In this document: piece by piece, positions 1 through 57,551 of the stretch
Layout of the letters: the number at the start of each line of letters is the position of its first letter
Position numbering within the stretch: position 1 is the first letter of the stretch
Source of the DNA: a virus
Taxonomy: Duplodnaviria > Caudoviricetes
IMG/VR virus record: IMGVR_UViG_3300020198_000019
Coordinates: 1-57,551 of that record
Direction: 5' to 3' (one strand)
DNA: 57,551 nucleotides
Translations under genes and position numbers: made by a program
The notes under the pieces: generated by a model
The model's database searches: none
Told to the model about the DNA's origin: nothing
Seen by the model: only the letters and a program-made list of their open reading frames with translations

Positions 1-19
1 TTATTGGGGGGGGGCGGTC

Positions 20-1528
20 ATGGCAGCGTACATTTATGCACGGGTGTCGACAGTGGAGCAGGTTGTTGGGGGGTGCAGCATCGAAGGACAGGTGAGATCC
101 TGTCGACTGTACTGCGAGGCCAACGGGCTTGTGTTGGGTGCGGCTACCAATTGCGACAAAGCCGGCGTGATTCTGGACGGCGGTCGCAGCGCGTTTTCGA
201 AACCGTTTGCCACACGCCCCGGCGCAATGCTCCTCGCGGGAGCCTTGCAGCAGGGAGATACCGTTGTCGTGACCAGTTTGACGCGGCTGTTCCGCCGAGT
301 CGCCGAAGCCGCCACGATAATGGAGCGGTGGGTTCAGATTGGCGTAAGCGTGACGTTTGTCGACTACCCGTCGCTTAGTTTCGATTCGGCGAACGGGCGG
401 TGTTTGGTGTACTGCATGGCCGCCGTGGCTCAGCTCAAGAGCGAGTTGATCGCAGCGAGGGTCCGCGAAGGACGCGCGCGCAAGAAAGGTCTTCCAGCAG
501 AACCGAACAGACCGGCTAAGCCGGCCAAGGTTTTGCTTCCGGCAGCGCAGCAGCCTATTGCCGAAGTGATTCGGCGTATGGCTGAAAAGCGGCCCTCTTC
601 CCGATCCGGGCGGGTGTGCGTTTACGCCAGAGTTTCGACCGACGAGCAGTCTGTAGACACACAACTTGCCATTTTGAGGCAGGCGTACCCGGGCGCTGTT
701 GAGTATGTTGACCACGGGGTCAGTGCGTGGAAGACCTCTTTGCCGGACAGGCCCGAGGGTGGGCGAATGCTGAGAGAGCTGCAACCCGGAGACACGATTG
801 TTGTTCTGCGACCAGACCGGGTATTCCGGTCCCTGAAGGACGCTGCGACCCAGATCGACGCGATTCAAAAAGTTGGGGCGTTTTTGCACATTCACGAGGG
901 TGGAATAAAATCCGACGAGCTGTTTGGTCGGCTGCTGCTGGGTATGTTGTCGGCGTTTGCTCAGCTTGAAAGCGAGGAGACCAGCAGGGCGACAAAGCAC
1001 GCGATGGCGATCGCCTGCGGAACAAACGACGCCGCGTTGCAGGCCCGTCTTCCGAAACCGCTGCTTCGAGACGTGCCGCCGAAAACAAAACACTACGTTT
1101 TTGACGATGTGTTTGATTCAGGAGAGCGACAGCAAATGTGGCTGACAGTTCACCTGACCAAAGCAAACTATTGCAGTTTGGGTGTTTGTATTTTGGATGC
1201 CACAAACAGGAGTTTGTACGAGAAAGGGCTCCCGCCACTGACATCGCAATCGATGGACATGCGGGACTACCGGCAGGCTTTGCGGGAGGTCGGTACAAAA
1301 AAAGCAAAGGCGTTGATACCCAAGATCGAAAACTACGCCCGCGTAGCCTCACCTGTCGGGTCTTCGCAAAACTTCCCGAAGGCGGAAAAACGGTACGAGC
1401 ATTTCATGCGGGTGTTTGGTGAACTCCCTCGAGAGCAACGGGACCTGCGGCTACTCACAATGATGCAGAGCCCGAAAGCTGTCGCCGCGTTCGCGGATGC
1501 AACCAAGCGAGCAGTCGAGACAGTTTGA
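20..1528 (+). CDS. Serine recombinase with two tandem resolvase-type catalytic domains
   Basis: Domain 1: YIYARVSTVEQ...LTRLFR...AAVAQLKSELIAARVREG. Domain 2: VYARVSTDEQS...PDRVFRS...SAFAQLESEETSRAT. Confidence 0.88.
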   Translation: MAAYIYARVSTVEQVVGGCSIEGQVRSCRLYCEANGLVLGAATNCDKAGVILDGGRSAFSKPFATRPGAMLLAGALQQGDTVVVTSLTRLFRRVAEAATIMERWVQIGVSVTFVDYPSLSFDSANGRCLVYCMAAVAQLKSELIAARVREGRARKKGLPAEPNRPAKPAKVLLPAAQQPIAEVIRRMAEKRPSSRSGRVCVYARVSTDEQSVDTQLAILRQAYPGAVEYVDHGVSAWKTSLPDRPEGGRMLRELQPGDTIVVLRPDRVFRSLKDAATQIDAIQKVGAFLHIHEGGIKSDELFGRLLLGMLSAFAQLESEETSRATKHAMAIACGTNDAALQARLPKPLLRDVPPKTKHYVFDDVFDSGERQQMWLTVHLTKANYCSLGVCILDATNRSLYEKGLPPLTSQSMDMRDYRQALREVGTKKAKALIPKIENYARVASPVGSSQNFPKAEKRYEHFMRVFGELPREQRDLRLLTMMQSPKAVAAFADATKRAVETV

Positions 1529-1688
1529 CGTACTTCCGTCCGCCGATCTCAACTCGCGATAAGCGATCGCCGTTTCTCCCGCGAGTGCTCCACTTTCGGA
1601 CAGTGCTGACGTCCAAAGTCAAGCCGTAACGGGTCTGGACAAACGCCACGATTTCTTTGGCGCTGAGGAGTTGCTCCGGAGTTTGCAT
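1455..1688 (-). CDS. Excisionase-like winged HTH protein (DUF1580-like)
   Basis: LLSAKEI...STVRKWSTRGRNGDRLSRVEIGGRKY pattern; convergent with and overlapping the recombinase; ATG at 1688. Confidence 0.65.
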   Translation of the reverse strand: MQTPEQLLSAKEIVAFVQTRYGLTLDVSTVRKWSTRGRNGDRLSRVEIGGRKYVKLSRLLAWLHPRTRRQLSGSASL

Positions 1689-1722
1689 CGAGGGGGGCCT
1701 TATAGAGGACAAACGGGAATGT

Positions 1723-1731
1723 TGGTAGAAT
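1723..1731 (+). promoter_or_regulatory. Possible extended -10 promoter (TGgTAGAAT) for the head operon
   Basis: Intergenic, about 80 bp upstream of the 1814 start; no good -35. Confidence 0.3.
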
Positions 1732-1813
1732 AGCGATTTGCCGGTATTGCTGTCCAGCCGAGGGTAATGGAGGATTATGAAAATCCTCCCCCCTATTCTG
1801 GAGCAGTAAAACC

Positions 1814-2860
1814 ATGTCTACATCATCAGCCTTCCCAACCTTTACCGACCTCGCGGCTGCTCAGAGCGCTCCGGGGGGAGCAACGCCATCGGCACAGCCG
1901 GCTGCTTCGGTTGTGCCGGTGGCTGCCCCGGCGGTGACCGCAACACCCGTCGCTGCCGTAGCCCCTCCGCAGATACCCCCGCCAGCAGCGGTGTCGACAA
2001 ACGCAATGATTCGACGCCTCGAAGCAAGCGGTACTCTTAACCCCGGTCACGGTTTTACTGACGACATGCAGGTCTTGGAGTACTTGGCAGTTCAGCAGCA
2101 GCCTGCGCAAGAACCGACTTCTCCTGCCGCACAGCCGCCGCAGCCGGCCACTGGCGGTATGCCAGCCCCGTCCCACAGTGAACTTGCTGCGGCGGCGGCG
2201 GCTTTGCAACAGTCCGGGATGCTGACCTTTGAAGCCGGAACAGGGGTGTGGAAAGCTGTCAGCCCGTTGGCCGCCACCGTCGCCAACGCTATGAACGAAA
2301 ACGTTGCCCGTCAGCGGGCAGTGATGACCGAGCTTTCGGACCCGCAGGCATTTATCCGTAACTACGGCGCGGATGCTTTTTCTGAGTTTATCGCTCCGTT
2401 GCAAACGCAGATTCAACAGCTTACGGATGCTCTGCAGCAACAGCGTCAGATGCTTGCGGCTAATGCTCCGGACCCCGGAAAAGAATTTGTTGCCGCAAAC
2501 TCTGCGGCCTTAAAAAACCCTGACGGCAGCCTTACTGCGGCAGGCCAGGCCTATTCGCAAGCGTGGGACGCGGCAGCACGAGCCGGCGTACGCAATCGAG
2601 AGGCAGCCCACGATCTGGCGTTTATGGCCGCTCGCCCGTTGATGCCTACGCCAGCAGCCCAAACCGTCCCGGCGGCACCGTCAAAACAGACGTTGCCGTG
2701 GTCCTCCACAATACCGACAACCGCAGTCAACCCTACGTTCTCAGCTCCCGGCCCCCTTACGACGTCCGGTCCGGCTCCACTCGGCGTACCGGTCAACAAC
2801 GCTGGATTTCCCGATTTTACCGCAATGGCGGCACAACGTGCTGCCGGCACCACTTCGTGA
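1814..2860 (+). CDS. Putative capsid scaffolding protein (Ala/Pro/Gln-rich)
   Basis: Directly upstream of the capsid gene; low complexity with a coiled segment; GGAG RBS. Confidence 0.5.
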   Translation: MSTSSAFPTFTDLAAAQSAPGGATPSAQPAASVVPVAAPAVTATPVAAVAPPQIPPPAAVSTNAMIRRLEASGTLNPGHGFTDDMQVLEYLAVQQQPAQEPTSPAAQPPQPATGGMPAPSHSELAAAAAALQQSGMLTFEAGTGVWKAVSPLAATVANAMNENVARQRAVMTELSDPQAFIRNYGADAFSEFIAPLQTQIQQLTDALQQQRQMLAANAPDPGKEFVAANSAALKNPDGSLTAAGQAYSQAWDAAARAGVRNREAAHDLAFMAARPLMPTPAAQTVPAAPSKQTLPWSSTIPTTAVNPTFSAPGPLTTSGPAPLGVPVNNAGFPDFTAMAAQRAAGTTS

Positions 2861-2874
2861 CGAGGATTTAGACC

Positions 2875-4020
2875 ATGGTAGCTCTTGTTCCGCAAAACGT
2901 CGCAGGACACGTCAATCTTGTCAGAGACCTCGCGCCGAGTTACTGGAAAGGTGTTTCGGACCTGACAGTTCGAAACTTTCTGACCATGTACAACTTGCGG
3001 CGGTTTGGGCGGTTGACGTTTAACGCCCGGGGCCATACTCAGGTATGGAATGCGAGGATCAAACAGCCGAGCGTTTCTCCGGCAGTTGAGGGGCAACCGC
3101 TGCAGTTCGTGAATTTTGATACCGATATTCAGTATTTCATCGGGATCAAGGGCTATCGCGGTTCGGACTTCATGGGTGAACTCGAATACCTGCAGCGTGA
3201 CGGTGCGGGCGACATCGCCATTACTGATCGGTATCAGAGAAAAAGCCAAGAGCTGGCGCAGGCTATGACAGAGCGCATCCAAAAGGCGTTCTGGTGCAAC
3301 GGCAACGACGCAGCATTCGCCAACGACCTTGCTGGGATCAATACCGCCCTGGCCTATGACGACGCGACTCTCACCTCAGCAGACAAGGTCGCAAAGCCAA
3401 CGGGTACGTACTGCGGGCAGACGACCACCCTCGGCGGGCTCGGCGGAACTTGGTCCGCCACGGCGGGAGAAACCAAACCGAATGCCTCTCTTGCCAACGA
3501 CTGGCCATTCGGGCAGGGCTCTCCGGAGTACGACGGGACGTCCCCCTTGATCGTGAACTACGGGCCAAATATCTGGGGCAACGGCGGCACAGGTTTCAGC
3601 AAGAATATCATCTCTGCTGCCTCCTTCGCTATGACGGCTATGCTGCACCGCGGCGGGCAGTCAATGGTCGGTGCGCCTCCGCAGGTCGCGATTGCGTCCA
3701 ACCTGTTCCCGTCCTTCAAGGACAGTTTCCGAGCCAACAACCGCCAGATCATGCCGTGGAAGGACGGAGACTTGGGGTATCCCGGCGAAACGCTGATGGT
3801 CGACGGCGCCGTGTATTCCATGGATTACGCGATCCCGCAGTCTCAGGCTTACATGTACCTGCCCCAGTTCCTTGAAGCGTTCTTCCTGCACAACGACATC
3901 TACGGCCCAATTGGGCCAGAATGGTCAACCAGCCACACTGGATACTTGTACTACATCAGCACCTACGGAAACTTCAAGTTCCTGCCGAAGTACCTGTGTC
4001 GGTTCGTTAGCAAGACCTGA
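2875..4020 (+). CDS. Major capsid protein (HK97-fold, inferred)
   Basis: 381 aa; spine-helix-like YQRKSQELAQAMTERIQKAFWCNG...LAGI; position after scaffold; GAGG RBS. Confidence 0.75.
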   Translation: MVALVPQNVAGHVNLVRDLAPSYWKGVSDLTVRNFLTMYNLRRFGRLTFNARGHTQVWNARIKQPSVSPAVEGQPLQFVNFDTDIQYFIGIKGYRGSDFMGELEYLQRDGAGDIAITDRYQRKSQELAQAMTERIQKAFWCNGNDAAFANDLAGINTALAYDDATLTSADKVAKPTGTYCGQTTTLGGLGGTWSATAGETKPNASLANDWPFGQGSPEYDGTSPLIVNYGPNIWGNGGTGFSKNIISAASFAMTAMLHRGGQSMVGAPPQVAIASNLFPSFKDSFRANNRQIMPWKDGDLGYPGETLMVDGAVYSMDYAIPQSQAYMYLPQFLEAFFLHNDIYGPIGPEWSTSHTGYLYYISTYGNFKFLPKYLCRFVSKT

Positions 4021-4079
4021 TTTGTTTCCGGTTTTTACCCTCCGATATTCGTCTGATCACATTTTTGAGGATGTAGTGT

Positions 4080-4610
4080 ATGGCCGGAAATACTATTTCG
4101 ATGCGGTTGGGTGGGGTCAATGTTGTTGACGACCCGGCATTCCTCGGGCAAGGTGCCAAATTTCAGGATATTGACTACACGAATCCGGAAAACCCGGTGC
4201 TCCTGTCGCAGCAGGAGGTGTGTGCGGTCCTCGTGAAGAACGACTCGGGGGCCACGTTGGCCGCGGGTGCCGGGCTTCGCATGAAGGCTGCGGATACCAC
4301 CATGACATTGGTTGGCGGACTGTGCGGGGCCAATCAAGCCCTGCACGGAGTTGTTGACCCGTGGATCTCTGCGCCCGTACCCGTTGGCGGGTTTTTCTGG
4401 ATGATCGTGGAAGGCCCCACCTTGGTTCTTGCCGGGGTCGGCGGGTTGACTCCAGGTGCTTTGTTGCAGACGGCGGTGAACGGGACGTTTATCGCAGGTA
4501 CGGAAGGCACCAACCCTGTCGGCCACAGCGGATATTCGTCGGCAACGACTGCGGCAACGGCCCGTGGACGTGCGTACGTCCGAACGCCGCTCAGCCCGCT
4601 CGATTGTTGA
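4080..4610 (+). CDS. Putative capsid decoration/cement protein
   Basis: Gly-rich 176 aa directly after the capsid gene; VVDP...FWMIVEGP pattern. Confidence 0.55.
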   Translation: MAGNTISMRLGGVNVVDDPAFLGQGAKFQDIDYTNPENPVLLSQQEVCAVLVKNDSGATLAAGAGLRMKAADTTMTLVGGLCGANQALHGVVDPWISAPVPVGGFFWMIVEGPTLVLAGVGGLTPGALLQTAVNGTFIAGTEGTNPVGHSGYSSATTAATARGRAYVRTPLSPLDC

Positions 4611-4655
4611 TTGCGGGCCGCAGGTTTTTCCTTTCTTGTTTTTGGAGATCAAATC

Positions 4656-4766
4656 GTGGGAGACACACCGGTACCGCCGACAGGGATTCACGGCGGCAAC
4701 AAGCTGGCAAACGTGAAGCCTGGTAATCCGATCCAAAACCCAATCACACCGATCAGCACAAAGTGA
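4656..4766 (+). CDS. Small 36-aa hypothetical protein (not in ORF track)
   Basis: GGAG RBS at 4644, GTG start, TGA overlapping the next GTG (GTGA coupling). Confidence 0.45.
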   Translation: MGDTPVPPTGIHGGNKLANVKPGNPIQNPITPISTK

Positions 4767-5428
4767 CCCGCGAGGGTGACGTTGCTGTTCGGTTGGCGGG
4801 CGCAAGCCCGCCATCTTTTTTGGCCGACGCAGAGTTTCCCGGGAAACGGGTATGCTGTGTTTGCGGACTGCCTTTCACCCCGCACGCTGGCGAGAGGGTA
4901 TGTATGGCATGTAGCGACGAAGTCGTCCGGACGGCTCAGCAGGTTTTGACGGGCGAAGGCTCGTGGCGACGGGCGCTCCGTGATGTCCGTCAAAAAGGCC
5001 GACCGTTCGTACTGGACGTTGCTGAGACGGTGATGGAAAAACTTGGTGGTCCGGAGAAACTGGCCGAGCGGTTGGCTACCGACTTTATGCGGGCTCGCGG
5101 AGAGGGCCTTAGCCCGGAGCAAGCGGTATTCCACCAGCCTGACGTAAAGGTCCTGAAGGGGTTGTACGAACTTCTCAAGGGCTTGATGGACTCTCGAGAT
5201 GAGCTGGTTGATGACTCGGATCCGTTTGACGGGATGTCCGAGGAGCAGTTGATGCAGGTCGCGTCAAATGCGGCTATGCTGCGTATTGAAAACGACGCCG
5301 GTTTTCGAGACGATGTTTTAGCTACAATCGCACGAGTAGATGCGACTGCTATCACCCGAGCCGCGATTAAGGTGTTGTCCGCCCCAACCGTCGAGGTGAT
5401 ATATGCCCCTCCGCGACCTTTTGTCTAA
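4763..5428 (+). CDS. Hypothetical protein with N-terminal CxxC..CxxC zinc finger; candidate terminase small subunit
   Basis: CCVCG...CMAC motif, helical C-terminus, near TerL. Confidence 0.45.
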   Translation: MTREGDVAVRLAGASPPSFLADAEFPGKRVCCVCGLPFTPHAGERVCMACSDEVVRTAQQVLTGEGSWRRALRDVRQKGRPFVLDVAETVMEKLGGPEKLAERLATDFMRARGEGLSPEQAVFHQPDVKVLKGLYELLKGLMDSRDELVDDSDPFDGMSEEQLMQVASNAAMLRIENDAGFRDDVLATIARVDATAITRAAIKVLSAPTVEVIYAPPRPFV

Positions 5429-7505
5429 AGCCCGACCGTACGCGCCGTACGGGGTGTACGGATTGACCGCAGGCACTGTAGCCGGCGCTCCCGGAAGCGA
5501 GTACTACGGGCCGATCTTGGGGGCTGTTGGGAACCTGTTTGACCTGCCGGGCAGCTCAGTACGCGATCTGTTGGCCGGAGAAAACCCTTTTGATCAATGG
5601 GCTTCGCCGTTGTCCGGAGACAACCGGGCTACGGGTCGCGACGTACTTGAACGGTTCGGGATGCGGGCTAACCGAGAGACAGGGATGGCGGGGTGGCTGG
5701 ATGACCCGATGGAAGGCCTGAGAGACTTGGCCGGATTCGGGGTCGAGCTGGCGACCGACCCGTTAAATTTCGCGTCGATGTTCAAGCTCGGAAAGCTGTT
5801 TCGAACAGGTAAGTCCGCCGCGGCGCATAACGCAGCGCTGGACGCCCTGCAGCGAAACCCGGAACGCCAGCGCCTTGGTCAGCAAATGTCTGAGGCGTTC
5901 GGTGAGTCTGGCGACCACACAATGGCCTTGATCGACGCGGCTACGATTCGCCAGGGTCGTGATCCCGGTTTGGTGTACGGCAGTCTTACGGTAAAAAACC
6001 TGGAGCGAGCGGCAACGGGCGTTGCTGCAGCTACGGCGGCGGCTGAGATGATGATGCCAGACTCTCCGGGACCAAACCCGTTGACGCTGAACCAGCCGTC
6101 ACTACCGGACCTATCGCGACCGCTATTCCCGAGACTAATGGAAGACGAGGCTATCGACCTTTTTTCGGGAAATATAACCCATGACCAGTACAACGCGTTG
6201 ATAGACACTCCGGGATATGACAGTTCAATCCCCAGAACCCCCCGGTTAAAAACCCCAAAGTACGTAGATTTTATTGAAAACCTCTGGTCAAAGCGCAGGT
6301 ATGACAGAGAAGAGCTTCCGAACGAAAACTATCGGAGCGCGCATAAGGAGGTTGAAAAAGAAGTCGAGGCTATGGGCTTGGTGCCAGGTAGTGCACAGGC
6401 AGCTCACGCCTATCATGAAAAAATGCAGCCGAAAATAGAAGCTTTGGGTCGTTTGGGTAAAAACCCAACTGACGACGTAACTTCTTTTGTTGGTACCAAT
6501 GTCGGTTCCAGAATTGACATTAAAGAGTTTGCAAGGGGTAACCCGATAGGAACGTTGCATTTTAAGGATGGCCCTGTGCAGTATGTTAGGGCTGTACAGT
6601 TGCTGCCACAACGCGGCAAAGCGCTTGTAGAGTTCGGGCTTGCAAGCAATAATAAGACGCAAATCGCAAACCCTTTAGTCGAACACAAGATTGCGGAAAA
6701 GAATGTCTCTCTGGTAGCTTCTGGAGAAGGGAGCAAAAATTCGTGGGCTGTGATGTCCGGGCAGGTTGGGCCGACCGCCACCCGTGAGCAGGTGCGTGAA
6801 GCGGTCATGCAGGCAATGCAGGATCCTCAGTGGCAGCAGGTTGGGTTCAACCCCGAACGGCACAGCTACTTCTATTTGCAAGGCGACCACCGCACACGTG
6901 TTACCGGTGCCGACGAAGTGCTTCAATACGGCGATTTGGTCTTAGCCAAAAACCCACGTACGGAGATGATGGGTTCGGAAGGTATTCGCCAGAGGCTGCA
7001 AGCGGTGGGGCTGATCCCGGACGACGTCTCCCCGCGGGCTTTGTATCAGCAAGCCGCCGTTGACGGCGACCCCCGCGCTCAGATTCAATTCACTCCGGAG
7101 GGGGCGGTCATCACGCCGTTTGCTCCCGACGCGTCGACAGCTCCGCACGAGGTCGGGCATTACCTCGACAGGCTGTTACGCCCGCGCAGCCAGCGAACCC
7201 GTAATGCTGAAGAGGCTTTTGCCGGAGGCCTCGAAAACTATTTGGCCACTACCCAGACAAGTAGCCCGGGGATGGCCAATGCGATGGGGTATTTCAATCG
7301 CGAGATACCGCGCGTCTACGACCCGCAGTATGGGTTCCGGAATTTACCCGCTCGAGGTGGCGAGGACTACGGCGACTTGTTCGGGATCACCGACACGACG
7401 TCGCCGCTTGACAGGCAGCAAGTGCCTGACTTGGCTACGCCGGCGGGGCAGATGTTGTTGAGGAACATACTTGCCCGGTTCAACCCGTACGGGGGCGTGC
7501 AGTGA
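5403..7505 (+). CDS. Mosaic polyvalent-like protein: N-terminus shared with the 1842-aa protein, C-terminal HExxH zincin-like motif
   Basis: DLPGSSVRDLLAGENP...MRANRETG...EGLRDLAGF shared with the 24955 ORF; STAPHEVGHYL...EEAFA. Confidence 0.65.
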   Translation: MPLRDLLSKARPYAPYGVYGLTAGTVAGAPGSEYYGPILGAVGNLFDLPGSSVRDLLAGENPFDQWASPLSGDNRATGRDVLERFGMRANRETGMAGWLDDPMEGLRDLAGFGVELATDPLNFASMFKLGKLFRTGKSAAAHNAALDALQRNPERQRLGQQMSEAFGESGDHTMALIDAATIRQGRDPGLVYGSLTVKNLERAATGVAAATAAAEMMMPDSPGPNPLTLNQPSLPDLSRPLFPRLMEDEAIDLFSGNITHDQYNALIDTPGYDSSIPRTPRLKTPKYVDFIENLWSKRRYDREELPNENYRSAHKEVEKEVEAMGLVPGSAQAAHAYHEKMQPKIEALGRLGKNPTDDVTSFVGTNVGSRIDIKEFARGNPIGTLHFKDGPVQYVRAVQLLPQRGKALVEFGLASNNKTQIANPLVEHKIAEKNVSLVASGEGSKNSWAVMSGQVGPTATREQVREAVMQAMQDPQWQQVGFNPERHSYFYLQGDHRTRVTGADEVLQYGDLVLAKNPRTEMMGSEGIRQRLQAVGLIPDDVSPRALYQQAAVDGDPRAQIQFTPEGAVITPFAPDASTAPHEVGHYLDRLLRPRSQRTRNAEEAFAGGLENYLATTQTSSPGMANAMGYFNREIPRVYDPQYGFRNLPARGGEDYGDLFGITDTTSPLDRQQVPDLATPAGQMLLRNILARFNPYGGVQ

Positions 7506-9235
7506 GCCTTTCTGATGCCCTGAAAGCGGCAGCCCGCCTTGTACGCCTGAACAACGACGCGTTGGAGTTGTTTCGACCGACAAAATACCAAGAGCCTGTT
7601 GCGATGACCAAGGCGTCGGAATGCTTGGTGCAGGGAGGCACCAGATCAGGCAAGTCCACGATTGTTGCTGCTATGGTGGCGGCATACGCCAGAAACAAGC
7701 CGATCATATTTGCTGACGGAACGAAACACGATATCCGGGAAAAGGCTTGGGCGAGCCGGTCAACAACTGTCTGGCTGATCGGCCTGCAACTCAACCACAT
7801 CGGGCAGACTCTTTACCGTTTGCTTCGCAAACCGGGAGCGTTTGACTGCGTACGGGATCCGCTTACGGGTAATCTACGTGCGTGGCAGCCGGGGGTTGTT
7901 CCCGGGGACGACCAGATTGGGCCGGAGGGTCGGGAGCCTGCGCCAGCGTTTATTCCCGACGAGGACGTGGTGCAAGAGACTTGGGAGTCCAAAAGCGAAC
8001 ATAAACTGACTAGCATGACGCTGCGGAACGGCACGGTCATATATGCTTACGCAAGCACGGCAGAGGTGAAACGCGGCGACCCCGTGAATTTGATTTGGAT
8101 TGACGAAGAGATTCGATTCTCTGATCACTACGCAGAATGGCAAAGCCGATTGAGTGACCGCAAGGGCCGACTGTTTTGGACAAGCTGGCCTGACCTGCAG
8201 ACAGAGGCTCTGCTGAGACTACATGACCGAGCGAATACGCAGGCCTCCGAAATCGCTAGAGGCAAGCGTAAGACTGCGGACGTTGCCCGGTTTGTATTTG
8301 TCGGTAGCAACTCCCCGTTTATCGATTCGGAGGAGCTGCGCAAGCGTGCTGAGGGGTGGAGTGAGGCCGAGAGGCTGGCTCGAGACTTCGGGGAGTTTCC
8401 TGTTGGTACGATTTTGGCGTATCCTGAGTTTTCCGAGGAGCGTCATGTGGTTGACTACGGAGAAGGTAACCCTTTGAATGACCGCATCACGGCGGTCATG
8501 GATGAGCTGAACGGGGGTGTTCCGGATAACTGGCCTGTGGACTTGATCCTCGACCCGGGAACTACCAGCCCAGCAGTTTTGTGGTGTGCCATACCGACGC
8601 CGGATTACTGGGACGGAGGTGTTCCGTACTACGTAGTGTATCGCGAAATGAACGTAGCTCGCATAGATGCGCAAGATATGGCTGTTCGAATTCGAGCCAT
8701 CGAACCTGATCGGACGTACTCGAGGTTCATAATCGACAAAAAAGCCGGCGCTCAAACGCCGATGGGGTTCGCGTGGAAAGTGGCCGAGCAGTACTCCCAA
8801 AAATTCAAAGCTGTTGGTGTCAGAAACCTGACAACCGGGTTTGAGTTCCTTCCGGGCGAGCACGTTTGGGCTGTTCGGACCTTGAAACTGCGTGCGTGGA
8901 TGCGTGGCCGGCAAGACTGCCCCCGTCCACAACTGCGGATTTACGCAAGGAATTGCCCTATCCTGATACAACAGATGAAGTCTGTTCGGAAGACGATCCG
9001 CAGGTCCGAAGTGCAGGATAAAATTGCTGACGGGCAGGTCCACGACGTACTGGACACGCTGGAGTACTGGGCCGGCAGCGACCCCACATTTCGCGTGGTA
9101 ACGACTAAGGGCACAAGCCCGGGCTTGCGAATGTTCGAGCAAGACGTTAAATTTTGGGCTGACCTCCGAGCCTCTTCCCCCGGACAAGGCCCGGGCAAAC
9201 CGATGATTATTTTAGGTGCGCCAGGTGCAATATGA
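7502..9235 (+). CDS. terL: Terminase large subunit
   Basis: Walker A GGTRSGKS, Walker B LIWIDEE, nuclease motifs ILDPG and HDVLDTLEY. Confidence 0.9.
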   Translation: MSLSDALKAAARLVRLNNDALELFRPTKYQEPVAMTKASECLVQGGTRSGKSTIVAAMVAAYARNKPIIFADGTKHDIREKAWASRSTTVWLIGLQLNHIGQTLYRLLRKPGAFDCVRDPLTGNLRAWQPGVVPGDDQIGPEGREPAPAFIPDEDVVQETWESKSEHKLTSMTLRNGTVIYAYASTAEVKRGDPVNLIWIDEEIRFSDHYAEWQSRLSDRKGRLFWTSWPDLQTEALLRLHDRANTQASEIARGKRKTADVARFVFVGSNSPFIDSEELRKRAEGWSEAERLARDFGEFPVGTILAYPEFSEERHVVDYGEGNPLNDRITAVMDELNGGVPDNWPVDLILDPGTTSPAVLWCAIPTPDYWDGGVPYYVVYREMNVARIDAQDMAVRIRAIEPDRTYSRFIIDKKAGAQTPMGFAWKVAEQYSQKFKAVGVRNLTTGFEFLPGEHVWAVRTLKLRAWMRGRQDCPRPQLRIYARNCPILIQQMKSVRKTIRRSEVQDKIADGQVHDVLDTLEYWAGSDPTFRVVTTKGTSPGLRMFEQDVKFWADLRASSPGQGPGKPMIILGAPGAI

Positions 9236-9588
9236 CAAACAGAAAACAAGACTCGATCGTTTCCGCCACACAACCTGCGTTTAAGCCGGCACTTGTGCGG
9301 CAGTACACGGTGCCGGGGTTTGGGGGGCCGCAGGCAGTTACGGTAGCCCTCGGAGATGCCGTGTGGTTTTTCCACCGCGGAGATATGTCGGCCACACCGG
9401 CTCCAGCCTTTGTGGTGGAGTTATGTGACCAAGGTCAAGCGCATTTGGCGGTGTACGACTTGTCGTCTAACGGCTGGCAGCCACGCCGCGGCGCGTGCAT
9501 CACCGGCGACAGCCGTCTGGAAAACGAGCACGTGAAGGCCCGTGGTGTCTGGGTTCCGCGAGTGTTGACCCCGGTTACGGCAGAGTAG
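9232..9588 (+). CDS. Hypothetical phage protein
   Basis: ATGA-coupled to TerL; fills the gap to the portal gene. Confidence 0.65.
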   Translation: MTNRKQDSIVSATQPAFKPALVRQYTVPGFGGPQAVTVALGDAVWFFHRGDMSATPAPAFVVELCDQGQAHLAVYDLSSNGWQPRRGACITGDSRLENEHVKARGVWVPRVLTPVTAE

Positions 9589-9592
9589 CGGT

Positions 9593-11752
9593 ATGGCTGT
9601 GACGTACGAACAAGTCCAACGTTATCTTCTGGGGCCTTTGGTCAGCCAGTGGATAGCGCGCCTCGAGGCGGCTAAGACCGCCAAGAAGCGGTTCACCGCG
9701 TGTGCCAGGCTGTGTCGACAGTTTTACGGCACAGACCCCGGTGCTCAGTGGGGCGACGACGTACGTAACGAGTTCTATCCGCAAGTGCCGAAACCACAGT
9801 TTGCCGTCTCCATCAACAAAGCCTTCGAACTGGTCTCCGTGATCGGCCCGTCGCTGCTGTGGAGATACCCGCGACGGCAAGTGCGGTCGATCCAGCCACC
9901 TTCGCAGGTGGAGATACTGCAAACTGTTTTTGGTGTTCAGGATGAGGCGTTTCTGCAGCAGATGTCCGCCATGGAGCAGACCCAAGCGGCGACCGTAGGT
10001 GTTCGCAACAGATTGCTGGAGCGCGTGCTGAACCACCTCGCCGACAAGCACCCCACAGGCACCTGTTTGGGCGAGGCGCAACTGGTTGTGCAGGACGCCA
10101 TGGTCGCCGGGCTCGGCTTGTTGTGGACTGAAACCTACGTCGACAAGGCGTCTGGCCAACCGATGGTGACCTCGTTTGCTGGGCGTCAGGATGAACTGCT
10201 GGTGGATCCGGATTGCCGGGACGCCACGCGGGCCACGGCTAAATGGATCTCTCGTACGCACGTTGAGCCTGTTTGGGTTGTTGAGCGGAGGTTTGGGTAC
10301 CCACCGGGGTATCTGTCCGGTAAGGGCACGGGAACCAGTAGCGAGTGGGCGTGGCAGGCCAGCCAAACACAGACCGCCCATAAGTATTATCAGGATATGA
10401 TTGAATGGACTGAGATATGGAGCTGTGGCGGAATTGGCGCAAGGGTGCAGGGGATTGACCCTGCGATGGGTGAGGCCCTTGACGCTGTGGCGGGCGAATA
10501 TTGCTACCTCGCGATCTCGAAAAACGTCCCCCACCCGCTGAACCTGCCGCCAACAGTGGTCGAGGAGGCTCCTCCCGACTTGATACGACAGGCTTTGCTG
10601 TGGCGCACGTCACGCTTCGGGGCGGTGTGCGAGTTCTGGAAAGACCGTCGATGGCCGTGCGAGTTCCTGGAATTTTACCCGCTGTCGGGAAGCCCGTGGC
10701 CAATCGCACCTCTGGCCCCGGGGCTGCCGTTTCTGCTCTCTATGAACATTCTGCTGGTCTCGCAACTGCAGATGTCGTACGACCGCCGACGAGACATCAT
10801 CGGCGTTTACGAGCACATGGCGCAGCAGGTTAACGAGGCCTTGAATTCTGAGAGCACCCCGTGCGTCGTAAAACTAACAAGCGCGGCTCAGCAATCAATC
10901 GGCGAGGTGATGCAGTTCCTGCAAAGGCCTCCGGTTCAGGGCGATCTGCTGATGTGGATTCAGTATCTGGACCAACAGTTTCAGAAAGCGACTGGGCTGG
11001 ACGACCTGTCGTACGGGATCAGTCAACGGCAAAGCCGGGTTGTTGCTGATGTGCAGATGCGTCAGCAGAAATCGGCTGTCAGACCGGAGAAGATGTCGTT
11101 AGACGTTGCTGACTTTCTGCGGCGGTCTGCCCAGAAGGAGCTATGGTTGACGGCAATGTATTTACCCGGGGACGCCTTGGTCCCGCTGTTAGGTATGTAC
11201 GGTGCTCAGATCTGGGAGCAACAAATCCGCACGATTCCGTTTGAGGTGATGGTCCGGCAGTTTGACACCGTCGTCGAAGTCACGGAGATGCACCGCCCCG
11301 ACAACGATAAAGAGATCCAAGACCATGAGCGGATCTTGCCGTTCCTGTTGCCGGTGCTGCAGGGATACGCACAATCCACCGGGGACACCGCCCCACTAAA
11401 CGCGCTGTTGCAGCGGTATTTCACCGCAATGCAGCTCACCAACCCGTCAGCGTTTGCGATGCAGGGCTGGTCTCAGCGGCCCGACCCTGCGGCTACGCAA
11501 ATGCAGCAGGCCATGACGCAAGCCCAGCTAGACAGGCTGGCCGCCGAAACCGAAGACACGCGAGCCAAGGCGGTAGCGCGTTTGACAGACGCGCAGTACA
11601 AATCTCAAGGCTCAACCGCTTCGGGTTTGCAACGTTTGCGGTTTGCTGAGCTTGACCACCAACAGCGGATGCGGCAGGCCGACGAGGCCCACCTGCAGAA
11701 CATGCTGATTACCCAAGAACGTTCTGATTTGGAGCAGCAGTATGTCCGGTAA
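9593..11752 (+). CDS. Portal protein
   Basis: 719 aa after TerL; LLVDPD and KATGLDDLSYG motifs; Gln-rich helical C-terminal barrel as in P22-like portals. Confidence 0.75.
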   Translation: MAVTYEQVQRYLLGPLVSQWIARLEAAKTAKKRFTACARLCRQFYGTDPGAQWGDDVRNEFYPQVPKPQFAVSINKAFELVSVIGPSLLWRYPRRQVRSIQPPSQVEILQTVFGVQDEAFLQQMSAMEQTQAATVGVRNRLLERVLNHLADKHPTGTCLGEAQLVVQDAMVAGLGLLWTETYVDKASGQPMVTSFAGRQDELLVDPDCRDATRATAKWISRTHVEPVWVVERRFGYPPGYLSGKGTGTSSEWAWQASQTQTAHKYYQDMIEWTEIWSCGGIGARVQGIDPAMGEALDAVAGEYCYLAISKNVPHPLNLPPTVVEEAPPDLIRQALLWRTSRFGAVCEFWKDRRWPCEFLEFYPLSGSPWPIAPLAPGLPFLLSMNILLVSQLQMSYDRRRDIIGVYEHMAQQVNEALNSESTPCVVKLTSAAQQSIGEVMQFLQRPPVQGDLLMWIQYLDQQFQKATGLDDLSYGISQRQSRVVADVQMRQQKSAVRPEKMSLDVADFLRRSAQKELWLTAMYLPGDALVPLLGMYGAQIWEQQIRTIPFEVMVRQFDTVVEVTEMHRPDNDKEIQDHERILPFLLPVLQGYAQSTGDTAPLNALLQRYFTAMQLTNPSAFAMQGWSQRPDPAATQMQQAMTQAQLDRLAAETEDTRAKAVARLTDAQYKSQGSTASGLQRLRFAELDHQQRMRQADEAHLQNMLITQERSDLEQQYVR

Positions 11753-12389
11753 ACCTCCCGAACGGTACCCCAACCGCAGAGACCAAAGCGACTTTGAGGC
11801 TGTTTGGCACAAAGGCCCCACCGCTGTGGCGTTTTTTGAGCAGATTGTCGGCGCAGAAGGCGTGCGTATGGCGGCAATGCTGGCGTCTCGGTCTGCCCCT
11901 ACGTCCGGTGTCGATGACCGCATGGTGATGGCTAACAGCGGCAGTGTTGAGGAAACGTTCCGGGGAAGCCCGGAGATGTTGAACCTGTATCGAGCCCAGT
12001 ATCGACGGGAGACCGGTGAGGATCTGCCGGCAGACGCGGTGGTGTACCGCGGAATCGTGTCTTACCCTGGAGAGAGCGGGGCGATCGTGACGCACAAGCG
12101 GAGTCTGCAGGAAGTCAAAGAGTATTTGAAAGCCCGTGGCCGGGACGTGCATGGGGATTGGGACGTGACTGGGGATCAAGTTGCTGCAACTCCGCAGGTT
12201 GTGCGAATGGGTCCCGACATTATGAGTAGGTACAAGGCGGAGTACCGGGCCGAGGGTGGGTGGGAGAATGCGACTGACAGAGACCTTGAGGAAGAGATCT
12301 TGCACAAGCACGCCCCGGTTGTGACTGCGGATGACGTACATAACGCACCTGCCACGCTGGACGAATGTGCTAACTTGATGATGCGATGA
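11742..12389 (+). CDS. Hypothetical phage protein
   Basis: Overlap-coupled to the portal gene; GGAG upstream. Confidence 0.65.
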   Translation: MSGKPPERYPNRRDQSDFEAVWHKGPTAVAFFEQIVGAEGVRMAAMLASRSAPTSGVDDRMVMANSGSVEETFRGSPEMLNLYRAQYRRETGEDLPADAVVYRGIVSYPGESGAIVTHKRSLQEVKEYLKARGRDVHGDWDVTGDQVAATPQVVRMGPDIMSRYKAEYRAEGGWENATDRDLEEEILHKHAPVVTADDVHNAPATLDECANLMMR

Positions 12390-12396
12390 GGTCTTG

Positions 12397-13557
12397 ATGT
12401 TTACGTACGCCGACGCCATGAGCTTTCTTGCCACGCAACTGGATACAGTGTTGTCCGGTTCGCTCGAACAGCGCGTACGCAACGCGGTTAATTCCGGGTG
12501 GAACAGGCTGCACTCGTTGGCGACGTGGGTGTACTTCCAGCGGTCCGGTGTTTTGCGGGTATCTCCGGGGCAGCGGACAGGCACGGCATCCTTCTCAGCC
12601 TCCACAGGTATTGTGACGCTGACGGGCTCTGTGTTTCCCGCTACGGTGACGGAACAACACCTGCTGATCGATCGGACATGGTATCCTGTTTTCCGGCGGG
12701 TCAGTGACACCCAAGTCGAATTGTTTCCTGAGACAAGGCCGACGCTGGACCTGACAGACGTCGCCTATGTGCTGCAGAAAGTGCTGCACCCGCTGCCCGC
12801 AGAAGTTAGTGACGTGTTGGTGGTGTATGAGAGTCAGCAAAACATCCGGATGTGGCGAGTCAACCCGATGACGGCCTACCAGATTCAAGAAGGTTTTTCT
12901 TGGTCGCCGGCACTGCCGACACAGTATAGCATTTTTGTAGACCCTCGCAGCCCGGGGCGGTGGTGTCTGTGGCTACCGTTCGAGGTAATGCTAGCTACAG
13001 AGCTGGCGTACATGTACCAAAGCCGTCGCCCGGCCAACACCCTCGTGCGGGAGGCGAGGGGTACCGTCACTGTAGTAAACGGGGTGGCGACATTCAGCGA
13101 GCCCGTTGTGACTCCCGCCTTTGTCGGGGCCGTACTCCGTTTGTCGGCCAGCGAAACAGTTCCTCCTGTTGGGCCGTACGGGGATTTTGCGCAGGACCCG
13201 AGTGTTGCGGAGACGGTCGTAGAGGAGACTTTGGTTACCGCGTACATCAGCGCGACGCAGGTGCGGGTTGCAAACGTTTCTGCGGCGGCAACATCGGTTT
13301 CGTTTTGTGCGTCCACCCATATAGACGTAGGTGGGGGCGCAATGCTGAACCTGTTCTTGCGACTGGTCGAGGATGAGTATGGCACAAGACCGGTCGGGAA
13401 CCACAATGAAAAGTTGGTGACTAAATCGGCGTTGGCAGACGCGGTTCGGGAGGCTATGGCCGCGGATGGCCGAGCAGTGGTCAACATGCGGGACGAATTG
13501 AAATACTGGTATGGACTGCGTCTCAAGGACATAGGCTATGTCAGCTCCGGAAGCTAA
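12397..13557 (+). CDS. Putative head-tail adaptor/neck protein
   Basis: N-terminal helical pattern (TYADAMSFL...VRNAVNSGWNRL...W) typical of adaptors; position. Confidence 0.55.
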   Translation: MFTYADAMSFLATQLDTVLSGSLEQRVRNAVNSGWNRLHSLATWVYFQRSGVLRVSPGQRTGTASFSASTGIVTLTGSVFPATVTEQHLLIDRTWYPVFRRVSDTQVELFPETRPTLDLTDVAYVLQKVLHPLPAEVSDVLVVYESQQNIRMWRVNPMTAYQIQEGFSWSPALPTQYSIFVDPRSPGRWCLWLPFEVMLATELAYMYQSRRPANTLVREARGTVTVVNGVATFSEPVVTPAFVGAVLRLSASETVPPVGPYGDFAQDPSVAETVVEETLVTAYISATQVRVANVSAAATSVSFCASTHIDVGGGAMLNLFLRLVEDEYGTRPVGNHNEKLVTKSALADAVREAMAADGRAVVNMRDELKYWYGLRLKDIGYVSSGS

Positions 13558-14074
13558 AATAGCAAAGCGCACCGTAACGCTTTTGCAGGAGCTTGCTGCT
13601 CAGAACGTGTTTACTCCGCAGGCCGGGGAGAGATGCCGGCGTGTTCTCCCGTCCGCGATTCGGCAGATCCGGGTGCTCGAAGGATCGGAAAACATCCGTA
13701 CTGCAGTGGGTTTTGCAAACCTCCCGCTGCCGGCCATGCTTGTTTGTGCCATGCCTGTTGAGACCGCCTCCCCTATGGGGGTCAGTTTAGCGGACGACGA
13801 AGTCGTCCGGATAGCAATACAGGTTGTCGAGAACACCCCGCAAGATGCGAGCACCGGAATCGCCACGTACGCGTATTGGATGTCAGAAATACGCAAGAGA
13901 CTGCTCGCGGTACCAAACCCTTTCTTGCAAGACACCACGGCGTCAGAGTATGATCCGTACGTTGTCTACGTAGTCAAGCGGTTGTCTGCCGACGCAGCGG
14001 CAAAACTACGACACAATCAATCTGTGGGGCTGCTGGTGTTTCAGGTAATGGTTCGACACCCGCGAGGAGTGTAA
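13538..14074 (+). CDS. Putative tail completion/terminator protein
   Basis: 178 aa directly upstream of the tube-like gene. Confidence 0.45.
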   Translation: MSAPEAKIAKRTVTLLQELAAQNVFTPQAGERCRRVLPSAIRQIRVLEGSENIRTAVGFANLPLPAMLVCAMPVETASPMGVSLADDEVVRIAIQVVENTPQDASTGIATYAYWMSEIRKRLLAVPNPFLQDTTASEYDPYVVYVVKRLSADAAAKLRHNQSVGLLVFQVMVRHPRGV

Positions 14075-14076
14075 CA

Positions 14077-14958
14077 ATGGCAGTATCTACAGGCGTCAGC
14101 TCACAGGTTTCAATCGGCGGCAGCGCGTTTTGCTTTGCATCTTTCCAAGACGGCAGCACGGTCGAGCGGGTATTCAACCCAAACGCTATTTGCGGTAGCC
14201 GCGACCCGATAATCCAGCGAGTAGTCGCAGGCCGCAAGACCATACAGTTCCAGTTGACCCACGACGCGACGCGACCGATTCTGGATATTTTACTCGGGCT
14301 GTGCGGTGCGACCCGTACCGGCAGTGGGACCACGCAGGCTCCATGGGTGTACACGGCAAACGAGGCGGTCAGCACAACAGAGATAATCGTAAACAAGGTC
14401 GGCCAAAAACACCGGTACACGTTGTGCCGCCTCGCTCGGTTGGTGCTGCGAGGACAAGTCGGGACGCAACCGATTCAAGCGGAGAGCACGTGGGTCGCAG
14501 CCGACGAGATTGAGTCCCCAGCGTCGGAGTTTACCGCAGGGACGGTGGACAATCTGATTGCCTTCAACGGCAGTTCTGTGACTATCGGCGGCGTTGCGGT
14601 TGACCACGATAGGTACGCGATCGTGATCGACAACAAACTGGTGCCTAGTTGGAACGCCAGCGCCACTGTGACTGACGTTGGTCCTGGGCCGCGGCAGGTC
14701 CTGCTCGCCTTTGCCTGCCCATACATTGCGGCGAACAAGGATCAGTATTGGACAAACTTGGCAGTAACTCCTCGTGCGCTGGTACATACGATTTCAAACG
14801 GAAACGACACGCTCACGTTCGACATGGGTTATGGCGTCCTTGTACCGAAAAGCCCGGACATCCTAGGTGCGTCCGAAGAGATTCGATTGCAGCAGACGTG
14901 GGAGGCATACCGTGATGGTGCCAACCCCGCATTTACATTTTCTCTGAGTGGAACCTGA
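14077..14958 (+). CDS. Putative tail tube protein
   Basis: Beta-rich 293 aa; ICGSRDP...VAGRK and IDNKL patterns seen in tail tubes; AGGAG RBS. Confidence 0.65.
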   Translation: MAVSTGVSSQVSIGGSAFCFASFQDGSTVERVFNPNAICGSRDPIIQRVVAGRKTIQFQLTHDATRPILDILLGLCGATRTGSGTTQAPWVYTANEAVSTTEIIVNKVGQKHRYTLCRLARLVLRGQVGTQPIQAESTWVAADEIESPASEFTAGTVDNLIAFNGSSVTIGGVAVDHDRYAIVIDNKLVPSWNASATVTDVGPGPRQVLLAFACPYIAANKDQYWTNLAVTPRALVHTISNGNDTLTFDMGYGVLVPKSPDILGASEEIRLQQTWEAYRDGANPAFTFSLSGT

Positions 14959-14960
14959 CA

Positions 14961-15884
14961 ATGTTAATCCCCCCGGATTTGGATGACGGTTTAACTGTGG
15001 CGGTGAGCATACCACCACAGGCCCCCACGTACTGCTCCGTCCTGTACGTCAGGTCTGCGATAGGCCTCGCTGAACCGACCGAAGCGTCTAGGCTGTACCT
15101 ACAACAGCGCGGTTTGGGAGGAGGGGGAGACGATGATTTTCCACTACTGTCCCGGCTGTTTCGACCACCGTTCGTGTTTGCGGATATATCTGGGAGTAGC
15201 CAGATGAAGCAGTATACGCCGGCGATCTCGCAGCCCGGGTACTTGCATAAAGTGCTGACAGGGTTGTTGGCTGCTTTTGGTACCCAGCCGCTGCGGAACG
15301 TGCTTCAAGCATTAGCAGGCCCAACGATCTCGCCGGAGGTTGTGCAAAGCCACGCACGGCTCCAGGTCTTATACCCGAAGGCCAGCACGTTCGACTGTGC
15401 CTTGTGCATGAAATACTCCGTCAACGTGGAGCCGGAGGTCTTCGAACTCGAGCGAGATCACTCAGGACAGCTTCGGCTGCTGGCTGAAAACGCCAAGCCT
15501 CTCTGTGATTTGCGCCATGGGCGGTGCGTGAAAGGACACCACACCAATCCGTTAGGCGTATTGCACCGCGTTTTCGGCAAGATCTGGCAACACTACTGGA
15601 CGTACCGAACGTCAGGCAGTAGACTGAGCGACATCACCGGCCCTTGTCCCCGGCACGCCCTTCACCGCGCTGTTATTGACCATGTGGTGACTTATGGACC
15701 CCACGATCGACGATTTGATCCGCTTGCTGGCCGAGGCACCCCCGGAAGAGAGAGTGTTGCCGGACCCGGTGGGCCTGATGCAGGCGTCGCAATTTCTTCG
15801 GAGCACACAGCCCGATCAAAATGCGTCTTCTGCGGGTCCAGCCAGTGCCGAGAGGCTGAGTGCCGAGCCGTCGCAACGGGGTGA
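14961..15884 (+). CDS. Hypothetical protein with Cys/His cluster (possible tail assembly chaperone)
   Basis: Follows the tail tube gene; CALC...CDLRHGRCVKGH; 3' end overlaps the next ORF. Confidence 0.5.
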   Translation: MLIPPDLDDGLTVAVSIPPQAPTYCSVLYVRSAIGLAEPTEASRLYLQQRGLGGGGDDDFPLLSRLFRPPFVFADISGSSQMKQYTPAISQPGYLHKVLTGLLAAFGTQPLRNVLQALAGPTISPEVVQSHARLQVLYPKASTFDCALCMKYSVNVEPEVFELERDHSGQLRLLAENAKPLCDLRHGRCVKGHHTNPLGVLHRVFGKIWQHYWTYRTSGSRLSDITGPCPRHALHRAVIDHVVTYGPHDRRFDPLAGRGTPGRESVAGPGGPDAGVAISSEHTARSKCVFCGSSQCREAECRAVATG

Positions 15885-16650
15885 GACGGCTTCTGCCCCC
15901 GCGGCGGTGGCAGAGAGGCAGACATCTACATCGAGTGCAGCAACGCCCGCCCCTGCCGGGGAACTCCTTGGGACGTCGGCGTCTGTAATACCCGGCACCC
16001 GCGTGGTGGGTGCGGCTGCCGGGCCGAGCGAACGTGGCGGTGTGTCTGGTGAGCCTGCTGTACCGACACCGCCACGCTTTGCCTCAGCACAACAGGCCGG
16101 GTTTAGCAGGCACGACTGGTTTTCGGAAGAGCCCGCCAACCCCCGCCCGAGATCACAGGAAATTGGCTCCGCGGCGGATCCCGCCGCTAACCGTTTGGTG
16201 GATGCGGTGCCGGCCAACCCAGTGTGGCGTGAAGACTTTGCAGGTACGGCAGCCGAGGCTTTGCGGCGGGCGGAGTCGCAATACCCCGGCGCGCAGGTGG
16301 TGTCTCCAGAGTACATGGCGGGGCAGCAAGCTGTTGCGGAGTTAGCCCGGCAGCAAACGGGGCGGCCAGCGGACCTTACGGACAACCCCGTGTTTGTGAG
16401 CGCGCAGGTGACACCGACCCACCGCGTCGAGTTTGTGGTGCCCGCAGCAATGCCGGTTGATCCGGTCCAGTTATTTGCTGCCGCGGATAGGTATACCATG
16501 CAGACCGCCCCGGCAGCGGCACCGTCTCCACCCTACCGGGATTTGTTTACCGGCACCATTAACGCTCGGGTGCAGCCCACCGCAGAGACGGCGGTTCAGC
16601 ATTTTTCGAATCAACAGCCTCCGGAGTATGTGGATCGGAGGAGCCTGTGA
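15694..16650 (+). CDS. Low-complexity tail-region protein (occupies the tape-measure slot)
   Basis: Ala/Pro-rich 318 aa; GTGA-coupled to the next gene. Confidence 0.55.
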   Translation: MDPTIDDLIRLLAEAPPEERVLPDPVGLMQASQFLRSTQPDQNASSAGPASAERLSAEPSQRGETASAPAAVAERQTSTSSAATPAPAGELLGTSASVIPGTRVVGAAAGPSERGGVSGEPAVPTPPRFASAQQAGFSRHDWFSEEPANPRPRSQEIGSAADPAANRLVDAVPANPVWREDFAGTAAEALRRAESQYPGAQVVSPEYMAGQQAVAELARQQTGRPADLTDNPVFVSAQVTPTHRVEFVVPAAMPVDPVQLFAAADRYTMQTAPAAAPSPPYRDLFTGTINARVQPTAETAVQHFSNQQPPEYVDRRSL

Positions 16651-17399
16651 TATTCAAATACGGTAACTACGCGCACGATAACTGCGAGTGCGGGTTGCGG
16701 GTTGCGGCTTCCGCGATTATGGACCAGTACCGTCGTCGGATCGGCACGGTATTTGAGTACACCGTGGTTGGCGTAAAGATCGTGCCCGACAACCCGAACC
16801 CGGTAACGACAAAGGCTGCTCTCACTGCAGCCTTGCAGGCTATGGAGTCCGCCTATTCGGCGGACAACCTAAACTGCGGGCTGTACCTTCCGGACGGAAC
16901 AACCCCGACAGCCCACACGCTGGTGTCGGCAAACACTTTCGGCGGCGTGAAGGTGATGCAACCACCAACCTACATTGATGGGCCTTGGACGGGGCAGATC
17001 GAGTACCTGAATCGACGAACGTACTCGATCGTGCTTCGTGCCGAGGTGCGTACAGGGTCCGGGTACTACGGGTACAAAGAGCGGCTTACGGTACGCGGGA
17101 ACGGCGGTGTCAAGTGGCGGTACTCTCCTCGCGAAATCGGCGACGCGCAAAAGCAGGATCTGCAAAGCACCACCACAATCATGTACGTGCAGGAGGGTCA
17201 GGCGATTGGACGCCAAGCCTATCCGGCAGTGCCTGCCCCTGTGTTTCCGCTGTACGAGCACGGTGAGATGCGGGAGTTAGCGTATGATTCTCCGCAGGAC
17301 CTGAACGCCAGCGGTAACCCCGAAATGTACCCCATCAGTTGGCGGTACGTGATGGAGGCTACCGCCAGTCAATCCTTCTTGGGTTTCACCCCTCCGTGA
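16647..17399 (+). CDS. Putative distal tail/baseplate protein
   Basis: Beta-rich; located in the tail operon. Confidence 0.55.
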   Translation: MIFKYGNYAHDNCECGLRVAASAIMDQYRRRIGTVFEYTVVGVKIVPDNPNPVTTKAALTAALQAMESAYSADNLNCGLYLPDGTTPTAHTLVSANTFGGVKVMQPPTYIDGPWTGQIEYLNRRTYSIVLRAEVRTGSGYYGYKERLTVRGNGGVKWRYSPREIGDAQKQDLQSTTTIMYVQEGQAIGRQAYPAVPAPVFPLYEHGEMRELAYDSPQDLNASGNPEMYPISWRYVMEATASQSFLGFTPP

Positions 17400-17406
17400 G
17401 GTACAC

Positions 17407-19047
17407 ATGCCCTGGTCGTTCCCCGGCATCTCGTACCCTGCACAGATGCTGTACACACAACATGCAGGATTCGACGCGGACAAGGTTCAACTCCGCGCGT
17501 TGCCGCAGCCGACAAATTTCCCCACGTCAGGCACCTTAACCTTGGTGTGGGGTGCCACCACAATCACGCTACCGAATTGCGTTGTTGACGCCGGTACTTT
17601 CCGACTCACCGCCGATGGTAAGTTCTTGGACGTGATCTTGCTGGACAGGCGGGACCATTGGACACGCACGGCGACTATCAGTGCCGATTACAACCTGATG
17701 TTCGGCGGAACACGCGTAGCAGCTACGCAAAAGAATTTGCGACAGATCGCCCAAATACTTTTCGCGGCCATGGGTGAACCCTCCGCCAACGTGTCTGTTT
17801 TACCGACGAATGTTTACCCACGGGTTACGTTGAAGCAGGAGCAGCCTGTTGTCCACTTGCGAAAACTGTTGGAGGACCGAGGGTACACGGTCGTTCTTGG
17901 TTTTGATAACGAGCCGGTCAAAGTCGTTCGGCTTGGTCAGGGTGCGTCTTTGCCGACAACCGATGCGTTTTTGCGGACCGAGGGTTTGGACCCGAAGGTC
18001 GCCCCGAGATACGTGAGAACATTTTTTAAGGAGACGGTGCTGCAGTGCCGCTTGGCGCTGGAGGCGGTTGGGTTGGACACGGACGGGACGTGGAAACCAA
18101 TAGACAGCCTGTCGTACGCACCCGCCGGCGGGTGGGGTGGGGTGCAACCTTACTCGCTACAAGATGACGACAACACTATGTCGCGACCGGAGGAGGCTGG
18201 TTTTGTACGCCGCGCGTACAGAATCAAGGGGTTTGTCAACGACACCGCGGAACCCGCAAGTTGGTTGCTGCCGTACTTTGGCACTACCGTTCCCGGATTG
18301 GACTACATCCTGCCAATTGAGCAAGGGTTGTTGGAGAAGCAGACAATCCGCACATGGGACAACCGCGGGTGGCCCCGGGTATATGGTAAGTACACAAAAC
18401 GTTTGTGGACGCAGGACAGTACGCTTGACCCAAACCAAACCGTAAACACGGCGGTGACAGATAAGTATTCAGATTTCTTCCGGCTTGAGCATGAGTACGG
18501 CTTAGTGATATTCAACGAGCCGGTGTACTTATTCGAGGCGAACTACTACAAGCAGGCAGAACTGTATTTGGAGGCGACCGTACTGATAAGAGACCCGACG
18601 ACTTTTGCGAGGTACCAACACACAATCGACGTGGATGTCTACCCGCAGGGGAGTGGGTACGTGAACATCCCGGGCGACAACCGTCTGGAAGTCATAACTA
18701 CGTACTCTGGAAACCACGCAATCTCCGGAAACACCACAAACATTGCGGATTTGCAAACAGCGGCAGACACCAACGCAACATCCGCAGCAGGATTGTATAA
18801 CACAGACGCCACGCAAATGATCGTGTATAGCCAACCACAACTCGACCTCCGGTGCGACGGCTCTATACTGCAGGTGCAGCACGTGCTCACGTGCGGAGAG
18901 TTCGAGCATCAGCTCGACCGAACAGTGGCGTCAAAAAATTGGGAATTCGACCGGGGCATACCGACCAGACGAGAACGTCGTGTGGCGGCAAGGGCGGATT
19001 TCTCCAACACTGCTATCGCGTCAGAGAGGGTTGTTGTCGATGGATAA
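17407..19047 (+). CDS. Putative baseplate hub/tail tip protein
   Basis: 546 aa, GAGG RBS, tail operon position. Confidence 0.55.
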   Translation: MPWSFPGISYPAQMLYTQHAGFDADKVQLRALPQPTNFPTSGTLTLVWGATTITLPNCVVDAGTFRLTADGKFLDVILLDRRDHWTRTATISADYNLMFGGTRVAATQKNLRQIAQILFAAMGEPSANVSVLPTNVYPRVTLKQEQPVVHLRKLLEDRGYTVVLGFDNEPVKVVRLGQGASLPTTDAFLRTEGLDPKVAPRYVRTFFKETVLQCRLALEAVGLDTDGTWKPIDSLSYAPAGGWGGVQPYSLQDDDNTMSRPEEAGFVRRAYRIKGFVNDTAEPASWLLPYFGTTVPGLDYILPIEQGLLEKQTIRTWDNRGWPRVYGKYTKRLWTQDSTLDPNQTVNTAVTDKYSDFFRLEHEYGLVIFNEPVYLFEANYYKQAELYLEATVLIRDPTTFARYQHTIDVDVYPQGSGYVNIPGDNRLEVITTYSGNHAISGNTTNIADLQTAADTNATSAAGLYNTDATQMIVYSQPQLDLRCDGSILQVQHVLTCGEFEHQLDRTVASKNWEFDRGIPTRRERRVAARADFSNTAIASERVVVDG

Positions 19048-19672
19048 CACCGTTTCCACATCACGCCCTCGCGCTGCTACGGAGTACGCCATTCGGTTCT
19101 GGAACCGATCGGGTGAAACAATACCTCCGCACGGGGTTGTTAGCCTGCGAGAGAACGGCACAAACGGAATCTCTCGCGGTAGAAAACCGATCGCGGGGTC
19201 TTCCTTACACTTGGTGAACGGCCCGCGAGAAGTGGCCGCCAACAAGTACGGGGAGCTGTTTTTGTGGAACACCCCGAGGCGGGTAAAAATTATCGGAGCC
19301 CCTGACGTAGGCTCGCTTGTTGGCCCTATTCCGGGGTCTTGGGGGGTGGGCCGGGGCGGTGGCGGATTCCGTGTTTTGTTCCAGCCGGCAGCGGCGAACA
19401 CTACCGCGGTTGTCATATTCACCGGCGAAGCGACCCCGCGTTTTTTGGCAAAATTGGATGGCAACCTGCCGGCAGCGGCAAATCCGGCAACGACGCCCGG
19501 GACAGCAGTGGCTTCCGTGTGGCGAAGAACGCCGGGAGGCATCTTCGAAGACAGTGGAGATAACGTCAACGTCGTCAACCGGATGAGAAACATATCTGTT
19601 ATCTCCGGCGCGTGGGTCGAAGTCCACGAGGTTGACGGGGAGTTTCGATTGTACGTAGCGGATTGTGGGTGA
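19040..19672 (+). CDS. Tail-associated hypothetical protein
   Basis: ATG at 19040 overlaps the previous stop; ends in C-G, and the next gene begins with a Cys-rich motif. Confidence 0.6.
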   Translation: MDNTVSTSRPRAATEYAIRFWNRSGETIPPHGVVSLRENGTNGISRGRKPIAGSSLHLVNGPREVAANKYGELFLWNTPRRVKIIGAPDVGSLVGPIPGSWGVGRGGGGFRVLFQPAAANTTAVVIFTGEATPRFLAKLDGNLPAAANPATTPGTAVASVWRRTPGGIFEDSGDNVNVVNRMRNISVISGAWVEVHEVDGEFRLYVADCG

Positions 19673-19675
19673 GCC

Positions 19676-21100
19676 ATGCAACTCGGTCGGTGCTGTAAGT
19701 GCAACAGCAACCCACTCACCGCGTGCATGTATCGACACTTACGTGCTGTCGGACCGTTGCCGCCGGAGTTGGGGTACGACACCGGGTTGTACGGGTGGGG
19801 TACTTTCACCTTGCGCCGTCCGGTCCAGCAGTACGGGGAGTTGGAGAAATACGCCAACCGCGTCGGGTATTACCTAACAATACCTCCAACCGCCGTACCG
19901 TTGGCAGGGGTCATATATGTCACGGCACAACCGTTCAGGTACGCCCTGCATTCTTGGGGTGAAGGTTTTTACGGCTCTTTGCAAAGGCAAGATAGCCCTG
20001 ACTTTTTTCCTGGGTACACTACTGTAGCAAGCAGGCACCCTCAGCCTTTTAACCACATAAGAGCACTAAGCAGTATGGGTAGCGGCTTGCTCCCGGACGC
20101 TGCCGACGTATCTCCTTTTCAAGTAGTCCCGCCGACAAATAAGTTTTTGGACTCTCAAGCAAACCACATCTTGAGTTTTCAGTCGGAAGGGCTGGCTTTT
20201 TCCCCGTTCTACAACAATTGGCTGGCTGCAGGTTTGTCGTTCCCGCAACTAGGCCAAGTGTATATTAACATAAAGGGCGTACAACAACTGCAGGCAACTA
20301 TACAAAACGGTATGACGAAAGGTAGGGTTTGGGTAAACGGTGTCGATGTAACCGGGGTAGTGGATTTAACATCTCCTCCGTTTGGTGGCACCGGATGGAC
20401 TGGCGTTCCGGTAAATCTATCAAGCGTTAGGGATGCAGAGGTATGGTTAGATTTGTGGCATACTGCTACAATCAAGCTGGCTGCCGGCGGCGGAGGGCCA
20501 ATAGACCAAATCGGATACATCGGGTCGTGGCCGGGCGAAAACATAGTATCGATCGGTAAACACAACCTGACAAATTCTTTTCAGGGTCTCCGCTTGACAA
20601 CAAGCGGCAACACTGTCGGGGGGTCCACAGAGTTTGTTGTCGGCGTGTCCGGGTTTGGGCCTTCAGGCTATTACCAAAACACGGGCCGTTCGGAAACGTT
20701 TGGCAACCCGGGCTTTTCAAGCCTTACGTACAACCAAGGTGAAGGATTTCTGCTTACAGCAAACGCCGAGATACCGTGCATTCGGGTAGTAAAGCCGATA
20801 CCCGGTGCCGTGAACGGGTCCTTGGCAAAAAGGGTTGTGTGGTACATGCCGCAGAACAACGACAAGTACGATCCTGTCGTTATGCCAAACGGTGTTTCCC
20901 ACAAACCCGGGCTGTGGAGCCAAAACGCCCCTACAACGTTCGTGCCTTACGGGTACGGTTTTCGGTACCAACAGTCATTAAATTCGTCTCCGACACAGTG
21001 GCTCGACTTCAAAAGCTCTGGCGATACTCCGCCGCAGTGGTCACCAGGTGACGCCGTTTACTCTGATTTTCCAACGTCCATTTTAGTGAGCCCCCCGTAA
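19676..21100 (+). CDS. Putative receptor-binding/tail tip protein
   Basis: N-terminal GRCCKC; aromatic/Gly-rich body with visibly lower GC. Confidence 0.55.
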   Translation: MQLGRCCKCNSNPLTACMYRHLRAVGPLPPELGYDTGLYGWGTFTLRRPVQQYGELEKYANRVGYYLTIPPTAVPLAGVIYVTAQPFRYALHSWGEGFYGSLQRQDSPDFFPGYTTVASRHPQPFNHIRALSSMGSGLLPDAADVSPFQVVPPTNKFLDSQANHILSFQSEGLAFSPFYNNWLAAGLSFPQLGQVYINIKGVQQLQATIQNGMTKGRVWVNGVDVTGVVDLTSPPFGGTGWTGVPVNLSSVRDAEVWLDLWHTATIKLAAGGGGPIDQIGYIGSWPGENIVSIGKHNLTNSFQGLRLTTSGNTVGGSTEFVVGVSGFGPSGYYQNTGRSETFGNPGFSSLTYNQGEGFLLTANAEIPCIRVVKPIPGAVNGSLAKRVVWYMPQNNDKYDPVVMPNGVSHKPGLWSQNAPTTFVPYGYGFRYQQSLNSSPTQWLDFKSSGDTPPQWSPGDAVYSDFPTSILVSPP

Positions 21101-21942
21101 TGGCAATCTCCGCAGGACTGTCTTCGTCTTGGTGGACAGCATCGGACTGGCTTAACCCTGCCAGCCCAACGTTTTCTTTGGCAGGCTCTGGCTCCGTCGA
21201 GTACGCGTGGTCCGCAGGGACCCCACCATCGACGTTTCCCGGAAGCCCTCTTGTATCTCCAAACGCGTACGGTATGTACGCACCGATCGCCGGAGTCACG
21301 CTCTACCTGCGAGTTGTCTCGGGAACAGCGACCATCTACTACGACAAGGCGGACGGCCCGACGTTCTCCGCGTCGTTGTCAGGTAACGCGTTTTCCGGAG
21401 GGGCGGGTAGCGATACTGGGTGGGTGCAGACGCCGACGCCGTCTGTCGGCTACGATAACGTTACTACGAGAGCGGCGGCAAACCCGTACGAGTTTGTGAC
21501 ATACGCGCATATACCGGCGACGGGTTTATCGGCTTCCGACACGATCGCGTTCGCGATCGCTGTTCTAAACGCCAGTTGGTTTGTGCCGGGCAGGACGATC
21601 CGTATACGGGCACTGAAGTACGCAGCGGACCAATCAGGGTCTATCAGTAGCTGGTCGTCTTTGATGGCAAAGACGCTGACCACGGCGTACGCTGACTGTG
21701 TGACAAACACCACCCCCTTTATGACTTTTGACATTAAATCGATCCTGAATGAGCTGCAAGCTGTATCGGGGTGGTCGACATCGTCGCCGGTGCAGCTCCT
21801 TATTCGCGACATCGGGTCTGCGGCTGCGGGATTAGACACTCGGGCGGTTCTTGACTTGTCTGCTGTTGGTGCCCGGATGGCGATAACGTTGTCCTCCGGC
21901 GGTGGGCCGACACCACCAGACCCGGGTTTAGGCGGACCCTGA
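21100..21942 (+). CDS. Putative virion structural protein (Ser/Thr/Gly-rich)
   Basis: TAATG coupling; FDIKSILNELQAVSGW resembles carbohydrate-binding-type virion domains. Confidence 0.55.
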   Translation: MAISAGLSSSWWTASDWLNPASPTFSLAGSGSVEYAWSAGTPPSTFPGSPLVSPNAYGMYAPIAGVTLYLRVVSGTATIYYDKADGPTFSASLSGNAFSGGAGSDTGWVQTPTPSVGYDNVTTRAAANPYEFVTYAHIPATGLSASDTIAFAIAVLNASWFVPGRTIRIRALKYAADQSGSISSWSSLMAKTLTTAYADCVTNTTPFMTFDIKSILNELQAVSGWSTSSPVQLLIRDIGSAAAGLDTRAVLDLSAVGARMAITLSSGGGPTPPDPGLGGP

Positions 21943-21949
21943 CAGCCTC

Positions 21950-21978
21950 TGGACACTGCCTGTTTCGGTTGGTACACT
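21950..21978 (+). promoter_or_regulatory. Sigma70-type promoter TGGACA-N17-TACACT
   Basis: Near-consensus hexamers with 17-bp spacing in the intergenic gap before GGAG RBS and ATG 22012. Confidence 0.55.
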
Positions 21979-22011
21979 GCGAAAAACCGTTTCCCTTATT
22001 TGGAGTTTGGC

Positions 22012-24930
22012 ATGCCTCCGCGACCGATCACTATGCTTCTGCCTGTTCCCGGAGGCGCCAGTCCGCCTAGACCACCGGTCAATGCTGCAGGTAAAGCCGT
22101 AAGCAAGGCTGCAGGTAAAGCCGCAAGCGGGGCCCCGCCAGCACCCAAAACCGGCACACCAAAGAAGGCGGCGAAGTCTGCCAGTACTCCCGCCTCAACA
22201 CCGGCGCCAAAACCCGCCACACCAAAGAAGGCGGCGAAGAAAACCCCGCGATCGCAGACAGCCTCGAAGGAACTGACCGAGGCCCAAATCCAAGACAAAT
22301 ATGCGATCAACATGCCCGGGAACCCAAGTCTCGATTTGAGCAATCCGGTCCAGCCGCCGACATCTGTCGCTCCGGTACCGCCTAGGACAACACCGGCACC
22401 AACGCCTGCGCCGGTATCTCGTCAAACTAATAGCCGCATGCTGGATTTCTTCAAAAACGCGCAGGGTTCATCCCGCAGTACTTCCGTCGACATGAGCAGC
22501 CCTGTTGATTCGGCAGCACCAGCACTGGCCGGTCAAACCCAAGGACAAGACGTTTTTGGCTTTGGTCGTTCCGTGCAAAACTACTTACAAAGACCGCAGA
22601 GTAACCCTGTCGCACCAGCACCAGCACCAGCACCAATGCCTGCGCCGGCAATGGCACCAGCACCAGCACCACCGCTAGTACCGCGTTTTGGGGGGCGGGG
22701 TGCTGCTTCGTCGCCCCCGGCAATGGCCCAAACGTACGGTCCGCCAGCACCACCGCCACGAAGCTACGCCCCTGGGATTCCGCTGCCGAGCGGGGCGAGA
22801 ACGTCCTCAGCGGGTTTCGTATCGCCGTATGGCGGTCCGGCAGGGGATTTCAACATGGACTTTAACCCTCTGCGGGATCTTGCTGACCTTGCAAGGTCGA
22901 GCAACGTAGGGGAAAGGGCCGCTTTGCTTGGCACAGGCGCAGCCGTTGCCGCCGGGGCGTACGGTTTATCGGGCGGTTCTCGTAACCCGGCGCAAACCGC
23001 CGAAACGCCTGGGCAGACATCCGCAAGGTTGCAGAAACTGGTGGAGTTTGGCAACACGTTGAGCGGCCAACCGCGTCAGGTATTATCTTCGGTGCCTTCG
23101 ATGCCTATGGTACCGCAACAGGGGTCGCTTCAGGGTTTGAGCCAAAACCCCGGGCCTCGTGAACAGTCTATTGCTTCCGGTAGCAACCCTTTGACGGGTA
23201 CCTCTCCCGCACCTGTATCGCAGTCTTTGTCTGGCGAAGATTATCGACCGAGGTTCTTGGGCTCATTCGAATCCAATACGCAGGCAGTACCCGGAGCCGA
23301 GCGGGTCTCCTTTTCTTACACCCCTCCCGAGCGGCGGGCTCCGCACCTTTTATCTTTGGGTGCGTTTGGGGGTCCGGCTGCAGGTCTAGCCAGTGCCGTC
23401 CAGACAGGTCAAAACCTGGCAGGGTTTGCTGAGGAGGACTTGCGTAGGGGGGTGTATAGAAGCACAAGAGCAACCCCGGTCGGACAACGCCCGCAAGTTA
23501 CGCCACCCCTCGGACAAGCCCCATACCCGCCGGCGGACACCATCGACGCCCTGGTTTCCCAGTCTCGCTTAGCCAATCCAATACCTCAACAGGGTGGAGT
23601 ATATCCGCTCGCTCCTCCGCAAGGGGAGTATCCCGCCGTTGCGGGAGCGAGAGCAGAAGCAAGCAATCGGTACGACACCCGAACACGCCTGGGCGGAGAG
23701 TTTACCCCCGGCACAGACGCCGTCGGGGCTGACCAGATGGCACGCATCCGGGCAAACGAACAGTATCGCCAAGGCTCTATGACCACACCGGGCGGGCTCG
23801 TTAGCCGGTTTGGGCGTGGCGGTCCAATGGGGTTGGATGCTCTGGCAATGGCTGATGCCGAGAGGCAATATGAACAGCAAGCCCGTCTGCAGGCCCGAGT
23901 ACGGGCGGATCAGGACTTGATCAACGCGTCTAACCCGCTGACTGAACAAGGTGCGGCAAACGTTTCGCAGGGGTTCATACCCGCTGCGACGGATGACCCG
24001 TTCCAACGTCAGAGCCGAACGTTTGCTTTTCAGCGGGAAGCCAACAGGTCAGCGGCCAACCCTCTCGGCACAACCGGCACAAACCAGCTCGGCATGCTGC
24101 GCATGATGCAGGCTCAAGCCGCAGCGCAGGGTGGATCGTTGAGTGAGGGGGACGAGGCAACACTCAAAGCTCTGAAGAGTCAACAGGAAGCACGGGATAG
24201 GATTAAACAAAGCTCGGAACGGCGTGAGCTGGTGCGCGATGCCTTACGAGAGCGGGGTAACCGAAGAGAGGACCAGGCCTTTTCGCGATACCTCAAGCAG
24301 GGGTACAGCCCGACAGATCCGTTCCTACAGCAGAGGTTCCCGGGCGCTGTGCAGCGGTGGGCGGATAGGTTGCCTCCGGGCCAGCGAAAACTGTACGGGT
24401 ACGACGATCAGGCCGGTGCTTCGCAGGACATGACGAGCCCGCTGAACGAGGTCACAGTCGGGGGCCAAGTATCTCCCGATCAGGTGTTGGAGGCAAACAC
24501 GTTTATTCAGGCGGTACACGACCCGACACAGTCTTTGGACAGCATCCCCGGCGGCGCAGTGTTTGACGCCATAGCGACCCGCTCTCGTGTTGGACGTGAA
24601 TACCTTGATGTAAGCACCATAAACGCTCAGTTGGAGCAGGGTTTAGCGGACGACTTGATGCGTACGCCCGGGTCTTTGGTTTTGGGGGTGGATGAACTGA
24701 AGGCGTTAAAAACGTACGCCCAAGCTAACTATGCTGCCGGAGGACTTCAGCAAGAGGCAATCGATTCGTCGCCGGCTCTAGTCGCTTTGCTGGGGGTTGA
24801 TTTAGACGGGCTTTCTCTTCCAGAGGTTATGCAGAAAATGCGAGAGACCGCGGCGAAATACAAGCAGAGAACAAAAGGTATCCCATCTGACGGTATGAGC
24901 TACGAAGGCACCGGCGCAACGCTTTTCTGA
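22012..24930 (+). CDS. Large low-complexity protein, putative internal virion/ejection protein
   Basis: About 970 aa; PKKAAK repeats, Pro-rich tract, helical C-terminus. Confidence 0.6.
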   Translation: MPPRPITMLLPVPGGASPPRPPVNAAGKAVSKAAGKAASGAPPAPKTGTPKKAAKSASTPASTPAPKPATPKKAAKKTPRSQTASKELTEAQIQDKYAINMPGNPSLDLSNPVQPPTSVAPVPPRTTPAPTPAPVSRQTNSRMLDFFKNAQGSSRSTSVDMSSPVDSAAPALAGQTQGQDVFGFGRSVQNYLQRPQSNPVAPAPAPAPMPAPAMAPAPAPPLVPRFGGRGAASSPPAMAQTYGPPAPPPRSYAPGIPLPSGARTSSAGFVSPYGGPAGDFNMDFNPLRDLADLARSSNVGERAALLGTGAAVAAGAYGLSGGSRNPAQTAETPGQTSARLQKLVEFGNTLSGQPRQVLSSVPSMPMVPQQGSLQGLSQNPGPREQSIASGSNPLTGTSPAPVSQSLSGEDYRPRFLGSFESNTQAVPGAERVSFSYTPPERRAPHLLSLGAFGGPAAGLASAVQTGQNLAGFAEEDLRRGVYRSTRATPVGQRPQVTPPLGQAPYPPADTIDALVSQSRLANPIPQQGGVYPLAPPQGEYPAVAGARAEASNRYDTRTRLGGEFTPGTDAVGADQMARIRANEQYRQGSMTTPGGLVSRFGRGGPMGLDALAMADAERQYEQQARLQARVRADQDLINASNPLTEQGAANVSQGFIPAATDDPFQRQSRTFAFQREANRSAANPLGTTGTNQLGMLRMMQAQAAAQGGSLSEGDEATLKALKSQQEARDRIKQSSERRELVRDALRERGNRREDQAFSRYLKQGYSPTDPFLQQRFPGAVQRWADRLPPGQRKLYGYDDQAGASQDMTSPLNEVTVGGQVSPDQVLEANTFIQAVHDPTQSLDSIPGGAVFDAIATRSRVGREYLDVSTINAQLEQGLADDLMRTPGSLVLGVDELKALKTYAQANYAAGGLQQEAIDSSPALVALLGVDLDGLSLPEVMQKMRETAAKYKQRTKGIPSDGMSYEGTGATLF

Positions 24931-24954
24931 TAGCCTTTATCAGGCAGTAACGTA

Positions 24955-27900
24955 ATGGCCACGATTCGCGAACTGTTATCTCGGGCGCCTGCGGCTGGCG
25001 TAAGCCAGCCGCAAACCTCGGCAGACGATACAGTACCGGGACTGCTCTCGCAGATTGGGTCCACCGGCCTCGGGGCCGTCGCGACTGTTGGCAATTTCCT
25101 GGACCTGCCCGGCAGCTCTGTGCGCGACCTGCTTGCCGGCGAAAACCCGGTCGATCAATGGCTCACGCCTTTCAGCGCAGAGAACCGCGTCAGCGGTCGC
25201 GACCTGCTCGAGCGGTACGGGATGCGGGCTAACCGGGAAACCGGTATCCTCGGTTGGCTGAAAGACCCCGGCGAAGGCCTGCGGGATTTGGCGGGGTTTG
25301 CTGCCGAAGTCCTGACAGACCCGTTCGGGCCGGTGGGGGGAGCCCTTGCGAAAGTCACTGGCTTAACCCGTGCCATGCAGACCGCACGTACTGCTGCAAC
25401 CGCGGCGCAGCGAGCACAAGTGCCGCTGATCCTGCAGCGTATGCCGAAGATGTCTCGACCCGAACAGACACTGCACCCGTTGGTGTACGGTCTCGGCGCC
25501 GCGGCTAAGGCGGCGTTCGACCCCCTGTCGCCAACGGGGCGGGATGCTCTGGCGACGGCGTTCAAAAGCGTGAAGGGTAGAGCACGGGCTGTGTTCGACA
25601 AATACGGCTGGGGCGTCACCGATCCGTTGATACAAGATGTTGCGGCAATGACCCGCGAAAGTTTCCGGGCGATATCAGATAAAGAGACCGCAGACATTGC
25701 GGGCTTTTTCTTGCAGACCGAACGGCAGTACGGACTGAAGTTCCGCACAGACGACGCCGTGGACTTCCGGGTTCCCGGAAACGAATTTGTTGAGGGATCT
25801 CCTGCGAGGGTTGAGGCAAACAAGCGAGCTGTCCGAAACTATCTGGAAAACCCAGAGTACAGAGATGCGGTGAACGCTGCCTTGGGGCCAACACCGGCGT
25901 CTGGAAAATCCCTGCCGTTCGTGCCGTTTGATAACCGGTCCACGTTTGACACTGGCGACTATGTGACGTTTGTTGGGTCCTCGGATTTGCGGCAGGTGGA
26001 GTCCAGCCTCCGACTACCTGATGGCCGTTGGCGTGTTCGGCTGCGGGGCTCTGCGGATGAGGTTGACCCGGAAAGATTGGTCGCCAAGTTTCGTGCAATG
26101 GATGTTCTGCTTCCCGCAGAAGCGTATCGATTCCTCGACAGGGTGATAGCGAAGAACGCGGCGGCGCGGGCCGAAGCGGTAGACGCCGGATGGAACGTCC
26201 CCGACCTGTACGACCCGTACATAGAGCACATGCCGCGACAAAAGTCGGACGTAACGCGAACCGGTGAGGTACTGACAGGGCAGTCCCCGCAAAGTTTTGC
26301 CAAACCCCGGCAAGGCGTTGCCCAGGCTTTGCAGGTATCGGGCGGGCGGGAACAACTGTTGTCCGGGTTTCGAGAAGGCACGCCGGGGGTTGAAAAACTT
26401 TTTCGCGATCCCGAGTTTGAGCAAATCGTCCGGGAGTACTTGCCTCCGAGCCAAGGCGGGACCGGCACGCTGGTGTCAGACCCGACACTGGATTCGCCTT
26501 CCCGCGTAAACGACATCGGCGGTATGCCCGTGGTCGGTCGCAAGCACGTCGAGGATATTGCCGACCTGTTGGGCAAAGACCCCGATGAGTTGTGGGCAGA
26601 GCTGTGGGAGTTGGCCGGCGACCGACGCCCGGACCGGTTTGTCGGGCAGCCCTACTCCGGCCCCCTCGGGCCAATGTTCTCCGTGTCTGACAAAGGTTTG
26701 TGGGACGGGGTCAGCTCGTCATACCCAACAACTGCGGCGTTTGTACCTCCGTCGATATTGCCGACAAGCACCGAGGTTGTACTCAACCCGGGCGAGATGT
26801 TTTCCATCTCCGCGTCAGGGGCATTTCCTCTGTACCGAGCGATCACTCCCGACTCTTCCGACGTTGTTGACGCCTACCTTGCAGCACTGCGAAAATCTCC
26901 CAGCTACTTCAGCGCTAAGGGGATATCCTCTGTACGTGCGGTTGACGTGCCCGCAGGTGTCGGCGACGTCATATACCGCAGGCTGGGCTTTGACCCGCTG
27001 CCGGCCCGCTCCGGTTTAGCCGGGCATGAGGACTGGGTCAAGTCAGTACATAACAACCCGGTTGGTCAAATCACCTCGACGGTCGACAAACGCTTTGTGT
27101 TTCCGATGGCGTTGGAGCGGGGTCTGTACGACAAAGTCATCGCCCGATACCTCGACCGGTTGCATACTCAAGGCGTGCCGGTGCTGCCGCACTCGGCTAT
27201 GACGCAATTTGTGTTTGGCCGGACGGCAATGTTCAATCATATCAACAGCCCCCGCCTGACGGGTGCAGCGTCAACGCCGGTTTTACCGAGCGTGTACCTG
27301 GACCACTACATCCCAGACCCGGCAACAGGTCTCGCAGCACCGGTCGCCATAAGCCACACGCTGACGCCGGGTGCAAGTACCACAACGCCTTGGAACACTA
27401 TCCCGTCCAGCACGGACCCCGCGTTTTTGAGCTGGGCTACCGTGAACGGAGTGAACCTGTCTTCTCCGGACATGGTCACTTTACTGGCTAAAATAGACCG
27501 CAAAGTGGACCCCGACGCTATCGGGTACTACGGGATGCACAAAGGGCGACCGTACGTTGTGCAGCCCGCGCTTCGCCCGCGGATTACGCACCCTGCGATA
27601 ATGGGGCACCTCAACGCCAGGATGGATACTCTGACAAAAGAGAACCCTTTACTGCAGACGGATATTGTGCAGGATAGGTTCGAGTCGCTCATCGGCAGTA
27701 AGTACGGATCTGCGGGATTGGTTGATGAGTGGATGGCGGTGCCGGATAATACCACGAAGGGTTTTATCGCCCGCAACGCGGACGGTACGCCGCTGAAAAA
27801 CCAATCTGACGCCCTGCTATCGATGTCGCGACCGCATTGGGGGCGTGCCGTAACCTCCGTCATTGACTTGTGGGATAAGACACAGCGCACTATCGCCGGC

Positions 27901-30483
27901 GGGCTCGACGTGCAGGTCAGTCACTTCCTTGACGAACTCCGACGAAGCCCGTCACTGCACTCCGCCTTTCGGTTTGACACTAAAGCCATGCAAGGCCTTG
28001 GGGTTCCGCAAGTGACGCTGGGGCTTCTTGACACCGTGCGGTCTGATATCAACAGCGCGATATCGGCGGGGATTGTCCCGGGGATTGTAGATGAAATACC
28101 CTTTGATCACACAATCGAGGTGGTGTCTCGGTACAAGGGGTTAGCTTATGAGTTGGCGGAGCTTCCGTTACGCCGGCTGACCGGGCTGTTCGGCAACGAT
28201 CCGCTGGTTGACGCAGCGGATGGTATTTCAAAACTGCGGATGCAGACGTCGTACATTAACGGTGCTGTTGGGGCGCTGACAAACCTGTTCAAGGCACAGG
28301 CTCCTACAGTGTACTCGACAAGGACGGACATTCCCGGGGCGGTACGCCTCAGAGACTGGCTGTACCCGCCGGAAGACGCGCTGGGGCAAACACGCCGGCA
28401 GGGGTTGTGGCCCTCGAATCTTGTCGCCGGTACGTTCCTTGACAACCTACTGCGAAGTATCCTCGAGAGCCGTGTTTTTGGTGGCACGATGGATATCACC
28501 CCCGCGGATGCGACCAAACTCTTTGTCGATACGAAGCCCCCGTACAAGTACTCTTTAGACAGCTCGGCGATGTTTGTCGACGCCGCAGGCAAACCCTTAG
28601 ACGGGGGAGCCTTGGAAGAGGCGAGAAAGTTCGCGCATGAAAAACTTCTGGAGATGGAGTTACCTGCGGATCAGGCCGAACAGTTGCGTACCTTCACGGA
28701 GACCCCAATGGCGGCACAGTTGCCGGAGCTTGGGGCTTTCCTGCAATCAACAGCTAACTTGACGGGCGCGCTGAAGTCCGGCTATTTGTTGTCTGTTAGC
28801 ACGGCTGTACGAGACGCGCTGGGGTCAGCAATCAACGCGTATCTGATGGGCGGGGCAAACCTCGGGGTCGTGGCTAAGTACGCCAAGGACGGGCTGAACT
28901 TCGCTCGTGGAGCCCCGATCGATCCGACGACTATCACAGGTCTTCGAATACCGGAGATAGACCAGTACCTTGCCAGAAACGGTATGCAGGACACGGCCAC
29001 AGACAGGGGCCGGGCTTTTCAGGCTCTGTTCGCAGCACATCACCGAGCCCCGTACCGACACGCCAGCACGATGAACGCGGACGTTGACGCGCAGGCGATA
29101 TCAGGGTCCGCCGAAGCTGTTATGACCGCTGTGCCCGGGCAAGGTGCCGGACAAGTGCGAGGTGGAGCAGGTGCTTTGGCAGAGGCCGTTGTTGGTGGGA
29201 CGGCAGCGACCGTTGCCGATATCGGGGCCCGCCTGCGACGTGCTCGACAGACGCCTACCGGCGCCTCTCGCGGGGTCGTCGGCACAACGACAGGGGTTCT
29301 GCATGAGTTCTTCAATCCGATGAACGTAAGCGGTAGGTACGTTAATGAGCCGGCGGTAAAATCGTGGGAGGAAGCTGCAGCCAGCACCGGCAATTTAGCC
29401 GTGGCCCCGAAAGTGTTGCAGGGTACAGAGACGCGGACGGTAAGGTCGTCCCGGTCAAACTTCTTTGCCGAGTCCCTCAACGCGTTCCGCGGCACTCTCG
29501 ACACGACGACGCGGACGGCGGTGATCCTCGACTACCTGCGCCGGCAAGGCTCAAAGGCTAACCTGCAAGACGCATTCGCCTTCGCCGATCGAGTACTAAC
29601 GAACAACGACCCGCGGAACTTTTCACGGTTCGAGAACCAGTGGATGCGTACGCTTGTCCCGTTCTACTCGTTCCTCCGGCAGTCAATGCCGATGTTCCTG
29701 AAAGAGTTGACGTTCAACCCTGGTGGGCGGTTGGGCATGACTGTTCGAGCCACACGGTTAGCGCAGGGGGACGAGGAGGCTTACGTACCGTTCCACCTCC
29801 AAGACTCCGCGGCAATCCCGCTCGGCGTTTACGAAGACGGTCGGGCTAAATACCTGTCTAGTCTCGGGCTCATGCACGAGGATGCGGTCCGGTACGCCGG
29901 GAACATTTTGCAGGGTGACATTCAAGGCCTGTTGCAGAAAGTGATCAGCTCGACAAACCCGGCGATCAAACTGGCCGTTGAACTGTCCACTAACACCAGC
30001 CTGTTTGCGGCCACCCCCATGGGCGGCAGACGTCTGGATGAGCTGGACCCAAACATTGGGCGACTGCTGGTCAACCTGGGTGTTCAGGACCAGACCCCGG
30101 GAGGTAAAGCTCCGCCGTTCTTCTCCCCAACCTTGGAAGCCGTTGCCGCGGCCTCACCTCTCAGCCGCGTGCTTAGTACGGCCAAGATTGTGACAAACCC
30201 AGAGGATCGAACAACTGCTTTGGAAAAGGTCATGCGTACATTGATCGGGACTAAAATCGACACAATCACCCCCGAACAGACACTCCGGGAAATTCGGGAC
30301 AGACTCAACGCGGTCGAGATTGCCGCCGGCGCGAGACCGCTTACACTGGCCACCGGAACAAAGAACCTACGCGAGCGGCTCAAAGAAATCGGATCAACCG
30401 AAGAACTTCGTCGCCTCGAAAAGATCGATAAGCTGCTGAAGATCTTGCGCAAGCAAGAGCGGGCTCGGCAACAGTCACCTTGA
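24955..30483 (+). CDS. 1842-aa putative DNA ejection/internal virion protein
   Basis: C-terminal FENQWMRTLVPFYSFLR...NPAIKLAVEL pattern typical of large phage internal proteins; N-terminus paralogous to the 5403 ORF. Confidence 0.65.
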   Translation: MATIRELLSRAPAAGVSQPQTSADDTVPGLLSQIGSTGLGAVATVGNFLDLPGSSVRDLLAGENPVDQWLTPFSAENRVSGRDLLERYGMRANRETGILGWLKDPGEGLRDLAGFAAEVLTDPFGPVGGALAKVTGLTRAMQTARTAATAAQRAQVPLILQRMPKMSRPEQTLHPLVYGLGAAAKAAFDPLSPTGRDALATAFKSVKGRARAVFDKYGWGVTDPLIQDVAAMTRESFRAISDKETADIAGFFLQTERQYGLKFRTDDAVDFRVPGNEFVEGSPARVEANKRAVRNYLENPEYRDAVNAALGPTPASGKSLPFVPFDNRSTFDTGDYVTFVGSSDLRQVESSLRLPDGRWRVRLRGSADEVDPERLVAKFRAMDVLLPAEAYRFLDRVIAKNAAARAEAVDAGWNVPDLYDPYIEHMPRQKSDVTRTGEVLTGQSPQSFAKPRQGVAQALQVSGGREQLLSGFREGTPGVEKLFRDPEFEQIVREYLPPSQGGTGTLVSDPTLDSPSRVNDIGGMPVVGRKHVEDIADLLGKDPDELWAELWELAGDRRPDRFVGQPYSGPLGPMFSVSDKGLWDGVSSSYPTTAAFVPPSILPTSTEVVLNPGEMFSISASGAFPLYRAITPDSSDVVDAYLAALRKSPSYFSAKGISSVRAVDVPAGVGDVIYRRLGFDPLPARSGLAGHEDWVKSVHNNPVGQITSTVDKRFVFPMALERGLYDKVIARYLDRLHTQGVPVLPHSAMTQFVFGRTAMFNHINSPRLTGAASTPVLPSVYLDHYIPDPATGLAAPVAISHTLTPGASTTTPWNTIPSSTDPAFLSWATVNGVNLSSPDMVTLLAKIDRKVDPDAIGYYGMHKGRPYVVQPALRPRITHPAIMGHLNARMDTLTKENPLLQTDIVQDRFESLIGSKYGSAGLVDEWMAVPDNTTKGFIARNADGTPLKNQSDALLSMSRPHWGRAVTSVIDLWDKTQRTIAGGLDVQVSHFLDELRRSPSLHSAFRFDTKAMQGLGVPQVTLGLLDTVRSDINSAISAGIVPGIVDEIPFDHTIEVVSRYKGLAYELAELPLRRLTGLFGNDPLVDAADGISKLRMQTSYINGAVGALTNLFKAQAPTVYSTRTDIPGAVRLRDWLYPPEDALGQTRRQGLWPSNLVAGTFLDNLLRSILESRVFGGTMDITPADATKLFVDTKPPYKYSLDSSAMFVDAAGKPLDGGALEEARKFAHEKLLEMELPADQAEQLRTFTETPMAAQLPELGAFLQSTANLTGALKSGYLLSVSTAVRDALGSAINAYLMGGANLGVVAKYAKDGLNFARGAPIDPTTITGLRIPEIDQYLARNGMQDTATDRGRAFQALFAAHHRAPYRHASTMNADVDAQAISGSAEAVMTAVPGQGAGQVRGGAGALAEAVVGGTAATVADIGARLRRARQTPTGASRGVVGTTTGVLHEFFNPMNVSGRYVNEPAVKSWEEAAASTGNLAVAPKVLQGTETRTVRSSRSNFFAESLNAFRGTLDTTTRTAVILDYLRRQGSKANLQDAFAFADRVLTNNDPRNFSRFENQWMRTLVPFYSFLRQSMPMFLKELTFNPGGRLGMTVRATRLAQGDEEAYVPFHLQDSAAIPLGVYEDGRAKYLSSLGLMHEDAVRYAGNILQGDIQGLLQKVISSTNPAIKLAVELSTNTSLFAATPMGGRRLDELDPNIGRLLVNLGVQDQTPGGKAPPFFSPTLEAVAAASPLSRVLSTAKIVTNPEDRTTALEKVMRTLIGTKIDTITPEQTLREIRDRLNAVEIAAGARPLTLATGTKNLRERLKEIGSTEELRRLEKIDKLLKILRKQERARQQSP

Positions 30484-30646
30484 AAATGGTTAGTCTTTTC
30501 AGATAAAATAGCAACGAATGGATGGAACTGCTGTCTTCTAAGCCATTTCAAACAACCTTGGCTTCCTGCAGCCCGCATTACTGCCACAATCCCCCGTGGC
30601 GGTCGCCTGGTGCGGTGCTGCAGGGTTTTACTGGGAGTGAATTAGA

Positions 30647-30994
30647 ATGGCATGGAATTACGAGCATGTTGACGTGATCAGAGTGATCGACGGTGACACT
30701 GTTCAGTTGAGGATCGATTTAGGGAATCGGTGCTCATGGTGCGAGCATTTTCGGCTGTATGGCTACAACGCACCAGAGCCTCGCGGTGAATCGAGAGTCG
30801 AGGGAATGTCTGCAACTCAGCGTTTGCGCGAACTGTTAGCCAATGGCGTTGTGGCGGTGGAAACGCTGCGCCCAGACAAATACGGACGCACTCTCGCAAA
30901 GGTTTGTATTATGCAAGACGGTTTGCTGGCTGATGTCGCTGACATTATGGTTACCGAGGGTCACGGCGTGGCGTATGTAGGGGCCAAACAGTGA
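30647..30994 (+). CDS. Thermonuclease (SNase-like)
   Basis: RVIDGDTV, RLYGYNAPE and DKYGRTLA motifs. Confidence 0.9.
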   Translation: MAWNYEHVDVIRVIDGDTVQLRIDLGNRCSWCEHFRLYGYNAPEPRGESRVEGMSATQRLRELLANGVVAVETLRPDKYGRTLAKVCIMQDGLLADVADIMVTEGHGVAYVGAKQ

Positions 30995-31395
30995 AAGAAC
31001 CCTTGCGTGCGACTAACGACAGATTGCCTGTTTGCCTAATTGGTAACAGGCTGACTTTTGTTACGCGGCATACGCTGCAGATTGAGACGGGCGGCACAGT
31101 GCTGACTATCGAAATCCCAGAAGGCTACAGTTGGGACGGTGCGAGTATTCCGCGACTATGTTGGCCGATTGTCGGACATCCGCTCGAAGCGGATTTGCGG
31201 CTGGCCAGTCTGGTGCATGATTGGCGGTGCGAGAACGCAACCACACCAGCAGAAAGAATGGTGGGGGATGCGTTGTTTTTAGAGTTGCTGCATGGTGCAG
31301 GATTGCCGCGATGGCGGCGAGTTGCAATGTGGATTGCAGTGCGGTTGTATTCACTTTTATGTTGGAAGGCTAAGGGCAATGGCGAAACCGATTGA
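30991..31395 (+). CDS. DUF1353-family protein
   Basis: IPEGYSWDGASIPR, ASLVHDW and MWIAVR motifs. Confidence 0.85.
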   Translation: MKEPLRATNDRLPVCLIGNRLTFVTRHTLQIETGGTVLTIEIPEGYSWDGASIPRLCWPIVGHPLEADLRLASLVHDWRCENATTPAERMVGDALFLELLHGAGLPRWRRVAMWIAVRLYSLLCWKAKGNGETD

Positions 31396-31849
31396 CAAGT
31401 TTGCAAATGCTGTCGCAAATAATTGCGGCGGGCTGACGGGAACGTCAGACAGCGGAAAACGGGTTAGCTTTGATCCGATTACCATCGCGACATTGATCAC
31501 CACAATTTTGCCGATGATTACTGGTTTTTTTAAGGCGTGCAGAGAACGTCGCCAGCAGCGTCAGCAAGACCAAGACACACCGCAGCAGCAGATTGCTGCT
31601 GCACATGCCAGCCCGGCAGCGCGTGCAAAAAACGTCGCGCAGCTAAAGGTGCAGGTACTGAAGGCGTGCAAGGACGGCAAGGCCGCAGAAATCCGCCGAG
31701 CAAAGCAAACTGGGTTGCCAGCCGACATCGGGCGTTTTGCAATTGATGACCAGTCTGCCGAGCGAGTGGCAGACCGGCTGCACACTCAGTTTGCGACGAT
31801 GCCCGCAAAGGACGCTGATTCTCTTTGCCAGTCTTGTGGGGTGCGATAA
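31379..31849 (+). CDS. Hypothetical protein with one hydrophobic helix
   Basis: FDPITIATLITTILPMITGFF segment; ATG at 31379. Confidence 0.6.
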   Translation: MAKPIDKFANAVANNCGGLTGTSDSGKRVSFDPITIATLITTILPMITGFFKACRERRQQRQQDQDTPQQQIAAAHASPAARAKNVAQLKVQVLKACKDGKAAEIRRAKQTGLPADIGRFAIDDQSAERVADRLHTQFATMPAKDADSLCQSCGVR

Positions 31850-32544
31850 TGAGCCTGCTGCTGGCGGTGATGTTGGCACTGCAGGAGGGCACGCCAGCAA
31901 TTGTATTTCCGGTGGGGCCGGCAGCGCAGGATGCGCAGCCGGTCCCACCAGCAGTGGACTCAATCAGCACTGACGAGTGGTATCTGATCGAGTCGGACGT
32001 TGCTCTTGTTGTGCTGGATTCGCCGGCGGGTTTGGTGCAGGTCAGGCAGACCAAACAAGGGGCAGTGCTGCTGGGCAAATTCGCCGGCGTCAAGGGGATT
32101 ACCGAACGCACAATTGAACGCCAATTCGGCTATTTGGTCAGGGGCATGGCTGAAGGGCAAGTAGAGTTGCTGGTGTTTCCGTCTGGGGGATTAGATCCGT
32201 CAGACCTGCAACGGCGACGGCTGACCGTGCGGGCAGTCGTCGATCCGGACTTGCCGGGGCCGGTGCGACCGTTGCCGACCGATCCGGTGTCCGTGGCGTT
32301 TCGCCAGTATGAGCAGGAATGGAGGACGGCACAGGGCGAAATGGCTGACAGGTTGGATAGCGGGTTGTTGGCAAGTGAGGCAGCAGCGGCAGAGTGGTTC
32401 GCAACTGCAAATCTTGAGGCCCGAAAACGGGCATTCACTCCGGTGCTAAAGCTGGAGGCCGAGGCATTCGGTGGGGATTTGTGGACGGCAAAGAAACACG
32501 CTGATTTCGTGCGACGGTATGCAGCAAGGCAGGTGACCCCATGA
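31849..32544 (+). CDS. Exported hypothetical protein
   Basis: Signal-like MSLLLAVMLALQ; TAATG coupling. Confidence 0.6.
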   Translation: MSLLLAVMLALQEGTPAIVFPVGPAAQDAQPVPPAVDSISTDEWYLIESDVALVVLDSPAGLVQVRQTKQGAVLLGKFAGVKGITERTIERQFGYLVRGMAEGQVELLVFPSGGLDPSDLQRRRLTVRAVVDPDLPGPVRPLPTDPVSVAFRQYEQEWRTAQGEMADRLDSGLLASEAAAAEWFATANLEARKRAFTPVLKLEAEAFGGDLWTAKKHADFVRRYAARQVTP

Positions 32545-33398
32545 GTGCTGGCGAAAACTTACACCCACCCACAGATGCCGAGCGTGAGGCCGTGGCACGA
32601 CTATGCAGCGTGACCGTCAATGCTGATGAGTTTAGCGGATACGTCGATGTATTACGCGATCCGAAAAACAGTCCGATCCCGCACATGCAGGTTGAGCGGC
32701 AGCAACGCAGCGACTGCCAAGGCAACGCCTTAGCGAACGGTGAAGAGTATCGGACGTGGTACTGTTCAGGCCGTCGTGTGATGCCGCAGTTGAGCGAAAT
32801 GTACGCCTACAACTGCAGCGAGTATCTGATGCAACCGAGCCAAGTTGGACGCGATCAGGGCACCAGCATCAACAGCGGTGTGCGTGTGCTGCAGAATGGG
32901 GCGGAAGATCTTGGTGTACCCGGTGGACTACCACTGGAGTCGGTCTGGCCGTATTCGCGCTACTGCCGGAATGCCGCGCAGTTTCGTGCAGCGTGCAACG
33001 GTCTGGAAGTTGAGACGCCGCACGTTACCGAGGTTGGCGACATGCCGGAGTCATTCGACGACATGCTGGCAGCAGTCGCCGCAGGTGGCACAGGTCACAT
33101 CGGCACGAAATGGGGCGTTAGTTGGCAGACGGTGCCGGGTTCACCGAAACGGCTCATGGATAAGATGCCTACGTCAGGCGGCGGTCATGCGACCGAGATC
33201 TTATGGGCTATTGAACTCAACGGCGTGTGGTATTTGGTCGTATGGAACAGTCACGGCGATGGGTACTACCTTATGAGTCGGCGGTGTTACGATCAGTTGA
33301 CAAAGGCGAAGTGGGAGCCATTTGGCGGCTACCTGCTGACGCCTGACAGGATGGTCGAACGGTATGACCGCATCACCCAGGGCGGAGGGTATTTCTGA
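32541..33398 (+). CDS. Papain-like (C1) cysteine peptidase
   Basis: Q..SDC (oxyanion Gln and catalytic Cys), GGHA (His), WNSHG (Asn). Confidence 0.8.
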   Translation: MSAGENLHPPTDAEREAVARLCSVTVNADEFSGYVDVLRDPKNSPIPHMQVERQQRSDCQGNALANGEEYRTWYCSGRRVMPQLSEMYAYNCSEYLMQPSQVGRDQGTSINSGVRVLQNGAEDLGVPGGLPLESVWPYSRYCRNAAQFRAACNGLEVETPHVTEVGDMPESFDDMLAAVAAGGTGHIGTKWGVSWQTVPGSPKRLMDKMPTSGGGHATEILWAIELNGVWYLVVWNSHGDGYYLMSRRCYDQLTKAKWEPFGGYLLTPDRMVERYDRITQGGGYF

Positions 33399-33829
33399 TG
33401 AAATGGTTGCTTGCTTTTGTTTTGGCGTCGTCATGCATTGTGCCAGCGTGCGCGTTCACGGACGAACCTGCAAACGTAGCCGATTGGCAAACGCTACTGA
33501 AACGAATGGAAACATTGGAGCGACGGGTCGATTCGTTGCAGCAGGCAAATGTGCCGGTTACATCTCAAGCACCCGCTCCCGCTAAAACGAAGCCAGTGCT
33601 TGAGGTGCATTCTGAGACGTGGTGTGGCCCGTGTCAGGTGTTCAAGTCAGATCTGCTGGCTGCCGGTGAAGTGCCAGTTGAAATACGCTACATACGATTC
33701 TCTAATCGCGTTCCGGCATTCCGATGGACTGGGTCGGACGGTCGGAAAGTTGTAAAGACAGGGTATCAGCGCGGTAGCCTGCAGACGTTGCTAACACAGG
33801 TCGTTGCAGCAGCGACACCAAAAGAGTAA
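33398..33829 (+). CDS. Exported thioredoxin-like protein
   Basis: Signal peptide, short coiled coil, WCGPC active site. Confidence 0.75.
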   Translation: MKWLLAFVLASSCIVPACAFTDEPANVADWQTLLKRMETLERRVDSLQQANVPVTSQAPAPAKTKPVLEVHSETWCGPCQVFKSDLLAAGEVPVEIRYIRFSNRVPAFRWTGSDGRKVVKTGYQRGSLQTLLTQVVAAATPKE

Positions 33830-33871
33830 AATTTACGGCGACATTTGAAAAAAAACGAGGCCGAGAATGCG

Positions 33872-34072
33872 ATGGCAGACAAAAAACAGCCTGACGACGA
33901 TAATGACGACGTGGTGCATTTTGAAATGCCCGGTCTGTCAGTACGAATCACTGATCGAACACTGGAAACGATTGGCAAATACACTGGCAAATCGTGGATG
34001 GCGGTCGTGTTTGCACTCGCCATTGCAATCATAGTTTACGCGATGACGGCTTTTGCAAGGGGTTCCATGTGA
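33872..34072 (+). CDS. Small membrane protein (holin-like candidate)
   Basis: One C-terminal TM helix, acidic N-terminus. Confidence 0.5.
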   Translation: MADKKQPDDDNDDVVHFEMPGLSVRITDRTLETIGKYTGKSWMAVVFALAIAIIVYAMTAFARGSM

Positions 34073-34350
34073 TGGATATTACGACGGAATTTTACGAGAC
34101 TGCAGCGGTCGCGTGGGCATGTGGATTGATTAGCGTGTTGTGCGCGGTAGAGGCATGGCGACAGCGGCAGATTCGATGGCAGGCAATTGGGTGCATCCTA
34201 GCGGCTTTGAGTGGCGTGCTGTGCCCAGCAACATTGACCCGAGGATATTATGACGCAGTTTGCGCGAATCAGCAGTTGGCGTCATTGATGGTTCAGACAG
34301 AGACCGACGAGCAGCAACCGCGTGTACAAATCGTGCAGTCGGAATACTAA
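34072..34350 (+). CDS. Two-TM membrane protein (holin-like candidate)
   Basis: TGATG coupling; two hydrophobic segments. Confidence 0.5.
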   Translation: MDITTEFYETAAVAWACGLISVLCAVEAWRQRQIRWQAIGCILAALSGVLCPATLTRGYYDAVCANQQLASLMVQTETDEQQPRVQIVQSEY

Positions 34351-34352
34351 CA

Positions 34353-35885
34353 ATGGGCATTTCAGCGTTCCCATATACCGCCGTTCTCGACGTGTCGGCA
34401 AACACTCTGCTTGGCAACAACACCGGCAGCTCCGCAGCGGCAATCGCACTGACGGCAACGCAGGTGCGGACGCTGCTGTCCGTTTACACGTCCGCCGAGG
34501 TTGACACACTGCTGGCGGCATATCAACCGCTGGACGGCGATCTAACAGCAATCGCAGCACTGACGACTACCGCATTTGGCCGATCATTACTGACGCTAGC
34601 AGACGGTGCGGCGACTCGCACAGCAATCGGTGCAGGCACATCCTCGTTTAGCGGATCTTACGGGGATTTGAGCGGGGTTCCTGCGACGTTCACGCCAGCA
34701 AGTCACACGCACGGCAACATCACAAATGCAGGAGCAATTGGCGCAACAGCAAGCCTGCCAATCATTACCGGGGCGTCTGGTGTTTTGACGGCGGGCGCAT
34801 TTGGCACAACGTCTGGCACATTTTGTGAGGGCAACGACAGCAGGCTTGCAGACCAACGCACGCCGACAGCACACAAAACAAATCACGCAACAGGCGGCAG
34901 CGATGCACTGACCGCAGCCGACATCGGAGCAGCAGCCACAAGTCACACGCACGCAGCATCAGACATTACCAGCGGCACGATTGCTACGCCGAGACTCGCT
35001 AGTGGCACGGCTGATGCGACGACGTTTTTGCGTGGTGATCAAACGTGGGCAGTGCCAAGTGGCGGTATTACAAGCTTGAATTCGTTGACCACGGCTACGC
35101 AGACATTTGCCATAGGCACAAGCGGCAGCAATGTTGCGTTTTCGTCGGCGTCTGGAGTTCACACCCTGAACATTCCTGACGCATCGGCTTCGGCAAGAGG
35201 AGTCATCACTACAGGCACACAGACGATTGCAGGCAAGAAAACATTGAGCGAGGTGCATGTTGTTGGTTCGAGCAATCTCACGCAAATCGACATCACACCG
35301 GCAAGCAGCCAATCGGTCAATCAGCAAATTTGGCGCACAAGTGCCGGTGCGGCTATTGGTGTCATTGATTCGGCGGGTCGTCCTGTATTTGGGAGCGGCA
35401 GTTGGACACTGAACAGTGCGTTCCACGCCGTCGCATGGTATGGTGCTACAATTGGCTGGTCATCAGCCGGAATCGTGACCGGAACATCAACTCATGACAC
35501 TGGGCTCGTTCGTGATGGCGGTGCAGGCATTGTTGGTCTGCGAGCGTCTACAACAGCGCATACGCTGCGCATTTACAACACCTATACCAGTGCTACCAGC
35601 TTTGATCGGCTGAACATTGCGTGGGCGAGCATCTCAGGAACACCAGTCTGCACCATTGAAACAGACAACGCAGGCGGCACGCTGAAAGGTCTACGCATCG
35701 GCGGCTCGGCGTCTGCACTGCTCGGCATGTACGGTGCAACACCGATTGTTCAGCCGACTACAGCAGTAGATTCAGCCAGTCATGAACTATATGCTGGCAA
35801 CACACTCAGCGACGCTGACACCTTCGACGGTTATACTATTGCTCAGGTCGTCAAAGCCCTGCGAAATCTAGGAGTTCTTGCATAA
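34353..35885 (+). CDS. Tail fibre protein
   Basis: YQPLDGDLTAIAAL, HTH repeats (SHTHGNITNAG, SHTHAASDITSG), FLRGDQTW fibre motifs. Confidence 0.8.
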   Translation: MGISAFPYTAVLDVSANTLLGNNTGSSAAAIALTATQVRTLLSVYTSAEVDTLLAAYQPLDGDLTAIAALTTTAFGRSLLTLADGAATRTAIGAGTSSFSGSYGDLSGVPATFTPASHTHGNITNAGAIGATASLPIITGASGVLTAGAFGTTSGTFCEGNDSRLADQRTPTAHKTNHATGGSDALTAADIGAAATSHTHAASDITSGTIATPRLASGTADATTFLRGDQTWAVPSGGITSLNSLTTATQTFAIGTSGSNVAFSSASGVHTLNIPDASASARGVITTGTQTIAGKKTLSEVHVVGSSNLTQIDITPASSQSVNQQIWRTSAGAAIGVIDSAGRPVFGSGSWTLNSAFHAVAWYGATIGWSSAGIVTGTSTHDTGLVRDGGAGIVGLRASTTAHTLRIYNTYTSATSFDRLNIAWASISGTPVCTIETDNAGGTLKGLRIGGSASALLGMYGATPIVQPTTAVDSASHELYAGNTLSDADTFDGYTIAQVVKALRNLGVLA

Positions 35886-36262
35886 TGCCACTACCAGTAC
35901 CCGAGATCCCCGAAAACCGAGCGGCACAGTATGCCGCGAACATTATCCTTCGAGCCAATCAGGCCGAGGAAAACGTAGGGCGTGAGTACATCGCCACCTA
36001 CCAGCATACCTGGGGCGTGAGTCAGCTTGGCGGCGGCAGTATACACACTCAGCAACAGATGCAGGACATTATCGATGCTATGCCGCCAACTACAGTGTTA
36101 CTGTTGCTCGGTATGGGGCGGCAGTTTGTATCAACATACGGTACTTTGCTGCCTGTAGAGTATCACAAAGCAGCATGGGCATTTGAGGTCGGTGCAAACA
36201 ACAGAGTCGTGATCGGTGAACTACTGCCCGTTTGGCAATCGGCATCAACAGAGGCGACGTAA
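35885..36262 (+). CDS. Hypothetical protein (possible fibre chaperone)
   Basis: TAATG-coupled between the two fibre genes. Confidence 0.6.
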   Translation: MPLPVPEIPENRAAQYAANIILRANQAEENVGREYIATYQHTWGVSQLGGGSIHTQQQMQDIIDAMPPTTVLLLLGMGRQFVSTYGTLLPVEYHKAAWAFEVGANNRVVIGELLPVWQSASTEAT

Positions 36263-39200
36263 ATGGCTACGCAGACCATTGAATTTGCAGCCCCATCCGG
36301 CCAGACAATCACAGCGAAACTATTCGATGCAGGGTCTGACACGATCGAGGCGACAGCCAGCAGCGTCACGGCCAGAACAAATGCCGCAGGCGTGTACGTC
36401 GCAACGGTGACAAGCACGCTTTCAGGCGTGTATCGATTGGTGGCGACAAACCCAGCCGGCACGCTGCTTGCACAGTGGTGGGTCAGATTAGCGAATGCCG
36501 ATGGCACATACATAGCATATGAAAGCCCGAACGCCGACTATCTTGATGCAACAGTGAGCAGCAGGCTCGCAACCTCGGGCTACACAACACCACCGACAGC
36601 GGCAACGAATGCAACGGCAGTCAGAACGGAATTGGCAACCGAATTGGGTCGCATCGATGTTGCAGTCTCTACGCGATCAACATTTGCCGGAGGTGCTGTA
36701 GCGTCGGTGACTGCAGGCGTCACAGTCACCACAAACAACGACAAAACCGGCTACGCACTGACTGCAGTCACTGGATTAGGCAATCAGACGGCAAACATTA
36801 CAGGCAACGTGAGCGGCTCCGTGGGCAGCGTGACGGGGGCCGTAGGAAGCGTGACGGGGGCTGTAGGCAGCGTGACGGGGGCTGTAGGCAGCGTGACAAA
36901 CAGAGTCACGGCAAATACGGATCAATGGAACGGCGTGACTGTAACAGGAATGCCGATGCCTACCTATGTGCAGCCGACTGGTTTTCTCGCCGCGACATTT
37001 CCTGCGACTGTCAGCAGCTTTGCGGGCGGTGCGGTGTCAAGCGTGACCGGCAACGTCGGCGGGAACGTCGTCGGGTCGGTTGGCAGCATTTCCGGAGTGA
37101 CGTTCCCGGCTAACTTCGCAACCCTCGGCATCAACGCCAGCGGTCACGTCTCGCGTGTTGTGCTGGTCGATACCACAACAACAAACAGCGACATGCGAGG
37201 CACCGACAACGCACTGCTGGCATCGGGTTACACAGTTCCGCCGACAGCAGCAGCTAATGCAACAGCGGTACGCACAGAGTTGGCAACCGAGCTAGGGCGT
37301 GTCGATGTTGCAGTGTCAACGCGATCAACATTTGCGGGCGGTGCTGTAGCAAGCGTGACCGGCAACGTGGGCGGGAATGTTGTTGGTAGTGTAGGAAGCG
37401 TCACAGGGGCTGTCGGTTCGGTTACTGCACAAGTTACGGCGAACGTAAATGAATGGGGTGGAGCGGCAGTAACAGGAATGCCAATGCCTACATATGTGCA
37501 GCCTACTGGATTTCTCGCGACGACATTTCCTGCGACTGTTAGCAGCTTTGCTGGTGGTGCTGTAGCAAGCGTGAGCGGATCAGTGGGGAGTGTTACCGGC
37601 AATGTTGGCGGCAACGTCGTCGGATCAGTTGGCAGTATCAGCGGGGTGACGTTCCCGGCGAACTTTGCGGCCCTCGGCATCAATGCCAGTGGTCACGTCT
37701 CGCGTGTTGTGCTGGTCGATACCACAACAACAAACAGCGATATGCGAGGCACCGACAACGCACTGCTGGCATCGGGTTACACAGAACCGCCGACAGCGGC
37801 AGTCAATGCGACAGCAGTCAGAACGGAATTGGCAACCGAATTAGATCGCATAGACGTTGCTGTCTCTACGCGATCAACATTCGCCGGTGGTGCTGTAGCA
37901 AGCGTGACTGCAGGCGTAACAGTCACTACGAACAACGACAAAACCGGCTACGCACTGACTGCAGTAACCGGATTAGGCAATCAGACGGCAAACATCACAG
38001 GCAACGTGAGCGGGTCCGTGGGCAGCATCAGCGGTGTGACGTTTCCCACCAATTTCGCGGCACTCGGAATTAATGCTAGTGGTCATGTTTCGCGTGTTGT
38101 GTTGGTAGATACAACGACAACAAACGAAGATAAAACTGGCTACAGTTTGCAAGCAGCAACAGGACTCGGCAATCAGACGGCAAACATCACAGGCAATATA
38201 ATAGGTTCAGTCGCTAGCGTAACTGGATCAGTGGGTTCTGTTACTGGAAATGTTGGCGGCAACGTCGTAGGGTCAGTGGGCAGTATTTCCGGGGTGACGT
38301 TCCCGGCGAACTTTGCGGCCCTCGGCATCAATGCCAGCGGTCACGTTTCGCGTGTTGTGCTGGTCGATACAACAACCGTGAACAGTGACATGCGAGGCAC
38401 TGACAACGCACTGCTGGCGGCAAGCTACACGGCACCACTGACCACCGCAGGAACAGCGGCGGCGGTTTGGAATGCACTGCTGGCGACATACACGACTGCA
38501 GGCAGTTTCGGGGCAAGGGTCGTGCGTTCAACGAACAGCAACAACGAACTGCAGTTGACGGGCAGCCATCATGCGGCGGCTGTATTGCACGATGCCGAGC
38601 CTGACAGCATACCGGCGGATGCACTGACCGCAGCGACCATCACTGCAATACAGGCAGGGCTGGCAACGGCAGCGAATCAGACAACGATAATTCAGTACAT
38701 CGATACTGAGATTGCAGCAATCAAACTTGTGACCGATAAGATCAACACCGGACTGGTACAGGACGGTGCGGTCTATCAGTTTACTGTCAACATGCTGGAG
38801 AATGGTCCTGCAGGTGCTGGCGGCGGATCTGCAACACTCGGCAATCAAGAGACAATCATCCAACATTTGGAAGGGATAAAAGGTGCGGGGTGGGACAGCT
38901 CGGATGCTCTAACTGCAATCTCGAGCCTTGTTGCCGCCGGTATTGGGTCAGCTCTTGCGTCGTTGGGGTTTACGACGGGCACAATCGCCGGGTTTCCCAC
39001 GACGCTACGTGTCGGAGACAGCTACACGCTGGCCGTCAACCGTGCGATTGCCGTGTACGTGCGCGATGCGCAAGGCACGCCTATAACTCAGGTCGGATCC
39101 AAGCTGTTCTCCGACGCACAGTTCAAACCTGCATGCGTGATAACGCAGGACGGGCAATCCGGTCGTGTGGATGCAACCGTGACATGGGTTCCTCCGGTCG

Positions 39201-39352
39201 GACAGGCCGAGGGTTACCTGCGCATTGAGATACCCAGTAGCAGGAGCGCTCTTGCCCGGGCCGGGGTAGCCTCAGTACAGGTCACGCTGCAGTGGCCCGG
39301 AGTGGTGTTTACCCTAGCCACTCAAGCGGTAACGTGGCTGCCAAAAGTCTGA
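36263..39352 (+). CDS. Repeat-rich fibre/adhesin-like virion protein
   Basis: Repeated GSVGSVTG heptads, AVRTELATEL x3, ISGVTFPxNFAxLGINASGHVSRVVLVDTT x4. Confidence 0.75.
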   Translation: MATQTIEFAAPSGQTITAKLFDAGSDTIEATASSVTARTNAAGVYVATVTSTLSGVYRLVATNPAGTLLAQWWVRLANADGTYIAYESPNADYLDATVSSRLATSGYTTPPTAATNATAVRTELATELGRIDVAVSTRSTFAGGAVASVTAGVTVTTNNDKTGYALTAVTGLGNQTANITGNVSGSVGSVTGAVGSVTGAVGSVTGAVGSVTNRVTANTDQWNGVTVTGMPMPTYVQPTGFLAATFPATVSSFAGGAVSSVTGNVGGNVVGSVGSISGVTFPANFATLGINASGHVSRVVLVDTTTTNSDMRGTDNALLASGYTVPPTAAANATAVRTELATELGRVDVAVSTRSTFAGGAVASVTGNVGGNVVGSVGSVTGAVGSVTAQVTANVNEWGGAAVTGMPMPTYVQPTGFLATTFPATVSSFAGGAVASVSGSVGSVTGNVGGNVVGSVGSISGVTFPANFAALGINASGHVSRVVLVDTTTTNSDMRGTDNALLASGYTEPPTAAVNATAVRTELATELDRIDVAVSTRSTFAGGAVASVTAGVTVTTNNDKTGYALTAVTGLGNQTANITGNVSGSVGSISGVTFPTNFAALGINASGHVSRVVLVDTTTTNEDKTGYSLQAATGLGNQTANITGNIIGSVASVTGSVGSVTGNVGGNVVGSVGSISGVTFPANFAALGINASGHVSRVVLVDTTTVNSDMRGTDNALLAASYTAPLTTAGTAAAVWNALLATYTTAGSFGARVVRSTNSNNELQLTGSHHAAAVLHDAEPDSIPADALTAATITAIQAGLATAANQTTIIQYIDTEIAAIKLVTDKINTGLVQDGAVYQFTVNMLENGPAGAGGGSATLGNQETIIQHLEGIKGAGWDSSDALTAISSLVAAGIGSALASLGFTTGTIAGFPTTLRVGDSYTLAVNRAIAVYVRDAQGTPITQVGSKLFSDAQFKPACVITQDGQSGRVDATVTWVPPVGQAEGYLRIEIPSSRSALARAGVASVQVTLQWPGVVFTLATQAVTWLPKV
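36560..38420 (+). repeat. Intragenic long imperfect repeats in the fibre gene
   Basis: ggtcacgtctcgcgtgttgtgctggtcgatac-like block at ~37142, ~37691, ~38081, ~38339; 21-bp tandem unit at ~36822-36897. Confidence 0.85.
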
Positions 39353-39372
39353 AAAAAATTCCACAAACTTTG

Positions 39373-39400
39373 TTGACAATCTCCACCGCCCGTGTAGACT
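39373..39400 (+). promoter_or_regulatory. Sigma70-type promoter TTGACA-N16-TAGACT for the replication operon
   Basis: Perfect -35, AT-rich UP-like region upstream, AAAGGAGG RBS downstream. Confidence 0.7.
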
Positions 39401-39433
39401 GCCCCCGCCCTTAATTGAAAGGAGGGGCTGTTT

Positions 39434-40186
39434 ATGAGACTGTATTGTCGGATTGTTGATTTGCCCGCGTTGCTTACGCAGGCGGGCATTACCACCATCG
39501 CGTTTGAGTTGGATCTGAACGCCACATTTCACGAGGACGGTCCCGGCGACGGGTCTCTTGGTCCCGCCCACTCCGTAGTTCAGGAGGTACCGGTTACGGT
39601 GTCGCCGGGTTTGCCGGCACCACCAGCGGCGGGGGAACCAAAGAAGCGCGGACGTAAAAAGGCGGCAGCGGACACTGCAGCTCTCGCAGATCCTGCTTCT
39701 GTTGCTGACGCACAGCAGCCGTTGTACGCCCCGATGCCGTTGCCTACCCGCAGCACAACGATTGGTGCAGTGAAAGATCTTGCTGCCCCGCACAGCCTTT
39801 CGCCTACGATCTCTGGAAGCGTCCGCACGTATCCGGCAAACCCGGAGCTGACTCCGGCAACGTCGGCGAACGGGGGTGTTCAGGTGGCCGGGTACCACCC
39901 GGGGACACCTATTGGCACGTCGATTGAACCCCCAACCTTTGGCGGTTTCTCGGGAGCCCCCACCTTTGGGCAGGGCGTTGCTCCGTGGGCAACGCCGGCG
40001 GTAGTACCTGTTGCCACGCAGATGACCCTGCAGCAGATCCACGGCGTAATGCTCAAGGCCCACCAGACCAACCCGGATGGGTTTGCTCAGGCGATGGCGG
40101 CAGCCAGTCTGCAGCCTAACGCGGTCACCGTTGCAGACGGGGCCCGTGTTGTGGCCGCTCTCGCTCCGATTGTGGGGGTAAACTGA
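39434..40186 (+). CDS. Hypothetical replication-module protein (Pro/Ala-rich)
   Basis: Strong RBS; typical slot upstream of DUF2800. Confidence 0.65.
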   Translation: MRLYCRIVDLPALLTQAGITTIAFELDLNATFHEDGPGDGSLGPAHSVVQEVPVTVSPGLPAPPAAGEPKKRGRKKAAADTAALADPASVADAQQPLYAPMPLPTRSTTIGAVKDLAAPHSLSPTISGSVRTYPANPELTPATSANGGVQVAGYHPGTPIGTSIEPPTFGGFSGAPTFGQGVAPWATPAVVPVATQMTLQQIHGVMLKAHQTNPDGFAQAMAAASLQPNAVTVADGARVVAALAPIVGVN

Positions 40187-40187
40187 G

Positions 40188-41618
40188 ATGCCAAACGGGC
40201 ATTGCACTCTCTCGCCGTCGTCCGCTAAGCGATGGATTTCGTGCCCGGGCAGTTTGTTTGCGCCGCAGGGCGACACTGGCGGCGTGGACGCGCAACGGGG
40301 GACTTTGCAGCACAAGCTGTTTGAGTTCCTGCTGTGGCAGCACATGCAGGGTTGGGCTCCGGGCAAAACCTGCGGGCCTTTATCCCGCATAACACCAGTT
40401 TGGGAGGGCGTACCGTTTGTGCAGTGGGTACATTCACACCCTTTGCACAGCATGTACCAGCACACATGGTCACACACCCCCGACGTGCATCTATGTGATG
40501 ACGACTTCTACTTGGTGGAAGACGCGTTTCGGATGGTGTTGGAGATCGTGCGGTCTCACGAGCTGGAATTTGTGTACGTGTTCTCCGAGTGGCGGATGTC
40601 GCTGAGCGTCGTCGGAATGCGGGACGACCCCGGTCAGTCAGCAGAGCCGTGGTGTGGCGGCACAGCGGACTGCGTACTGGTCGGGTCTCGACAGGGGCGC
40701 AAGGTCGTGATCGTTTGCGATCTCAAAACCGGACGTAACCGTGTGCATCCGGATGATCCGCAACTGTTGTTGTATGCAGCAATGGTACTAGGTCAGCTCC
40801 ACGTAGCAGAAACACCAGCGTCAGACCCTGCCGTTGTGGCGTGGTTGCGGGATGCCCCTTTGGCGGCGAGTGGGGTAATAACCGCAGTGCTTCAGCCAAA
40901 GAGTAACCCGGCGTTGGCGATGCATAACTGCTCGCCGGACGAACTCGCCAACGTTGTGGATGCGGTTAAGCGTGTGAAAGGTCTTATTGTCCCGCACGAT
41001 CTGTCGTCCACGAATCCGCCTGCGGATTTACTGGTCGCCGGACCGCACTGTCAGTACTGCAGGCGGCGTAGTGTGTGCTCCGCATACACGACCATGCACC
41101 AGCATGAGTTTGCCGCTGTTGTTTGGGAAGCCCCGGGCAAACAGGTTCTGCCGTTGCCTGTGGCAGACCTGACTATCGAACAGCTCTTGCAGTTCGAGCG
41201 GCGTATTGATGTGGTCACGCAATTTTGCAGTGACGTAAAGAAGGAGTTACTACGCAGAGCGCACAGGGGCGTAGCAATCCCCGGTAAAAAATTAGTCACC
41301 GTGTTTGGCCACAGGCAGTGGCACGTTGACGAACGGATGACGGGGGAGCAGGTGGTTATTGAGTTGTCGCAGGCGATGGGCGTTCCGTCCGACGTGTGCG
41401 TTGACACGACACCTGCCTCCCCTGCCGAGGTCGAAAGGCGGCTGCGATCTCGGTACGGCTTGAAAAAAGCGGAGGCGGCGGAAGCTGTCAACCGCTTCGC
41501 TCGGGCAAAAATGCAAGCCGTCAAACTTGTTGATCGTGACGCCTCCGGCGACGAGGTTACGCCGGAAGCCATTGTGCATTTCTTAAACGCTATTCAGGAT
41601 GCTGAAAACAATGACTGA
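40188..41618 (+). CDS. DUF2800-family PD-(D/E)XK (Cas4-like) nuclease
   Basis: LSPSSAKRWISCPGS, GT..H, GTAD, DLKTG, QLLLYA, GPHCQYC...C. Confidence 0.88.
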   Translation: MPNGHCTLSPSSAKRWISCPGSLFAPQGDTGGVDAQRGTLQHKLFEFLLWQHMQGWAPGKTCGPLSRITPVWEGVPFVQWVHSHPLHSMYQHTWSHTPDVHLCDDDFYLVEDAFRMVLEIVRSHELEFVYVFSEWRMSLSVVGMRDDPGQSAEPWCGGTADCVLVGSRQGRKVVIVCDLKTGRNRVHPDDPQLLLYAAMVLGQLHVAETPASDPAVVAWLRDAPLAASGVITAVLQPKSNPALAMHNCSPDELANVVDAVKRVKGLIVPHDLSSTNPPADLLVAGPHCQYCRRRSVCSAYTTMHQHEFAAVVWEAPGKQVLPLPVADLTIEQLLQFERRIDVVTQFCSDVKKELLRRAHRGVAIPGKKLVTVFGHRQWHVDERMTGEQVVIELSQAMGVPSDVCVDTTPASPAEVERRLRSRYGLKKAEAAEAVNRFARAKMQAVKLVDRDASGDEVTPEAIVHFLNAIQDAENND

Positions 41619-42381
41619 GAAAGAAGACCCGTGTCGGGTAACAGTGGGGCCGTTGGTCCTTTCGTACCCAGCACTACATACGCCAAAGGCGTCCCTCAAC
41701 AAGACGCAGGATATGCAGTACTCTGCAGAGTTTTGGTTGCTTGCCGACAACCCCCACGCTGCAGAGATCCACAAATCGCTGGTAACGGCTTCGCAGGCAG
41801 CATGTGCCGAAAAGCAGGTGCCGTTTAACTCTCACACAATGCAGCCGCTGAAAGAAATTGACCCCGCCAAACTACCTGCGGGGAGATCCGGATGGATGTT
41901 TCGCGCCAACTCCAAGAGTCGGCCAGAACTGTTCGTGTGCCGGACCAAAGGGCATTTGGTGCCTGCTATCGAGACCGATCTGTACCCCGGATGTCACGTC
42001 TACGCTACCATCCGAGCGAGTTTTTACTCGTTGCAGGGCGAGAATAATGTTCCGGTCAAGGGCGTCAAGTTCTACCTGAACGGGGTGTGCAAGGTCGGTG
42101 ATGGCCAGCGTATGGGTGGCGGTCCTGTAGACGCCGCAGAAACATTCTCTGCGACGGATATGCAGATCATGGCTTTCGACGCCGCGCCTACCCCGGGATT
42201 CGAGGGCATTCCGAGTACGCCCGCTGCACCGGCCCCGCCGTGGCAGCAGCAGGCACCGGCCCCGCCGTGGCAGCAGCAGGCACCGGCCCCGCCGTGGCAG
42301 CAGCAGGCACCGGCTGCAGCTCCGCCTGCCGGCCCCGGGTACGTTATTCCGGGGTGGCCTTCTAACGCCCCATCCTTTTGA
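41611..42381 (+). CDS. DUF2815-family ssDNA-binding protein (T7 gp2.5-like)
   Basis: LSYPAL, LYPGC, GVKFYLNGV.KVGDGQRMGG motifs. Confidence 0.82.
   Translation: MTEKEDPCRVTVGPLVLSYPALHTPKASLNKTQDMQYSAEFWLLADNPHAAEIHKSLVTASQAACAEKQVPFNSHTMQPLKEIDPAKLPAGRSGWMFRANSKSRPELFVCRTKGHLVPAIETDLYPGCHVYATIRASFYSLQGENNVPVKGVKFYLNGVCKVGDGQRMGGGPVDAAETFSATDMQIMAFDAAPTPGFEGIPSTPAAPAPPWQQQAPAPPWQQQAPAPPWQQQAPAAAPPAGPGYVIPGWPSNAPSF
42226..42314 (+). repeat. 27-bp perfect tandem repeat x3 (APAPPWQQQ)
   Basis: gcaccggccccgccgtggcagcagcag at 42226, 42253, 42280, plus a partial fourth copy. Confidence 0.95.
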
Positions 42382-42410
42382 TTGAGGAGTCCGCAGTGCG
42401 CCGTATACCG

Positions 42411-42623
42411 ATGAAACGTACGGATGCTGTGGATCACAAGAAGTGCGGTGCTGTGATTCGTAAGGCCCGCCGTGAGGCGGGCCTTACTCTCCGAGCAGTG
42501 TCCAATAACAGCGGTCTGTCCGTGCAGTACCTCTCTGCTCTCGAGCTGGGGAGGCGGCAGTGGAGCCGCAAGTTGTTTGAGGCCGTAATCAATGCCATCG
42601 ACTCCGCGATATCTGATGATTGA
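42411..42623 (+). CDS. XRE-family HTH regulator
   Basis: IRKARREAGLTLRAVS...GLSVQYLSALELGRR. Confidence 0.85.
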   Translation: MKRTDAVDHKKCGAVIRKARREAGLTLRAVSNNSGLSVQYLSALELGRRQWSRKLFEAVINAIDSAISDD

Positions 42624-44715
42624 CTTCGAGACCCGGTCGCCTCTCGACCTCAAGGAGGTGAGTTACGACCGATATGCGAGTCATCATCATACGGATGTGC
42701 TGTGTCTTGGCATCGCATTGGATGGCCAACAACCGAGGTGCGTGATCCCCGAACAGGGTCCGGTCTTGAGGCGCAGTCGAACTCCCCCCGAAATTGACTA
42801 CGCTATTCGAGCCCGGATCCCTGTTTATGCGCACAACGTCGCGTTCGACAAACGCGTGTATCAACATCAGGCCGTGGATAAACTGGGGTGGACCCCCATC
42901 CCCGAGGAATTGTGGCGGTGCTCCATGGCCATCGCTGCGTACTATGCGTTGCCTCGTTCTCTCAAGGCGCTGGCCAAAGCACGTAACCAAGAATCACAAA
43001 AGGACGCTGTCGGTAGCCGCATACTGGCTCAAGTGAGTAAGCCGAAGAAGCCGACAAAGATTCAAGCGTTGGCCTTCGCCAAAACGTTTGGGTCAGACCC
43101 TCGTGCGTGGCCTCTGTTGTGGTACGATCAGACTAGCAAACTGGATTTGGTCTATGCCTACTGCGTAACAGACATCACCACGCAGTGTGAGTTCCTGAAC
43201 AGCATGGGTCCGCTCCCTCCGGACCGACAAGCAGACTGGCTGATGGACAGACGCATAAACGAGCGAGGGGTTCGCGTCGACATCCCCACTCTGCTGGCGT
43301 TGAGCCGGCGACGGGCACAGGCGGTTGACGACTACAACGCCAAGGTGCGGGCGATTACCACGTCGCATGCGTACCCGGGAGGGTTTGTGTCCTCCGTCGA
43401 CCAAGTTGCCGCAATCCGGGAATACCTGTCGATGCGTGGCGTAGTAGTGCTCGACGTGACTAAAAGCACAGTAACGACTCTGCTCAAACGCACTGACGTT
43501 CCCGACGATTGCCGGAGGTTGCTGGAGTGCCGCCAACAAGCGGGCAAATCTAGTCTGGCAAAGCTCGACAGCTTCTCCACCTTTACGGACGTTGACTGTC
43601 TGTTGCGCGACTCGCTGGTGTGGCACGGGGCTACGACAGGCCGGTACACTGGACGAGGTGTGCAGCTCCACAACATAGTACGCGATACGTTGAGCGCACG
43701 GGATTATGACACACTGGTTGATTGCCTGACCAATGGGTCGGACTTTGAATCACGAACGTGGGATCACCCTCGCCCGGACCTTGTTCCGGAGATTATTTCG
43801 CAGGCTTTGCGTGGCCTGATTATACCTCGGGAAGGTAACCAGTTATTGATCAGCGACTTCAGCTCGATCGAGTGCCGGGTGCTGGCGTGGCTGGCGGATT
43901 GCCGGCTGTTGCTGCAGGCGTTTGCTAAGGGGGAGTGCGTGTACCGCCAATTCGCTGAACGAGCAACAGGCAAGCCGGCATCTGAGATCGGAAAGAAGAG
44001 TCAAGAGAGACAGCTCGGAAAGGTCGCCGTGTTGGGCCTCGGCTACGGTATGGGCGGCACGCCCCGCCCGGGGACCGCCACGTACCCGCTCAGCACCTTT
44101 CAAGCCGCAGCAGCCGGCAGCCCGTACTTCCTAACGCTGGATGATGACACCAGCAAAAGGATCGTGCGCTTGTTCCGTGAAACATACGCAGAGATACCGA
44201 CTATGTGGAAGAATTTGGAAGCTGCTTTTATTGCGGCGATATCGCAACACAGAGTCGTGCAATGCGGTCGGCTGCTGGTTGGAGTAACGCCGCCGGGTGC
44301 TGAACGGTTTGCGTGGATCCGCCTTCCGAGCGGCAGACAGATATGGTACCCGGACCCCCAAGTATCCACGGTGGAAAAACGTATCGGCAACCGCACATCA
44401 CAGGTTTTACAGGCCTCTTTTATGACGGAGCACCCAACCACTCGGCAGTGGGTGCGGATGCCTACGTGGGGTGGAACACTGGTCGAGAACGTGGTGCAGG
44501 CTGCGGCGTGCGATCTGCTGGTGGAGTCCATCCGGCGGGTGGAAGATCACGGGTACCCAGTGATCCTGTCAGTCCACGACGAAGTGGTCGCCGAAGGCCC
44601 GTGCGGGGAGGATCACGTACACACGTTTCATGGTCTGATGAGAGCAACCCCCGAATGGGCGGATGGACTGCCGATGGATTGCGAAAGCGAGGGCAAACCG
44701 CGGTATGGAAAATGA
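42592..44715 (+). CDS. Phage DNA polymerase, family A, with 3'-5' exonuclease
   Basis: IDFET exo I, motif A SDFSSIECRV, motif B RQLGKVAVLGLGYG, motif C VHDE. Confidence 0.95.
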   Translation: MPSTPRYLMIDFETRSPLDLKEVSYDRYASHHHTDVLCLGIALDGQQPRCVIPEQGPVLRRSRTPPEIDYAIRARIPVYAHNVAFDKRVYQHQAVDKLGWTPIPEELWRCSMAIAAYYALPRSLKALAKARNQESQKDAVGSRILAQVSKPKKPTKIQALAFAKTFGSDPRAWPLLWYDQTSKLDLVYAYCVTDITTQCEFLNSMGPLPPDRQADWLMDRRINERGVRVDIPTLLALSRRRAQAVDDYNAKVRAITTSHAYPGGFVSSVDQVAAIREYLSMRGVVVLDVTKSTVTTLLKRTDVPDDCRRLLECRQQAGKSSLAKLDSFSTFTDVDCLLRDSLVWHGATTGRYTGRGVQLHNIVRDTLSARDYDTLVDCLTNGSDFESRTWDHPRPDLVPEIISQALRGLIIPREGNQLLISDFSSIECRVLAWLADCRLLLQAFAKGECVYRQFAERATGKPASEIGKKSQERQLGKVAVLGLGYGMGGTPRPGTATYPLSTFQAAAAGSPYFLTLDDDTSKRIVRLFRETYAEIPTMWKNLEAAFIAAISQHRVVQCGRLLVGVTPPGAERFAWIRLPSGRQIWYPDPQVSTVEKRIGNRTSQVLQASFMTEHPTTRQWVRMPTWGGTLVENVVQAAACDLLVESIRRVEDHGYPVILSVHDEVVAEGPCGEDHVHTFHGLMRATPEWADGLPMDCESEGKPRYGK

Positions 44716-45154
44716 TTTCTTTAGCAAGCCGGCGTCACCTCGGCGGGTGCGAGAGCGGAGCGTCGAAGATGCGTTCCGTCGCTACTGCAAAAACCGTGGG
44801 TGGGAGTGCATTAAATGTACCCCGATGGGTACCACTTCGTACCCCGACAGGTTGGTTTTATTCGGGGGTGGTCGGGTAGCCTGGCTCGAGCTGAAAGCAC
44901 CCGGCAAGAAGCCGACCCCGTTACAGTATCAAATGATTCAAAAGCTGCTGGCCTTGGGGTACTTGGCCGGTTGGGCAGACACGACTCGATCCGCAATCCT
45001 ATGGGCTGAACTCGCGCATGCAATTCTTACCTCACCCGACGTGGATCCCGCACGAATATCAAAAGACCACCATCAATTTTGTTCACAGCCGCACAACGTT
45101 CAGCGAGCACTCGCAGGACGGGGCCGCAGTGCTGCTCGACCCCGGCATGGGTAA
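44705..45154 (+). CDS. VRR-NUC domain nuclease
   Basis: RERSVE...YPDRLVL...WLELKAPGKKPTPLQ. Confidence 0.88.
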   Translation: MENDFFSKPASPRRVRERSVEDAFRRYCKNRGWECIKCTPMGTTSYPDRLVLFGGGRVAWLELKAPGKKPTPLQYQMIQKLLALGYLAGWADTTRSAILWAELAHAILTSPDVDPARISKDHHQFCSQPHNVQRALAGRGRSAARPRHG

Positions 45155-46478
45155 GACCGCTTGTATGCTGCAGTGGATCAGTGACTGCGTGATGTTGGGC
45201 CGAGGCTCCCGCTTTCTGGTCGTAGCGCCGAAAGCGGTATGCCACATGGTCTGGCCGCAAGAGATCGCTAAGTGGGCGAACTTTCGGCACCTGACGTACG
45301 CCGTTTGTATGGGTCAGGACCAAAAGCGGCGGCAGCAGCTCAGCCTGCCCACAAACATCTCTATCATAAACCACGACGCGTTAGACTGGCTGGACCGCGT
45401 CACCAAAACCCACGCCCGGCTGCCATGGCACGCCATAATAATAGACGAAAGCACCAACTTTCGGAGCTGGGACAGCCGGCGCACTAAAGCCTTGGCAAAC
45501 CTAGTCAAGAAAATACCCCGGCGCGTGATCCTGACAGGCACACCGTCACCAAAAAACTTGGCTGACCTGTACCCGCAATTGTACATGCTCGACAACGGGG
45601 CGGCACTGGGCCAGACTATCGAGCAGTTCCGGTCGGCCTTTTGTTTCCAGGCGACTGGGCGGGGGTCCAGCTTCCACGTGAGAGACGACCGGAAGCGTCT
45701 GCTGTACTCTCGCATCCAGCCCTTGTGCCTGCGACTGGAGGCTAAGGACTACCTCAGCATGCCAGAGCTGATCACAAACGACGTGCCGGTACACCTCGAC
45801 GGCGGAGCCATGGACGTGTACGACCAGATGGAGCAGGAGATGTTCCTCGAACTAAACAGCGGGGACATTCGAGCAGCGGCCAACGCGAGCGCGCGATACA
45901 ATTTGTGTAAGCAGATTGCGACGGGGTTTGTGTACGACGAAAACAAGCAGGGCCATCCAGTACACGAGCAGGTAACAGACACCGTCGTCAGGATTGTGGC
46001 CGAGCTTGGCGGCAAGCCGGCATTGATTGCGTACCAGTTCACCTACGAACTGGAGATGTTGCGTAAGCGGATCCCGAAACTGCACGTGATACGTGGCGGG
46101 ATGAAGGCGGCAGACGTGCAACGCTTGGTGAAACTGTGGAACGAGGACAAACTGGACCCGCCGTATCTGGCGGTTCATCCGGCGGCACTATCGTTCGGTG
46201 TGAACATGCAGTTAGGATCCGGTCGGGATATCATTTGGAGTGCGCCGACGGATAACCTGATCGATTACCTGCAGTTAAACGCACGTATTCACCGGCAGGG
46301 CGTCGGCAGTTCGGTCAGGGTACACCGCCCCCGTGTAATGGGGACGGTGTGCGACCTGATTTGGGACAGGACCGACGCGAAGGAGGACGTGCAGGAAAGC
46401 CTGCTGAAGATCCTCAAAGAGTACGCAGCAGCCAAGATGCGTCTTTCTTCACTCCCCTCCGTGGTCCGGAAGACGTGA
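45018..46478 (+). CDS. SNF2-family helicase
   Basis: PHEYQ, DPGMGKT, IIDES, LTGTP, GVNMQ, QLNARIHRQG. Confidence 0.93.
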   Translation: MQFLPHPTWIPHEYQKTTINFVHSRTTFSEHSQDGAAVLLDPGMGKTACMLQWISDCVMLGRGSRFLVVAPKAVCHMVWPQEIAKWANFRHLTYAVCMGQDQKRRQQLSLPTNISIINHDALDWLDRVTKTHARLPWHAIIIDESTNFRSWDSRRTKALANLVKKIPRRVILTGTPSPKNLADLYPQLYMLDNGAALGQTIEQFRSAFCFQATGRGSSFHVRDDRKRLLYSRIQPLCLRLEAKDYLSMPELITNDVPVHLDGGAMDVYDQMEQEMFLELNSGDIRAAANASARYNLCKQIATGFVYDENKQGHPVHEQVTDTVVRIVAELGGKPALIAYQFTYELEMLRKRIPKLHVIRGGMKAADVQRLVKLWNEDKLDPPYLAVHPAALSFGVNMQLGSGRDIIWSAPTDNLIDYLQLNARIHRQGVGSSVRVHRPRVMGTVCDLIWDRTDAKEDVQESLLKILKEYAAAKMRLSSLPSVVRKT

Positions 46479-46538
46479 GTACTACGGGCAGTGCTCGTAG
46501 GCCGCCCATAACCAGACCAAAACGTGAACTTGACACGG

Positions 46539-46823
46539 CTACTCCTCCCGCAAAAACTCGTGGATGTTTGGTATCACGCCTATCTCCGGAGTGATCTTGT
46601 GCCACTCCCAATTCTGCTCCTCTGTGTTACCGCCCGGGTTGAGCAGCAGGAAGTTTCCTTCAGGCAAGGGTTTCACGCCGTGTATCGTGTACGCGACACC
46701 GTCTAAGAATATCCCAACGTTTTTACTGCACTTGCGTAACTGACTGCAGATGCTCGCCAGCCGGGTTATTTGGCTCCGAGCTATTTGGCTATAATCTACA
46801 TCATCTTCGTTTGGATCCGACAC
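46539..46823 (-). CDS. Hypothetical protein
   Basis: AGGAG RBS; end of the minus-strand arm. Confidence 0.6.
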   Translation of the reverse strand: MSDPNEDDVDYSQIARSQITRLASICSQLRKCSKNVGIFLDGVAYTIHGVKPLPEGNFLLLNPGGNTEEQNWEWHKITPEIGVIPNIHEFLREE

Positions 46824-46824
46824 G

Positions 46825-47331
46825 TCAATCTCCTAAAGCCTGAAACAAAAACTCTTCCGAATCTCCGGCCATCCCACTGTCCGGGAATAACGCCCGCACT
46901 CTGTTCTTGCGGCAGTACGCCATCAGAGCCTGCCGCAGGCCGGGCTGTGCCGGCATCTGCCAGACACGCCCGTCAAGCCATTCCTGTCTCACTGTGATCG
47001 TGGGCTCCGGCTGCTTGTTAGGCGTAGGAGGTCCGCCGTTGAACAGCGTCGGGTATTGCCCCTCTCCGCTTTCCGGCGAGACTGTAGCCTCGTAACAGGC
47101 ACGCCCTAACGACGGATGGACCGGAACTTTCGCTCCTTTAAGTGGCCCCCAAGGCAGCGACTGCACCGACCGCACGTGCCAGACCCGGTTGCGGCGGTTG
47201 AGGATCACCTCCCACACAACGGGCTGCCCGTTAAAGACTCCGTAGGCAAACGGCTGCCAACTGCAGGGGTATGGTTTACGTCTCACGAGAAGCCTCCTTT
47301 CCGAGGTGGCGGCGTCGGTGTGACCCACCAC
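46825..47331 (-). CDS. Hypothetical protein
   Basis: Abuts the next gene; start uncertain. Confidence 0.5.
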   Translation of the reverse strand: MVGHTDAATSERRLLVRRKPYPCSWQPFAYGVFNGQPVVWEVILNRRNRVWHVRSVQSLPWGPLKGAKVPVHPSLGRACYEATVSPESGEGQYPTLFNGGPPTPNKQPEPTITVRQEWLDGRVWQMPAQPGLRQALMAYCRKNRVRALFPDSGMAGDSEEFLFQALGD

Positions 47332-47402
47332 AAAAACAAGATAATCACCAGCACTAGCGACATGTCAGCCAAACCTTTTGCGAGTATCACGGCAACACCT
47401 TA

Positions 47403-47588
47403 TCAGCACAAAGTGTCAGAATCACCACCAGAAACAAAGTCAACACGCTCGCCACAATCGCTGTTGCGGCGTGGGTCCAGTCTAGGTTTTGGATAATCCC
47501 CATTTGTCTTTACCTCCCACCTTGTGTAAAAAACAAGAAACATCAACGCAGAAACGCCGGTAACCACCGGCCACACATACTGCCACAT
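47403..47588 (-). CDS. Small membrane protein
   Basis: GAGG RBS, N-terminal TM segment. Confidence 0.45.
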   Translation of the reverse strand: MWQYVWPVVTGVSALMFLVFYTRWEVKTNGDYPKPRLDPRRNSDCGERVDFVSGGDSDTLC

Positions 47589-47874
47589 GACGCACCTCTG
47601 TGTTTGGTACCAAGCAATCAGTACCCACGCTCAACAAAACCACCGATCTCCGTCGCAATCCGCCGAGCCGTTTCGTAATCACGATACCGATCGTGGAACA
47701 AACCGCCCCGCGAGTAGACCGCCCACGTGTGAAAACCATAAGTGCCGGTCACTGTTCAGCCCTCCCGATGAACCAGCCAACAGTCCATACAAACGCCAAC
47801 AACCACGCACACAAAACTTCCATTTGAAACTCCCAAAAAAAAACGCCCCGGATTGCTCCGGGGCTGCGTTGTTG

Positions 47875-48132
47875 TCACTTGTTGCGGCTGCGGTCGGCGA
47901 ACCACTCGCCACCACGGAGCACGAACCACCGGGGCATCATATCGCGACCGATCACCGCATAGGCGTTTGCCCCGTCGTAGTATCGTGTTTCACCGCCAAC
48001 CGTCCGGCATTCGTATTGACCGAGCAGCATTTGACCCGCTTGCTCACGATCCTTGCGGTCGCGTGCCGCATATTCGTTATCGGCTCGCAGGCTGTCAGCA
48101 TTCGGCAGAACTGTTCCAATCATTCGCGGCAT
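47875..48132 (-). CDS. Array gene, hypothetical
   Basis: Start and stop fixed by flanking A elements. Confidence 0.75.
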   Translation of the reverse strand: MPRMIGTVLPNADSLRADNEYAARDRKDREQAGQMLLGQYECRTVGGETRYYDGANAYAVIGRDMMPRWFVLRGGEWFADRSRNK

Positions 48133-48198
48133 CGTCTCAACTCCCAGCCTAAAGAAAAATCCCCGCCGCCCTATGCTGCGGGGCTGTTGTGTTGTGCC

Positions 48199-48411
48199 TC
48201 AGTCCCGATACACGGCACCGTATTGCTCGTCCTGCCAGATGGTGTACGCAACATTGTCAGCCTCCACGATTTCGCCAGTCAGCATTCCGTCGGCATCGAC
48301 TTCCAAATACCAGCCCGAGCAGCACCATTCCTGCGGGATGTCCTCGACGCTGTTGCCCTGATATTTGACCGCCACAAGTGCCAGTTCTCGCTGCGTAATT
48401 TCCCGTGCCAT
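48199..48411 (-). CDS. Array gene, acidic hypothetical (MAREITQ...)
   Basis: ATG just after the GGGAG of an A element; flanked by identical 54-bp repeats. Confidence 0.75.
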   Translation of the reverse strand: MAREITQRELALVAVKYQGNSVEDIPQEWCCSGWYLEVDADGMLTGEIVEADNVAYTIWQDEQYGAVYRD

Positions 48412-48478
48412 TGCCCTAACTCCCAGCCTAAAGAAAAATCCCCGCCGCCCTATGCTGCGGGGCTGTTGTGTGTGTGTG

Positions 48479-48730
48479 TCAGTCCAGTTTGTGCGTGAAT
48501 CCGTGAAAATGCCGCCTCGCACACGCACGGCCAACCGGGAAAAATCCCATATACCCGGGATCGCTTTCGTCGGTGTTCAGCCCTGGGGCAGCCACCTGTC
48601 TGCCGCCGTCAATCACCTCGACGAACAGCGGCTCGCTCGTCAGCTTGCGACCACAGCACGCACAGTGTTCCGTGCTGCCTTGCGTGCTGTGGTCTGCCCA
48701 CTTCATCGGAATCATCGCTGCTGTGCTCAT
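48479..48730 (-). CDS. Array gene, Cys-motif protein (CACCGRKL...VGRACAR)
   Basis: Bounded by A elements; probable zinc-binding motif. Confidence 0.75.
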   Translation of the reverse strand: MSTAAMIPMKWADHSTQGSTEHCACCGRKLTSEPLFVEVIDGGRQVAAPGLNTDESDPGYMGFFPVGRACARRHFHGFTHKLD

Positions 48731-48797
48731 CGTCGTAACTCCCAGTCAGAAGTAAAATGCCCGCCAGCACTGTGCTGCGGGGCTGTTGTGTTGTGTC

Positions 48798-49040
48798 TCA
48801 GTCTACGATCCGCCGGATTGATCGTCCGTGGAATGTGCCCTTGCGGATACGGTCAGACCAGCCACGACCCTCGCCCCAGTAGTGTGCCCTGTCCAGCAGC
48901 ACTACTGCCTGCCCTCGGGCGTTGTCGCTGAATCCAATCACTCGACCAATCACCAGCATCTCAGTCGCACCGTGATTGTATCGCGCCAGAATGTCGCCGA
49001 CTCGCACGCCGTTCCACTGAATCCGATTTGATACCTGCAT
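48798..49040 (-). CDS. Array gene, small beta-rich hypothetical
   Basis: Bounded by A elements. Confidence 0.72.
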   Translation of the reverse strand: MQVSNRIQWNGVRVGDILARYNHGATEMLVIGRVIGFSDNARGQAVVLLDRAHYWGEGRGWSDRIRKGTFHGRSIRRIVD

Positions 49041-49103
49041 TTGCCCAACTCCCAGTCAGAAGAAAAATGCCCCGCCGCACTGTGCAGCGGGGCGGTGTGT
49101 GTG

Positions 49104-49367
49104 TCAGCCGCCGTACTCGACAACACTCAGGCGGAATGACTCGCCGCTGTCAGTCTTGCCCCACACATCATAGGTGCATTCGCCGTCTGCGTCCTCGACA
49201 CTGGCGTTTGCGGCGTAGTCAATTTCATCGACGCCAGTCAGTGCGTCTTCCAGCCATTCCAGATTGTCTCTCACATCGACCCGAACGCGAACCGTTACAG
49301 TGCGGTCTTTGCTAATGCTAGTTGCAATTGCGGCTTCGATCTTCATCGCTCGGGTAACAGTCGTCAT
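49104..49367 (-). CDS. Array gene, acidic hypothetical (MTTVTRA...)
   Basis: Bounded by A elements. Confidence 0.75.
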   Translation of the reverse strand: MTTVTRAMKIEAAIATSISKDRTVTVRVRVDVRDNLEWLEDALTGVDEIDYAANASVEDADGECTYDVWGKTDSGESFRLSVVEYGG

Positions 49368-49459
49368 CGTCTGAACTCCCAAAAACTAAATGGATACGCC
49401 CCGCCGCACTGTGCAGCGGGGTGGTGTGTTGTTGTTTTGCTTCATTCCGCTTCAGCGTC

Positions 49460-49678
49460 TTAGCTCTTCTTCAGCAGCACGTAATCGATGTACTTGAACT
49501 GACATTCCGCAAGCTGATCGGACAATTGCCACATGATTTCTGTCGCATCAAAATCCGCTTCTTTTTGTGCTGCGTGCCCTGCCTTGCGAAGCAGCTTCCA
49601 TGTGTCCAGCATATGCGCCATCGCCACTTGCTGCAGTGCAGCACTGTCCTGTTGTTTTTGTGATTTACGTTTTGCCAT
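49460..49678 (-). CDS. Array gene, helical hypothetical
   Basis: ATG after A-element RBS. Confidence 0.7.
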   Translation of the reverse strand: MAKRKSQKQQDSAALQQVAMAHMLDTWKLLRKAGHAAQKEADFDATEIMWQLSDQLAECQFKYIDYVLLKKS

Positions 49679-49740
49679 TTGCCCAACTCCCAGTCAGAAG
49701 AAAGCCCCGCCGCACCATGCGACGGGGGAACACGTCCATC

Positions 49741-49983
49741 TCACCGTGACTGTCGGTCAATCGACTGCCAATGAGCCAGCGTGTCGGCGTCCAAATCAAA
49801 CGACTCACCGACCTCAGAGTGCCAGCCATTGGTGTTGACCCTGCGCCCACGCAATCCATCAGCCGTCTGGCGTGCCTGCAGGTGGCAAACGCCACCGTGC
49901 GCGGCTCTATTTTCGTCTCGGCTCACGGAGCCGGTATACCCCACAGTTGCCACTGTGGTCCATGTTCGAGTGATCCTACTCAT
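49741..49983 (-). CDS. Array gene, hypothetical (MSRITRT...ENRAAHGGVC)
   Basis: ATG after A-element RBS. Confidence 0.75.
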   Translation of the reverse strand: MSRITRTWTTVATVGYTGSVSRDENRAAHGGVCHLQARQTADGLRGRRVNTNGWHSEVGESFDLDADTLAHWQSIDRQSR

Positions 49984-50050
49984 CGTCTGCAACTCCCAGT
50001 CAGAAGAAAAATCCCCGCCAGCACTGTGCAGCGGGCTGTTGTGTGTGTCA

Positions 50051-50233
50051 TCACCACGCCGCCTGAATGTCCGCGTGTGCCACGGTGATAATGCGGCCAC
50101 TCCCTGTCAGCAGCCGCACAGCCGTTCGTCCTACCGCCACGATCCGCAGTGTTTTGCCGTCCACAGTTGCCCAGCGGCTTGTGTTTTTGCAGTCGCCAGC
50201 GATGTTCTTGAGTTCGTTAGTGTTCATCTTCAT
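50051..50233 (-). CDS. Array gene, small hypothetical
   Basis: Bounded by A elements. Confidence 0.7.
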   Translation of the reverse strand: MKMNTNELKNIAGDCKNTSRWATVDGKTLRIVAVGRTAVRLLTGSGRIITVAHADIQAAW

Positions 50234-50313
50234 CAACTCCCAGTCAGAAAAGAACCCCGCCGCACTGTGCTGCGGGGCTGTTGTGTTTCACTCGTCCGCC
50301 TGCATGATCTTAA

Positions 50314-50631
50314 TTAACAGACCTCCGCTGCGAGGTCGTCGATGGCCGCGTCGACCCATTGCGGAAAATCAGTAACGACCATTTCCCGCATCTTCGACTC
50401 ACCAATCGCACACGCTGCCATCTTCAGGCTGTCTTCCTCGTCCTCGCCGTCATACCGGTGGCGGTGTGCGGCCAGTTCCGCTTCGGCCTCAGTCCGCGCC
50501 ACGCGCACCGTGTAACCACCGAAAAAACCGCGATCTTCTTTTGGCAGTTTACTGTCGCCACCGCTCATGTGCTCAAAACCAATCTGAAAGGTGTGTGCGT
50601 CTGCTTTGCGTGTTTCAAGTTTCATGTTCAT
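50314..50631 (-). CDS. Array gene, hypothetical (MNMKLET...)
   Basis: Flanked by identical 58-bp repeats. Confidence 0.72.
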   Translation of the reverse strand: MNMKLETRKADAHTFQIGFEHMSGGDSKLPKEDRGFFGGYTVRVARTEAEAELAAHRHRYDGEDEEDSLKMAACAIGESKMREMVVTDFPQWVDAAIDDLAAEVC

Positions 50632-50690
50632 CAACTCCCAGTCAGAAAAGAACCCCGCCGCACTGTGCTGCGGGGCTGTTGTGTGTGTCA

Positions 50691-50912
50691 TCACTCCGGC
50701 GGATGCTCGTAGCCGAGTGTTTCGACGTAGTATCGTTCGCCATCCTCAACATCAAACAATCCAACGCCAATTGTGATCTTGTCTTCCTTGGCGATTCGTT
50801 CCGCAGCACCCCAGGCGAGGGTTTCACTGCTGTATCCGCTGTCGTCGCCTACGCGACATTCTCCGCCGTCAGTGTCGAGTTCCCACAGGAAATAGCGCCG
50901 TGTCATCGTCAT
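50691..50912 (-). CDS. Array gene, acidic hypothetical
   Basis: Bounded by A elements. Confidence 0.72.
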   Translation of the reverse strand: MTMTRRYFLWELDTDGGECRVGDDSGYSSETLAWGAAERIAKEDKITIGVGLFDVEDGERYYVETLGYEHPPE

Positions 50913-50975
50913 TGCTCAACCCCAGTTGTGTTCCGCTAAAAAATCCCCGCCGCACTGTGCAGCGGGGCTGTTGTT

Positions 50976-51209
50976 CTACCTGTCGTAATTGATACTGCTC
51001 CGGTCAACCTGCCAGATATCTGCTGTAATCAGCCGGACTGCAACAGGTTGAGTGGACATAGGCAGACGCACCGTACCTGTTGTCTCGCTCGTCATCGTCA
51101 CAGTGCGTCTATAGCTGGCTTGGTGCCATGGATCTCGACCACCACAGCCACATCCACACGGCACCAGTCTGTACCATACGATTTGATTCGCCAACTTTGC
51201 CATCTTCAT
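50976..51209 (-). CDS. Array gene with CGCGCGG.DPWH motif
   Basis: Bounded by A elements. Confidence 0.72.
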   Translation of the reverse strand: MKMAKLANQIVWYRLVPCGCGCGGRDPWHQASYRRTVTMTSETTGTVRLPMSTQPVAVRLITADIWQVDRSSINYDR

Positions 51210-51269
51210 CAACCCCCGTCAAAAGAAAATAAAACCCGCTGCCCATTGCAGCGGGGTGTGGCGTCAGCC

Positions 51270-51458
51270 TCAGACTGCCTTACGAATGCGTCGCAGTGCT
51301 GACTGGCTCAGGCTGTGCATTGTGGTGTAGTGACCGGCTGCCGCATCGTACACCCGGACGGTGCCGTCTGCACTGATTGACACGCGATTCAGTCGGACGC
51401 CTTCGCCGCTGAAAGCCTTGCATCGGATAACGCGGATGGTTGTGTTTGCTGTGCTCAT
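51270..51458 (-). CDS. Array gene (VRVYD..AGHYT..HSL)
   Basis: GGAG RBS; ATGA overlap with the upstream gene. Confidence 0.72.
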   Translation of the reverse strand: MSTANTTIRVIRCKAFSGEGVRLNRVSISADGTVRVYDAAAGHYTTMHSLSQSALRRIRKAV

Positions 51459-52057
51459 CGGGCCCAACTCCACAAAGTAGAATCCTGCGACACATTAACA
51501 GACATCGGTATAAAGCGTACCCCGCAGTACCGCACAAACTTGTGCATCAGAGCCCGGCAGACCGAGTACTCGAAAGTGTTCAGCTCAATAGGCGGGATGC
51601 TCTCAGCCAGCATCAAGTTGGAGAAGTTCATAGGGGGTATTGTCGCACCGCCAGAAGTTCTCAGGTACGTTGCGTACGCAATCAACCAATTCATGGCGGC
51701 GGAAGCGAGAAACATCATCGCCTCCCGCTCCCGTTCCATCTCCTTCTTCTCGTCCTCGCTCAGTTTATTACCGGCCTGGGGCAAAAACAGATCGGGTTTA
51801 CATGCGTCCGTTACCCACAGCTTTTCAGGACGCCCGTTCTTACGGGTAGACAGGACCTCAAACCAAACGTTAAACCACGTCTGATCTCCTATCAGTTCCC
51901 CGGTCGCGGCATCCTCGGAAGTGTCGTGGTCAGCAACCTGCTCGACGATCAGCGTCCGGATCATACGGGGCCGGAGGCCTTGTGTCCGGGTGTAAAGCAG
52001 ATTCAACTTGCCGGCAAGAGCGGCGTCTACGGGAACCTCAAGAGTAACACGAGCCAT
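51455..52057 (-). CDS. Hypothetical protein, possibly with an N-terminal RHH-like segment (MARVTLEVP...)
   Basis: 200 aa; follows a GAAA-loop hairpin. Confidence 0.65.
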   Translation of the reverse strand: MARVTLEVPVDAALAGKLNLLYTRTQGLRPRMIRTLIVEQVADHDTSEDAATGELIGDQTWFNVWFEVLSTRKNGRPEKLWVTDACKPDLFLPQAGNKLSEDEKKEMEREREAMMFLASAAMNWLIAYATYLRTSGGATIPPMNFSNLMLAESIPPIELNTFEYSVCRALMHKFVRYCGVRFIPMSVNVSQDSTLWSWAR

Positions 52058-52069
52058 GATATTTTCCAA

Positions 52070-52110
52070 AGGAAAAACCTCAAAGAGGCGGGGGCTTTCG
52101 CCCCCGGCCA
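52070..52110 (-). terminator. GAAA-tetraloop hairpin plus U-rich tract
   Basis: CGGGGGC-GAAA-GCCCCCG followed by CTCTTTGAGGTTTTT on the minus strand. Confidence 0.55.
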
Positions 52111-52141
52111 TACAAACCAGCAGCCACGATAGCCGCCGGCA

Positions 52142-52921
52142 TCACAGAATACGCAACAAACTGGGCAGGACAGCATTGCGGCTGCCGTGCCCTACAATCG
52201 CCACGTGCTTACGCTGGTCAGCCATGTCCCGGCGACCGTCGCAGGCTCCGCAAGTAGCACAGGTGCGGGTATTGCCCGCTTCGGGTGACGCCGGACACAG
52301 GATCTCGTTAGACGCAAGATCGTCGACGGTCCGCATGACACGGAACGTACGCCAGCCAGCATCCTGAGCGATCACCGCCTCAGCTTGTGACTGCACGCTC
52401 GCCATAACCAGCGGCTGCCACCCCGCCGCAGCAGACTCACGCCACTGATGCGTGTATCCGGGGTACTTGCCGGGTTTAAGCAACGCTTCAAGAGCAGCCC
52501 ACGCCTCACGCGGCACGGCGACCGGGTCCCCGTAAGACCCGCGACGCAATGCGTACTTGCCGAGCTTACGCAGCATTGACTTGCCGAGCTTTGTCACGTG
52601 CTGATAAGACCCTCGACGAAAGGCTTTCCACACTTGCTCTGGGGCGTTTCGTATCGTCACATAACACGCACGGTAACGGTTCCTCGTGCGGTGCTTACTG
52701 CCCTTCGGCATGCGCTCCACAACGCCACGCAACGGGCAGGAACCGCAGATACTCGAGTCCTTGCCGCTATTGATCGCGGCGAGGGGGCTAACATCCCGTC
52801 GCAAGATCCATGTCTGGATCAGCGGGCCTGTTTTTTCGTTGCGTGTGCCTATTGTGGCGATAGCAACAATCGGCTTGCCGTCCAGCATGGACGGACCGGA
52901 GTAAAAGATAACGCCAGCCAT
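52142..52921 (-). CDS. Cys-rich conserved phage protein, possibly Fe-S / radical-SAM-related (Gp88-like)
   Basis: NEKTG, CGSCP...CYV, RGSYGDP, GYTHQW, CPAS...TCATCGAC, terminal HG. Confidence 0.65.
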   Translation of the reverse strand: MAGVIFYSGPSMLDGKPIVAIATIGTRNEKTGPLIQTWILRRDVSPLAAINSGKDSSICGSCPLRGVVERMPKGSKHRTRNRYRACYVTIRNAPEQVWKAFRRGSYQHVTKLGKSMLRKLGKYALRRGSYGDPVAVPREAWAALEALLKPGKYPGYTHQWRESAAAGWQPLVMASVQSQAEAVIAQDAGWRTFRVMRTVDDLASNEILCPASPEAGNTRTCATCGACDGRRDMADQRKHVAIVGHGSRNAVLPSLLRIL

Positions 52922-53006
52922 GATCAACTCCCATAGTGGGCCAGAAAAAGAAAACCCCGACGACACGGTGTCGCCGGGGAGTACTGCAATCGACCTGCTT
53001 TCTGCG

Positions 53007-53183
53007 TTATGGGGCGATCTCTTCTCGCACCACGGAAACCGTATCACGCGGGCTGTCAAACGCCAGACTGCATGACCCTGTCGCAGTGCTGTTGATTTTT
53101 ATGGTGATCACAACCGGGTCGGACCCGGGAGGCGTCACCGTAATGACAACACGCTGGCCTCTTCGACGTTTCAATACCAACAT
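53007..53183 (-). CDS. csrA: CsrA/RsmA-family RNA-binding protein
   Basis: MLVLKRRRGQRVVI...ITIKI...LAFDSPRDTVSVVREEI matches the CsrA pattern; AAGGAG RBS. Confidence 0.8.
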   Translation of the reverse strand: MLVLKRRRGQRVVITVTPPGSDPVVITIKINSTATGSCSLAFDSPRDTVSVVREEIAP

Positions 53184-53262
53184 TCGAAACTCCTTAATGG
53201 AAAAGCGTGCCGGCAAACACGCCGGCACATCTGGAAAACTCTACAACATCTGTGGAATCGTG

Positions 53263-53610
53263 TCAACGGGAAAACCGGATCAGCCGGCAATGCCGCAGTT
53301 TGATCACGCCCGCTTCATCGACCCGGGCGTGAGCGGTATTCGTGTCATCGAGGGACACCCAGTTACCGGGCGTCGGATCTCCGGGCTGCGGTGATGCGAA
53401 CCACCGCACATCGATCGCAAGGTACACGGTAGTCTTACGTGCTCGGGCATTATACGGGGCCTGACTACGCCACAATTTCGTGGCTTCCACGATATTGGGG
53501 CCACTGCCCCAACTACAATCCCCGACCACCAGAAACCACACCCATCCTGACGGGGCGTCCGTCACGTCCAACAACACGCTGTGATTACGAAACAGAACTT
53601 CACTCGCCAT
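53263..53610 (-). CDS. Array gene, hypothetical (MASEVLF...)
   Basis: ATG after B-element RBS. Confidence 0.68.
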   Translation of the reverse strand: MASEVLFRNHSVLLDVTDAPSGWVWFLVVGDCSWGSGPNIVEATKLWRSQAPYNARARKTTVYLAIDVRWFASPQPGDPTPGNWVSLDDTNTAHARVDEAGVIKLRHCRLIRFSR

Positions 53611-53674
53611 CACTCTCTCCCATAATGGGACCAAAGAAAAGCCCGGCGACACGGTGCCGCCGGGCATGTAACAC

Positions 53675-54259
53675 TCAGCGGGTTTCGACAAAGGCCCTGA
53701 TATTATCCCACTTTTCTTCCGCAACACGATGAGCTGCATCCCTTGCAGCAAGCGCGTCGTTGAACTCAACTACTAAGCGGTTCACTGCGCTCGTCAGTAA
53801 CGTAGTATCCGCATCGCCAGCGACTTCGGTGAGCGGGTAGGGTGGCCTCACTGGGCCGTCAACGACAGTGATCTTGCCGTCCGTGTCAAACGAACACAGG
53901 CGTACAACGATCTCGTTGTACTCACACATGTGCGTTTCCTTGCCGTTGGTGACGAAGGCGCACCCCTTAACCAGCAGGTAGATGCTGTGCTTGCTTTGCT
54001 GCGTCGTCAAGTACCCCAAGGCCAGGTACCGCTCGGGGTACGCACGTCGGTGTGTTTCTGCCTCCCACACAGCCGGGGCTACAGCGTTACGAAACGCTGT
54101 GGTCAACGTAAGGTCAGTCTTCACAGCTTTCTTGCCAACGTACGCTGTAATGGCGGACCGCAGTAACGGCAGCAACAACAAGGCAAACCGCAGCGCCCTG
54201 CAGTGAGCCTCGAGGCGGGCCTGATACTGCGGCGTCATAGTGACTGGGTACTCTCGCAT
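53675..54259 (-). CDS. Array gene, hypothetical (MREYPV...)
   Basis: Bounded by B elements. Confidence 0.72.
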   Translation of the reverse strand: MREYPVTMTPQYQARLEAHCRALRFALLLLPLLRSAITAYVGKKAVKTDLTLTTAFRNAVAPAVWEAETHRRAYPERYLALGYLTTQQSKHSIYLLVKGCAFVTNGKETHMCEYNEIVVRLCSFDTDGKITVVDGPVRPPYPLTEVAGDADTTLLTSAVNRLVVEFNDALAARDAAHRVAEEKWDNIRAFVETR

Positions 54260-54344
54260 AACACACTCCAAACAAAAACCAACAGGAAAAACCCCGACGA
54301 CACGGTGTCGCCGGGAAGGTACTGCTCAGGACCTGCTTTCTGCG

Positions 54345-54572
54345 TTAAGACCCCCGCTTGCAGTAGTTACACGCAGCGTTCAAGGCCTTTAGAAAAGCAC
54401 TATTCGACTCGATGACGTTTCGAACTTGAGATTGCCGGCTGTTCGTATCCGAGTAACACTCGGGCTCGGCAAGCGTTTCGAGTTCCTCCACCAACAACCG
54501 GGCTACGGCGAGCGCGTCCTCAATCAGGGGCTCGGCGTCGCTTTCATCAAACTTTCTCATCTTATGCGTCAT
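54345..54572 (-). CDS. Array gene, helical hypothetical
   Basis: Bounded by B elements. Confidence 0.7.
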   Translation of the reverse strand: MTHKMRKFDESDAEPLIEDALAVARLLVEELETLAEPECYSDTNSRQSQVRNVIESNSAFLKALNAACNYCKRGS

Positions 54573-54644
54573 GGTAACACTCCCGTAATGGGCCGCAAAA
54601 GGCCCGGCGACACGGTGCCGCCGGGCATAGAAAACACTAAAGCC

Positions 54645-55283
54645 TCACGGCTTGTGCTCAAGCTCAGACATTGCATCCCGAAAAGCCTTGATAACTTGGT
54701 ACTCGTAAGCAGACTCGGGATCAATCGCCCACGTATCGTCCTGATCCAACTGTTCCCGGGCAGAGGTCACCATGTCTTGAATCAAATACTCCACGTCGGA
54801 ATCGTAATAGCCGCCGCAACTGTCAAGTTGGGTTTCGTCGTCGTCGTCGCCAACCCCGGACCACGAAAGCCCGTGGCCGTTACACCAGTCCGTGTAGCAC
54901 TGGAGGAACCGATCAGCGTCCTTTGCCCGATCCTCGTACGTCTTAGCCCCGATGGCGGAAGGCCCATGTTCCCAGAGCAATACGCCTGCGTGTCCGACGC
55001 CGTCGAAACGGCAGTCAGTACCTGGGCCACCGTGCCCCTTACGAAACCACACACACTCCCCGTGCTCGTAATAGCTGAGCATGAACGCCAGCCCGACATC
55101 GAGTCGGCGGCGAAGGCTGATGTCCCGAGCGGTGAACACGAGCGATCCGTGTTTACGGGTGACACGAAACAACTTGTCGGGGTGCTGAAACCCGACGTGT
55201 TTGCGGCTAAACGACACGAGTTTCCAGTTCATGTCGTTTTCGGCTGGATCTGGACAGCAATCAGGCTCGATCTTAAACGTCAT
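54645..55283 (-). CDS. Array gene, conserved-looking acidic phage protein (YEHG...YTDWCNG...DSCGGYY)
   Basis: Bounded by B elements. Confidence 0.78.
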   Translation of the reverse strand: MTFKIEPDCCPDPAENDMNWKLVSFSRKHVGFQHPDKLFRVTRKHGSLVFTARDISLRRRLDVGLAFMLSYYEHGECVWFRKGHGGPGTDCRFDGVGHAGVLLWEHGPSAIGAKTYEDRAKDADRFLQCYTDWCNGHGLSWSGVGDDDDETQLDSCGGYYDSDVEYLIQDMVTSAREQLDQDDTWAIDPESAYEYQVIKAFRDAMSELEHKP

Positions 55284-55415
55284 AACACTCCCGTAATGGG
55301 AACAACAAAGAAAAACCCGGCGACACCACGTCGCCGGGAACCTACTGCTCTGGACCTGCTTTCTGCGTTAGCCGATAAAACGTTTCGCTGCTCACAAAAA
55401 CGGTGTTGGCATCAG

Positions 55416-55760
55416 CTATCCTACAACCTTGGATAATTTCATTGGCTTGTTCATCCAAGGTTGTGGCTGGATATGAATGAACCAATCTTGAATTGAAGGA
55501 ATAAAGCCCATGTCTTCGGTAACGTGTTGTTCACCTATCCATCGAGTAGGAATAACCCTGCCCGTTGATAGCGTGATTGTATTGCCGAACACGCGTTCAC
55601 ACTCAAAGATACCTTGAGCATGATGTCGTAAAGCACGATGCCGAAAATCAGCAAACATTTCCTTGCTGGCATCAAACCATTCGTGAATTTTTTGATAATC
55701 CTCTGGGTTTCCGCCCCATTTTTGGGTTGAGGAAAGGGAATGATGATATGGATTAGCCAT
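55416..55760 (-). CDS. DUF6915-like protein
   Basis: MANPYHHSLSS..KWGG...IHEWFD.SK...DFRHRALRHH..GIF..E..FG...EQHV.ED.G.IPS; GGAGG RBS; AT-richer than neighbours. Confidence 0.8.
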   Translation of the reverse strand: MANPYHHSLSSTQKWGGNPEDYQKIHEWFDASKEMFADFRHRALRHHAQGIFECERVFGNTITLSTGRVIPTRWIGEQHVTEDMGFIPSIQDWFIHIQPQPWMNKPMKLSKVVG

Positions 55761-55771
55761 TGTGTCCTCCA

Positions 55772-55808
55772 TAAAAAAAGGTAGGTGTGAGGCCAATCCT
55801 CACACCTA
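55772..55808 (-). terminator. Perfect 11-bp hairpin plus U7, directly before the RBS
   Basis: TAGGTGTGAGG-N5-CCTCACACCTA at 55782-55808, then CCTTTTTTTATGGAGG on the minus strand. Confidence 0.7.
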
Positions 55809-55819
55809 ACTCCAAAGAA

Positions 55820-55910
55820 TGCGAACAAAGCGGTCAACCGGAGCCGCCGTTCGCGCGGGTTTTGAAATCAAAGTCTTTCGGCGGCGGCCCGGTTACCGCC
55901 GTCGTTAGTA
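55820..55910 (+). other. attC: Integron attC recombination site (91 bp)
   Basis: R'' TGCGAAC, 5-nt spacer, L'' GGTCAACC, ..., L' GGTTACC, 6-nt spacer, R' GTTAGTA; unpaired C55835 and A55842 give the extrahelical G and T on the bottom strand; further 7-bp GCCGCCG/CGGCGGC stem. Confidence 0.85.
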
Positions 55911-56264
55911 TTAACAATTTTCCTCAAAATCTTCGTAATTTAAAACTTCCTCGCACCCTTTCATCGTGACAGTTTTCGTCGTGGTATCCCAAATAACCTC
56001 ACCCGTTACGCTGTATTCACCAGCGAACGTATAGTATTTGTCATAAACTGGTCGGCACAGCCCGCGAACAAGCGCGTTTTCGGGCGTTTGCTCTCTGCCC
56101 GAATCCTCTGGCCAATAATCTTCATGTAATTGGCAGATGACTGTGTCATCTTTCTGGATGACAATGTCATGGCATCCGCCTTCATCATTGCCACCACTGA
56201 AACGGATAACGCATTTGTTTCCGCCTTTGCTTTTGATGAAAGCAAACAGTTTTTCACGTGTCAT
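55911..56264 (-). CDS. DUF6878-like protein
   Basis: VIRFSGGNDEGG motif; next to the DUF6915-like gene; AT-richer; GGAG RBS. Confidence 0.7.
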   Translation of the reverse strand: MTREKLFAFIKSKGGNKCVIRFSGGNDEGGCHDIVIQKDDTVICQLHEDYWPEDSGREQTPENALVRGLCRPVYDKYYTFAGEYSVTGEVIWDTTTKTVTMKGCEEVLNYEDFEENC

Positions 56265-56354
56265 AGCTTTTCTCCATTTCGTCCTTAACGTAAAAACAAA
56301 AACCCGGCGACACCACGTCGCCGGGAACCTACTGCTCTGGACCTGCTTTCTGCG

Positions 56355-56951
56355 TTAGCGTACCTCGGAACGCACGTTGATGAGACCCTCCCGCATTTCC
56401 TCGCTGGTGATCTCGAACTGTTTATCTGTAGACCGCACGTACCACGTCCACGTAATATCCTCGCGGTCACCCTCGCACTCCTCGATCCAGAAATGCATCC
56501 GCTTGATTATCGCTCGCGTTACCCGCCACGATTCGATTGACGGGTAGCTCCCCTTAACCACGACTCGGTGCCAGCCCCAGTGCTGCATCGCATACAGCCT
56601 AACGTCCTCCGTGTTAGGCTCAGACTGCAGGGCGAACTGGGCCACCAGTTCCGGTAGCCCCGTCCAAAGCGCGAGTAGATCATCGCATGATAGATCTTGA
56701 CTTGGGTTTACGTCGGCCAGCCTGCACCGTAATTCGATGCAGTCTAAGCCGTACTCGTTAGACGCGATCAAGTCGAACACCGATAAAAATTCATCGTAAA
56801 CGGGGTCGTCGGGGTTTGCGGCACTAAGCGCTGCGTAAACAAGCCCGAAAGCGTGTTGGCGAGCCACCATCTCGTGGTTCGCCACGTCAACCCCTGCGTC
56901 ACCGTCACAGTACGTAACGTGACCGTGATTATCGATCCAGTACTCAGACAT
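56355..56951 (-). CDS. Array gene, hypothetical (EYWID...CDGDAG...NHE)
   Basis: GGAGG RBS; stop codon lies inside the B element. Confidence 0.75.
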   Translation of the reverse strand: MSEYWIDNHGHVTYCDGDAGVDVANHEMVARQHAFGLVYAALSAANPDDPVYDEFLSVFDLIASNEYGLDCIELRCRLADVNPSQDLSCDDLLALWTGLPELVAQFALQSEPNTEDVRLYAMQHWGWHRVVVKGSYPSIESWRVTRAIIKRMHFWIEECEGDREDITWTWYVRSTDKQFEITSEEMREGLINVRSEVR

Positions 56952-56974
56952 GACTTACCTCCGTAATGGAAACA

Positions 56975-57012
56975 AGAAAGGAACACGAACGATGGCCGCC
57001 GCAGCGGCCATC
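56975..57012 (-). terminator. 9-bp hairpin plus U-rich tract before the RBS
   Basis: GATGGCCGC-TGCG-GCGGCCATC at 56991-57012. Confidence 0.5.
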
Positions 57013-57015
57013 TAT

Positions 57016-57350
57016 CCTGCACCCGTCTAAGGCCTGTGTCACAACTCGTCGGTATCTTCGATCTCGTCCTCATCCGATTCAAAAGGTTCAAGCTCAATAC
57101 CTAGCAGTTTAGCCAGCTCTTCGCAATCATCTGCCATTGGTTCAAAGCTTTCGCGACCTTCGTCGGTTGAGCAATCCCAAACTTGTGCGAGACCCTCTAA
57201 ACACGAATTACGCAATCGTGTTAGGATGTCTTTCATTTTTTCTTTTTCTTCCGCGGTTGCCATTGCTAACACCTTAATCGTAAAGTTTTGCTTGTTTCAA
57301 AAGCCCAACAATAGTTTCTTCTGGAACGTCCCTGCACCCGTCTAAGGCCT
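57016..57350. repeat. 20-bp direct repeat CCTGCACCCGTCTAAGGCCT (family C)
   Basis: Identical at 57016-57035 and 57331-57350. Confidence 0.9.
57039..57263 (-). CDS. Array gene, acidic hypothetical (MATAEEK...)
   Basis: Lies between the family C repeats; AT-rich; AAGGTG RBS. Confidence 0.68.
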   Translation of the reverse strand: MATAEEKEKMKDILTRLRNSCLEGLAQVWDCSTDEGRESFEPMADDCEELAKLLGIELEPFESDEDEIEDTDEL

Positions 57351-57424
57351 ACCCTACAGCTCGATCCGGATCACACTCCGCAGCTTGTTGTAACGCAGGC
57401 GGATTGATCCGATTAAGTTCCCGT

Positions 57425-57550
57425 TCAAGACTTTTCCTCCGGAATGTCGTATGTGTCGCAAATTCCAAAAGCTTCTGAGGCTTCATTTGGTTCTTCAACC
57501 AAAAATGCTATGCGTTTTAGTACCGCAGCAAGAACCATTTGACGACCTTG
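57425..57550 (-). CDS. 3' end of a gene truncated by the window edge
   Basis: Open frame from the edge to a TGA at 57425. Confidence 0.35.
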   Translation of the reverse strand, partial: QGRQMVLAAVLKRIAFLVEEPNEASEAFGICDTYDIPEEKS

Positions 57551-57551
57551 C

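Follow-up and report, generated by a model that had tools for sequence, protein, structure and literature searches.

The window, a 57,551-nucleotide stretch of DNA from an uncultured phage of lake water, carries on its minus strand small early genes that are separated by copies of an intergenic repeat, the B element. Between two resident genes, X and Y, two B copies enclose an AT-rich insert, in which a gene for a DUF6878-like protein precedes a DUF6915 gene, with an integron attC site and a terminator-like hairpin lying between the two (Table 1).

Table 1. Positions of the insert, its inner features, the flanking genes and the B copies in the window
Feature	Position	Strand	Description
Gene X (resident)	56355..56951	-	198 aa, no family; homologues of 50% identity in phages G001 and G002
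B copy 2	56298..56359	-	last 2 nt and TAA stop of gene X, conserved 5' box, hairpin, T run
B copy 2 hairpin	56325-56303	-	9-10 bp, GC-rich
AT-rich insert	55373..56297	-	925 bp, GC 0.453; lowest-GC stretch of the window
DUF6878-like gene	55911..56264	-	117 aa; own GGAG ribosome site; likely distant homologue
attC, single, integron site of Planctomycetota type	~55821..55910	+	GC 0.61
Terminator-like hairpin of the insert	55782..55808	-	followed by a T run
DUF6915 gene	55416..55760	-	114 aa from ATG at 55760; GGAGGA ahead
27-nt stretch	55373..55399	-	between the departure point of contig L019 and B copy 1; 39% GC by eye
B copy 1	55311..55372	-	62 nt identical to copy 2; hairpin 55338-55316
Gene Y (resident)	54645..55283	-	212 aa, no family; homologues of 54-55% identity in G001 and G002
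Further full B copy	54288..54347	-	87% to the flanking pair
Further full B copy	52951..53009	-	82% to the flanking pair; TAA is the stop of a CsrA-like gene

Composition, genes and attC site of the insert

The AT-richness noted in the initial annotation was borne out by GC and GC3 profiles. The GC content of the insert, 0.453 (0.436 once the attC site is left out), stands against 0.572 for the window (sd 0.026 over 2266 sliding 925-nt windows, 0.04% of which are as low), and GC3 is 0.38 and 0.46 in the two inner genes compared with 0.66-0.68 in four neighbouring genes. The 925-bp segment is thus foreign by composition. It also has expression signals of its own, as had been annotated, with GGAG-type ribosome sites before both inner genes and the terminator-like hairpin at 55808-55782, through which a longer TTG frame of the DUF6915 gene, opening at 55796, would pass.

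The DUF6915 protein matched the full Pfam profile (PF21866, positions 1-102) with 163 bits against a cut-off of 27 (E 2.2e-48), corresponds to phrog_8143 and has 70 viral relatives. This half of the annotated pair is therefore clear, whereas the 117-aa partner scored 16.7 bits against DUF6878 (PF21798; E 0.0074), under the gathering threshold of 24.3. Profile-profile alignment with plasmid DUF6878 proteins nevertheless gave 93% probability and an E value of 3e-7 over 117 columns (hhalign), and the protein shares 34-39% identity with two phage proteins. The hhalign result and the conserved place upstream of DUF6915 suggest that it is likely a distant homologue of DUF6878.

The same gene order and orientation are seen on plasmids, where DUF6878 lies 2-11 bp upstream of a DUF6915-like gene in all four of the loci opened (six hits); the plasmids that carry the two genes next to each other are alphaproteobacterial, and some have been typed as conjugative. 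In one phage locus (L060) a DUF6878 gene lies 6 bp upstream of DUF6915. Compared with the plasmid pair, the window pair has a clear DUF6915 match, an upstream protein that is only a distant DUF6878 relative, and a gap of 150 bp that contains the attC site and the terminator. The pair, common on plasmids and present in 70 viral contigs, may represent a mobile accessory unit, with establishment or counter-defence as candidate roles.

Neither the DUF6915 protein nor its partner matched an entry of PADLOC or had a match below E 0.65 among PDB sequences, and a literature search on the function of DUF6878 and DUF6915 found no papers. The AlphaFold model (pLDDT 82.6) retrieved nothing at E 0.001 with Foldseek, and its best VIA-align score, Z 5.9 with a helical protein, was at noise level. 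Phage and plasmid DNA searches gave distant DUF6915 matches only, the proteins of the pair were absent from the five Planctomycetota genomes searched, and Rfam returned nothing in the early region of the window or in seven planctomycete loci. The 27-nt stretch at 55373-55399 was considered as an end of gene X and rejected, since it has no similarity to gene X and found no match in 112 records.

On the plus strand, the attC site reads R'' (TGCGAAC), a 5-nt spacer, L'' with an extra base, the loop, L', a 6-nt spacer and R' (GTTAGTA). Alignment of 12 sites and their consensus fold gave two imperfect inverted-repeat pairs (R''/R' and L''/L') with conserved AAC and GTT, together with an asymmetry, namely two unpaired columns on one arm in 12 of 12 sites and spacers of 5 and 6 nt. 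The orientation of an attC can reportedly be read from such bulged bases and spacers, a rule that is said to go back to Stokes in 1997 and MacDonald in 2006, and the orientation assigned in this way agrees with gene orientation in planctomycete arrays. The family gave 80 hits in five Planctomycetota genomes, in co-oriented clusters, and in G004 an intI gene, scoring 465 bits where 265 is the cut-off, has 10 sites behind it, all on one strand, in a stretch of 12 kb. As the alignment, the fold and these arrays confirm, the annotated site, at about 55821-55910, is an authentic attC, whose family forms co-oriented cassette arrays beside integron integrases in Planctomycetota. It is the only one in the window, and likewise in the metagenome contig L019, and a search of the record for intI gave no TIGR02249 match at E 0.01. 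Two IMG/VR matches to an arm of the site fell in unrelated coding sequences and were set aside as chance matches.

The B elements and the flanking genes

Alignment of 21 B copies from four sequences (the window, the related phages G001 and G002, and L019) revealed a conserved anatomy that spans an upstream stop codon, a stem-loop, a Shine-Dalgarno site and the downstream start; the TAA of the motif is the stop of the upstream gene in three of the four window copies. Terminator-like sites numbered 18, versus 6.0 +/- 2.4 in shuffles, and included all B hairpins. The hairpin and its T run form a predicted intrinsic terminator, at which transcription would probably end. With the E. coli consensus, applied here to a phage whose likely host is a planctomycete, none of the five promoter-like sites of 52000-57551 fell in a B element. 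By eye and by the promoter scan, the B box was also rejected as a sigma-54 or sigma-70 promoter.

The two B copies that flank the insert are identical at 62 of 62 nt, as initially annotated, both by direct sequence comparison and by repeat search; a whole-record search with the repeat returned both at 100% (E 3.4e-28), followed by the two further full copies of Table 1. Beyond one mismatch (55310 versus 56297) the match continues through AAA, to 65 of 66 nt. Among 62 within-genome pairs of B copies in the window phage and its two relatives, the flanking pair is the closest (63/64) and the runner-up reaches 0.95. The loop CACCAC (GTGGTG on the coding strand), found in both copies, indeed differs from the other four hairpins of the window but is not unique, as a third copy with the same loop and about five other differences lies just past the window end (L019:703-793). 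B copy 1 leads on to the resident ribosome site, after which gene Y begins.

When the insertion was checked on relatives, the distantly related G001 and G002 were found to keep both flanking genes and to lack the DUF6878-like/DUF6915 pair in this slot. A distance of 2.4-2.5 kb separates their X and Y homologues and is occupied by four to five different units bounded by B; attC was found in neither genome. Over the X-Y slot, G001 and G002 are 80-95% identical in a tract of about 3 kb, and 100% identical on either side of it; the diverged tract neither begins nor ends at a B copy, and between these two phages, close relatives of each other, no indel had its limits exactly at B. An ORF-based impression of cassette replacement between the two was ruled out, since the DNA aligns throughout.

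An empty allele, in which one B element would join X to Y, had been anticipated in the initial annotation, and searches of IMG/VR, metagenome data and 401 Planctomycetota genomes found none. In IMG/VR, X gave three distant loci and Y gave no loci; the B motif occurred in two other contigs only; the metagenome scan with the X alignment gave 403 pattern stretches, two of them relatives; and X had 0 matches in the 401 Planctomycetota genomes. The X-B-Y arrangement was in none of these. Since no collection held an X-B-Y allele, we infer the insertion event rather than see it.

How the module may have come in

The module also occurs in other contexts. L019 (contig Ga0194118_10006345) matches the window at 99.86% identity between 57551 and 55400, departs from it at 55399/55400, and continues for at least 3.5 kb at 0.42-0.48 GC, without B or Y, through AT-rich phage genes that are 84% identical to an AT-rich phage contig; a junction of this type was absent from IMG/VR. 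Run X20 contains 0.64 of the sampled words, at low depth and with gaps on the Y side; its contigs show a variant of the module, with 8 differences in 600 nt, that has loose ends at 55400 and 56302. The contexts without B thus come from one metagenome contig and short contigs of one low-depth run, and L019 may be a chimera that arose in assembly over the 900 bp in common. At least 20 lake runs contain the locus. No circle junction turned up in the read contigs of four runs (k=31), which end inside the 62-nt repeat and are blind to empty-site and circle junctions.

Our preferred reading, to which we give somewhat less than an even chance, is a recent insertion of a module that is shared with the AT-rich phage lineage and was joined at the two borders of B, with duplication of B. 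The 925-bp segment would be a recently acquired accessory module, made up of the DUF6878-like gene and the DUF6915 gene, split by the planctomycete-type attC and the terminator; it would be common to the co-occurring AT-rich lineage, with no B on either side there, and would have entered the variable slot that separates X from Y. Of its two joints, one would lie in the T run directly after the B hairpin and the other 2 nt before the TAA that opens B, and since the joints fall at both borders of B, the resident element would now stand on both sides of the module. The sequence supports the view that the module is bracketed by a probable recent duplication of a resident intergenic element. B may have been duplicated by copy-choice or three-molecule recombination at the hairpin, as opposed to a homologous crossover, and the transfer between the AT-rich lineage and the window phage would presumably have had the latter as recipient. 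The two perfect 62-nt repeats should now permit loss of the module by homologous recombination.

The initial annotation had instead read the locus as the footprint of a circle of about 987 bp integrated by a single crossover. Such a circle, consisting of the module and one B, would have been excised B-by-B from a related phage and would have entered the single B between X and Y by one homologous crossover. Two complete identical B copies in direct order fit this exactly; as would be expected of a B brought by the circle, neither the T run that follows copy 2 nor the bases ahead of copy 1 match the resident sequence. Furthermore, a 985-base contig of the k=31 graph begins within one B copy and ends within the other, an exonuclease of the recombination type is encoded by the phage, and PeSL mini-circles are documented in T4-type phages (PMC2839356). 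However, no donor with the module between B copies was found, the B of the circle would have to equal the resident B over 62 nt while other copies differ by 5-12 nt, and the module stands without B in both other contexts, at 55399/55400 in L019 and at 55400 and 56302 in X20. Since the module is seen without B on its flanks, a 987-bp circle with B would be just one route among several, and the moved unit may not have been 987 bp in size; we regard this route as unlikely.

It is unlikely, too, that two old B copies stood around an earlier cassette, that the module replaced this cassette leaving the 27 nt, and that the B copies were then homogenised by gene conversion. G001 and G002 do have several B-bounded units in the X-Y slot, and their B copies share long identical halves at distant positions, while orthologous copies differ as a mosaic. 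Upstream there is a third copy with the CACCAC loop, and words in the B core reach about three times the flank depth in the read contigs, so that further copies of this core are present elsewhere and the pair could have been homogenised through gene conversion; the unusual 27 nt would then be left over from the earlier cassette. The identity, however, covers the element from border to border and ends there, the 2 nt before the stop codon included, and no other within-genome B pair exceeds 0.95. Moreover, the 27 nt are AT-rich like the insert and have an in-frame stop (frame read by eye), and are thus not a plain gene end.

We find it hardly credible that all or part of the module was brought in through the attC by an integron integrase of the host, the B repeats being incidental. 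In favour of this, the attC is authentic and belongs to a family active enough to string tens of cassettes together in arrays. A sequence resembling a core site, GTTGGCA, occupies 55404-55410, at a distance of 5 nt from the L019 breakpoint, and on the coding strand B copy 2 is followed, 4 nt further on, by GTTAAGG. The record has, however, a single attC and no integron integrase, the breakpoints are not at G|TT, with 5 nt shared beyond it, the attC is inverted relative to the gene ending beside it, and integrase action does not duplicate 62 nt. An assembly artefact, in which a graph loop at a single B was unrolled and the module is a separate molecule or belongs to another phage, would accord with the loops of the k=31 graph at B and with the other contexts of the module in the same lakes, but is scarcely probable, given that two independent assemblies (window and L019) run from X through B copy 2 into the module, that the window traverses both B copies, and that module depth tracks the flanks across runs differing about four-fold in depth. 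In two runs the depth of the module's contig is near that of the flanks, at 63 and 50 versus 59 and 51, and at 59 versus 53 and 57.

Relation to PeSL elements, morons and known attC sites

By analogy, the B elements appear most like the PeSL (promoter-early stem-loop) elements, which are regulatory cassettes of T4-type phages (Arbiol et al. 2010, PMC2839356; Comeau et al. 2014, PMC4122927). PeSLs are, like B, intergenic repeats of 60-100 nt that lead from a stop codon through a stem-loop terminator, which in B is a predicted one, to a Shine-Dalgarno site and start, and that are concentrated among small accessory genes, with the gene content between copies varying among relatives. Of the view in the initial annotation that the elements act as insertion points, this much is supported: the B family marks boundaries of small-gene units in the manner of PeSLs (PMC2839356). 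For PeSLs, a gene between two copies has been proposed as the substrate or product of a mini-circle, and the module likewise lies between two B copies. In contrast, PeSLs carry a strong sigma-70-like early promoter, whereas B has none recognisable by the E. coli consensus and has a conserved box before the hairpin instead; PeSL mini-circles are documented, whereas no circles were observed here; and PeSL hosts are T4-type, whereas the window phage, of about 65 kb and with a serine recombinase, is not T4-like. PeSL-style modular gene shuffling may thus extend from T4-type phages to an unrelated, uncultured lake phage, by means of an element without a recognisable promoter, and the X-Y locus would offer a concrete, PCR-accessible place to measure gain and loss of accessory modules.

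Lambdoid morons are extra genes of deviant composition with expression signals of their own, which stand between two resident genes; in relatives, these two genes adjoin each other or enclose something else. The module resembles them in its deviant composition, its own expression signals and its insertion between two resident genes; morons are not known for bracketing by a duplicated resident terminator element.

Phage-borne attC sites and attC clusters in phage genomes have already been published (Qi et al. 2023, PMC9892861), as has the Planctomycetes-type attC (Ghaly et al. 2021, PMC8352920). The window site is like the integron attCs of these papers in its folded imperfect palindrome, AAC...GTT boxes, unequal spacers and bulged bases. 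The phage clusters in the available part of PMC9892861 comprise two or more sites, whereas the window has a single site and the record no integrase, and among the attC-bearing phages of that part no Planctomycetes phage was found. The attC would tie the phage, or the AT-rich lineage exchanging genes with it, to Planctomycetota hosts, and suggests that integron sites travel inside phage accessory modules, an exchange route between host cassette pools and phages. That the attC is a live docking site, which a planctomycete host integrase recombines with cassettes or with the host array during infection, seems very unlikely; if it were true, the early accessory region and the host integron would trade genes, with B supplying the termination and translation signals, and the phage, infecting a phylum with hardly any known viruses, would possess a cassette system of two layers. 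In the window, the site separates the members of a conserved gene pair and, unlike the attCs of most array cassettes, is inverted with respect to the gene ending beside it.

An AT-rich gene pair between two identical hairpin elements

We examined the module enclosed by B copies 1 and 2, members of a family of intergenic hairpin elements, and the two copies indeed proved identical over 62 of 62 nt, as the initial annotation had stated, followed by one mismatch and three matching bases. At 63/64, they form the sole near-identical pair among the 62 within-genome B pairs of three phages, the next best of which reaches 0.95. On the minus strand, a B copy opens 2 nt before a TAA and continues with a conserved box, a 9-10 bp GC-rich hairpin and a T run, behind which the next gene follows with its ribosome site and start; three of the four full copies in the window have a TAA that serves as stop codon to the gene upstream. 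Every B hairpin, including those of both flanking copies, was predicted to be terminator-like in a scan of 52000-57551, which called 18 such sites versus 6.0 +/- 2.4 in shuffles, and a promoter scan recognised no sigma-70-type promoter in B. The loop of both flanking copies, GTGGTG on the coding strand, does set them apart from the four other hairpins of the window, as had been noted, but a third copy with this loop and about five other differences occurs in the metagenome contig L019, just upstream of the window's end, so the variant represents a local subtype and is not confined to the pair. The layout resembles that of the PeSLs, for which the cited passage likewise gives stop codon, stem-loop terminator (predicted in B), Shine-Dalgarno site and start in this order (PMC2839356), and which are proposed, in the parts of the sources cited, as preferred recombination sites releasing mini-circles (PMC2839356; PMC4122927).

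At 0.453 versus 0.572 for the window, the GC content of the 925-bp insert is the lowest of 2266 sliding windows, and the GC3 of the two genes is 0.38 and 0.46 versus 0.66-0.68 in four neighbouring genes, bearing out the claim of an AT-richer insert; the claimed ribosome sites and hairpin of its own are present as well. The DUF6915 gene, which ends 43 nt from B copy 1, is unambiguously assigned (163 bits, Pfam); the 117-aa protein scores under the Pfam cut-off for DUF6878, and an alignment of the small phage family to which it belongs with DUF6878 proteins from plasmids has 93% probability. On plasmids, all four loci inspected (six DNA hits in total) have a DUF6878 gene and, 2-11 bp downstream of it, a DUF6915-like gene, with antirestriction, RadC, SSB and DUF932 genes among the neighbours. 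By itself, DUF6915 is frequent in viral contigs; among 70 such loci (GC 0.30-0.60), one has a DUF6878-like gene ahead, with a gap of 6 bp, and none has an attC. The pair is thus a conserved module, and the 150-bp attC/terminator spacer sets this lineage apart. For neither protein was a solved structure, a recognisable fold or a defence-library match found. About 29 positions of DUF6915 are invariant, with many His, Asp and Glu residues among them, and its confidently predicted structure, a small helical domain (pLDDT 82.6), had no match above noise in structure comparison; the protein may bind metal and have a new fold.

Features of the locus and its surroundings (window positions unless L037, a Pirellulales locus, is named)
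Feature	Position	Strand	Remarks
Serine recombinase	20-1528		
Tandem 27-nt repeats	42206-42314		three to four, within frame 41599-42381
Second repeat family	48129-51270		9 copies, ~61 nt each, 244-615 nt apart
CsrA-like gene	53007-53228	-	Pfam CsrA, E 9e-8
Y, resident gene	54645-55283	-	
B copy 1	55311-55372	-	
DUF6915 gene	55760-55416	-	114 aa, GGAGGA site before it
Terminator-like hairpin	55808-55782	-	insert's own, predicted
attC	55910-55821		between the two insert genes
DUF6878-like gene	56264-55911	-	117 aa, GGAG site before it
B copy 2	56298-56359	-	
X, resident gene	56355-56951	-	
33-nt direct repeat	57016-57048, 57331-57363		82%
AT-rich small gene	57039-57272		GC3 0.41
intI	L037 716-1660	+	
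10 attC sites	L037 2062 to 11775		

An attC of a Planctomycetota family

We then traced the attC, whose palindrome arms have exact matches in 11 Planctomycetota genome assemblies; an AAC box and a GTT-purine-rich box flank the arms in all 11, and the sequence beyond is unrelated. A covariance model built from 12 sites found 80 more matches in five of those genomes, in co-oriented clusters spaced 0.5-2 kb, and one genome encodes an integron integrase (465 bits, cut-off 265) followed by 10 attC on one strand, so that the annotated attC holds as a member of an array-building family. The model has one match in the window, and none in the two related phages G001 and G002 or in 413 kb of other viral loci. 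The orientation of an attC is read from its bulged bases and 5/6-nt spacers, which place the top strand here on the + strand. In the arrays, 12 of 39 sites have a frame of at least 80 codons that ends on the opposite strand at the corresponding side, and 5 of 39 have one that ends on the same strand at the other side; the 16 best sites give 9 versus 2. Of the original 43 rows, four were left out of the count, namely a partial match and three echoes on the reverse strand. The window agrees with the arrays, and the phage attC is thus inverted relative to the gene ending beside it. Judged by the attC family alone, the phage host is probably a member of the Planctomycetota. The cited passages report integrons in Planctomycetes (PMC4889954), a Planctomycetes-specific attC model (PMC8352920) and attC clusters in phage genomes (PMC9892861). 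The locus is a variant of PeSL-like shuffling elements and of phage-borne attC, both known before.

The complete integron of the Pirellulales assembly (L037, G004:C6:1-14000) has its integrase pointing towards the array, which we take to be the inverted-integrase arrangement.

The slot between X and Y and the origin of the arrangement

G001 and G002, both from IMG/VR, carry eight B copies each, and homologues of X (50% identical) and Y (54-55%) enclose 2.4-2.5 kb of other B-bounded small genes, with neither the gene pair nor the attC present. Between these two phages, a tract of about 3 kb covering the slot (L016:4400-7500, in G001, against L017, in G002) is 80-95% identical and holds a 153-nt indel, whereas both sides are 100% identical; the slot is thus a recombination hotspot, although the edges of the tract do not coincide with B copies.

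L019 and the window are 99.86% identical between 57551 and 55400, a stretch that includes X, B copy 2, the attC and both genes of the pair; L019 then leaves the window 16 nt after the DUF6915 stop for at least 3.5 kb of GC 0.42-0.48 without B or Y, 84% identical to the AT-rich phage contig G407, which itself matches the AT-rich last 127 bp of the window at 97.6%. In the metagenome run X20, a module variant (8 differences in 600 nt) also departs at 55400, and another contig departs at 56302, the border of T run and B hairpin. These departures indicate that the module occurs with B on neither side, within or next to an AT-rich phage lineage of like composition. No match was found in 112 records for the 27 nt that separate 55400 from B copy 1.

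Depth was the sole informative measure in four metagenome runs seen as k=31 contigs, since these stop inside the 62-nt repeat and would have shown no empty site and no circle junction in any case. Module depth was close to the flanks in two runs (63 and 50 vs 59 and 51; 59 vs 53 and 57) and above them in a third (22 vs 16 and 12), and words within B reached about 3x flank depth. These depths fit one integrated module copy in most genomes and extra B-core copies elsewhere.

We tentatively favour, at somewhat below an even chance, a transfer of the module from the AT-rich phage lineage, with joints to both borders of one resident B, the first within the T run behind the hairpin and the second 2 nt ahead of the TAA. 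B would thereby have been duplicated, which template switching at the hairpin or recombination among replicating genome copies could bring about. The single-crossover integration of a ~987-bp circle bearing one B, proposed initially, fits the structure equally well, but it requires a donor, and none was found; that proposal, partly supported, is now a distinctly less probable account. A little less probable again is that a cassette between two old B copies was replaced and gene conversion equalised the copies. Integrase-mediated insertion and an assembly artefact are both very unlikely; against the insertion, the phage record holds a single attC and no integron integrase.

The 33-nt direct repeats bracket another AT-rich small gene, whose region may be a second foreign module.

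The early region of the phage

The linear record (57,551 b, estimated completeness 88%, IMG/VR) also encodes a large terminase, DNA polymerase, helicase and exonuclease. From ~47 kb to its end, it holds only small genes, all on the minus strand, with repeated hairpin elements between them, and the stretch 54300-57300 is present in 20 lake-water metagenome runs. The second repeat family has a B-like layout on the minus strand, with hairpin, T run and GGGAG ribosome site between small genes, and tandem 27-nt repeats occur at lower coordinates. The 5' box of B, in CGCAGAAAGCGG-like form, is repeated several times in tandem at L019:640-715 and L016:1890-1990, ahead of the early region's first full B copy in the window phage, G001 and G002; these tandem boxes look like repeated binding sites of a regulator. 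The stop codon of the CsrA-like gene, also in the early region, is the TAA of a B copy. Many B copies are followed by a strongly conserved GGA-centred ribosome-site context (CCATTAYGGAG in G001 and G002), which could be a target of the CsrA-like protein.

What the first reader, a model, noticed from the sequence alone, without database searches (positions are those of the whole stretch)
55820..55910. A structurally canonical integron attC site inside a phage genome
Seen: exact attC geometry (R''7, spacer 5, L''8 with extra C, L'7, spacer 6, R'7) plus a second extrahelical base, giving the G and T bulges on the bottom strand that IntI recognises. R' abuts the stop codon at 55911. The site points opposite to both flanking genes, and no intI is in the window. 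From memory, the arms (GCGGT.AACCGGAG...TTTTGAAAT...CCCGGTTACCGC..CGTT) resemble planctomycete attC sites. Inference, three alternatives: (a) a relic of captured host cassette DNA; (b) the phage uses host IntI to acquire cassettes or to integrate as a giant cassette, by analogy with elements that hijack XerCD; (c) a snapshot of phage genes being converted into cassettes.
Basis: partly seen in the sequence, partly recalled or inferred. Interest (0 to 1): 0.85.

Follow-up and report, generated by a model that had tools for sequence, protein, structure and literature searches.

The report
Genuine integron attC inside lake phage
A lake-water phage carries one intact copy of the folded DNA site that planctomycete bacteria use to shuffle gene cassettes, which shows the phage has exchanged DNA with a host integron, but I found no sign that the phage itself uses the site.

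Summary
Window 55820-55910 (+) is a full-length member of the attC family of Planctomycetota chromosomal integrons.

- A covariance model built only from 43 sites in arrays beside integron-integrase genes scores it 83.8 bits (E 8e-21). The reverse strand scores 18.5, and nothing else in the 57.5-kb phage exceeds 12 bits.
- Host arrays behave as true cassettes. The R'' of a site complements the R' of the preceding site at 8 or more of 9 bases in 59 of 86 pairs.

In the phage the site is solitary. There is no intI and no tyrosine recombinase. It lies antisense between two AT-rich phage-type genes. Host similarity is confined to 55812-55908. Two distant relatives of the phage lack it. It is stable in lake metagenome contigs, and no excision joint was seen. 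No convincing cassette 5' boundary was found.

Best reading: a host-derived single attC (SALIN-type) that is probably still recombination-competent but is not shown to be used.

Phage-borne attC sites are already published (Qi et al. 2023), so this is a new member of a known kind.

Three other viral contigs carry arrays of this family, and two of them share exactly one cassette.

Earlier scan notes describe other integron-like phage systems, not this family.

The parts
55820..55910 (+). Complete attC site. The top strand is the + strand. It is a single copy in the phage.
   Evidence: CM R1 gives 83.8 bits, E 7.8e-21, over model positions 1-101 at 55815-55915 on +. The reverse strand gives 18.5 bits and the next best hit in the window 12 bits. 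The nhmmer family profile gives 95 bits.
55820..55826 (+). R'' box (TGCGAAC). The AAC is invariant in the family.
   Evidence: columns 10-12 are AAC in 42 of 43 integrase-adjacent sites.
55830..55850 (+). Left arm of the long helix (L'' and the stem of the variable terminal structure). C55835 and A55842 are unpaired; they are G and T on the bottom strand.
   Evidence: Folds of both strands. In the family the first bulge is G in 50, C in 13, A in 2 and T in 1 of 66 copies. The second bulge is A in 66 of 66.
55851..55880 (+). Loop of the variable terminal structure. Its sequence is semi-conserved across host copies.
   Evidence: (list of sequences in register).
55881..55899 (+). Right arm of the long helix (includes L' at 55891-55897).
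   Evidence: In the family this helix is paired in 94.3% of cells, and 14 of 18 pairs show compensatory changes.
55904..55910 (+). R' box (GTTAGTA). By analogy with the family, the expected crossover lies between G55904 and T55905.
   Evidence: Host similarity ends at 55907-55908. Foreign attC contigs in the lake runs stop matching at 55906. In related arrays, cassette identity ends at CGTTA.
55911..56264 (-). 117-aa ORF whose TAA stop abuts R'. It has 44.6% GC and a weak DUF6878 similarity below the Pfam cut-off.
   Evidence: There is only one distant relative in IMG/VR, at 33% identity.
55416..55760 (-). DUF6915 gene (114 aa, 42.9% GC) on the R'' side of the attC and antisense to it.
   Evidence: Pfam E 1.6e-48 and phrog_8143 E 2e-45. 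GC.
55782..55808 (-). Canonical intrinsic-terminator-like hairpin (11 pairs, then a T7 run) and an RBS before DUF6915. It lies between the attC and that gene.
55405..55413 (+). Best nearby candidate for a cassette 5' boundary (GTTGGCATC), 11 nt beyond the DUF6915 stop. Not significant.
   Evidence: It is 7 of 9 complementary to the 9-mer ending R''. In the window, 32 of 995 GTT sites score 7 or more. Host cassettes reach 8 or more of 9 in 59 of 86 pairs.
55307..55372 (+). Family-B phage repeat ending GCGTTAGC. It is the left bracket of the AT-rich block and a second candidate secondary site (GTT at 55367, 5 of 9).
56294..56359 (+). Family-B phage repeat, the right bracket of the AT-rich block.

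Best explanation
Window 55820-55910 is a genuine, structurally intact attC recombination site of the family used by the chromosomal integrons of Planctomycetota. It is present as one isolated copy, with no integron integrase, no attI and no second attC. That makes it a single attC of the SALIN type. It sits in the accessory early-gene array of a lake-water phage.

Shown:
- family membership;
- orientation;
- solitary state;
- absence from two distant relatives of the phage;
- stability in the phage population.

Inferred:
- It entered the phage line by recombination with a host (or another phage's) cassette array. The event was most likely catalysed by IntI on the R' side, because host similarity stops at the GTTA core that abuts the stop codon of the 117-aa gene.
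- Whatever came with it on the R'' side was then lost or replaced, because no cassette 5' end is recognisable.
- In a cell that makes a cognate IntI, the bottom strand (the phage minus strand) would fold when single-stranded. It would present the R and L boxes with the G and T bulges and be cut between the bases opposite G55904 and T55905.
- The site could therefore still accept a cassette circle or fuse the phage to an array.

I found no trace that this has happened in this phage, so I read it as a passenger. In the phage's own transcripts it is merely an extra hairpin between two genes.
For: Identity:
- The pattern search gave 95 genome stretches. 55 of the 66 host copies used for the profile carry Planctomycetota labels (titles).
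- The whole 85-90 nt element is conserved.
- The window scores 95 bits on the nhmmer profile, a single hit.
- Integron integrase (TIGR02249) scores above its cut-off in 3 of 5 host genomes examined.
- Beside those genes lie co-oriented arrays of 14, 15 and 8 sites that run away from intI.
- Covariation on 43 such sites is 0.498 against 0.164 in shuffles (0 of 500 reach it) and at most 0.171 in slid controls.
- The model built from them scores the window 83.8 bits, E 7.8e-21.
- It gives 0 hits in 402,957 bases of 71 unrelated viral loci at E up to 0.1, and none in the stretches L200-L205, the whole records of two related phages, at E up to 0.01.
- Host cassettes are real: R'' complements the preceding R' at 8 or more of 9 bases in 59 of 86 pairs. 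For the same site the figure is 17 of 183.

Solitary state:
- No TIGR02249 match and no PF00589 match in the window.
- There is one CM hit only.

Host-derived, attC only:
- blastn similarity to host loci is limited to 55812-55908.
- Flank GC is 43-45%; the 107 host cassettes have a median of 53% and a minimum of 46.5%.

Lineage-specific and stable:
- Relatives G410 and G411 (65-74% nt identity, collinear) lack the attC, DUF6915 and the 117-aa gene.
- Contigs of 3 of the 4 laid lake runs bridge the site, including SNP variants, and no joint removes it.
- Two independent JGI contigs carry the block at 99.7-99.9% identity.
Against: - The generic IntegronFinder attC model could not be run, and no recombination was assayed.
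- My profile and model trace back to a pattern taken from the window's own arms. 'Family membership' therefore rests on the independent properties of the host sites (position beside intI, covariation, the cassette rule), not on the score alone.
- A passive relic would be expected to decay, yet the copy scores near the top of the family range. It has also kept a complete R'' box with almost no extra host DNA, which a random deletion would rarely produce.
- The left junction shows no GTT or GWT within the 60 nt left of R''. A simple IntI insertion of a minimal cassette is therefore not supported.
- The right junction does not fit the CRGM motif of the E. coli IntI1 attG hot spots (Loot et al. 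preprint, section read). That motif may not apply to another integrase.
- The host is inferred from the attC alone. TerL matched 1 of 401 Planctomycetota genomes, at 29% identity.
Confidence: 0.6

Rival explanations
1. The site is an active docking site. During infection of an IntI-positive planctomycete, the phage attC recombines with cassette circles or with attI/attC of the host integron. The phage thereby gains accessory genes next to the site, or enters and leaves the array as a very large cassette.
For: - The copy is intact and scores near the top of the family range.
- It lies in the hypervariable accessory array.
- Three other viral contigs carry co-oriented arrays of the same family, with 4 to 10 sites. 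Two of them (L074, L075) carry a large-terminase gene.
- In those arrays 14 of 16 neighbouring pairs obey the cassette rule at 8 or more of 9 bases.
- L074 and L075 share exactly one cassette, from CG|TTA to CG|TTA, between different neighbours.
- None of these records encodes IntI or a PF00589 recombinase above cut-off. Any recombination would therefore need a host enzyme.
- Qi et al. 2023 (PMC9892861, section 3.4 read) showed that 5 of 6 phage attC sites recombine with attI1 in the presence of IntI1.
Against: - Nothing is inserted at G55904|TT: R' abuts the stop codon.
- There is no second attC in the phage.
- No joint was seen at the site in 4 laid runs. These were contigs only, which drop rare variants.
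- The phage has its own serine recombinase.
- The relatives do without the site.
Confidence: 0.15
2. The attC arrived together with DUF6915 as one inverted gene cassette. The cassette would be about 500 bp (55406-55904) or 536 bp (55369-55904). IntI would have inserted it at a GTT secondary site just after the stop codon of the 117-aa gene, possibly at the GCG|TTA end of a family-B repeat.
For: - GTTGGCATC at 55405 lies 11 nt beyond the DUF6915 stop and is 7 of 9 complementary to the R'' 9-mer.
- The mosaic breakpoint with contig L206 lies at 55400, 5 nt away.
- In viral arrays the two large cassette genes are likewise antisense to their attC. One is the tgt-like gene of L075, phrog_887, E 2e-72.
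- Family-B long forms end in GCGTTA, which looks like a core site.
Against: - A score of 7 of 9 is reached by 32 of 995 GTT sites in the window, including the adjacent R' itself. Host cassettes mostly reach 8-9 of 9.
- DUF6915 at 42.9% GC lies below all 107 host cassettes.
- DUF6915 was found in 2 of 401 Planctomycetota genomes, with no attC beside either copy.
- None of 70 viral DUF6915 loci has an attC.
- The gene carries a hairpin, U-tract and RBS module of this phage's own layout.
- The shared block with L206 begins 5 nt before the GTT, not at it.
Confidence: 0.2
3. It is not a recombination site at all. It would be a chance or RNA-level hairpin, such as a terminator or processing signal for the early transcript, that only resembles an attC.
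For: - On the minus-strand RNA the region folds strongly: -67 kcal/mol for 166 nt, z -5.4.
- The hairpin is followed by a U-rich stretch.
- Almost every gene junction in this array carries a hairpin.
Against: - It is 88-93% identical over 80-97 nt to the best-matching host sites. Sites of the same family lie in arrays beside intI.
- It gives a full-length CM match.
- A canonical terminator already stands 20 nt downstream.
- The phage's own repeat families A and B are unrelated to it.
Confidence: 0.03
4. It is an assembly chimera: host integron reads were joined into a phage contig.
For: Host-type attC copies co-occur in the same lake metagenomes, and the assembly graphs break inside the conserved right arm.
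Against: - A 985-nt contig of run X1 covers 55343-56327 with 0 differences.
- Contigs of X19 and X20 bridge the site in SNP variants.
- Two JGI contigs carry the same junctions.
- Phage-type repeats and genes flank it on both sides.
Confidence: 0.01

Closest known systems
attC sites of sedentary chromosomal integrons of Planctomycetota (a taxon-specific attC covariance model exists: Ghaly et al. 2021, PMC8352920, passages read)
   Same: - The same sequence family and layout: R''-L''-loop-L'-R', invariant AAC/GTT, two bulged bases, and about 101 nt modelled.
- 83.8 bits on a model built from integrase-adjacent sites.
   Different: - It is solitary and sits in a phage, with no intI or attI on the record.
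- It is antisense to both neighbouring genes. In host cassettes I counted 63 sense, 13 antisense and 31 unclear of 107.
- No matching cassette 5' end was found.
- I could not run the published model, and its supplements were not seen.
SALIN, a single attC site lacking an integron-integrase (IntegronFinder 2.0; Loot et al. preprint 10.1101/2022.09.11.507474, sections read)
   Same: One attC with an adjacent CDS, with no other att site and no integrase nearby.
   Different: - SALINs were described in bacterial genomes and explained by insertion at attG sites (GWT plus CRGM).
- Here the replicon is a phage, the right junction lacks CRGM, and no left junction is visible.
Phage-borne integrons and CALINs (Qi et al. 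2023, PMC9892861; abstract, methods 2.1 and section 3.4 read)
   Same: - Bacterial-type attC sites inside phage genomes that depend on a host integrase.
- Their authors also note terminator-like and GTTRRRY-like motifs at the borders.
   Different: [quoted passage not shown] A single site in a metagenomic planctomycete phage would not have been counted.
- Their list of 21 phages is in supplements that I could not open.
IMEX elements that borrow XerCD (for example CTX phage).
   Same: A mobile element carries a site for a host tyrosine recombinase and no recombinase of that kind itself.
   Different: No integrated form at an integron was found, and the phage has its own serine recombinase.

Membership tests
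attC (integron cassette recombination site) | Two pairs of imperfect inverted repeats (R''/R', L''/L') with conserved AAC and GTT at the outer boxes. | tested here: met
   -.
- R' fits GTTRRRY at 5 of 7 positions and R'' fits RYYYAAC at 4 of 7. The second consensus is recalled.
- The host family itself keeps only AAC/GTT invariant.
attC (integron cassette recombination site) | Extrahelical bases on the folded bottom strand and an unpaired spacer between the R and L boxes. | tested here: met
   - Predicted folds give bulges at 55835 and 55842, which are G and T on the bottom strand.
- The second bulge is invariant in the family and the first is variable.
- These are predictions, not structure probing.
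attC (integron cassette recombination site) | Matches a covariance model of sites that lie in cassette arrays beside an integron-integrase gene. | tested here: met
   - R1 was built from 43 such sites.
- The window scores 83.8 bits, E 7.8e-21.
- Negative controls are.
attC (integron cassette recombination site) | Detected by the generic IntegronFinder / HattCI attC models. | not testable with these tools
   These models are not on hand. Rfam gave no match at gathering score over the window. I did not check whether Rfam holds an attC family.
attC (integron cassette recombination site) | Closes a cassette whose 5' end (TT plus about 6 nt) complements its own R''. | tested here: inconclusive
   - The rule holds in hosts: 59 of 86 pairs reach 8 or more of 9.
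- In the window the best nearby candidate reaches 7 of 9 and is not significant.
attC (integron cassette recombination site) | Recombined by IntI as folded single-stranded DNA. | not testable with these tools
   This needs a suicide-conjugation assay.
Complete integron | An intI gene with attI next to the cassette array. | tested here: not met
   No TIGR02249 match and no PF00589 match in the 57,551-bp record, which CheckV estimates as 88% complete.
CALIN | At least two attC sites without an integrase. | tested here: not met
   There is one site only, with CM filters off over the whole window.
SALIN | A single attC with an adjacent CDS and no other att site or integrase nearby. | tested here: met

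The most novel reading that the evidence does not exclude
Phages of Planctomycetota take part in the host integron's cassette traffic, using host IntI in trans. They carry host-family attC sites, from a single site (this phage) to arrays of 4-10 cassettes (L072, L074, L075). Whole cassettes are exchanged between unrelated phage genomes exactly at G|TT. Cassette genes face the opposite way to the usual bacterial arrangement, so they are read with the phage's own transcription. On this reading, the solitary site here is a live entry point through which the accessory early-gene array can gain cassettes. It could also be the point at which neighbouring phage genes such as DUF6915 become mobilisable cassettes.
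Probability: 0.15. Interest if true: 0.7.

Novelty: new member of a known kind. Interest (0 to 1): 0.5.

Why it matters
- It gives an unusually secure example of a host-type attC inside a phage. The evidence is homology to integrase-adjacent arrays, not only a generic structure score.
- Published surveys discard single sites as possible false positives, so such sites are undercounted.
- The site ties an uncultured lake phage to Planctomycetota hosts.
- Together with the cassette-precise sharing between two other viral contigs, it suggests that integron cassettes move through phage genomes in this phylum. That bears on how cassettes spread and perhaps on how new cassettes arise.
- For this phage alone, the site is most likely a passenger.

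Tried and rejected
- **Rfam at gathering score over the whole window:** 0 matches. I did not check whether Rfam holds an attC family.
- **Single-sequence blastn-short and nhmmer with the intergenic region against 71 viral loci that hold DUF6915 or the 117-aa homologue:** nothing. The same loci with the CM: 0 hits.
- **tblastn of five flanking proteins against the 99 pattern loci:** only one marginal hit, E 0.008.
- **DUF6915 in Planctomycetota:** 2 of 401 genomes, with no attC beside either copy.
- **TerL in Planctomycetota:** 1 of 401 genomes, at 29% identity. This gives no host link by prophage.
- **Pfam and PHROGs on ten ORFs of L072, L074 and L075:** terminases in L074 and L075, nothing diagnostic in L072.
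- **Search for the cassette's own R' (expected GTTCGCATT):** no site at 8 or more of 9 near the attC.
- **The '987-bp circle between identical family-B repeats' idea:** contig L206 carries the block without the left repeat and diverges at 55400. I did not pursue it further.
- **Sequencing runs:** no RNA holder was listed.
- **Laid runs:** these were contigs only, so rare variants would not be seen. The two joints listed (54628 to 55311, and 54628 to 56298) have only 27 letters on one side and lie in repeats, so I do not count them.
- **Protein homologues of DUF6915:** 2671 proteins at E up to 1e-20, the best at 88% identity.
- **Supplements** of Qi et al. 2023 and Ghaly et al. 2021 were not opened. 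They may list phages or models that bear on novelty.

Full report
**What is there.**

The window is a single IMG/VR virus record of 57,551 bp, classed linear, with CheckV completeness 88%.
- It has a large terminase (phrog_2, E 2.4e-16) and a serine recombinase with two Resolvase matches.
- From about 47.8 kb to the right end it carries an array of small minus-strand genes, separated by repeated hairpin modules of families A and B.

The finding lies in that array. It sits between the TAA stop of a 117-aa ORF (55911-56264, minus) and a canonical terminator-like hairpin (55782-55808, minus). That hairpin precedes a DUF6915 gene (55416-55760, minus; Pfam E 1.6e-48).

- R'' is at 55820-55826.
- A long helix pairs 55830-55850 with 55881-55899, with unpaired C55835 and A55842.
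- R' is at 55904-55910.
- The bulges are G and T on the bottom strand.

The folding energy alone is only mildly unusual (z about -2.5). The fold itself therefore proves little.

**Is it more than chance?**

Yes, by homology.
- The left arm is unique in the window.
- A pattern made of the two L-box arms with a free gap found 4 viral stretches and 95 genome stretches.
- Of 100 sequences examined (window included), 69 passed a crude AAC/GTT flank filter. I dropped the window, L072 and one chance match (L165), leaving 66 host copies for a profile.
- 55 of those 66 are labelled Planctomycetota. The other 11 are MAGs with other labels (my count on the titles).
- The 31 sequences that failed the filter include 14 that the profile later scored at 55-96 bits, so the filter was conservative.
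- In the 66 copies the whole element is conserved, not only the arms I forced. This includes the spacers, the invariant second bulge (A in 66 of 66) and much of the loop.
- The profile finds one hit in the window, at 55820 on +, with 95 bits. It finds hits in 81 of the 95 genome loci.

**Is that family really attC?**

- TIGR02249 (integron integrase) scores above its curated cut-off in 3 of 5 host genomes examined.
- I fetched 20 kb beside those genes. The profile found 14, 15 and 8 co-oriented sites running away from intI in L179, L181 and L182. It found 7 beside a partial intI in L183 and 1 at a contig end in L180.
- On 43 of these sites (one with a long insertion was left out of 44) the named structure is paired in 89.1% of cells. 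The L/VTS helix is paired in 94.3%, with compensatory changes in 14 of 18 pairs.
- The covariation score is 0.498, against 0.164 in shuffles (0 of 500 reach it) and at most 0.171 when the partners are slid.
- The arrays also obey the rule expected of cassettes that circularise at G|TT. The 9-mer ending R'' complements the R' of the preceding site at 8 or more of 9 bases in 59 of 86 neighbouring pairs. For the R' of the same site the figure is 17 of 183.

These properties do not depend on the window.

- Model R1, built from those 43 integrase-adjacent sites, was run over the whole window with filters off. It gives 55815-55915 on + at 83.8 bits, E 7.8e-21, full length.
- The same place on the minus strand gives 18.5 bits. 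Nothing else exceeds 12 bits.
- Controls: 0 hits at E up to 0.1 in 402,957 bases of 71 viral loci. There are none at E up to 0.01 in L200-L205, the records of two related phages.
- Caveat: the sites were collected with a profile that descends from the window's own arms. The model is therefore family-specific, and the generic IntegronFinder model could not be run.

**Context in the phage.**

- There is no integron integrase and no PF00589 tyrosine recombinase in the window, and no second attC. The element is neither an integron nor a CALIN; it is a single attC of the SALIN type.
- Similarity to host loci is confined to 55812-55908 (88-93% identity for the best 30 matches) and stops at the GTTA core.
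- Foreign attC contigs in the same lake metagenomes stop matching at 55823 and 55906.
- The neighbours do not look like host cassettes. DUF6915 has 42.9% GC and the 117-aa gene 44.6%. The phage has 57.2% overall. The 107 host cassettes have a median of 53.2% and a minimum of 46.5%.
- DUF6915 is a common phage gene, with 70 IMG/VR loci and phrog_8143, and none of those loci has an attC.
- DUF6915 was found in 2 of 401 Planctomycetota genomes, and no attC lies beside either copy.

**Relatives and population.**

- A pattern from the family-B repeat found two viral records, G410 (58.7 kb) and G411 (51.7 kb). They are collinear with the window at 65-74% nt identity.
- They have homologues of the 212-aa and 198-aa neighbours (50-55% aa identity). 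They lack the attC, DUF6915 and the 117-aa gene, and hold other small genes at that place.
- Twenty lake-water metagenome runs hold the stretch.
- In the four runs laid, a 985-nt contig of X1 covers 55343-56327 without a difference. Contigs of X19 and X20 bridge the site in SNP variants. One variant changes 55879 to the base that is commonest in the host copies. No joint removes the site or a cassette. These are contigs, so rare variants would be missed.
- Two JGI contigs carry 55400-57551 and 55400-56302 at 99.9% and 99.7% identity.
- One of them, L206, diverges from the window left of 55400 into SbcCD-like genes. The block DUF6915-attC-117aa therefore travels as a unit between mosaic backgrounds.

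**How did it get there?**

- The right junction, at the R' core and abutting the stop codon, is what IntI recombination with a GTT site would leave.
- The left side is not. There is no GTT or GWT in the 60 nt left of R''.
- The expected own R' (GTTCGCATT) has no match at 8 or more of 9 nearby. The best candidates are GTTGGCATC at 55405 (7 of 9, 11 nt past the DUF6915 stop) and the adjacent R' itself (7 of 9). In the window, 32 of 995 GTT sites do as well.
- I therefore cannot show that DUF6915 is the site's cassette, and its GC and phage distribution argue against it.
- The most economical reading is an attC acquired by recombination with a cassette array and then left alone. Either it was trimmed to little more than the site, or it was inherited within an AT-rich block from another phage.

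**What it would do.**

By analogy with the family (inference), the bottom strand is the minus strand. It would fold when single-stranded, bind IntI at the R and L boxes, and be cut opposite G55904|T55905. The site could then take up a cassette circle or fuse the phage to an array. No product of such events was seen here.

**Other phages.**

- With the CM, three other viral contigs show co-oriented arrays: L072 with 10 hits, L074 with 7, and L075 with 4. L073 is the same phage as L075.
- L074 and L075 carry terminase genes. None of these contigs has intI or a PF00589 match above cut-off.
- For the 19 hits I paired, 14 of 16 neighbouring pairs obey the cassette rule at 8 or more of 9 bases.
- L074 and L075 are otherwise unrelated. 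They share one 332-bp segment at 87.7% identity. It begins at the CG|TTA of the preceding site and ends at the CG|TTA of its own site.

**Known or new.**

- Phage-borne integrons, CALINs and attC sites that recombine with attI1 are published (Qi et al. 2023, PMC9892861; abstract, section 2.1 and section 3.4 read). That survey required two or more sites.
- Taxon-specific attC models including Planctomycetes exist (Ghaly et al. 2021, PMC8352920; passages read).
- SALINs and attG insertion are described for bacteria (Loot et al. preprint; sections read).
- CALIN definitions and the discarding of single sites are in Cury et al. 2016 (PMC4889954; passages read).
- My two literature searches listed no paper on attC sites in planctomycete phages. 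Supplements were closed.
- The scan's own earlier notes describe integron-like arrays with Xer-type recombinases in other phages. Those are a different system, and I did not test them.

**Verdict.**

Identity as a planctomycete-family attC is very likely (about 0.95). The best reading is a solitary, host-derived, probably still competent site with no demonstrated role in the phage (0.6). It is a new member of a known kind, of moderate interest.

Noticed in passing
L075:6793-7124 and L074:2793-3124: Two otherwise unrelated viral contigs, both with terminase genes, share exactly one 332-bp cassette at 87.7% identity. It is bounded by CG|TTA on both sides and sits between different neighbouring attC sites.
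   Followed up: yes
L072:6982-10388; L074:2123-3906; L075:5881-7438: Viral contigs carry co-oriented arrays of 4-10 planctomycete-family attC sites with cassettes of about 310-335 bp and two larger ones. The two large cassette genes are antisense to their attC. One is a tgt-like gene (phrog_887). Most host cassettes are sense (63 of 107).
   Followed up: partly
window 55373-56293: The block DUF6915-attC-117aa has 45.4% GC, against 57.2% for the phage and 55.6-56.8% for the neighbouring genes. It looks like a recent import from an AT-richer source, with the GC-rich attC (60%) in its middle.
   Followed up: partly
window 55400; L206:3302: There is a mosaic breakpoint 16 nt after the DUF6915 stop. 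A JGI contig is 99.9% identical to the window to the right of it, and to the left continues into unrelated genes, including an SbcCD-like nuclease pair.
   Followed up: partly
window 52946-56359; G410 and G411: The family-B hairpin module, with its long form ending GCGTTA, is conserved in two distant relatives of the phage, where it also separates small genes. The gene content between copies differs between the three phages.
   Followed up: partly
G005:C1 (L105, L181, L182): One complete planctomycete chromosome has two integron-integrase matches above cut-off, each with an array. It also has family attC sites about 300 kb from the nearer integrase, so both integrons and detached clusters occur.
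   Followed up: partly
L081, L099, L104, L109, L114, L118, L124, L129, L140, L151, L157: Eleven of the 66 host copies lie in MAGs labelled as other phyla or unclassified. This may reflect binning error or cassette transfer.
   Followed up: no
window 55136-55152 and 55279: In three of the four laid lake runs the 212-aa gene shows a cluster of small deletions and a 9-nt insertion relative to the window. This looks like a strain-variable segment.
   Followed up: no
   Followed up: no
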